Numbered from the stretch's first letter, positions 1 through 25,968 are shown. The stretch: 25,968 nt of DNA from Acidimicrobiia bacterium (GCA_041609395.1 JBFIQU010000001.1:1-25968); one strand, 5' to 3'. The notes: a model not told the origin generated them from the sequence alone. Numbers and translations are program-made.

Positions 1-1037
1 CGGCTGCGCCGGGCTTGCCACCCTTGCACGAACAGCACGGACAGCACGAGCACTCCCTGGACGACACCGGCGAACGCTGAGTCGAGGCCGAGGCGCAACT
101 GCAGCTGGGAACTCCCCACGGTCACGGCGGCGAAGAACAGTGCGATCGGCGCCACCCATTTGGCCTTGAAGCCGGCCAGGAGCGCGATCAGGATCGCCAG
201 GTACCCGAAGCCGCCGGATACGGCAGGCACGAAGCGACCGTGAAACCCGGTGGTGCGGACCCCACCGGCGATCCCGGCCATGAGCCCGCCGATCACGAAC
301 GCCGCCAGCAGGTAGCGCACCGTGGGGATGCCCAGCAAATGTGAGCTCTTCATGCTTTGACCCACTGCCCGCAGCCGCAATCCGAAGCTCGTTCCACGCA
401 GGAGGTAGTAGACGGCCACGACGGCAGCCACCGTTACGACGAGGGCCACCGGCGAAACCCGCAGATCACCGAGCGTGGGTAACAGTGCGCCCTCCGGGTA
501 GGGATCGGTACCCGACGTCGACGCCACTCCGGTACGGGACCACGGTCCGATGACGAGATAGATGGCGATGCCTTCGGCCACGAACGTCAGGCCGAGACCG
601 CCGAAGATCTCGTTGACCCTGCCGTAGACCCGGAGCAGCCCGGCCAGCAACGCCCACAACCCACCCGCCACCGCAGCGGCAACGATGGTGAGGGCGACGA
701 CCATCCATGATGGACCCGAAACTTCGCGAGCCACGAAGGCGGCGCCGATGGCGCCGGCGATCACCTGACCCTCGACACCGATGTTCCACATTCCGGCGGT
801 GAAGGTGACCACCAGCCCGATCGCGGCCAGCGTCAGCGGCACCCACGCCACCAGGGTGTCGGCGATCTTCTCCGTCGAGCCGAACGAGCCGTCGTAGAGC
901 GCGTCGGCCGCCTCGAGCGGGTTCTCGCCGAGTATCAGCAGCAGGACGCCGGTGAACCCGAGTGCGACACCGACCGAGATGAGTCCGACCCGGTTCTTGG
1001 CCAGGCCCGAAGCGGCTTTACGGGCGACCACCGTCAT
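1..1037 (-). CDS. ABC transporter permease, nucleoside/sugar (BMP-associated) type; 3' end runs off the window
   Basis: My manual translation. The ATG at 1037 overlaps the ATPase stop (ATGA) and reads MTVVARKAASGLAKNRVGLISVGVALGFTGVLLLILGENPLEAADALYDGSFGS...FTAGMWNIGVEGQ...LRAVGQS...GFGYLAILIALL...LFVQGWQARRS. It is hydrophobic and has the typical WNIGxEGQ motif. It is absent from the ORF track because there is no stop inside the window. Confidence 0.9.
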   Translation of the reverse strand, partial: MTVVARKAASGLAKNRVGLISVGVALGFTGVLLLILGENPLEAADALYDGSFGSTEKIADTLVAWVPLTLAAIGLVVTFTAGMWNIGVEGQVIAGAIGAAFVAREVSGPSWMVVALTIVAAAVAGGLWALLAGLLRVYGRVNEIFGGLGLTFVAEGIAIYLVIGPWSRTGVASTSGTDPYPEGALLPTLGDLRVSPVALVVTVAAVVAVYYLLRGTSFGLRLRAVGQSMKSSHLLGIPTVRYLLAAFVIGGLMAGIAGGVRTTGFHGRFVPAVSGGFGYLAILIALLAGFKAKWVAPIALFFAAVTVGSSQLQLRLGLDSAFAGVVQGVLVLSVLFVQGWQARRS

Positions 1038-2491
1038 CTCCGCCGTCCCCCGATGAGAAGGCCGAGGTCGTCGACGGTGGCCGTGGACCTGTCGATGATC
1101 TCGAGGATCTGCCCGGAGAAGAACACGGCGATCCGATCCGAGTACTGCAGCAACTCGTCGAGGTCGGCCGACGCGAATGCAATAGCCGTGCCGTCGTCGC
1201 GGCGCGCCAGCAGCTGTTCCCACACCCAGTTGGCCGAGGCGATGTCGAGCCCCCGGGTCGGGTGCTCCATCAGCAGGAGCTCGAGTTGCGGTCGCAACAT
1301 GGCGAGCAGCAGACGCTGCTGGTTGCCGCCGGAGAGCGCTTCGGCCATCGAGCCCGGCACTCCCTTGATCGAGTAGTGCTCGATGCTCGATGCCGCCTGC
1401 GACTCGGCCTCGTCCCAATCGACGAAGAACGGCTGATCGTCACCGGCGAGGAAGAAGTGCTCGGTGATGGTCAGTCCCCGGACCAAACCCTCCTCGAGGC
1501 GACCGGCCGGGAGATACCGCACTCCGGCGTCGAGGAAGTGCCGGTAGCTCTTGCCTCCCAGCGACCGGCCCCCGATCCGCAGTACGCCCGACAGCGGCGC
1601 ATCCAGCCCGGCGCAGGCTCGTAGCAGCACCTGCTGGCCGCTGCCTTCGAGGCCGGCCAGTCCCAACACTTCCCCTGCGGCCACCTCGAGCGATATCCCG
1701 CTCATCTCCAGCAACCGGTCCCGGAGAGTGAGGTCGACGCACTCGAGTGCGGGTTCACCCAGCGGAACGTCGCTCCTCGCTCCGATCTCGATCGGTTGCC
1801 CGAACATCAGGGTGACCAGCTCGGCCACGGGGCACGGCAGCTCCCGATCGCCGACGGTCTTGCCCGCACGCATCACGGTGACGCGCTCGCACAGCTCTTC
1901 GACCTCTTCCAGCTTGTGCGAGACGAACACCACACTCATGCCGTGCCCGGCCAGCTCACGCAATGTGGCGAACAGCTTTTCCCGCTGAGTCGCGGAGATC
2001 CCGGTGGTGGGCTCGTCCAGGATCAGCAGCTTGACGCCCAGCCACAGCAGACGCACGATCTCGAGCTGCTGCCGCTCTCCAACGGTGAGCGTTCGCACGG
2101 GTGCTTCCGGGTCGAACGAGAACCCGAACTGTCCGGCCAGGTCGTTCAGTTCGCGGCGGGCGGCGGAGCGGTTGAGGCGACCACCGGCGGCCAGCAGGAA
2201 GTTGTCGAGAACGCTCATTGGCAGGAACACCAGCGGGTCCTGGTGCAACATGCCGATGCCGTGGGCGATGGCGTCTTGCGGAGTGGCGATGGTCACCGGC
2301 CTCCCGTCGACGAGGATCTCCCCACCGTCGGCCTGCTGATACCCGGACAGGATCTTCATGAGGGTCGACTTGCCGGCGCCGTTCTCGCCGAGGAGACCGT
2401 GCAGGGTCCCGGAGGCGACGGTGAGGTCGACCCCGTCGTTGGCGCGCACCGGCCCGAAGTGCTTCCGAATGCCCCGCAGCTCCACGCCCAT
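1034..2491 (-). CDS. ABC transporter ATP-binding protein with two NBDs (sugar/nucleoside family)
   Basis: Walker A GENGAGKST, LILDEPT, SHKL H-loop, second-domain LSGGNQQ signature and EHPTRGLD. Confidence 0.95.
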   Translation of the reverse strand: MGVELRGIRKHFGPVRANDGVDLTVASGTLHGLLGENGAGKSTLMKILSGYQQADGGEILVDGRPVTIATPQDAIAHGIGMLHQDPLVFLPMSVLDNFLLAAGGRLNRSAARRELNDLAGQFGFSFDPEAPVRTLTVGERQQLEIVRLLWLGVKLLILDEPTTGISATQREKLFATLRELAGHGMSVVFVSHKLEEVEELCERVTVMRAGKTVGDRELPCPVAELVTLMFGQPIEIGARSDVPLGEPALECVDLTLRDRLLEMSGISLEVAAGEVLGLAGLEGSGQQVLLRACAGLDAPLSGVLRIGGRSLGGKSYRHFLDAGVRYLPAGRLEEGLVRGLTITEHFFLAGDDQPFFVDWDEAESQAASSIEHYSIKGVPGSMAEALSGGNQQRLLLAMLRPQLELLLMEHPTRGLDIASANWVWEQLLARRDDGTAIAFASADLDELLQYSDRIAVFFSGQILEIIDRSTATVDDLGLLIGGRRR

Positions 2492-2498
2492 CGCCCGG

Positions 2499-2504
2499 AG
2501 GCTA
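2499..2504 (-). promoter_or_regulatory. Putative -10 element TAGCCT for a leaderless transcript of the ABC ATPase
   Basis: Minus strand reads TAGCCT-CCGGGCG-ATG (TANNNT, 7 nt, start), with no Shine-Dalgarno before the ATG. Confidence 0.55.
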
Positions 2505-2525
2505 GATCGGAGGACCCCTGGATAT

Positions 2526-2555
2526 CCAGAGGGGCCCCGGTATGGGCCCCTCTGG
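2526..2555. terminator. Perfect 12-bp GC-rich hairpin after the binding-protein gene (terminator or mRNA-stabilising stem)
   Basis: CCAGAGGGGCCC-cggtat-GGGCCCCTCTGG, starting 22 nt past the BMP stop. There is no U-tract. Confidence 0.6.
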
Positions 2556-2577
2556 TGACTCGGCTACCGCAACGGCG

Positions 2578-3774
2578 CTATTCGCTGGCGCCCACCATGC
2601 CTTCGAGCAGCTGTTCGGTGTACCAGATCTCGAAATCGGTCGCTTCCTCACCGTCGGCCAGCCACTGGGTGCCGTCCTGGTAGTTCAGCGGTCCGGTGAA
2701 CAGGTTGATGTCGCCGTCGGCGAGACCGCTGATGAAGTCGTCGAGATCGTCCTGGGCACCTGCCGGCAGCCCGTCGCCGTCGACCCAGCCGATGGCGGTC
2801 TTCGTCTTGTCGTTGATGTCGTCCCAGTCCGGGTCGAGCCACACCCACGTCGACTCGAAGTCGTCGGTGATCACCGATTCCGCGATCTCGAGATAGGCCG
2901 GTCCCCAGTTGAAGTACGGAGTTCCCAGGCACCGTTCCGGGGCCTCGTTGCAGGCACCCTCGAAGTCGTACGGCACGGCCCACACGTCTTCGCCGGCGGC
3001 GGCACGCTGGCCGGCCACGACGATCGCCTCGGTCGTGTCGATGCCCGAGATCACCACATCGGCACCGCCCCCGAAGAAGTCGTTGGCGACCTGGGTCGGG
3101 CTGAGCGTGACTCCCGGGATCTCGAACCAGAACCCGATCCAGGTGACCTGGAACTCGAGATCGTCCGCATTCAGCCCCCGGTATTCGTCGTAGCAATAGC
3201 GGGCTCCGAGGTACGCGGAGTTCGCCAGGCGCCGGGTTTCGTCGTTGATGAGCGGGCCGAGGTAGGCGAGTGAACCGCTCTGGGTCGTCAGCGCCGCCGC
3301 GCAGCCCGCAATCATCTTGCCGAACTCCATCTTGCCCATCACGTTGCCCAGATTGCCGACGTCCACGAACGCTTTGCCGTCCTGCCAGGCGCTGTCCCCC
3401 GACGCCCAGATCATGGGTGTATCCGGGAACTTGGGAGCAACTTCCTTTATCTCGTCCTGGTCGTCCGAGGTAGCGAAGACCAGCTCGGCCCCGGCGGCGA
3501 TCATGTCACCGACGACCTGTTCGACCGTGGTGCCGGGGTTCACCGCGTCGTTGAGGTTCTCGAACAGGATCATCTCGGCTCCGAGTTCCTGCTCGACGTA
3601 CTCCCCCGCCTCGAAGTGTGCCTGGCTCCAGCCGCGATCGTCCTTGGATCCGACGAGGATCATTCCGAACTTGAAGCCTTCCCCCGAGACATCGTCGTCA
3701 CCACACGCCGATGCCACCAGGAGGAACGCGGTCATGACCACGAACAAGGACACATACCACTTACGCGTCCGCAT
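2578..3774 (-). CDS. BMP-family ABC substrate-binding lipoprotein (probably nucleoside/purine)
   Basis: Signal peptide with lipobox VASAC, then D..W..AH, LVFATS, GKMIAG, GxDVV...D motifs. RBS GGAGG precedes the ATG, and the ATPase and permease follow. Confidence 0.88.
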   Translation of the reverse strand: MRTRKWYVSLFVVMTAFLLVASACGDDDVSGEGFKFGMILVGSKDDRGWSQAHFEAGEYVEQELGAEMILFENLNDAVNPGTTVEQVVGDMIAAGAELVFATSDDQDEIKEVAPKFPDTPMIWASGDSAWQDGKAFVDVGNLGNVMGKMEFGKMIAGCAAALTTQSGSLAYLGPLINDETRRLANSAYLGARYCYDEYRGLNADDLEFQVTWIGFWFEIPGVTLSPTQVANDFFGGGADVVISGIDTTEAIVVAGQRAAAGEDVWAVPYDFEGACNEAPERCLGTPYFNWGPAYLEIAESVITDDFESTWVWLDPDWDDINDKTKTAIGWVDGDGLPAGAQDDLDDFISGLADGDINLFTGPLNYQDGTQWLADGEEATDFEIWYTEQLLEGMVGASE

Positions 3775-3910
3775 GTTTCTTCCTCCGATGTTCTCCGCCC
3801 GCCGAGCCGTCGTGGGGGACGGCCCCTTGTTTTGGCTGAATCTCAGTCAACCTGTCGCCCGAATCTAACGCCTGCGCGGAGTCGTTCGCCAGGGCCGGAC
3901 GACCGGGGTC

Positions 3911-6799
3911 GTGGGCGCGGGGCGGGCTCCTCCGATACGCTCCGCATGGAAATCATGGGAGGCGGCGATCGCGACCCGCGACACCGATGTCGGAACCAAC
4001 CGCGAAACGATCCACTGCGCGCTGCTCTTTGCGGACATGGAGGGCTCCACGCAGCTCCTGAAACGAATCGGCCCTGCATATCCGTCGGTCCTGGAGCGCT
4101 ACCAGGAACTCATCGGCAGCATCGTCACCGGGTGCGACGGAACCACGGTGACGACGGAAGGTGACGGATACTTCGCCACACTGCCATCGTCGATCGCCGC
4201 CGTCCGGGCCGCCCTCTCGATTGCTGCTGCGCTCCGGGATGAACCGTGGCCCCTCGACGAGACCGTTCGGGCCCGAATCGGCATCCACTCCGGCGACATC
4301 GTGCCCTCGCCCGCCGGGCCCATCGGCCTCGACATCCATCGGGCGGCCCGGCTGGGAGCCGCCGGTCACGGGGGTCAGATCCTTGCAACCGGGGCCGTCG
4401 TGGACGAGTGCCGGGTCCTCGGTGACGTCGAGTTCGTGGACCTCGGCATGCACCGGTTCAAGGATCTCGACATCCCCGAACACGTCTACCAGGTCGTCCC
4501 CGACGGTACGACGGTGTCGTTTCCGCCGATCCGCTCCCTGCCGGCAGAACACACGAACTTGCCGCTCCAAACCACCAGCTTCGTCGGGAGGGACGCCGAC
4601 CTCGAATCCGTGATTCCGCTGCTCACCGATACCCGGTTGCTGACCCTGACGGGACCCGGCGGCGCCGGCAAGACCAGACTCGCCGTCCAGGCCGCCTCCC
4701 AGGTGTTGACCGACTATCCCGACGGCGTATGGCTCGTCGAGCTCGCACCCGTCTCCGACCCCGACCTCGTTGCGGCGCGCGTTGCCGCCGCCGCAGGTGC
4801 GGATACCGGGGGAGGAGACGCAACGGCGGCCCTCGTCGACCATCTACGGGAGCGCAGCGTGCTGCTGCTGCTGGACAACTGCGAGCATCTGGTCTCGGCC
4901 GCAGCCGCGCTGGCCAACACTCTGTTGACAACCTGCCGCCGGGTTCGAGTCGTCGCGACGAGCCGAATCCCGCTGCAGGTCCCCGGTGAGCAGCTGTGGG
5001 AGGTCGGGCCGATCGCCGATCCCGAGGACGCGGCCCGGCTGTTCGTCGAGCGAGTGCGCGGCTCCGTTCCCGGGTTCGCGTTCGACGCCGCCTCGCTGAG
5101 TTCGGTGCGGAGGATCTGCGATCGTCTCGACAGGCTTCCCCTTGCCATCGAACTCGCCGCGGTGCGGGTCCGCACCCTCGGTCTCGCCGACCTCGAGAAC
5201 CGGCTCGAGGATCGCTTTTCGCTTCTCACCGGGGGCGCCGTAACGGACGTGGTCCACCACCGCACCCTGCAGGCGACGGTGGATTGGAGCTACGACCTCC
5301 TAACCGAGGTGGAGCAGCGGTGCCTGTCCCGGCTCGCCGTGTTCCGGGGTCCGTTCGACCTCAAGGCCGCAGAGGACGTGTGCACCGGCCCCGGTGTGGA
5401 AGCCCGGCTGATTCTGGACGCCGTCGACCACCTGGTGATGGTCTCGCTGGTGGCGGTACAGAGCGGCGGGCGCTTCCGGCTGCTGGAGACGATCCGGGAC
5501 TACGCCATGTCCCGCCTCCAGGACTCCGGAGACGTCGCGGCGGCTGCGCAGCGGCATTTCGACCACTTTCGCCTCCTGGCCGGTGACGGGGGCGACGGGA
5601 TGTCGGGCGAGGAGCTCGCCGACTGGCTGACATCCCTCGCCCGCGACCACGACAACTTCTCGGCCGCCGTCCAGTTCGCCCTCGAGTCTGGGGACCGGCC
5701 CGCAGCGGTGGGGCTGACCGGCGCCCTGGGCAGGTACTGGTACCGGCGGGGGCACCTGGCCGAGGGGCTCACCTTGCTGCAGCGAGCTCTCGCAGGCTGG
5801 CACGATCCGCCGGAACTGGACACGGCGCGAGCATTGCGCTTCGCCGGCGGCCTTGCCGCCGAGGCGGGAGAGCTCGACCTGGCAGAGTCGTTCCTCGAGC
5901 GAGAAGAGGTCGTGTCCCGCAAGATCGGCCGGCCGCTGCTGGTCGCGCGTTCGTTGAACGCCGCCGCCGGCGTGGCGTGGCGCCGGCTCCAGCTTCGCCG
6001 CGCCGCATCTCTGTACGAGGAGGCGCTGGCGCTCCCAACGATCGACGCCGATCCTTTTTCGTTCCGGCTTCTGACGAACCTGACGACGGTCCTTCTCGCC
6101 GCCGGGGACGTGGACGGGGCTCGCGTCGCGCGCCGCCGCCAGGACGAAGCAGGACGCCGTTTCGAGCCGCCGGACGGCGGACCCATCGTGGATCACACCC
6201 GCGGCGTCATGGCCTACGCCGAAGGCCGGCTCGACGATTCGATCGCGGCCCTGGAGCGGGCCCGGACCCGGCTCGAGAGCTCATCCTTCGCTCCGATGGT
6301 GGCCAAAATTGACCAGGATCTCGCCACGACGCACCTGGCGGCGGGCAACATCCGATCGGCCTTCGAGGCGGCCGAGCGGTCGCATCGCGAGTACTACGAC
6401 CAGGGGGCCCGCGCCAACACCGCCCGATCACTCGCGCTCATGGCAACCGCCCATCACCGCCTCGGCAACACACCGGCCGCCGGCGCCGAGATCCGGGAGG
6501 CCCTCGAGCTGGCAATCCGGGGCAGCCACACCGAGGAGATCATCGTTGCTTCGCTCTACCTGGGCGAGATCGCAGCCGACCGAATGCCGGCCTCCGTCGC
6601 CGCCGTGGTCGCGTTCATCGACCAGGCGCTCAGCAGTGTGGATTTCGTGCTGGCCCCGGACGACGCCACCGGCCTGGATCGCCTCCGGGAGGCCGCCGGC
6701 ACGCCGCGGGCTCCGGTTCCCTCGCTCTCGGACCTCCTCCACCTGGCACGGCAGATCGACGAGGCCGCTCATGCAGGGCAAGCGACAGCAAGCCCCTAA
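3911..6799 (+). CDS. Class III adenylate/guanylate cyclase domain + STAND (NB-ARC-like) ATPase + TPR-like repeats; start uncertain
   Basis: Cyclase motifs LFADMEGST, TEGDGYF, RIGIHSG and GLDIHRAARL; NLP linker; Walker A GPGGAGKT; Walker B LLLLDNCEH; LDRLPLAIELAA; FRLLETIRDY; helical C-terminus with no LuxR HTH. Confidence 0.88.
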   Translation: MGAGRAPPIRSAWKSWEAAIATRDTDVGTNRETIHCALLFADMEGSTQLLKRIGPAYPSVLERYQELIGSIVTGCDGTTVTTEGDGYFATLPSSIAAVRAALSIAAALRDEPWPLDETVRARIGIHSGDIVPSPAGPIGLDIHRAARLGAAGHGGQILATGAVVDECRVLGDVEFVDLGMHRFKDLDIPEHVYQVVPDGTTVSFPPIRSLPAEHTNLPLQTTSFVGRDADLESVIPLLTDTRLLTLTGPGGAGKTRLAVQAASQVLTDYPDGVWLVELAPVSDPDLVAARVAAAAGADTGGGDATAALVDHLRERSVLLLLDNCEHLVSAAAALANTLLTTCRRVRVVATSRIPLQVPGEQLWEVGPIADPEDAARLFVERVRGSVPGFAFDAASLSSVRRICDRLDRLPLAIELAAVRVRTLGLADLENRLEDRFSLLTGGAVTDVVHHRTLQATVDWSYDLLTEVEQRCLSRLAVFRGPFDLKAAEDVCTGPGVEARLILDAVDHLVMVSLVAVQSGGRFRLLETIRDYAMSRLQDSGDVAAAAQRHFDHFRLLAGDGGDGMSGEELADWLTSLARDHDNFSAAVQFALESGDRPAAVGLTGALGRYWYRRGHLAEGLTLLQRALAGWHDPPELDTARALRFAGGLAAEAGELDLAESFLEREEVVSRKIGRPLLVARSLNAAAGVAWRRLQLRRAASLYEEALALPTIDADPFSFRLLTNLTTVLLAAGDVDGARVARRRQDEAGRRFEPPDGGPIVDHTRGVMAYAEGRLDDSIAALERARTRLESSSFAPMVAKIDQDLATTHLAAGNIRSAFEAAERSHREYYDQGARANTARSLALMATAHHRLGNTPAAGAEIREALELAIRGSHTEEIIVASLYLGEIAADRMPASVAAVVAFIDQALSSVDFVLAPDDATGLDRLREAAGTPRAPVPSLSDLLHLARQIDEAAHAGQATASP

Positions 6800-6827
6800 G
6801 CTGCCAACGCCACGACGAGAGGACCAC

Positions 6828-7337
6828 ATGGCCCCCCAGTACGCATCGCCGCCCGACTTCGCGCTCGATCTCGACAAGGCGTACCAGGCGGTGCTCCATA
6901 CCAATCACGGCGACATCACCGTCGATCTGCTCGCCACCGAGGCACCCAGCACGGTCAACAACTTCGTGTTCCTGGCCCGGGACGGTTTCTACGACGGGGT
7001 CATCTTCCACCGCGTCATCTCCGGATTCATGATCCAGGGCGGCGATCCGACGGGAACCGGACGGGGCGGCCCCGGCTACCGGTTCGCCGACGAACTCGAG
7101 GGGGACGGCCGCTACTCGCGGGGAACCGTTGCCATGGCCAACGCAGGGCCGAACACGAACGGATCCCAGTTCTTCATCATGCACCAGGACTACGGACTGC
7201 CCCACAACTACTCGATCTTCGGCAAGGTCAGCAGTGGGATGGACGCAGTCGACGCGATCGCAGCATCCGACACGGACGGCTCCGATCGGCCCCGTCAGGA
7301 GTGCGTGATCACCTCGGTCGACATCATCGAGAGCTGA
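6828..7337 (+). CDS. Cyclophilin-type peptidyl-prolyl cis-trans isomerase
   Basis: FHRVISGFMIQGGDPTGTG and GTVAMANAGPNTNGSQFFI motifs. The real start is the ATG at 6828 after RBS GAGAGG (MAPQYASPP...), not 6309. Confidence 0.95.
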   Translation: MAPQYASPPDFALDLDKAYQAVLHTNHGDITVDLLATEAPSTVNNFVFLARDGFYDGVIFHRVISGFMIQGGDPTGTGRGGPGYRFADELEGDGRYSRGTVAMANAGPNTNGSQFFIMHQDYGLPHNYSIFGKVSSGMDAVDAIAASDTDGSDRPRQECVITSVDIIES

Positions 7338-7343
7338 CGGGCA

Positions 7344-7673
7344 TCACAGTTCGAGGTCGGCGGCCTTGTCGTCGGTCATGAGCTCGTAGAACTCGATCCA
7401 GCTGTCCACCGACGATTCTCGCAACAGGGCACCCAGCTCGGAGAGACCCTGCGGGAAGGTGTTTCCGGCCCGGTACGGTGACTCGATGACATCCTCGGTC
7501 CACTCCATCACGACGATGTTTCGCTCTCCCGGCAAGGTGCCGCCGTTGAAGTAGACGGTGGTGGCCGACCGTTGACCCGCCTCCTCGTAGGCTTTGCCGA
7601 CGATGGCGGCCGCCGTTGCGACCCGACGCGCCTCCCGCGGTTTGACGTGCCACACCCTTCGAATCAAATACAT
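7344..7673 (-). CDS. Hypothetical protein, 109 aa, third gene of the tdh-kbl operon
   Basis: RBS GAGGAG, 16 nt after the kbl stop. Normal globular composition, unlike the Arg/Pro-rich shadow ORFs. Confidence 0.75.
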   Translation of the reverse strand: MYLIRRVWHVKPREARRVATAAAIVGKAYEEAGQRSATTVYFNGGTLPGERNIVVMEWTEDVIESPYRAGNTFPQGLSELGALLRESSVDSWIEFYELMTDDKAADLEL

Positions 7674-7689
7674 CAGCGGCTCCTCGCGC

Positions 7690-8877
7690 TCAATCGATGA
7701 CCTCCAGTTCCTTTCCCACCGCGACGAACGCCGCCGCGCCGCGTTCCAGATCCTCGGCGGAGTGAGCCGCCGAGATCATCACCCGGATGCGGGCGGTTCC
7801 GAGCGGCACCGTTGGATACCCGATGGCCTGCGCAAACACGGCATGCTCGTCGAAGAGGCGCTTGCTGAACTGCTGTGCCAGTGCTGCATCTCCGATGATG
7901 ACGGGCGTTATCGGGGTCTCCGTGTGGCCGGTGTCGAACCCGGCGGCGTCCATCGCACTGCGAAACGCGGCCGCGTTGGCCCACAGCCGATCGACGAGTT
8001 CGGTCGACGACTCGAGGATCTCCACCGCCGCGATGCAGGCAGCGACATCGGGGGGGGTGACGGCCGAGGAGAACAGGAACGGGCGGGCTCGCTGCCGCAG
8101 CCATTCGATCAATACCCGGGGACCGGCAACGTATCCACCGACGGCACCAAACGCCTTCGACATCGTTCCCACCTCGACGTCGACGCGGCCGTGCAGCCCG
8201 AAGTGGTCGACAATGCCGCGACCGCCCTCGCCGAGCACCCCTTCCCCGTGGGCGTCGTCGACCATCACCATCGCTCCGACGTCCTCGGCCGCGGCGACGA
8301 TGCCGTCGAGCGGCGCGATGTCGCCGTCCATCGAAAACACTCCGTCGGTGATGATGAGGATGCGACGGGCTCCGTCGTCGCGCGCCTTGCCCAGCACCCT
8401 GCCCAACGCTGCGACGTCGGCGTGGTCGTAGATGTAGCGGCTCGCCTTGGTGAGACGGACCCCGTCGACGATCGACGCGTGGTTGAGCGCATCGGACACC
8501 ACGGCGTCGCCGTCTCCTACGAGCGCAGCGATCGTACCGACGTTCGCCACGAAGCCCGACTGGAGCGATATGGCGGCGTCCACTCCTTTGAATGCAGCGA
8601 GCTTCGCCTCGAGTTCATCGTGGATCGTCATCGTGCCGGCGATGGTGCGCACCGCGCCGGGACCGATCCCGAAGCGGTCGAGCGCCCGATGCGCTGCCGC
8701 CACCAGCCGGGGGTCATTGGCCAGACCCAGATAGTTGTTCGAACAGAAGTTCAGCGCCCGCCTGCCGTCGACGTCGAGCCACGCTCCCTGCGGTCCGTCC
8801 AGGTGCCGGATCGTCGTGTAGAGGCCGTCCCGCCGCAGCTCGTCGAGTTGATCGTGGAGAAATGTCAGGTCTGCCAT
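7690..8877 (-). CDS. kbl: Glycine C-acetyltransferase (2-amino-3-ketobutyrate CoA ligase), PLP-dependent
   Basis: [41 protein letters not shown] and the PLP lysine in GTMSKAFG. Lies directly downstream of tdh. Confidence 0.9.
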
Positions 8878-8885
8878 TCATCACC

Positions 8886-9944
8886 TCACGAGAGTGGCCC
8901 GTCGGCATCGGACGGATCGGGGAACATCACGACCTTGCCGCACTCGCCGGATGCCATTAGATCGAACGCCCGCTCGAAGTCGTCGAGTGCAAACCGGTGG
9001 GTGACGAGAGGTTCGAGATCCACCAAGCCGGAACGCAACAGCGCCCGGGCCTGGAACCAGGTCTCCCACAACCGGCGGCCGAAGATGCCGTAGACCGTCG
9101 CCCCCTTGAAGATGACGGCGTCGTCGATATCGAAGAGGATCGGCGCCGACGTCAAGCCAAGCAAGGCAGCTTCGCCGCCCGGCTTCAGGAGATGAAAGCC
9201 CTGCTCGATGGCCCGGGGCGAACCCGACATCTCGAGAAGAACATCGATGCCCTCACCGTCCGTCGCCTCCGCCACGACACGTTCGACGTCTTCGGTGGCA
9301 GCGTCGATCACCAGGTCCGCCCCCATTCGCTTCGCCATGTCGAGCCGGTACGGACGGACATCGGTCGCATAGACGGCGCGGGCGCCGAGCGCTTTGGCCA
9401 CCGCAACGGTCATGACCCCGACCGGTCCGCATCCTGTGACCAGCGCCTTCTTCCCGGCCACCTGCGGTACGGAGGCGGTGTGCACGGCGTTCCCGAAATT
9501 CTCCTGCAACGAGGCGATCGAATACGACATGTCGGGAGGATCGACCCAGGCGTTGGCGGCCGGAACCGTCACGAACTCGGCGAATACCCCGTCGCGGTGG
9601 ACACCGAGGATCTCGGTTCGCTCACAGAGGTGTCCCTTGCCGGTTCGGCAGTAGTTGCAGGAGGTGCATACCACGTGTGACTCGACCGAGACCAGGGACC
9701 CGATGGGTGGCGCAGACACGCCCGGGCCGTGCCCGACCACGACGCCGCAAACTTCGTGGCCGACGACCAGGGGCTGGTTGACGTGCTCGGCGGCCCACTC
9801 ATCCCATTCCCGAATGTGCAGATCGGTGCCGCAGATCGAGGCGGCCTTGACGTGAAGGAGAACCTCACCAGGGCCCGGCTCCGGATCGGGGATCTCGACC
9901 AACTCGAGGCCGGGGTGGGGTCCGGTTTTCATGACCGCCTTCAC
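8886..9944 (-). CDS. tdh: L-threonine 3-dehydrogenase (Zn-dependent MDR family)
   Basis: ASICGTDLHI, GHEVCG, structural-Zn cysteines CTSCNYC...HLC, GCGPVG, GATVYGIFGR. Start re-called at GTG 9944 (MKAVMKTG...). Confidence 0.93.
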   Translation of the reverse strand: MKAVMKTGPHPGLELVEIPDPEPGPGEVLLHVKAASICGTDLHIREWDEWAAEHVNQPLVVGHEVCGVVVGHGPGVSAPPIGSLVSVESHVVCTSCNYCRTGKGHLCERTEILGVHRDGVFAEFVTVPAANAWVDPPDMSYSIASLQENFGNAVHTASVPQVAGKKALVTGCGPVGVMTVAVAKALGARAVYATDVRPYRLDMAKRMGADLVIDAATEDVERVVAEATDGEGIDVLLEMSGSPRAIEQGFHLLKPGGEAALLGLTSAPILFDIDDAVIFKGATVYGIFGRRLWETWFQARALLRSGLVDLEPLVTHRFALDDFERAFDLMASGECGKVVMFPDPSDADGPLS

Positions 9945-9951
9945 GCAAACG

Positions 9952-9957
9952 AGGCTA
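9952..9957 (-). promoter_or_regulatory. Putative -10 TAGCCT for a leaderless tdh-kbl transcript
   Basis: TAGCCT-CGTTTGC-GTG, a 7-nt spacer. Confidence 0.6.
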
Positions 9958-10006
9958 ACGCAGGACGGCCGATACAGGCGGGCGCAGCCCAATATCGTTC
10001 TCAACA

Positions 10007-11026
10007 ATGACCGAACCGACATCCCGCAGGCGCTGGGCCCGGCCACTGCTGTCTGCGGCCGTCGCCCTCGTGCTGATCGTGGGAGTGTTGCCGCGCCTCG
10101 CCGATTTCTCCGCCGTCTGGACTGCTCTAGCCCGGCTGGAGGGCGGTGAGATCGCCGCCCTCGGCCTGATCGCGACCTGGAATCTGACATCGAGTGTGCT
10201 GCCGATGCTGGCCGCCCTCCCGGGACTGCGGATCGGCCATGCCTTCGTTGCCTCGCAGCTGGCGACGGCCGTCACCAACACCGTTCCCGGCGGCAGCGCA
10301 CTCGGGGTCGGAATCACGTATGCGGTGTTCTCATCCTTTGGCCATACGGGGACCGCGATCGGGCTGGCGGCCGTGGTCACGGGCCTGTGGAACACGATGG
10401 TCGTTTTCGGCCTTCCGGCGGTGGCTCTGCTGATCCTGGCCGCTCAAGGTGTCACCAGCCCGGCGCTGTTGTCGGCGGCCGGATTCGGTGCGCTGCTGCT
10501 CGTTGGTGCGCTGGCCACGCTGGTGCTGGTCCTCGCCGCCGACCGGCTGGCCCACCGGGCGGGGGAGGTGGCCGGGCGGATCGCCACTGCCGTCGGGGGC
10601 TGGTTCCGTCGCGGACCGTACCGGGGGTGGGGGGACAGGTTCTCCGCCTTCCGCCGCGACAGCATCGACCTCCTGCGACGACGCTGGGTCGGACTGACCG
10701 CCGGGACGGTCGTCAGCCACCTGTCGATGTATGCCGTGCTCCTGGCGTCGCTGCGGTTCCTCGGCATCGACGGGAGTGCGGTGACCAACGCTGAGGCCCT
10801 CGGGGCATTCGCCGTGGTGCGTCTGGCAACCGCGGTGCCGATCACCCCGGGAGGGCTCGGGATCGTCGAGGTCGGCCTGACTGCGGCACTCGTCGTGGCG
10901 GGAGGCAGTCGCGAGCCCGTCGTCGCCGCCGTACTGCTGTACCGCGGGTTGACGTTCCTCGTTCAGGTCCCCCTCGGTGCCGCGGCGTACGCCGTCTGGG
11001 CAAAGGTGATGCGCACGCGGGCGTGA
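10007..11026 (+). CDS. YbhN / lysylphosphatidylglycerol synthase TM-domain (flippase-like) membrane protein
   Basis: Multiple TM segments, NTVPGG motif, PITPGGLGIVE and LLYRGLTF, typical of UPF0104. Confidence 0.85.
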   Translation: MTEPTSRRRWARPLLSAAVALVLIVGVLPRLADFSAVWTALARLEGGEIAALGLIATWNLTSSVLPMLAALPGLRIGHAFVASQLATAVTNTVPGGSALGVGITYAVFSSFGHTGTAIGLAAVVTGLWNTMVVFGLPAVALLILAAQGVTSPALLSAAGFGALLLVGALATLVLVLAADRLAHRAGEVAGRIATAVGGWFRRGPYRGWGDRFSAFRRDSIDLLRRRWVGLTAGTVVSHLSMYAVLLASLRFLGIDGSAVTNAEALGAFAVVRLATAVPITPGGLGIVEVGLTAALVVAGGSREPVVAAVLLYRGLTFLVQVPLGAAAYAVWAKVMRTRA

Positions 11027-11033
11027 TGCCGGG

Positions 11034-11312
11034 TCAGCTCGCCTTGCGCCGCTCCCGAACGAAGTCGCGGCGATATTTGCGCCGCTCGGCGGGGGTGTGG
11101 CCGCCCCAGATGCCCTCGGTCTGGTTGGTTTCGACGGCATAGCTGAGACACTCGGCCCTGACCGGACACGCCGCACAGATCTCTTTGGCGGCGCTCATCG
11201 TGGCCACGTCCTCGCTCCCGGTGGGGAAGAACAGCGCGTTGTCGGCGCCGTTGCATGCAGCGAGATCGCGCCAATCGGCGTCATCGAGTAGGGCTTCGAG
11301 ACTCCAGGCCAT
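11034..11312 (-). CDS. whiB: WhiB-family Fe-S transcription factor (WhiB1/WblE-like by inference)
   Basis: Four cysteines (AAC...EICAACPVRAEC), a GIWGG turn and a basic tail. Start set at ATG 11312 after RBS GAGAGG; ATG 11333 is the alternative. Confidence 0.92.
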   Translation of the reverse strand: MAWSLEALLDDADWRDLAACNGADNALFFPTGSEDVATMSAAKEICAACPVRAECLSYAVETNQTEGIWGGHTPAERRKYRRDFVRERRKAS

Positions 11313-11345
11313 GTCGTGAATCGTTCCTCTCATCCGAGTAGACCT

Positions 11346-11373
11346 TCAACGTGCAACCCGCCGCACTCATTCC
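11346..11373 (-). promoter_or_regulatory. ECF sigma (SigH/SigR/SigE-type) promoter upstream of whiB
   Basis: Minus strand GGAAT-GAGTGCGGCGGGTTGCAC(18 nt)-GTTGA matches the actinobacterial GGAAy-N18-GTT consensus. Confidence 0.7.
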
Positions 11374-11459
11374 CGATTCGGCACGGCACGTCTCGATCAG
11401 GAGCACCATTCCGAAATGGTCAACCGGCTAGTTCCCGGGCGGTGCCCGGTGCTCGCGAG

Positions 11460-12224
11460 CTACCAGCGCACCGAGAGGCAGGTGAGCCCGCCGTCGGCGC
11501 GTTCGAACTCGGAAACGTCGACTGCAACCGGCTCGAAACCTGCGGCCTCCAGGATCTGAGCCGTATGTGGATACCCGTCCGGCACGAGCACGGTGTTCGT
11601 GTCGGGGACATCGACGACGTTGGCAGCACCGTCCTCTCCGGCAGCCACCGCAACGGCTGCACGGCCGGCGAAAGGTCGCGGATCCACGAACCCCGGAGCC
11701 ACGAGCACCGTTCGGTCGTCGAGCCGGTTCACGGCCGATTTGAGATGGAGACCTCGGTCGACCTCGACCGGAACCGTCGAATGGCCGGCGCGGAACGCGA
11801 TTCGCCCGAGAACCTCGATTCCGGCGGCGTTTGTGCGGCGTGACGCTCCCACGAACACCGTCCTCCCGAGCACGAGGACATCACCGCCGTCGAGCGTCGC
11901 CGGGGGCTCCATGGTGACGACCTCGAAATGCTGGGTGAGGGCATCCGCGACCGCGGAGGTTTCCCCGCGCCGCGAGGGATGACCGGGACGGGTCACCAGG
12001 GCTATCTCACCGAGGATCACGGCCGTGTCCTCCACGAACGGACAGTCGGGCATGGCGGGGTCGGCGTCGACGGAACGGAGTGCGTAACCGGCCGCGGCCA
12101 GGGCCCGGCAATAGTCATCGTGCTGTCTCGCCGCCAGGTCGGGATCGGGATCAGGACCGGCGGAACCGGTCCGCACGGCGTTCCCGAACGTCTCCGGTAC
12201 CCGGCGCACCAGGGCGACCGGCAT
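11460..12224 (-). CDS. ddaH: Dimethylarginine dimethylaminohydrolase-like (amidinotransferase/pentein fold) hydrolase
   Basis: FVEDTAV, SRRGE, LDGGDVL, HLKS and GGLTCLS give a complete Asp-His-Cys set. Start is ATG 12224 (or GTG 12233). Confidence 0.85.
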   Translation of the reverse strand: MPVALVRRVPETFGNAVRTGSAGPDPDPDLAARQHDDYCRALAAAGYALRSVDADPAMPDCPFVEDTAVILGEIALVTRPGHPSRRGETSAVADALTQHFEVVTMEPPATLDGGDVLVLGRTVFVGASRRTNAAGIEVLGRIAFRAGHSTVPVEVDRGLHLKSAVNRLDDRTVLVAPGFVDPRPFAGRAAVAVAAGEDGAANVVDVPDTNTVLVPDGYPHTAQILEAAGFEPVAVDVSEFERADGGLTCLSVRW

Positions 12225-12237
12225 CGCTACCACCGGT

Positions 12238-12726
12238 TCACAGGTAGACGCCGTGCCCTTCGTCCTCGGCGGTGGCGTTCCCGAGCGCCCGCCGGCCCCG
12301 CATCTGTTCCAGCTGAGCCCGGGTGGCGAGCTGCTGGCTGAACAGCGCGGCTTGTATCCCGTTGAAGAGGCCTTCCAGCCAACCGACGAGCTGAGCCTGG
12401 GCCACCCGCAGCTCGGCCTGCGAGGGGGTGGCGTCTTCGTTCCACGGCACGAACATCTCTTCGAGTTCGGCTCGCAGATCTTCTGACACGACCTCGCTGA
12501 GTTCGTCGAGCGATCGCTCGTAGATCTCTGATATGCGACGGCGCCCGGCCTCGTCGAGCGGTGCCGACCGTGCTTCTTCCAGCATGGCGCGGGTCATCGA
12601 AGCGATGCGGATGAGCTTGGAGCCGTCGACGACCGTCGGGGCGTTCTCCTCGGTCCCGGCCTCGGCCGCTTCGACCGCGTCGGGAGCGACGGCTTCACTG
12701 ACCGGCTGCGTAGGGTCCTGTTCCAT
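12238..12726 (-). CDS. bpa: Bacterial proteasome activator Bpa/PafE
   Basis: KLIRIASM..AMLEE...LDEAGRRR...Y, ELRVAQAQLVGWLEGLFNGIQAAL and C-terminal GVYL. Start is ATG 12726 (MEQDPTQ...). Confidence 0.93.
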   Translation of the reverse strand: MEQDPTQPVSEAVAPDAVEAAEAGTEENAPTVVDGSKLIRIASMTRAMLEEARSAPLDEAGRRRISEIYERSLDELSEVVSEDLRAELEEMFVPWNEDATPSQAELRVAQAQLVGWLEGLFNGIQAALFSQQLATRAQLEQMRGRRALGNATAEDEGHGVYL

Positions 12727-12733
12727 CGAGGCC

Positions 12734-12739
12734 AGCTTA
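12734..12739 (-). promoter_or_regulatory. Putative -10 TAAGCT for a leaderless bpa transcript
   Basis: TAAGCT-GGCCTCG-ATG, a 7-nt spacer. Confidence 0.6.
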
Positions 12740-12769
12740 CCGAGGCCCGTACCCGTGTCCGACCCGGGA

Positions 12770-14260
12770 TCATCCCGCCTCGGGCCACCACCCCGTCTCG
12801 GGATGATTGCCGTACCAGGCGAACCAGAACGACTGACCGCTCTGGATGCGGGAGAGGCTGCGACCGTTGCTGAGTGTGATACCGGTGTCGCCGACCACCG
12901 CCACCGGCCCCTCGCCGGCATCCTCATGGCCGAGAGCAGCGGCGATCTCGAAGAACTCGAGGTCGTCGAGGAAGGCGCCGTCGTCGGTGGCAAAGATCTG
13001 TCCGCCCCCGCTGGTCGGCACCACGACGATGGTGTGGCCCCCCGTCGTGCCCGAAATCCGGAACTCCTGCGGACCGCGCTCGCCCAGTCGGGTGACGGCG
13101 AAGGCGAACTGCACCCCGTCGTAATCCAGGGTGATCACCTCTTCCTTGGGCGGGAACGGACCCGGTGCGGCGAACGTCGGGAACCACAGTTCCGGGCCGG
13201 CGTAGTACTCGGCGTAGGCATCACCGGGGATGTACGAGTACTGATTCCCTTCGGGTATGGCGACGACGTCGGTCCCGGGATGGGTGGCTATCCAGTCGCC
13301 GTAGGTCGTCACGGTCATGAAGAAGCGATCCAGTTCGGTGCCGGCCAGCGGCCCGGCGATTGCGATCCCGGTCAGCTGTTCCCACAGCGAGTTCGTCTGG
13401 CGGTCGACCATCACTTTGTTGGAGTTCGTGAGCAGCCCCGAACTCTCGAAGTCCAGGATCCGGTCACCGACTCGACGGGAGTAGAGAATCCCCGTACGGC
13501 ACAGGGTGCAATTGGCCAGTGCCACCGGTTCTCCGCCGAGCGTGTCGTTGGCGAGTTCGTGGTGGTCGAGGATGCGATGCGGATAGGCCCGCGCGCTTCC
13601 GTTGATGACGGCGCCGAACGTGAGTTCATCCCCGGTCATGTGCGTCGCGGCTGCGATGTCGATCGTGGCCGGGCTGTTCAGCTCCGGGATGCCACCCCGC
13701 ACAACCCCGCCCCACTGCAGCCGGCTCGCGGTCACGCCATCGTCGACTTGTGCGAGGAGGCGTTCGAACTCCGTGTCGATGAGGCCGTAGAGCCGTGGCT
13801 TCCATTCGAGGTAGTCGACGCCGGGTTCGGAGTCGTTGCGATAGACCCAACTTCCGTAATGGAGGAAGAGCGCATCGATGTCGTCGGGTGGGTCCTCGCC
13901 GGTCAGAGCAGCAAGCGCACCCACGACCTGCCCCAGCGCGTCTCCGGGCCCCACAAACGGAAGCAGATCGACGAGCCACGGAATCCAGCGGGGATCGCCC
14001 GAGTTGCCCATGGCTTCGGCGGCAACCACTACCGACAGCTGGCTCCGCTCGTCGAGGATGGCGAAGGCGGCCTCACCGGGATCGGCACCGAAGATGTCGG
14101 TCGGTGTGCTCGATGTCGTGGTCGGCGGCGGCGCAGTCGTCGTGGTCGTGGTGGCCGAGATCGGGGCCGCTGCGGCCGGATCCTGAACCTGATCATCACC
14201 GAGAACGAAGGTCGCGCCGGCAAACAGGGCGAGAGCGGCGGTGAACGAGAGAACCTTCAC
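12770..14260 (-). CDS. DUF3179 domain protein, exported, with a CxxC motif
   Basis: WGGV..GGIPELNSP, CTLCRTG, SGLLTNSNKVMVDRQTNSLWEQLTG..I.G and FWFAWY.NHP. N-terminal hydrophobic signal plus a Thr/Pro-rich linker. Start re-called at GTG 14260, which removes the overlap with polX. Confidence 0.85.
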   Translation of the reverse strand: MKVLSFTAALALFAGATFVLGDDQVQDPAAAAPISATTTTTTAPPPTTTSSTPTDIFGADPGEAAFAILDERSQLSVVVAAEAMGNSGDPRWIPWLVDLLPFVGPGDALGQVVGALAALTGEDPPDDIDALFLHYGSWVYRNDSEPGVDYLEWKPRLYGLIDTEFERLLAQVDDGVTASRLQWGGVVRGGIPELNSPATIDIAAATHMTGDELTFGAVINGSARAYPHRILDHHELANDTLGGEPVALANCTLCRTGILYSRRVGDRILDFESSGLLTNSNKVMVDRQTNSLWEQLTGIAIAGPLAGTELDRFFMTVTTYGDWIATHPGTDVVAIPEGNQYSYIPGDAYAEYYAGPELWFPTFAAPGPFPPKEEVITLDYDGVQFAFAVTRLGERGPQEFRISGTTGGHTIVVVPTSGGGQIFATDDGAFLDDLEFFEIAAALGHEDAGEGPVAVVGDTGITLSNGRSLSRIQSGQSFWFAWYGNHPETGWWPEAG

Positions 14261-14267
14261 GTTCGGG

Positions 14268-14295
14268 TCAACGCCAGTCGGAACCGGTTCGTTCC
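14268..14295 (-). promoter_or_regulatory. ECF sigma (SigH/SigR/SigE-type) promoter giving a leaderless DUF3179 transcript
   Basis: GGAAC-GAACCGGTTCCGACTGGC(18 nt)-GTTGA-CCCGAAC-GTG. Confidence 0.7.
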
Positions 14296-14304
14296 ACCGG
14301 GCCG

Positions 14305-16044
14305 TCAGCCACGACGACGGGCGACCCAGGACATGAAGTCGGCGACGGGCCAGGTATTGGCGATCTGACGCCGCTCGATCCACGCCCGCTGCGCGTGGCC
14401 GACGCCCCAGGTCACCCGGCGGAAGTCGTCGCTGTGGTGGGCGTCGGTGTCGATGACGAAGACGATGTTGCGCTCCCGCGCCCGCACCAGCACGTCGTGC
14501 GACGCGTCCAGGCGTTCGAGAGCGCCGTTGATCTCGAGGGCACAGCCCGTCGCTTCGGCGGCGTCGAGAACCGCATCGACGTCGAACTCGATCCCCGGCC
14601 GCCGTCCCAGCATCCTGCCCGACAGGTGCCCGATGGCCCCCACGAACGGATTGTGCATGGCGGTGATGAGCCGTTCGGTCTGGTGCGCGGCGGGAAGATC
14701 GAAGTGGGAGTGCACACTGGCGATCGACCAGTCCAGACCGGCGAGCGTGTCGGGGTCGTAGTCCACGCTGCCATCCGGCGCGATGTTGAGCTCCGATCCC
14801 TGCAGGATCCGCAGTTCGGGATGGCGACCCTGAAGGCGGTCGATGCGTTGTCGCTGCCTGATGAGCTGCTCGCGGCTGATGCCGTTGATGGCCAGGTTCT
14901 CACCGTGGTCGGTGATGGCGATGTACTCCAACCCCCGCTCCGCAGCCGCCGCCACCATCTTCTCCAGGCTCATCCGACCGTCTCCCGACAGCGACGTGTG
15001 CACGTGGAGATCGCCCTTGATATCGGCCTCGGTGACCAGGTCGGGAAGCGTGCCGGCGGCGGCAGCCTCGATCTCACCGGCGTCCTCCCGTAGCGGCGGT
15101 GGAATGAACTCGAGATCGAGGGCTGCGTAGATCTCGTGTTCCGTGGCCGAGGCGACGACGTCACCGCTCTCGCTCTCTTCGAGCGCATACTCGTTGAGCA
15201 ACCAGCCCCGATCCATGGCGAGCTGCCGGAGCTTGATGTTGTGAGCTTTCGACCCTGTGAAGTAGAGCGTCGCCGCTCCGAACGACGCCGGCTCGACGAC
15301 GCGCAGGTCCACCTGGAGACCTTCCCGGGTGAGGATTGCAGCCTTGGTGTCGCCACGAGCGACGACCTCGTGAACGAGCCCGAGACCGACGAAGCGGTCC
15401 ATGACCGGACCGGCGTCGCCGGCGGCGACCACGACGTCGACATCACCGATGGTCTCGAGCATCCGGCGCAGGCTCCCGCAGTACTGCACGGCGGTCACCC
15501 CGGGAACCGCGCCGACGGCGTCCACCACCCGGGCCGCCACGCTCATCGCGGCCGCCGCCGGAGTTCTGCGGTCCTTGCCGTGCATCCCCAGACGTTCGAT
15601 GGCTTTGCCGATCTTCTCCTCGGTCTTGGCGCCGAGGCCCGGCAGGTCGCGCAGCTGCTCTCTTTGGATGGCGTCCCGCAGGCCGTCGAGATCCTCGATG
15701 CCGAGCCGGTCGCGCAACAACAGCAAGGTCTTGGGACCAAGGCCCGGGATTCGGGTGAGTTCCACAAATGGCGGCGGGTACGACGCGCGGAGAGCTTCGA
15801 GCTTCTGCATGGAGCCGGTCGTCACGAACTCCACGATCTTGTCCGCGGTGCTCTTGCCGATGCCCTTCACTGCCACCAGGTCGGCGTGACTCATGGTCGC
15901 GACGTCGCGATGCAGGTCGGCGACCGACTGACGGGCCGCTTCGTAGGCGCGTACCCGGAACGACTGCGCCGATTGGTCCTCGAGCTTGGTCAGGACGATC
16001 AGTTCGTCGAGCGCCGCTACGACGTCCCGATTGGTGACTCCCAC
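14305..16044 (-). CDS. polX: DNA polymerase X / PHP 3'-5' exonuclease
   Basis: HhH motifs GIGKSTA and GLGPKT, GSLRR, intact GDVD and VDLR aspartates, YFTGSKAHN, and PHP ligands DLHVHT, TDH, GSE, SVH, IGH and DTDAH. Confidence 0.95.
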   Translation of the reverse strand: MGVTNRDVVAALDELIVLTKLEDQSAQSFRVRAYEAARQSVADLHRDVATMSHADLVAVKGIGKSTADKIVEFVTTGSMQKLEALRASYPPPFVELTRIPGLGPKTLLLLRDRLGIEDLDGLRDAIQREQLRDLPGLGAKTEEKIGKAIERLGMHGKDRRTPAAAAMSVAARVVDAVGAVPGVTAVQYCGSLRRMLETIGDVDVVVAAGDAGPVMDRFVGLGLVHEVVARGDTKAAILTREGLQVDLRVVEPASFGAATLYFTGSKAHNIKLRQLAMDRGWLLNEYALEESESGDVVASATEHEIYAALDLEFIPPPLREDAGEIEAAAAGTLPDLVTEADIKGDLHVHTSLSGDGRMSLEKMVAAAAERGLEYIAITDHGENLAINGISREQLIRQRQRIDRLQGRHPELRILQGSELNIAPDGSVDYDPDTLAGLDWSIASVHSHFDLPAAHQTERLITAMHNPFVGAIGHLSGRMLGRRPGIEFDVDAVLDAAEATGCALEINGALERLDASHDVLVRARERNIVFVIDTDAHHSDDFRRVTWGVGHAQRAWIERRQIANTWPVADFMSWVARRRG

Positions 16045-16053
16045 GCCCCGGCG

Positions 16054-16422
16054 TCAGCCGAGACGGCGTCGGGTGCGGTTTCTCGTCCTGATGATGCTGC
16101 GGAACACGAGCATGGCCACGAGGACGAGGAGCTGTCCGCCGAGAATCACCCGGGTGAGGTCGATGGCCGGCTCCCACCTGACCCCGTCGTCGCTGAGGAC
16201 GAGAGCGCCGACCGGGCGGGCCACCAGTCCGTAGCCGCCGCCCGACCCGGCCGCACCGGACCCGTCGTCACCTCGTCCGCCCCCGGCACCGCCGGAGATC
16301 CGGGCGGCTGGGATGACGATGGTGCCGTTCCGCTCGACGGGATCGCCGAACACGATCTTGCCGGTGATTGGATTGTCGCGAACGTTGAGGAACTGGCTGA
16401 GGTCGACGTCGTCGAGCTGCAT
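16054..16422 (-). CDS. YtfJ/GerW-like small protein with a C-terminal TM helix
   Basis: VFGDPVERNGTIVIPAARISGGAGGG...GSGGGYG..ARPVGALVL....VRWEP pattern. Starts 2 nt after the WS/DGAT stop. Confidence 0.85.
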   Translation of the reverse strand: MQLDDVDLSQFLNVRDNPITGKIVFGDPVERNGTIVIPAARISGGAGGGRGDDGSGAAGSGGGYGLVARPVGALVLSDDGVRWEPAIDLTRVILGGQLLVLVAMLVFRSIIRTRNRTRRRLG

Positions 16423-16424
16423 CG

Positions 16425-18110
16425 CTACCTCTCTTTCTGGCTGGATGTGGTTCTCGATCGCGGAGCACGCGTGCTCCCGCTCTTCTTGGCCGCCGTGCCG
16501 GTCTTCCCGGCGCTCTTCGAGGTTGCGGTGCGGGAACGGGCCGGGGGCTTCGCCGTCGCGGCGCCGGTCTTCTTGGAGGTCGCGGATGCGGCCTTTGCCT
16601 TCGACGACCTTTGCCCGGACGTCTTCGTCGTTGCCGCTCGCGACTTCGTCGCCGGCCGCTTCGCCGTTCGGCGGCGAGGCGTGGCATCGGGGTCACGACC
16701 GGCCGCGGCGGCATGCAACTCGGCGAGTGCGTCCCGGATACATGCGCTGAAGCGCTCGAGATCCGGGACCAGGTCGTAGTCCGCGGCCAGGCCCCAGGCG
16801 ATAGAGCCCTCATAGCTGAACAGGGCGACCCCGATCCCGTGGTCCATCCACAGCGGGACCATCGGGTACTGGACGACGAGCTTCGATCCGAGCAGATAGA
16901 GCGGAACCTGCGGTCCCGGGACGTTGGTGACCGTCATGTTGAACGGATGCACTGCATTCCAGGCAAGACGTACACCGAGAGAGAGCAGGGTCAACGGCAT
17001 CCACGACGCCGACTGGGTGAGGACCGTGGCTCCCAGCGCCGCATCGTCGTCCTTGAGACGGGCCGTGACCTCACGGACAGCCTCGTACCGCGTGGCGGGG
17101 TCTGCCTCCCGTACCGGGAGGTCGACGAGCCACATGGCAACCTGGTTGCCTCCCGACGACTCCATCTCCTGCGACCGCACGCTTACCGGGGCCATGACCC
17201 GATACTCGAGGGCCTCGACGTCGACTCCGCGTTGCTGCATGAACGACCGCACCGCGCCCGCAACGGTGGCGAGAACGACGTCGTTCACCGTGCCGCCCAT
17301 GTGGTTCTTCACGTACTTCACCTCGTCGAGCGAGGTGACGAGCCAGTCGAACCGCCGGTGCGGGCTGAGATCCTTGTTGACCGGCGTCGCCGAGCTGCGA
17401 CGGAACCAACCCGAACGAGCCGCCTGCAGCGCCGCCTGGACCCGGTGACGTAGGTCGGCCCGGGCCTGTTCCCCGCTTCCGCCGAAGGCGTCCACGATGC
17501 GCATGGCGGCGCGCAACGGCATCGTGGCGAACTCGAACGTCTCGTCGACGATCAGCTCGACGTCGCTCGGAACCGGACGCGGCTCCCACGAGGGGGATTC
17601 TTCGATCTCCTCGACAGGCCACAGCGACAGCATCACCTTGAGGAGATCGACCCCGGCCATACCGTCGATCATGGAGTGGTGCACTTTGACGACGATCGCG
17701 AAGCGCTCGTCGGCGAGACCCTCCACCACCCACAGCTCCCACAACGGACGCGACCGATCGAGTTGCTGGGCGAAGACCCGGGCGGCGAGTTGCTTCAGCT
17801 CGGCCTCGGTGCCGGGCCGGGGAAGGCTGGTGTGGCGGACGTGATAGTCGAGGTTGAAGTGGCGATCGTCGACCCACACCGGGCTGCCGGTCAGCGGGAT
17901 CTGGGCCAACCGCTGCCGATAGCGCGGGATGTACTGCAGCTTGGAACCGACGAAGGCGCGAATGCGCTCGATGTCGATTCCGCCATCCTCACGAAGCAAC
18001 GGCCCGGCCTCGTAGATCTGGATCGCAGCGATGTGCATGTACGAGTTGGGCCGCTCGAGCGCGAGAAACGAACTGTCGAGAAATGAGAGGCGTTCGAAGG
18101 TCTTGGCCAC
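16425..18110 (-). CDS. Wax ester synthase / diacylglycerol acyltransferase (WS/DGAT) with a basic low-complexity C-terminal tail
   Basis: RLSFLDSSFL, catalytic HHSMIDG, LDRSRPLWE, GTVNDVVLA, TNVPGP. Start is GTG 18110 with GGAG 5 nt upstream. Confidence 0.93.
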   Translation of the reverse strand: MAKTFERLSFLDSSFLALERPNSYMHIAAIQIYEAGPLLREDGGIDIERIRAFVGSKLQYIPRYRQRLAQIPLTGSPVWVDDRHFNLDYHVRHTSLPRPGTEAELKQLAARVFAQQLDRSRPLWELWVVEGLADERFAIVVKVHHSMIDGMAGVDLLKVMLSLWPVEEIEESPSWEPRPVPSDVELIVDETFEFATMPLRAAMRIVDAFGGSGEQARADLRHRVQAALQAARSGWFRRSSATPVNKDLSPHRRFDWLVTSLDEVKYVKNHMGGTVNDVVLATVAGAVRSFMQQRGVDVEALEYRVMAPVSVRSQEMESSGGNQVAMWLVDLPVREADPATRYEAVREVTARLKDDDAALGATVLTQSASWMPLTLLSLGVRLAWNAVHPFNMTVTNVPGPQVPLYLLGSKLVVQYPMVPLWMDHGIGVALFSYEGSIAWGLAADYDLVPDLERFSACIRDALAELHAAAAGRDPDATPRRRTAKRPATKSRAATTKTSGQRSSKAKAASATSKKTGAATAKPPARSRTATSKSAGKTGTAAKKSGSTRAPRSRTTSSQKER

Positions 18111-18233
18111 GGGATCTCCGGATCGATTCCCCTCGAGGATACCCATTGCAGCGCACGGCAATCGAAGCCGGCCCTATCAGGGTCGTTGTTCCTCCGCTAC
18201 CGTTGGTTCGAGAAGGAGAAGGGAAAGCGGGAC

Positions 18234-18569
18234 ATGACGGACGAGCAGGTGTTGCGACCCATCGAACGACGGATCCTCGAACTGCACCGGTCCGGAGCGA
18301 CGGCCGCGGACATCGGCGAGCGTTTCAAACGCAGCCCGGAGCACATCGAACGCATCCTCCACCTCGCCCAGCTTCCGGGACGCCGCGGCCACAGCAGCGA
18401 GCGAGGCGGTCTCCGGGCCCTGGAGCGCCGCGTGCTGCGCTGGCGGGCCCAGGGTCTCGACCACAACGAGATCGGACGCCGCTTCCAGCGCAGCCCGCGC
18501 AGCATTCGTCAGGTCGAAGGTCTCGCTCTCTACAAGAAATCGCTGGCGATTCTCAGCCAGGCCAACTGA
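18234..18569 (+). CDS. Hypothetical protein made of two tandem HTH-like repeats (putative DNA-binding regulator)
   Basis: Internal duplication LRPIERRILELHRSG...IGERFKRSP / LRALERRVLRWRAQG...IGRRFQRSP. ATG 18234 follows a purine-rich RBS region (AAGGAGAAGGGAAAG). Confidence 0.8.
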   Translation: MTDEQVLRPIERRILELHRSGATAADIGERFKRSPEHIERILHLAQLPGRRGHSSERGGLRALERRVLRWRAQGLDHNEIGRRFQRSPRSIRQVEGLALYKKSLAILSQAN

Positions 18570-18614
18570 CCTGCTTCGCGCAACGGGCCGGCTGCACCTG
18601 CAGATCTCGCACCC

Positions 18615-18998
18615 ATGACCGCGCCTGACCGGCCACGCCGCGATCCGACCTTCTATCTCTCGGGGCTGGTGGCAGCGCTGTGGGTGGCGCTCGCGTGGAC
18701 GAACCCCGACACGACGTACCACGCCGCTCCTCCCCTCGTGGCCGGTGTCTTCCCTGCCGCACACCGCTGGCGGGCCGGGCCGCTTCCGCCTGCCGCCGCG
18801 CTGGCGGCCGGGTTCGGCGGATGGATCAACGTGGTGGTCGTGGGGATCGCGTTGGGTCTCGCCGACCTGCTGCGAGGGCCGTCGCTACTTCCGGCGGGGG
18901 GGCCCCTCGCCGAGGCTCTCATCCTCGGCGCCGGTGGGGCGTTGCTCGGAGCCGTCGTCGCCGTCCTGCCCAAACGGGAGCATCGAATCCCGAGGTGA
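18615..18998 (+). CDS. Hypothetical small membrane protein (about 4 TM segments)
   Basis: Hydrophobic Gly/Ala/Leu-rich segments. Starts 45 nt after the upstream gene on the same strand. Confidence 0.65.
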   Translation: MTAPDRPRRDPTFYLSGLVAALWVALAWTNPDTTYHAAPPLVAGVFPAAHRWRAGPLPPAAALAAGFGGWINVVVVGIALGLADLLRGPSLLPAGGPLAEALILGAGGALLGAVVAVLPKREHRIPR

Positions 18999-19676
18999 CG
19001 GCGGGAGGGGTGCAATGCATTCGGGAACGTTGTTGCGGACGGAGTTGACCAGCGTCGATACCGGATACTCGGCGAGATCGGAGACGGCGCCGGCCGATGT
19101 GAGCACCCGGCGAATGTCGCCCGGTTCCCGATTCGTAGGATCGAGCCACGCGTCCCACGTGTGCTCTGGAAGCATGACCGGCATTCGGTTGTGCAAGCGA
19201 GCCACCAGCTCACTCGGGTCTCCGGTGAGGATGGAGCACGTCACGAGCGGATCAGCACCCGGTTCGGCCCGCCACCGGTCCCACAAGCCGGCGAGCGCCA
19301 GAGGTTCACCGGACGCTCGGTGGATGTAATGCGGCAGCTTGCCGCGGTCGCCCCGACGCTCCCACTCGAAAAAACCGTCGGCGGGAATCAGGCAGCGCCG
19401 CTCCCGGAAAGAATCGCGGAACGCCGGCTTCTCGTGGGCAGTTTCCATACGGGCGTTGATGTGCCGGGCGGCGATGGTGCGATCCTTCGCCCACCACGGC
19501 ACGAGCCCCCAGCGCATGGTTCCGATCCGGCGCTCGTCGTCATGGATCACGACGGCATACACCGCATCGGTCGGCGCCACGTTGTAGCTCGGAGCCAGGG
19601 ACTCCGACACGGCAACGGCCCCGAAATAGCCGGCATAGTCGTCGATGTCGCCGGTAAAGGTATAGCGCCCGCACAT
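18885..19676 (-). CDS. SOS response-associated peptidase (SRAP/YedK/HMCES), abasic-site crosslinking protein
   Basis: N-terminal MCGRY (catalytic Cys2), YNVAPT, MRWGLVPWWAK, INARMET, RRCLIPADGFFEW and LHNRMPV. The true start is ATG 19676. Confidence 0.95.
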   Translation of the reverse strand: MCGRYTFTGDIDDYAGYFGAVAVSESLAPSYNVAPTDAVYAVVIHDDERRIGTMRWGLVPWWAKDRTIAARHINARMETAHEKPAFRDSFRERRCLIPADGFFEWERRGDRGKLPHYIHRASGEPLALAGLWDRWRAEPGADPLVTCSILTGDPSELVARLHNRMPVMLPEHTWDAWLDPTNREPGDIRRVLTSAGAVSDLAEYPVSTLVNSVRNNVPECIAPLPPSPRDSMLPFGQDGDDGSEQRPTGAEDESLGEGPPRRK

Positions 19677-19864
19677 ACGCCGTATTGTCCCAGAGTCGGC
19701 AACGCCACCGGCCACTCGCGGTGATGGATGCCGGGACGGACGCGGGTAAGGTCCGGCGCCCCCGGATCCCCCCTGAAACCTGCCCGACCCCGGAGGCGCC
19801 GGCCTTTGCCACCGTTCACCAGTCGACTCCCGATCTGCTTGCTTCGCTAGAGGCCAAGGGCCCG

Positions 19865-19870
19865 TATGCT
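19865..19870 (+). promoter_or_regulatory. Putative -10 TATGCT for a leaderless beta-propeller transcript
   Basis: TATGCT-CGACTC-GTG, a 6-nt spacer. Confidence 0.6.
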
Positions 19871-19876
19871 CGACTC

Positions 19877-20788
19877 GTGGACATCCTGGTCGCAACGACA
19901 GACGGCATACACCCCGTCGGCGCCGGAGACGCAGCGCGGGCTCCGCGCGGGGTCGACATGACCGCACTCGCCGTCGGATCGGACGGGTTGTGGGCGATCG
20001 GAGACAGCTCGACGATCTGGCACCATCCGATGGCGGGAGACGGTCACGTCGTGGCGCAGATCGAGGGGCGGGCCACCTGCCTGCTGCCGACCAGCGACGG
20101 CGGCGTCTGGATCGGTGCCGCCCGGGCCGCCATGTTCCGGCTCCAGCAGCACGGGGTGGAGCGGGTCGAGGCCTTCGACCGGGTTCCGGGACGGGAGGCG
20201 TGGTACACCCCGTGGGGTGGTCCCCCGGACGTCAGGTCGCTGGCACAAGGCGGCGACGGGACCCTCTACGCGAATGTCCACGTCGGCGGAGTCGTCGTAT
20301 CTCACGACGGCGGTGAGACGTGGACCGACAGCATGGACATCGACAACGATGTCCACGAGGTCACCGGCCACCCCACCAGGGACAACGAGGCATACGTTGC
20401 CGCCGCCGTCGGACTCGGTGTGACCCGCGACTCGGGCGGGACCTGGGAGTTCTTCGATACCGGCCTTCACGGTCGCTACTGCCGCGCCGTCGCCGTTGCC
20501 GGCGACACGGTGTTCGTCAGCGCGTCGCTCGGATCGAGCGGCGCCCGGGCCGCTCTCTATCGGGTTCCGGCGTCCCTCGGCGAGCCCGCCGAACAGTGTC
20601 GCAACGGCCTTCCCGAGTGGTTCTCGACGAACCTCGATACGTTCTGTGTGGCCGTGCAGGGATCGAACGTCGTGGCCGCCGATGCCGACGGCACCGTCTA
20701 CCTGTCCACGAACGAAGGTGATTCGTGGTCCGTCGTCGAGCGGGAGCTCCCCGGCCCGCGGGCCGTTCTCATCGTCGGCGACGCGTGA
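19877..20788 (+). CDS. BNR/Asp-box repeat beta-propeller protein (WD40/YVTN/sialidase-like), function unknown
   Basis: Asp-boxes SHDGGETW, TRDSGGTW and STNEGDSW. Start re-called at GTG 19877. No signal peptide. Confidence 0.8.
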   Translation: MDILVATTDGIHPVGAGDAARAPRGVDMTALAVGSDGLWAIGDSSTIWHHPMAGDGHVVAQIEGRATCLLPTSDGGVWIGAARAAMFRLQQHGVERVEAFDRVPGREAWYTPWGGPPDVRSLAQGGDGTLYANVHVGGVVVSHDGGETWTDSMDIDNDVHEVTGHPTRDNEAYVAAAVGLGVTRDSGGTWEFFDTGLHGRYCRAVAVAGDTVFVSASLGSSGARAALYRVPASLGEPAEQCRNGLPEWFSTNLDTFCVAVQGSNVVAADADGTVYLSTNEGDSWSVVERELPGPRAVLIVGDA

Positions 20789-20790
20789 GT

Positions 20791-21699
20791 TCAGTCGCCG
20801 GCTGAATTCGATTCGACCCGGATCGGGTCGTGGAAGAACGTGCGAACCGTCGGGTAAGCCAACTCGACGTCTGGTTCGAGGGCGAAGCCATCGAGAATCG
20901 AGCGCCACACGACGTCCTCGACGGCGCGTCGTTTGCGTACTTCGACGAGCAGCCGGCCGGTGAGCTGCACCCCCGAGTCCTTCACCGTGAGATAGACCCG
21001 CGGCGTCAGGTGGGTGTACATGATCCGGTACTCCGCAGCCGTCTTGCGTAACTCGGCCTGCGCCCTGATCGGATCGTGATGCGGGGCGTGCTCCTCGAGT
21101 GCCCGCTGGATGACCTCCTGGGCGCGCCGCCAGTCGGATTCGAACGTGATCAGCACCTCGATCTCGTGCCAGATGAACTCGAAGCCTTCGGTGTAGTTGG
21201 CCAGCGGCATCGTGAACACGAGACCGTTGGGAACATGCATGATGCGGCCGGTGCTCTGGTCGGCGTGGACCCAGTTCCCTACTTCGAGCATGCTGAATCG
21301 AAACGCCCGGATGTCGACGACATCTCCGATGTCGCCACCGATCTCGACGCGATCGCCCAGCCGGAAGGGGCGACGGATGAGGATGTAGAGGAACCCGGCC
21401 AGGTTCTTGAGCACATCGGCCAGGGCGATGGCGACACCCGCCGAAAGAAGACCGAGGTAGGTGCCGTACCCGCCTCCTTCGAGCCAGAGGCGTCCCAGGA
21501 TGAGGCCGCCGATCACGAAGACCGTGTAGCTCATGATCTTGCGAATCCGGTACCAGTGGGATTCGTCGGCGATGCGGCTCTGAGCGACGCGAACCACGGC
21601 GAGTCGCACCAACGTGAGTCCGACGAGAAGTAGGCCGGTGATCACCCACTTGGCGGCCACCGTCGATAGGTCGAAGGTCGTCTTCAGCCACTCGAGCAC
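20791..21699 (-). CDS. mscS: Small-conductance mechanosensitive channel (MscS family)
   Basis: Three N-terminal TM segments, GLLSAGVAIAL.D...N.AG, RPFRLGDRVEIG...GDVVDI, STGRIMHVPN. Confidence 0.9.
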   Translation of the reverse strand: MLEWLKTTFDLSTVAAKWVITGLLLVGLTLVRLAVVRVAQSRIADESHWYRIRKIMSYTVFVIGGLILGRLWLEGGGYGTYLGLLSAGVAIALADVLKNLAGFLYILIRRPFRLGDRVEIGGDIGDVVDIRAFRFSMLEVGNWVHADQSTGRIMHVPNGLVFTMPLANYTEGFEFIWHEIEVLITFESDWRRAQEVIQRALEEHAPHHDPIRAQAELRKTAAEYRIMYTHLTPRVYLTVKDSGVQLTGRLLVEVRKRRAVEDVVWRSILDGFALEPDVELAYPTVRTFFHDPIRVESNSAGD

Positions 21700-21705
21700 G
21701 ACGGC

Positions 21706-21711
21706 AGCGTA
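21706..21711 (-). promoter_or_regulatory. Putative -10 TACGCT for a leaderless mscS transcript
   Basis: TACGCT-GCCGTC-GTG, a 6-nt spacer. Confidence 0.55.
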
Positions 21712-21787
21712 CGTCGCCGCCGGGCAGAATCCGCGGAAATCGACTCCTTCGCATCTGGTACGTTCGCCGTCTCACGAGGAGGTGCAG

Positions 21788-22594
21788 GTGCCAACCGTCG
21801 AACTCGAGGTCACCGATCACATCGCGGCGGTGACGATCAACCGTCCGCAGCAGCGGAACGCGCTGAGTCCCGAGGTCCTGATCCTGCTCGCCGACATCTG
21901 GGACCGTGTCGCCTCCGATGCGGACATTCGAGTCGCGATGATCACCGGCGCCGGCGAGACCGCCTTCTGTGCCGGAGCCGATCTCGGATTACTCATCCCG
22001 CTCATCACCGGGGATCGCGAGCCGGTCGACGACTTCGACCGCGCCTACCTCGCCGATCCCGGAGTCGGGCAGAAGGCGTTGCTGCGTACGTTCGACCCCG
22101 GGAAACCGGTCATCGCCGCCGTCAACGGCACGGCCATCGCGGGCGGCCTCGAGCTGATGCTCGCGTGTGACCTGCGCGTCGCCGCCGACGGGGCTCGCCT
22201 GGGCCTGCAGGAGGCGAAGTGGGGTCTGTTTCCTCTCGGTGGTGCGACCGCTCGCCTTCCGCGTGAGATCCCGTTCGCACCCGCGATGGAGCTCCTCCTG
22301 ACCGGCAACCTGATCGATGCCGGTCGGGCCCATGCGCTTGGACTCGTCAACCACGTCGTACCGCAATGGGAGGTGGTGTCGTACGCCCGCCACCTCGCCG
22401 GGGTGATAGCAGCGAACGGCCCGGTGGCAGTGCAGGCGATCCGGGCGTCGGCACGCGCAGGATTGGGACGCCCCACCGCAGAGGCACTCGACCTCGAGCT
22501 CGAGATCGGCATGCCGATCTTTGCGACCGACGACGCCCGCGAGGGGCCACGCGCCTTCATGGAGAAGCGGAAGCCCCATTTCGAAGGCCGGTAG
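21788..22594 (+). CDS. Enoyl-CoA hydratase / crotonase family protein
   Basis: INRPQQRNALS, FCAGADL, AAVNGTAIAGGLEL, and both catalytic Glu positions (GLEL, LQEAKWG). GTG 21788 follows RBS GAGGAGG. Confidence 0.92.
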   Translation: MPTVELEVTDHIAAVTINRPQQRNALSPEVLILLADIWDRVASDADIRVAMITGAGETAFCAGADLGLLIPLITGDREPVDDFDRAYLADPGVGQKALLRTFDPGKPVIAAVNGTAIAGGLELMLACDLRVAADGARLGLQEAKWGLFPLGGATARLPREIPFAPAMELLLTGNLIDAGRAHALGLVNHVVPQWEVVSYARHLAGVIAANGPVAVQAIRASARAGLGRPTAEALDLELEIGMPIFATDDAREGPRAFMEKRKPHFEGR

Positions 22595-22631
22595 CCCGCA
22601 AGCATCCGCCCACCGGCTCCTCGACCCGGCC

Positions 22632-25184
22632 TCACTCGTATGCGATCGCCTCGAGGATGTTGAGCTTGGCCGCCCGGCGTGCCGGTGACGTCGCCGCGAA
22701 CACCCCGGCGAGCGTGGCGATGATGAGAAGCGTGACCAGCGAGCCAACCGGAATCGCAAACGCGTTGAACCCGAAGTCGGCGGCGGCGCGTACGACCACG
22801 AATCCGAAGAAGACGCCGAGACCCACGCCGAGCAGAGCACCGAAGGCGGCGATGATCATCGCTTCGTACCGGACCATGCGGCGCGTCTGGCGGCGGCTCA
22901 GGCCGACGGCGCGCAGCAATCCGATCTCGCGGGTCCGCTCGACCACCGACAGCGCAAGCGTGTTGGTGATTCCGAGCAGCGCAATGATGAGGGCCAACGT
23001 GAGCAGCACACTCACGATCGCCAACAGCTGAGCCAGTGCGTCCTCCGTCGACTGGCGGAACTCGGCGAGCGATTGAAACTCGACGTTCGGGTACCGCTCC
23101 TCGAGAGGCTGAACCGCCGCCTCGGCGTCGGCTGCATCGACGCCGGCTGCGACGTTGGCGAACACGATGAAGTCGAGGGCATCGGGGAAGTTGGCGGCGT
23201 GGAAGTCGTATCCGACCGTGAAGCTGCCGATGAGCGCCTCCTCGGCTTCGTAGATCCCGACGACCGGAACTTGCTGAACGCCGGTCGCTGCGAACGTCAC
23301 GGTCACGACGTCGCCGACGCTCCAGTCGAGGTCCGCGGCGGCGTCGACGTGCACGGCGAAGCCCGGCCCGGCGAGATCGGCGACCGAGCCCACGACGAAG
23401 TCGACGTTGGTGACCTCCAGTATGCGCGCCGGATCGATCGCCCCCAGCTGCTTGCGGTCGCCCTCGTACTCGAACTCACCAAACCGCACACCGGTGGCGA
23501 CGTCGATCTCGGGCAACGCCTCCAGATCCCGGGCCAGCTGCGGGCTGATGGGCAACGGAGGCCCGCTCGCCGGCGTGGAAACGATCAGGTCGGCGGCAAC
23601 AGCATCCTCGATCACCGCGCCGGCCGAGACGGTCAACGACTCGGTGAACACCATCGCGAAGCTCACCAGGGCCACCCCGATCATCAGGGCGGCGGCCGTC
23701 GCCGCGGTACGCACCGGACGCCGCGTGGCGTTCTCACGCGCCAGCAGGCCGATCATGCCGAAGAGGCGGTGCGCCGGCCAGCCGACGATGTTGGCCACCC
23801 GCCCGGCGAACAGCGGGCTGAGGAACGCCACACCGAGAAAGACGAGGATCACACCCATGCCGAGAAGCAGGAAGGCGTTACCGACGCCGGTGAACAGGCC
23901 CACGAGCAGCAGCACGACACCGAGCCCGGTGAGGCCCGATCCGAACGCGGCCCGCCGCCCCCCGGTTGCCTTCGGGGTGATGCTCACATCGCGCATGGCG
24001 GCGATCGGCGGAACCCGGGACGCCGAGAGAGCCGGAACGACGGCCGCCAGCGAGGTGACGACCACGCCGACGACCATGCCGACGATGATGGTCCGCGCCT
24101 GGAAGACGAGCCCCGTCGACGGCAGATCGGCCCCGAAGGCCGCAAAGGCGCCCTTGAGACCGATGGCGACAAGAGCGCCGGCAACGATCCCGACCGCCGA
24201 CGCCACCAGGGCCACCAGCAGGGCCTCGGCCAGCACCATCATCGTCACTTGTCCGCCGCTGGCCCCAACCGCGCGCAACAGCGCTAGTTCCTTGCGACGC
24301 TGCGAGACGATGATCGAGAACGTGTTGGCGATGATGAAGGCGCCGACGAAGACGGCGACGCCGGCGAAGACGAGCAAGAAGATGTTGAAGATATCGAGGA
24401 AGCCTTCGTTTATCTGGTCCGATGCCTCATCGTTGAGAACGTCCTGGGTAACGGCTTCAAACCCGCTGGGAAGGATGGCGGCGATCGCGGCCTGAGCCTC
24501 TTCGCGGGTCACCCCCGGAGCGGCGGCGACGTCGATCGACGTGAACTCGCCGGCAGAGTCCGTGAGCCGTTGCGCTTCGGCGGTTTCGAACGCGGCGACG
24601 GTGGCGCCCAGGAAGTTGTCGAGTTCGCCGAATCCGAAGATCCCGACGATCTCGAACTCTTCGGGAGGCAGGATGGTCAGGATCCTGACGCGATCTCCGA
24701 CGACGAAGCCGTTGTCTTCGGCCGTGAACGCGTCCATGGCGACCTCGCCGGGACCGAGCGGTGCCCTCCCCTCCCGCAGATCCGCCAGATTGAGTTCGTC
24801 GGACTCGTTCCAGTTGACACCGAGCGTCGGCGGGCCCTGGGGCGCGATCGCCTTGCCGTCTTTGTCCAGAAACTGGGCATACCCGACGACGACGCCGTCG
24901 GCGGCGGCCACGTCGGGAAGAGCCCGGATGTCGTCGACCAGATCGGCCGGTACTCGCGCCCTTCCTCCGGTGGCCGACTGGACACTCGTGAACGCGGCTT
25001 CGGCGCGCACCGAGACGTCGATACCCGAGTTCAATTCGCTGAAGACGTCGGAAAAGGCAGCGCGCAGGGTGTCGGTGAGGATGAAGGTGCCCGACACGAA
25101 GGCGACACCCGAGACGATGGCGAGCGCCATGAGGAACAGTCGCAGCTTGTGACCGGCGATGCTCTTGACGGCGGCGCGCAACAT
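22632..25184 (-). CDS. ABC transporter permease, FtsX/MacB type (duplicated)
   Basis: NTFSIIVSQRRKELALLRAVGA and NTLALSVVERTREIGLLRAVG repeats, each with a large extracytoplasmic loop. Confidence 0.93.
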   Translation of the reverse strand: MLRAAVKSIAGHKLRLFLMALAIVSGVAFVSGTFILTDTLRAAFSDVFSELNSGIDVSVRAEAAFTSVQSATGGRARVPADLVDDIRALPDVAAADGVVVGYAQFLDKDGKAIAPQGPPTLGVNWNESDELNLADLREGRAPLGPGEVAMDAFTAEDNGFVVGDRVRILTILPPEEFEIVGIFGFGELDNFLGATVAAFETAEAQRLTDSAGEFTSIDVAAAPGVTREEAQAAIAAILPSGFEAVTQDVLNDEASDQINEGFLDIFNIFLLVFAGVAVFVGAFIIANTFSIIVSQRRKELALLRAVGASGGQVTMMVLAEALLVALVASAVGIVAGALVAIGLKGAFAAFGADLPSTGLVFQARTIIVGMVVGVVVTSLAAVVPALSASRVPPIAAMRDVSITPKATGGRRAAFGSGLTGLGVVLLLVGLFTGVGNAFLLLGMGVILVFLGVAFLSPLFAGRVANIVGWPAHRLFGMIGLLARENATRRPVRTAATAAALMIGVALVSFAMVFTESLTVSAGAVIEDAVAADLIVSTPASGPPLPISPQLARDLEALPEIDVATGVRFGEFEYEGDRKQLGAIDPARILEVTNVDFVVGSVADLAGPGFAVHVDAAADLDWSVGDVVTVTFAATGVQQVPVVGIYEAEEALIGSFTVGYDFHAANFPDALDFIVFANVAAGVDAADAEAAVQPLEERYPNVEFQSLAEFRQSTEDALAQLLAIVSVLLTLALIIALLGITNTLALSVVERTREIGLLRAVGLSRRQTRRMVRYEAMIIAAFGALLGVGLGVFFGFVVVRAAADFGFNAFAIPVGSLVTLLIIATLAGVFAATSPARRAAKLNILEAIAYE

Positions 25185-25187
25185 GGC

Positions 25188-25928
25188 TCAGCGCTCCAGC
25201 TTGTGCATGCGCCCGATCACCGCCTCGGCGTCCGGATTGCGCAGTTCGTCGATGATTCGTCCGTCCTGGAGGAACACGACCCGATCCGAATACCCGGCGG
25301 CGACGGGGTCGTGGGTCACCATCACGATCGTCTGTCCGAGATCACGGACGGCCGCCTGCATGAAGGTGAGCAGCTCGGCCGAGGAGCGCGAATCGAGGTT
25401 GCCGGACGGTTCGTCGGCGAACACGATCTCGGGTCTCGACACGAGAGCGCGCGCCGCAGCAACCCGCTGCTGCTGGCCGCCGGAGAGCTCCGAGGGACGA
25501 TGCCGTAACCGATCGCGCAGCCCGACCGCATCGATGACCCGGTCGTACCACTCGGGATCGGGGTCACGTCCGGCAATTGCGAGCGGCAACGTGATGTTCT
25601 CGGCTGCGTTCAGGGTGGGAATGAGGTTGAAGGCCTGGAAGACGAATCCGACGCTCTCCCTCCGGACCAGCGTCAGTTCCTTCTCCTTGAGCTTGGTGAG
25701 ATCGATCTCCCCGATGAACGTCGTTCCCGTGGTGAGGTCGTCCAGGCCGGCCATGCAGTGCAACAGGGTGGACTTCCCCGATCCGGACGGGCCCATGATT
25801 GCGGTGAAGCGGCCTCGCTCGAACTCGACCGTGATCCCGTCCAGGGCACGCACAGCAGTCTCGCCCTCCCCGTAGACCTTGACGGCATCGACGGCATGGG
25901 CTGCAAGGCCGGTCATCACGTCAGTCAT
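25188..25928 (-). CDS. ABC transporter ATP-binding protein (LolD/MacB-like)
   Basis: GPSGSGKST, VFQAFNLIPTL, LSGGQQQR, FADEPSGNLD, VTHD. Confidence 0.95.
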   Translation of the reverse strand: MTDVMTGLAAHAVDAVKVYGEGETAVRALDGITVEFERGRFTAIMGPSGSGKSTLLHCMAGLDDLTTGTTFIGEIDLTKLKEKELTLVRRESVGFVFQAFNLIPTLNAAENITLPLAIAGRDPDPEWYDRVIDAVGLRDRLRHRPSELSGGQQQRVAAARALVSRPEIVFADEPSGNLDSRSSAELLTFMQAAVRDLGQTIVMVTHDPVAAGYSDRVVFLQDGRIIDELRNPDAEAVIGRMHKLER

Positions 25929-25968
25929 CGGCGTCGTCCTTCCGCTCGATCTCGATGGTGTAGTCGGC
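25921..25968 (-). CDS. 3' end of an upstream gene entering from outside the window (...ADYTIEIERKDDADD*)
   Basis: An open minus-strand frame ends in TGA at 25921-25923 and overlaps the next ATG (ATGACTGA, 8-nt overlap). Only 15 residues are visible. Confidence 0.45.
   Translation of the reverse strand, partial: ADYTIEIERKDDADD

What the first reader, a model, noticed from the sequence alone, without database searches (positions are those of the whole stretch)
14305..18110. Apparent WS/DGAT - YtfJ - PolX operon coupling neutral-lipid synthesis to DNA repair
Seen: three genes on the same strand with gaps of only 2 nt (WS/DGAT to YtfJ, with the RBS AGAAAGAGAGG inside the WS/DGAT 3' end) and 9 nt (YtfJ to polX), which suggests co-transcription. 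Established: WS/DGAT makes wax esters/TAG for lipid droplets. PolX-PHP does gap-filling and end-processing repair. In Rhodococcus, lipid droplets bind genomic DNA through the basic-tailed protein MLDS and protect it under stress. Inference: this may be an undescribed droplet-nucleoid protection module in which the lipid-making enzyme itself carries the DNA tether (see the tail finding), a membrane-anchored YtfJ-like protein acts as scaffold, and PolX is co-expressed. SRAP/HMCES lies within 1 kb of the WS/DGAT start.
Basis: partly seen in the sequence, partly recalled or inferred. Interest (0 to 1): 0.72.

Follow-up and report, generated by a model that had tools for sequence, protein, structure and literature searches.

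The report
Lineage-specific lipid-synthase / YtfJ / PolX operon
Three tightly packed genes (a storage-lipid synthase with a basic tail, a small YtfJ-like membrane protein and the repair polymerase PolX) are real and probably one transcript, but comparison with relatives points to an old lipid-synthase/PolX neighbour pair that picked up a stray ytfJ gene in this genome only, not to a conserved lipid-droplet/DNA-repair machine.

Summary
WS/DGAT (16425-18110), a YtfJ-like gene (16054-16422) and PolX-PHP (14305-16044) lie on the minus strand with gaps of 2 and 9 nt. A Shine-Dalgarno-like AGAAAGAGAGG sits inside the WS/DGAT 3' end. Contigs from two independent metagenome studies bridge both junctions.

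Co-transcription is likely but not shown; no RNA run was listed. The only TANNNT on this strand between 14250 and 18260 is a family-conserved -10-like box before WS/DGAT. This genome also lacks the leaderless promoter box (TAGATT, 12-13 nt before the start codon) that 9 of 14 polX loci carry.

The three-gene module is not conserved. No ytfJ lies between or beside WS/DGAT and polX in 29 relatives' ytfJ loci, in 9 metagenome ytfJ loci, or at about 140 other WS/DGAT loci; one relative has ytfJ about 1.7 kb downstream of polX. WS/DGAT followed by polX is one ancestral linkage in this Acidimicrobiia family and two sister families. The two genes are directly adjacent in three other lineages and are split by opposite-strand genes in at least six. 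Basic tails recur on WS/DGATs in unrelated contexts, and untailed WS/DGATs also sit beside polX.

Verdict: a lineage-specific operon by descent plus insertion. A droplet-nucleoid repair module is unsupported but not excluded.

The parts
18136..18141 (-). TATCCT, a -10-like (TANNNT) hexamer about 25 nt upstream of the WS/DGAT start. It is the candidate promoter of the unit.
   Evidence: It is the only TANNNT on the minus strand between 14250 and 18260. A TANNNT box (TACAAT, TACACT, TATCCT or TAAGCT) lies at or near the same place upstream of the orthologous WS/DGAT in 7 related loci; L115's TAAGCT is offset in the alignment. That it acts as a promoter is inferred.
18115..18119 (-). GGAGA, a Shine-Dalgarno-like site 4 nt before the WS/DGAT GTG start.
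   Evidence: Read.
16425..18110 (-). WS/DGAT (wax-ester synthase / diacylglycerol acyltransferase), 561 aa, with the HHSMIDG active-site motif.
   Evidence: PF03007, PF06974, TIGR02946 at 415 bits.
16425..16700 (-). Lys/Arg/Ser/Thr/Ala-rich C-terminal tail of the WS/DGAT. The 101 residues past the aligned catalytic core hold 13 K, 13 R and 4 D/E.
   Evidence: No Pfam match. The DNA is confirmed by independent contigs.
16428..16438 (-). AGAAAGAGAGG, a Shine-Dalgarno-like site for ytfJ inside the last WS/DGAT codons.
16054..16422 (-). YtfJ/GerW-family gene, 122 aa. It has an N-terminal YtfJ domain with a Gly-rich loop, a C-terminal hydrophobic helix and a basic end (tail-anchored topology).
   Evidence: The alignment with 13 homologues conserves the helix and the basic end.
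14305..16044 (-). PolX-PHP DNA polymerase / 3'-5' exonuclease, 579 aa. The GDVDV (DxD) and HVH motifs are present.
   Evidence: NF006375 at 486 bits. Its upstream region lacks the leaderless -10 box of its orthologues.
18234..18569 (+). Divergent small protein with two HTH repeats. It is a conserved divergent partner of this WS/DGAT and a candidate local regulator.
   Evidence: Sigma70_r4 and HTH hits. The gene is present and divergent in G001, G003, G006, L112, L113, L115 and L117.

Best explanation
This is a lineage-specific tricistronic operon made by descent plus insertion.

The ancestor of this Acidimicrobiia family already had WS/DGAT immediately upstream of polX on the same strand. In the window's lineage a free-standing ytfJ-like gene landed in that junction in the same orientation. 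polX lost its own leaderless promoter here. All three genes are now most likely read from one sigma-A-type promoter (TATCCT at 18141-18136) in the 123-bp region shared with a divergent HTH regulator. ytfJ and polX would be translated from the polycistronic RNA; ytfJ has an SD-like site inside the WS/DGAT 3' end.

Each product then does its family's own job:
- WS/DGAT makes triacylglycerol or wax esters, and its Lys/Arg-rich tail could bind polyanions such as DNA.
- The YtfJ-like protein is a tail-anchored membrane protein of unknown role.
- PolX-PHP fills gaps and cleans 3' ends.

Any benefit of the linkage is at most shared timing, such as growth arrest or stress. It is not a physical droplet-nucleoid-repair machine.

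Shown: gene identities, spacing, distribution in relatives, and the presence or absence of promoter motifs. Inferred: promoter use, co-transcription, the order of events, and every statement about function.
For: Anatomy:
- No terminator-like site lies on the minus strand inside the unit.
- Only one TANNNT lies on that strand in 4 kb, and it is aligned with TANNNT boxes upstream of orthologous WS/DGATs.

polX promoter. In 9 of 14 polX loci, TAGATT, TAGAGT or TATCCT starts 12-13 nt before the start codon, which is leaderless geometry. This holds even in L115, where the WS/DGAT stop codon is part of the box. The box is missing in G000, G005, L113, G030 and G017, exactly the loci where polX abuts a same-strand gene.

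WS/DGAT-polX linkage:
- WS/DGAT lies upstream of polX on the same strand within 2.7 kb in G000, G001, G003, G005, G006 (all family-f1 genomes that have a WS/DGAT) and G015 (f9). This is out of 41 genomes of the order that hold both genes.
- The two are directly adjacent, with gaps of 10-16 nt, in G005, L113 and L115/L116.
- In the quick WS/DGAT tree, f1, f9 and f11 form one supported clade (SH-aLRT 97), which means one origin of the linkage.

ytfJ distribution:
- Homologues occur in 36 of 60 relatives.
- None of the 29 loci fetched has WS/DGAT or polX within 1.5 kb.
- The nearest metagenome homologues (55-64% identity) sit beside peptidase M3, ClpB, SnoaL or MMPL genes.
- No ytfJ lies within about 6 kb at 58 relatives' WS/DGAT loci or 85 metagenome WS/DGAT loci.
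Against: - There are no RNA data; none was listed for this DNA.
- ECF-type or atypical internal promoters cannot be excluded.
- The absence of TANNNT inside the three genes is not significant on its own. It is 0 against about 2.3 expected from the other genes of the window (P about 0.1).
- The WS/DGAT-polX pair has persisted across genera at 53-68% protein identity while its flanks were reshuffled. A neutral reading does not require that, and it could reflect selection for co-expression.
- WS/DGATs of this clade repeatedly carry possible DNA-binding appendages, which keeps a nucleoid link open.
- The tree used was the quick one; the careful search did not finish.
Confidence: 0.6

Rival explanations
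1. Adaptive co-regulation without physical coupling. WS/DGAT and polX are kept together because both are needed in non-growing or stressed cells: storage lipid is laid down while a repair polymerase works on non-replicating DNA. The operon, with ytfJ as a passenger or a third quiescence gene, ensures shared timing under the divergent HTH regulator.
For: - The pair persists in f1 and f9 while the flanks change. Direct adjacency with loss of polX's own promoter arose or persisted in G000, G005 and L113.
- The wider block holds other stress-linked genes (SRAP, proteasome activator Bpa, WhiB) and is syntenic across three families. polX lies within 5 kb of bpa in f1, f2 and f9.
- The divergent HTH partner is conserved.
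Against: - All cases trace to one ancestral linkage, so there is no independent replication.
- In at least six lineages an opposite-strand gene (ceramidase-like, LLM oxidoreductase or PQQ propeller) separates the two genes, and polX keeps its own promoter.
- Most of the order keeps the two genes far apart.
- There are no expression data.
Confidence: 0.2
2. One reading: a droplet-nucleoid protection module. The tailed WS/DGAT tethers lipid droplets to DNA, the membrane-anchored YtfJ-like protein scaffolds the assembly, and PolX is co-expressed to repair the tethered DNA.
For: - The tail is Lys/Arg-rich like the DNA-binding C-terminus of Rhodococcus MLDS (PMC5504291).
- Sister genera replace the tail with a confidently folded winged-helix-like domain (pLDDT 91.7; best fold matches are DNA-binding winged helices such as RacA, Rex and MarR, all at E 0.1 or weaker).
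- Short basic tails sit directly upstream of polX in L113 and L115.
Against: - ytfJ takes part in this genome only.
- Untailed WS/DGATs also abut polX (G005, G015).
- Long basic tails occur next to glgC, YjeF_N and acyl-CoA dehydrogenase genes in f11, in the lspA-rluD-dnaE block, and in a context with no DNA gene.
- No MLDS-type droplet-targeting domain and no exact PAKKA motif is present.
- Nothing tested here bears on binding.
Confidence: 0.07
3. The adjacency is incidental and the genes are transcribed separately. Non-canonical or ECF-type promoters inside the upstream coding regions drive ytfJ and polX independently, and the tight spacing only reflects a compact genome.
For: - Gaps of 16 nt or less are common between functionally unrelated same-strand genes in this window (4 of 8 other junctions).
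- An ECF-type motif (GGAAC-N18-GTTGA) is visible just downstream of polX, before the next gene. Such promoters are therefore plausibly in use in this region.
Against: - No TANNNT lies inside the unit.
- polX has specifically lost the leaderless box that its orthologues carry.
- ytfJ has an SD-like site and no -10 box at leaderless distance.
Confidence: 0.13

Closest known systems
Rhodococcus jostii MLDS / MLDSR lipid-droplet-DNA system (PMC5504291)
   Same: A Lys-rich, histone-H1-like C-terminal region on a protein of neutral-lipid biology. An HTH regulator gene lies next to it.
   Different: - Here the basic region is fused to the lipid-synthesising enzyme itself, not to a structural droplet protein.
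- There is no MLDS-like N-terminal droplet-targeting domain and no exact PAKKA motif.
- The HTH gene is divergent, not in the same operon.
- DNA binding and droplets are untested.
- The described system has no polymerase and no YtfJ.
Bacterial PolX with a PHP domain (NCBIfam NF006375; the enzymes of Bacillus subtilis, Deinococcus radiodurans and Thermus thermophilus, from my own knowledge)
   Same: A full-length match (486 bits) with HhH, palm/thumb and PHP domains. The DxD and HxH motifs are visible.
   Different: - No WS/DGAT-linked polX came up in the paper searches made here.
- Here polX lacks the leaderless promoter of its orthologues and follows ytfJ by 9 nt.
Bacillus subtilis YtfJ (GerW), Pfam PF09579
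   Same: The domain match is above the Pfam cut-off, and the Gly-rich loop is conserved.
   Different: - The host is an Acidimicrobiia MAG.
- These actinobacterial members carry a C-terminal membrane helix and a basic end.
- The family's function is unsettled even in Bacillus, where GerW is reported as not needed for germination (PMC4366231).
WS/DGAT gene clusters described in marine sediments (PMC10351704)
   Same: Acidimicrobiia WS/DGATs from marine samples.
   Different: The conserved contexts described there are Kennedy-pathway genes. The word 'polymerase' does not occur in that paper.

Membership tests
WS/DGAT (TIGR02946; PF03007 + PF06974) | Both domains present and whole-protein score above the curated cut-off | tested here: met
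   PF03007 8.7e-64, PF06974 5.1e-29, TIGR02946 415.4 bits against a cut-off of 309.95.
WS/DGAT (TIGR02946; PF03007 + PF06974) | HHxxxDG active-site motif | tested here: met
   HHSMIDG is read in the translation and is invariant in the alignment of 10 relatives.
WS/DGAT (TIGR02946; PF03007 + PF06974) | Acyltransferase activity producing wax esters or triacylglycerol | not testable with these tools
   This needs an enzyme assay.
Bacterial PolX-PHP (NF006375) | Full-length equivalog match above the cut-off | tested here: met
   486 bits against a cut-off of 426, residues 4-577. HHH_8, HHH_5, thumb and PHP domains are present.
Bacterial PolX-PHP (NF006375) | Catalytic DxD in the palm and an HxH metal site in the PHP domain | tested here: met
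   GDVDV and HVH are read in the translation. This was by inspection only; the palm Pfam hit is below its cut-off (22.5 against 25).
YtfJ/GerW (PF09579) | Domain match above the gathering score | tested here: met
   29.5 bits against a cut-off of 25 and 29.9 bits in the genome scan.
YtfJ/GerW (PF09579) | Sporulation or forespore role as in Bacillus | not testable with these tools
   No expression or phenotype data exist. Homologues occur in 36 of 60 Acidimicrobiia relatives.
MLDS-type lipid-droplet-DNA tether | PAKKA-type Lys-rich DNA-binding repeats | tested here: inconclusive
   The tail has 13 K and 13 R in 101 residues but no exact PAKKA. Relatives such as P0203 and P0213 have KKPAA repeats and a precomputed PF07382 hit.
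MLDS-type lipid-droplet-DNA tether | Dedicated droplet-targeting domain and demonstrated DNA recruitment to droplets | not testable with these tools
   This needs cell biology and EMSA.
Conserved WS/DGAT-YtfJ-PolX module (as proposed) | The same three-gene order in relatives | tested here: not met
   It was found in G000 only.
Conserved WS/DGAT-YtfJ-PolX module (as proposed) | Co-transcription of the three genes | tested here: inconclusive
   Motif evidence favours it. No RNA run was listed.
Conserved WS/DGAT-YtfJ-PolX module (as proposed) | The tail on WS/DGAT correlates with polX adjacency | tested here: not met
   WS/DGATs with a tail but no polX nearby: f11, L059-L062. WS/DGATs without a tail but next to polX: G005, G015.

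The most novel reading that the evidence does not exclude
In one Acidimicrobiia family the storage-lipid synthase itself is a nucleoid-associated enzyme. Orthologous WS/DGATs carry either a Lys/Arg-rich histone-like tail or a winged-helix domain at the C-terminus. They are ancestrally linked to the repair polymerase PolX, and in several lineages co-transcribed with it. Lipid bodies would then form on or near DNA, and repair capacity would be expressed with them at growth arrest. The ytfJ-like tail-anchored protein would be a recent, lineage-specific addition.
Probability: 0.1. Interest if true: 0.7.

Novelty: new member of a known kind. Interest (0 to 1): 0.3.

Why it matters
Read as proposed, the locus would have extended the one known bacterial lipid-droplet-DNA link (Rhodococcus MLDS) to a new class and tied it to DNA repair. 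The comparative data reduce it to an ordinary, lineage-specific operon of three known families.

Three things remain useful:
- A clear case of how an operon grows. A gene was inserted into an old gene pair, and the downstream gene's leaderless promoter was lost.
- A promoter-motif contrast that can be tested directly by TSS mapping.
- The observation that WS/DGATs of this clade repeatedly acquire putative DNA-binding C-terminal appendages. This makes the separate tail hypothesis worth a simple EMSA and localisation test.

Tried and rejected
- RNA evidence. No RNA run was listed for the junction region, so co-transcription could not be tested with reads.
- Consensus promoter and terminator scan. 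It found no sigma-70-type site and no minus-strand terminator inside the unit, which is uninformative for a 67% GC actinobacterium.
- Genome-contig scan with the WS/DGAT. It returned only 10 loci, and only the one already known (G001) has polX.
- A WS/DGAT-DNA-polymerase rule. Three basic-tailed WS/DGATs lie directly upstream of dnaE. In the wider sample the gene sits in the old lspA-rluD-dnaE block with 1-3.5 kb of other genes before dnaE. One tailed WS/DGAT has no polymerase nearby. I rejected this as a specific association.
- ytfJ near polX elsewhere. G030 has polX, a molybdopterin oxidoreductase and then ytfJ on one strand. This is a single case in a different order with an unrelated gene between, so I treat it as coincidence within the same synteny block.
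- A pseudogene remnant of ytfJ in the G003 gap. There is none; the gap encodes an opposite-strand ceramidase-like protein.
- PDB sequence search with the YtfJ-like protein. Nothing was found below E 0.68.
- Absence of TANNNT inside the three genes as a statistical argument. It is not significant against the window's own coding strands.
- The careful maximum-likelihood tree did not finish, so the quick tree is used.
Full report
**What is there**

The window is 67% GC. A GC3-based gene map with Pfam and NCBIfam scans gives a long minus-strand run:
- SRAP, 18885-19676.
- A plus-strand two-HTH gene, 18234-18569.
- WS/DGAT, 16425-18110.
- A YtfJ-like gene, 16054-16422.
- PolX-PHP, 14305-16044.
- DUF3179, 12770-14260.
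- The proteasome activator Bpa.
- A DDAH-like hydrolase.
- WhiB.

Family assignments are solid. WS/DGAT matches PF03007 and PF06974 and scores 415 bits on TIGR02946. PolX scores 486 bits on NF006375. YtfJ scores 29.5 bits on PF09579, just over the cut-off.

AGAAAGAGAGG runs into the WS/DGAT stop TAG, two bases follow, then the ytfJ ATG. Nine bases separate the ytfJ stop from the polX GTG.

Contigs assembled independently from runs of two studies cover both junctions with 0-12 differences. The order is therefore real in the population.

The host is an Acidimicrobiia MAG (70% complete, 270 contigs) from marine samples. It holds one WS/DGAT and one ytfJ.

**Is it one transcript?**

No RNA run could be listed, so the evidence is indirect.

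First, the promoter upstream of WS/DGAT. The 123-bp region between WS/DGAT and the divergent HTH gene carries TATCCT at 18141-18136. In an alignment of the same region from seven related loci, six carry a TANNNT box (TACAAT, TACACT or TATCCT) at the corresponding place. L115 carries one (TAAGCT) a few columns off. It is the only TANNNT on the minus strand between 14250 and 18260. TANNNT is rare on coding strands throughout the window (0.6 per kb), so zero inside the three genes is not significant by itself.

Second, the polX promoter is more telling. In 9 of 14 polX loci from the order, TAGATT, TAGAGT or TATCCT starts 12-13 nt before the start codon, which is the geometry of a leaderless promoter. 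This holds even in L115, where the upstream WS/DGAT ends 10 nt before polX and its stop codon is part of the box. The window's polX has CTGACG at that place. The other loci without the box (G005, L113, G030, G017) are also those where polX abuts a same-strand gene.

Third, ytfJ has an SD-like site and no -10 box at leaderless distance. No terminator-like hairpin lies on the minus strand within the unit.

I put co-transcription of the three genes at roughly 70-75%.

**Is the gene order conserved?**

I searched 60 relatives: 7 of the same family (f1) and 53 of the same order. One of them, G022, is unpublished. It enters only the tallies and one of the 29 ytfJ loci, and no specific claim rests on it.

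ytfJ:
- Homologues occur in 36 of the 60 relatives.
- In all 29 loci fetched there is no WS/DGAT or polX within 1.5 kb.
- The commonest neighbour is an ABC-2 transporter pair, in 8 loci.
- The nearest ytfJ proteins in public metagenomes (55-64% identity) stand alone beside peptidase M3, ClpB, SnoaL or MMPL genes.
- No ytfJ lies near WS/DGAT at 58 relatives' WS/DGAT loci or at 85 metagenome WS/DGAT loci.
- ytfJ between WS/DGAT and polX was therefore found in this genome only.

WS/DGAT and polX:
- 41 of the 61 genomes hold both genes.
- WS/DGAT lies upstream of polX on the same strand within 2.7 kb in G000, G001, G003, G005 and G006 (every f1 genome that has a WS/DGAT) and in G015 (f9).
- G035 (f9) keeps the block but lacks polX.
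- In two f11 genomes the genes are 6-8 kb apart and convergent.
- Elsewhere they are on different contigs or more than 50 kb apart.

The closest WS/DGATs in public assemblies (66-68% identity) add more cases:
- L113: HTH, WS/DGAT, 13 nt, polX, DUF3179.
- L115/L116: HTH, WS/DGAT, 10 nt, polX.
- L117 and L112: the G003-type arrangement.

What lies between the two genes varies:
- Nothing in G005 (16 nt), L113 and L115.
- An opposite-strand ceramidase-like membrane protein in G001, G003, G006, L117 and L112, plus an LLM oxidoreductase in G006.
- An opposite-strand PQQ propeller in G015.
- ytfJ in G000.

In a quick ML tree of 59 WS/DGATs, the f1, f9 and f11 proteins form one supported clade (SH-aLRT 97), and the tree follows the family taxonomy. 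The linkage therefore has one origin, and the many kin are not independent replicates.

polX is also within 5 kb of bpa in f1, f2 and f9. The region is an old synteny block of functionally mixed genes.

**Do the tail and polX go together?**

C-terminal extensions of WS/DGAT vary within the clade:
- Long and basic in G000 and L112.
- Short and basic in L113 and L115.
- A conserved extension of about 60 residues in G001, G003, G006 and many metagenome proteins.
- None in G005, G015 and G035.

Long basic tails also occur elsewhere:
- In all five f11 proteins, whose neighbours are glgC-like, YjeF_N and acyl-CoA dehydrogenase genes.
- In a clade inserted in the lspA-rluD-dnaE block.
- In a protein with no DNA-related neighbour.

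The tail and polX adjacency therefore vary independently.

The dnaE adjacency looked striking at first, with three loci directly upstream of dnaE. In the wider sample 1-3.5 kb of other genes intervene, so it reflects that old block rather than a rule.

**What the pieces suggest**

The tail is Lys/Arg-rich like the DNA-binding end of Rhodococcus MLDS, whose Lys-rich PAKKA region binds DNA non-specifically and links droplets to the nucleoid (PMC5504291). It has no exact PAKKA motif, and no binding was tested here.

The extension of about 60 residues in sister genera folds confidently (pLDDT 91.7). Its best PDB matches are winged-helix DNA-binding domains: the RacA-DNA complex (probability 0.99, rmsd 1.9 over 50 columns), Rex, MarR and SmtB. 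All have E of 0.1 or more, and Pfam gives only sub-threshold HTH hits. Two unrelated, possibly DNA-binding appendages on orthologous enzymes is a real lead for the separate tail finding. It does not make ytfJ or polX part of a machine.

The YtfJ-like proteins of these actinobacteria share a C-terminal hydrophobic helix and a basic end. The family's role is unsettled even in Bacillus (PMC4366231).

A published survey of marine WS/DGAT contexts reports Kennedy-pathway clusters and does not mention a polymerase (PMC10351704).

**Verdict**

The functional reading is only partly supported.

The best explanation is an ancestral WS/DGAT-polX pair that, in this lineage alone, received a ytfJ-like gene and now runs from one promoter. 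The benefit is at most shared timing.

An earlier follow-up in this scan on other DNA (e1-1480818) reached a similar conclusion for another WS/DGAT operon with an optional inserted gene. I did not test that case.

Interest is modest (0.3). The residual novel case, a nucleoid-associated lipid synthase co-expressed with PolX, is about 10% likely and would be interesting if true.

Noticed in passing
L032:3751-3975 (G003), L031:1701-1928 (G001), L034:3622-3846 (G006); proteins P0110-P0120: Orthologous WS/DGATs of sister genera end in a conserved domain of about 60 residues instead of a basic tail. AlphaFold2 gives pLDDT 91.7. The best PDB fold matches are winged-helix DNA-binding domains (RacA-DNA 5i44_B, Rex, MarR, SmtB), but all have E of 0.1 or more. 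Pfam gives only sub-threshold HTH hits.
   Followed up: partly
polX upstream regions: L031, L032, L034, L035, L037, L038, L039, L115, L117; window 16045-16060: A conserved TAGATT, TAGAGT or TATCCT box starts 12-13 nt before the polX start codon in 9 of 14 loci, which is a leaderless-promoter geometry. In L115 the stop codon of the upstream WS/DGAT is part of the box. The box is absent in the window.
   Followed up: yes
L060, L061, L062, L069, L074 and about 16 metagenome loci (e.g. L130, L164, L172, L177): Another WS/DGAT clade is inserted in the lspA-rluD-dnaE block. Many members carry long KKPAA- or AAKK-type tails that contain a recurring KKRPP(L/M)GT motif.
   Followed up: partly
L031:2127-3065(-), L032:3992-4651(-), L034:4873-5805(-), L117:6896-7555(-), L112:2457-2573(-): A ceramidase-like membrane protein gene (weak PF05875 hit) lies on the opposite strand between WS/DGAT and polX in several sister lineages.
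   Followed up: partly
window 12238-16044 and relatives G002, G004, G007, G008, G015, G019, G026, G030, G048, G053, G057: polX lies within 5 kb of the proteasome-activator gene bpa in three families of the order (f1, f2, f9). This is an old synteny block of functionally mixed genes.
   Followed up: partly
window 18234-18569 (+): The small two-HTH protein is a conserved divergent partner of this WS/DGAT clade (G001, G003, G006, L112, L113, L115, L117). It is the most obvious candidate regulator of the unit.
   Followed up: partly
whole window, coding strands: TANNNT is strongly depleted on the sense strand of genes. There are 12 in 19.9 kb of other genes (0.6 per kb), against about 4.5 per kb expected from base composition.
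   Followed up: no
L006, L008-L012, L016, L017 (ytfJ loci of relatives): The actinobacterial YtfJ-like genes encode tail-anchored proteins (conserved C-terminal helix plus basic end). In 8 of 29 loci they lie beside an ABC-2 transporter ATPase/permease pair, mostly directly upstream of it.
   Followed up: partly
L036:4066-7817 (G030): In one genome of another family, polX, a sulfite-oxidase-like molybdopterin oxidoreductase and ytfJ follow each other on one strand. It is the only other case of ytfJ near polX.
   Followed up: partly

Follow-up and report, generated by a model that had tools for sequence, protein, structure and literature searches.

The window analysed here, a stretch of 25,968 nucleotides, is contig 1 of a metagenome-assembled genome (1.99 Mb, 70% complete, about 67% GC) of an uncultured marine member of the Acidimicrobiia, the class to which every named close homologue of the WS/DGAT described below also belongs. 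On its minus strand lies a WS/DGAT open reading frame, single-copy in the assembly, which covers positions 16425..18161 when read from the first TTG. This TTG, at 18161, is an alternative start upstream of the GTG at 18110, which is favoured by the public gene call P0003 and by the N-termini of 120 homologues and gives a protein of 561 amino acids. The catalytic body (16683..18110, minus strand) comprises the Pfam domains WS_DGAT_cat (PF03007; residues 25-296, 216.3 bits against a cut-off of 23.6) and WS_DGAT_C (PF06974; residues 338-482, 101.6 bits against a cut-off of 20.7), matches the NCBIfam model TIGR02946 at 415 bits (cut-off 310), and retains an intact catalytic HHxxxDG motif in the form HHSMIDG (17661..17681, minus strand; residues 161-167 in the 578-residue numbering). 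By domains and motif, the product classifies as a bona fide WS/DGAT. Like AtfA of Acinetobacter, the Marinobacter WS/DGAT, and Tgs1, it is a two-domain acyltransferase with an HHxxxDG motif and a C-terminal amphipathic helix. These three characterised enzymes stop shortly after that helix, at a length of about 450-475 residues. In the window's protein, the last WS_DGAT_C helix (16707..16769, minus strand; residues 465-485) is amphipathic (muH about 0.5) and sits at the position of the C-terminal amphipathic helix proposed as a droplet anchor in M. tuberculosis Tgs1. Right after it begins a polycationic, low-complexity C-terminal tail of 85 codons (16428..16682, minus strand; residues 494-578 in the 578-residue numbering) with a net charge of +24.

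The frame closes with a TAG stop (16425..16427, minus strand) placed 2 nt ahead of the ATG (16422) of the next gene. This YtfJ/GerW-like gene (16054..16422, minus strand) encodes 122 amino acids with a C-terminal hydrophobic stretch, and is probably co-transcribed with the WS/DGAT gene. Its putative Shine-Dalgarno-like element, AAAGAGAGG (16428..16436, minus strand), was read from the sequence and falls within the last three codons of the tail (K-E-R). Orthologous loci were compared in species-representative genomes of the same order, 29 in all; none has a YtfJ-like gene beside the WS/DGAT gene, and the rluD-WS/DGAT-dnaE arrangement found around one long-tailed homologue occurs at only one. 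No conserved gene context therefore accounts for the tail.

A recount of the 85 residues returned exactly the 13 Lys, 12 Arg, and one acidic residue (E) given in the sequence-only reading, the remainder being 17 A, 16 T, 14 S, 5 P, 5 G, and 2 Q. Set against 495 long ORFs from this assembly, the tail is enriched 8.5-fold in Lys (15.3% vs 1.8%; P = 5e-9 for at least 13 Lys in 85 residues), and hydrophobic residues, which make up 33% genome-wide, are absent (0/85; P = 2e-15). There is no aromatic residue, and the hydrophobic moment stays at or below 0.22 along the whole tail, with no amphipathic segment. The tail is an intrinsically disordered polycation. Its third codon positions have the same GC content as those of the core (GC3 0.82 and 0.83, respectively), and GC1 drops from 0.69 to 0.46, opposite to the GC bias of the genome, which indicates that the A-rich first codon positions required by Lys, Thr, and Ser persist despite genomic GC pressure. 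A second minus-strand frame across the same stretch is also open and would read as a string of Arg, Pro, and Gly; an Arg/Ala/Gly/Pro-rich product would be expected of unselected GC-rich DNA, and the tail is Lys/Thr/Ser-rich instead. Tandem Repeats Finder detected no DNA tandem repeat in the tail, which excludes a recent expansion by slippage.

Three studies with public metagenome runs, marine and sediment, yielded contigs on which parts of the tail recur with 0-2 differences. Within the tail these contigs differ by one synonymous change and by S515P, too few variants for a selection test, and none of the public runs listed as containing this DNA is an RNA run. The agreement of contigs from three studies excludes an assembly artefact. 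The sequence-only reading had further noted that the tail does not look like run-through into an intergenic region, and the analysis agrees. The tail is a real in-frame coding sequence whose composition is under selection.

The same reading had called the tail "Histone H1-like," a description that holds for charge and low complexity and does not extend to family membership. A Pfam search with the isolated tail returned no family even at E <= 1, HC2 (PF07382) included, and the 85 residues contain neither PAKKA nor S/TPKK(A) repeats. Judged by both profile and motif, the tail lies outside the H1/Hc2 family (PF07382; NF038052). The only tails touching HC2 at all were AKKP-repeat tails of relatives, which scored 27-34 bits, under the cut-off of 40.

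The distribution of such tails was determined by taking the 120 best homologues (47-69% identity) and measuring the segment beyond the final conserved helix. This C-terminal appendage is shorter than 15 residues in 61/120, a short net-basic tail of mostly 19-37 residues in 19/120, a long basic tail of 61-187 residues combining K/R with A/T/S/P in 20/120, and a distinct, folded-looking tail of 72-83 residues in 10/120. At the 29 loci from the window's order, about 22 have fewer than 10 residues after the core, two have 13-14 residues, two have a 25-residue basic tail, one has a 42-residue acidic tail with a conserved short motif at its end, and the folded tail occurs in three genomes, all from the family to which the window belongs; a long basic tail is present at none of the 29. 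More widely, short basic extensions of 15-45 residues, often Arg-rich, are widespread in the family directly after the last helix, and among 151 diverse representatives (31-53% identity) 37 net-basic extensions were found, 7 of them long.

A maximum-likelihood tree of the 120 core domains, with the tails left out, requires at least eight changes of the state "long basic." On this tree a 13-member clade retains long tails and a 12-member clade retains Lys-rich tails of 26-28 residues. The tail sequences themselves are unalignable even with the closest relatives (67% core identity), range in length from 0 to 187 residues, and are patchily present. Tails that are labile in sequence and length yet recurrent and retained display the usual pattern of functional disordered regions. 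The comparison of length and charge that the sequence-only reading had proposed therefore has two sides: most orthologues lack the tail, and the tails that do occur are non-random in composition and kept within clades. Going by these alignments, the tail is dispensable for the WS/DGAT family.

The window's own clade of 14 members (SH-aLRT 98) has a C-terminal appendage in 14/14, and the sister of this clade is without any. Four of the 14 carry a basic disordered tail of 23-122 residues, and the other 10 carry the folded tail. An AlphaFold2 model of the folded tail, built from 7 sequences (pLDDT 81, about 90 across the last 50 residues), predicts a domain of about 55 residues with a beta-helix-helix-beta-beta-helix order. 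Structural comparison by VIA-align placed first the DNA-binding domain of pSK1 Par (Z 7.5, rmsd 1.9, 51/53 residues), followed by the chromosome-anchoring domain of RacA (Z 6.4), and then by the N-domain of P1 ParA and a MerR-type regulator (Z 6.0). These three top Z-scores, all below 8, correspond to rmsd values of 1.9-2.5 over 51-54 residues; further matches were the IF-2 N-domain, GlnR/TnrA, other MerR proteins, and excisionases. Foldseek searches with this very small domain gave nothing at E <= 0.001 in the PDB, where all E-values were 0.3 or higher, and only IF-2 N-domains in AFDB/Swiss-Prot, at E of about 0.07-0.3. Pfam helix-turn-helix (HTH) matches of the folded tail fell under the cut-off, and with a net charge of roughly -4 to +2 it would be an atypical non-specific DNA binder. 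We tentatively read the modelled domain, which spans residues 487-539 in the sister-lineage enzyme P0006, as a MerR-type winged helix, a fold mostly used for holding DNA. Even so, the pattern is the one expected of an exchangeable tether: within a single clade, the same C-terminal position holds unrelated appendages of two types, each commonly employed in DNA binding.

A tether of the basic kind has a precedent among lipid droplet proteins. The MLDS protein of Rhodococcus jostii (RHA1_ro02104) consists of an N-terminal droplet-targeting part and a C-terminal part with PAKKA motifs, and its gene slightly overlaps mldsr, the gene of an XRE regulator, within one operon (PMC5504291). The Lys-rich MLDS C-terminus binds DNA non-specifically, an activity abolished by K-to-E changes, and when placed on an unrelated droplet protein it recruits DNA to artificial droplets (PMC5504291). 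JLP, a PAKKA-bearing droplet protein of the same species, bound DNA in vitro and recruited none to droplets (PMC5504291). MLDS has relatives in R. opacus (TadA) and in mycobacteria (HbhA) (PMC5504291; PMC10699116).

A gene pair of comparable layout lies elsewhere in the window's genome. A six-frame scan of the 70%-complete assembly for polybasic, low-complexity, Lys-containing stretches yielded two credible long ones, namely the WS/DGAT tail and the tail of P0123 on contig 154. P0123 is 189 residues long, with a conserved N-terminal part of about 95 residues, predicted to be all-helical, followed by a (TAKKAPAKKATTTRKP)n tail. It is preceded by an XRE-type HTH gene of 120 residues that overlaps its start by ATGA, a layout as in mldsr-mlds of R. 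jostii. This operon is kept in 35/37 loci of the Acidimicrobiia, both exceptions lying at contig ends, and at least eight Lys occur in the P0123-family tail at 30/37 loci. Across 61 genomes (the window's own and 60 relatives), 43 encode both a WS/DGAT and a P0123-family protein, 9 encode neither, 5 have only the WS/DGAT, and 4 have only the P0123 family; one whole family (0/5) is without both, and matched losses occur within another. The Fisher P for this co-occurrence, 6e-5, is an overstatement, given the shared ancestry of the genomes and the gaps in several of them.

Pfam and NCBIfam, which gave only weak matches to DUF6779 and apolipoprotein, did not establish P0123 as a homologue of MLDS or HbhA, and a profile search of PDB sequences gave nothing relevant. 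The ESM Atlas offered low-score leads only, including a phasin cluster at 0.78, and the AlphaFold2 model of the N-terminal part is all-helical at a pLDDT of 57. The HU protein of this genome is plain, about 97 residues long and without a tail.

Given the data on the MLDS C-terminus, the WS/DGAT tail is, by analogy, most likely to act through electrostatic tethering to the nucleoid. We tentatively propose that the tail may serve as an electrostatic DNA or nucleoid tether for the enzyme and its droplet, a reading about which we remain somewhat more doubtful than convinced. A complete WS/DGAT would be seated at the membrane or at a lipid droplet in formation, and the disordered +24 chain would project from the lipid surface off the terminal amphipathic helix. 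There it would bind the largest polyanion in reach, chromosomal DNA, in a sequence-independent manner like the Lys-rich C-terminus of MLDS, and neutral-lipid synthesis and droplets would thereby be kept on the nucleoid. The droplet location, DNA as the ligand, and a physiological role in droplet positioning, inheritance, or DNA protection are parts of this model that we infer. Nucleoid anchoring of the WS/DGAT, as first put forward in the sequence-only reading, is plausible by analogy, and is backed by the MLDS-like operon in the same genome and by the putative winged-helix domain that replaces the tail in sister lineages. The accompanying suggestion, tuning by Ser/Thr phosphorylation or Lys acetylation, is purely speculative.

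The likeness to MLDS lies in a droplet-linked protein with a Lys-rich, low-complexity C-terminus that is modular in MLDS. Unlike MLDS, which is a small structural protein with an N-terminal helical droplet-binding domain, the carrier here is the synthase itself, with a WS/DGAT fold; its tail is without PAKKA, rich in Ser, Thr, and Arg, and has no sequence homology to MLDS. Since the tail also lacks an HC2 match, the analogy to MLDS and H1 is one of charge only. The window's protein does not belong with MLDS, TadA, and HbhA, and its tail, compatible in composition, may nevertheless act like the MLDS C-terminus.

Other basic tails offer partial parallels. PhaF of Pseudomonas putida, which acts on polyhydroxyalkanoate (PHA) granules, and AlgP of P. 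aeruginosa, which acts on polyphosphate, both carry H1-like basic tails (PMC7590123; PMC9239181). As proposed here, these tails link storage granules with the nucleoid and contribute to granule spacing or segregation; in contrast to the present case, the carrier is a phasin or AlgP and not a polymerising or esterifying enzyme, the repeats are of the AAKP type, and the hosts are Gammaproteobacteria. The Lys-rich PAKKA tails of mycobacterial Ku and of HupB/Hlp add non-specific DNA affinity (PMC3553676; PMC5504291). They resemble the window's tail as actinobacterial basic low-complexity tails on a folded domain that are present or absent among close relatives, and differ in that their carriers already bind DNA, and the HU of the window's genome is without such a tail. 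The C-terminal amphipathic helix of Tgs1 has been proposed to bind droplets, and lipid-inclusion proteomes contain Tgs enzymes (PMC10699116). We found no paper describing a polybasic tail on any WS/DGAT, and no acyltransferase appears in the list of PAKKA proteins in the supplement of the MLDS paper (PMC5504291).

The broader hypothesis, that in several lineages the synthase itself carries a nucleoid tether, so that droplets are nucleated and held on the chromosome through an exchangeable tail or winged-helix module alongside the XRE/MLDS-like operon, is in our view possible and on balance doubtful. The observation of the tail is solid and recurrent; the mechanism is plausible and unproven, and the tail is clearly inessential to the family. 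The link between bacterial droplets and DNA has essentially one studied case, Rhodococcus MLDS, and droplet positioning and inheritance are largely unexplained. A synthase-borne tether, if true, would be a simple mechanism testable by truncation, with tails that recur in uncultured marine and sediment Acidimicrobiia, and it would extend the granules-on-nucleoid principle (PhaF/PhaM for PHA, AlgP for polyphosphate) to neutral lipids, here at enzyme level. In biotechnology, such tails could alter droplet number and size in heterologous hosts that express WS/DGATs.

As the main alternative, the tail might hold lipid, gripping the anionic PG, cardiolipin, or PI of the membrane or droplet monolayer, with the long tails representing expansions of a short basic patch. 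WS/DGATs work at lipid surfaces, short basic extensions after the last helix are common (37/151 representatives), and the amphipathic helix that precedes the tail has a Tgs1 equivalent proposed to enter the droplet monolayer (PMC10699116). However, lengths of 85-190 residues are far beyond known polybasic membrane anchors, and a tail devoid of hydrophobic and aromatic residues and of amphipathic segments is ill-suited to such a grip. An anionic-lipid anchor also leaves the putative winged-helix domain at the same place in sister lineages unexplained, as it does the occurrence of the genome's one further tail of this kind on the MLDS-like P0123, whose model, MLDS, binds DNA by that very part. 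We regard lipid anchoring as rather unlikely; were it correct, the tail would even then count as a novel means of directing WS/DGATs to interfaces.

That the tail has no specific ligand, being a solubilising or anti-coalescence "bristle" or a tolerated, fast-evolving appendage of little function, is less probable again. The unalignable sequences, variable lengths, and patchy presence are what such an appendage would produce. Against it, whole clades retain tails, and the composition is selected against mutational bias in both Lys content and GC1, where a neutral appendage at 67% GC would be expected to come out rich in Arg, Ala, Gly, and Pro rather than in Lys, Thr, and Ser.

A tether to polyphosphate granules or RNA in place of DNA seems improbable, even though charge by itself cannot discriminate among polyanions. 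The H1-like AlgP organises polyphosphate granules in Pseudomonas (PMC9239181), and basic disordered tails of bacterial RNA helicases bind RNA (PMC11260450). However, neither the window nor the loci of relatives offer a link between the WS/DGAT gene and polyphosphate or RNA metabolism, and DNA is the ligand in the closest worked precedent of a droplet protein. Finally, the notion that a frameshift, lost stop, or mis-assembly turned non-coding DNA into a tail could draw on high-GC DNA being often stop-free in several frames, as the second open frame illustrates here, and is effectively refuted by a GC3 like that of the core, a Lys/Thr/Ser frame opposite to random GC-rich DNA, the concordant contigs of three studies, comparable tails on dozens of independent homologues, and a public gene call, P0003, that includes the tail.

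On contig 154 of the window's own genome (locus L002), a 120-aa XRE-type HTH gene (4317-4679, plus strand) and the gene of a 189-aa protein, P0123 (4676-5245, plus strand), overlap at an ATGA and form a two-gene unit spanning 4317-5245 on the plus strand. The 189-aa protein has a conserved, helical N-terminal part followed by a (TAKKAPAKKATTTRKP)n tail. The pair has the same layout as the Rhodococcus mldsr-mlds operon, which encodes the lipid-droplet/DNA tether MLDS and its XRE regulator MLDSR; the likeness is one of layout, and no sequence homology was found between the 189-aa protein and MLDS or HbhA. Of the 37 Acidimicrobiia MAG loci compared, 35 retain the gene pair, which also co-occurs with WS/DGAT across genomes (61 compared). 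HupB proteins of Actinomycetes typically carry a Lys-rich C-terminal tail, whereas the HU homologue of this genome, encoded on the plus strand of contig 20 at about 1500-1794 (L072), is plain, has ~97 residues, and lacks such a tail.

Sister-lineage WS/DGATs of the window's family (P0006-P0016; loci L004, L005, and L006) carry, at the 3' end of the gene, a C-terminal appendage of 72-83 residues with a net charge of about -4 to +2 and with S, R-W, and D among its invariant residues. The last ~50 residues of this appendage are predicted to fold into a MerR-type winged helix, for which the top structural matches are pSK1 Par, RacA, the P1 ParA N-domain, and the IF-2 N-domain. In a separate 19-member WS/DGAT clade (including P0050, P0058, P0095, P0103, P0034, P0060, P0077, P0108, and P0117; locus L016), the C-terminal extensions share a short motif, (K/R)(K/R)RPP(L/M)G(T/S), which lies at the extreme C-terminus or ahead of or behind a long Lys-rich stretch, depending on the member. 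This looks like a candidate docking motif, and the tail of the window's WS/DGAT lacks it.

The WS/DGAT reading frame of the window extends as far upstream as a TTG at 18161, and its alternative start region spans 18110-18161 (minus strand). Homologues and the public gene call begin at the GTG at 18110, 17 codons downstream; therefore, the protein should be annotated with 561 aa rather than 578 aa. On the same strand, the WS/DGAT gene is followed after 2 nt by a gene for a YtfJ/GerW-like protein with a hydrophobic C-terminal stretch (16054-16422) and, after a further 9 nt, by a PolX-PHP polymerase gene (14305-16044). Because a YtfJ-like gene adjoins the WS/DGAT in none of the 29 relatives' loci examined, this arrangement seems specific to the window's lineage. 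In the genome of a long-tailed homologue (L070, 4989-11537), the WS/DGAT gene is flanked by dnaE and by rluD, which itself comes after ileS, a dksA-like gene, and lspA. An upstream rluD is seen in only 1/29 relatives' loci, and rluD/lspA and dnaE of the window's genome lie on contigs other than that of the WS/DGAT.

Nine relatives are about 930-985 residues long (P0133, P0147, P0155, P0179, P0181, P0184, P0187, P0216, and P0221). Two stretches are matched in these proteins, and the C-terminal half, from about residue 480, matches the WS/DGAT core; the pattern suggests WS/DGAT-like proteins with a tandem or fused architecture.
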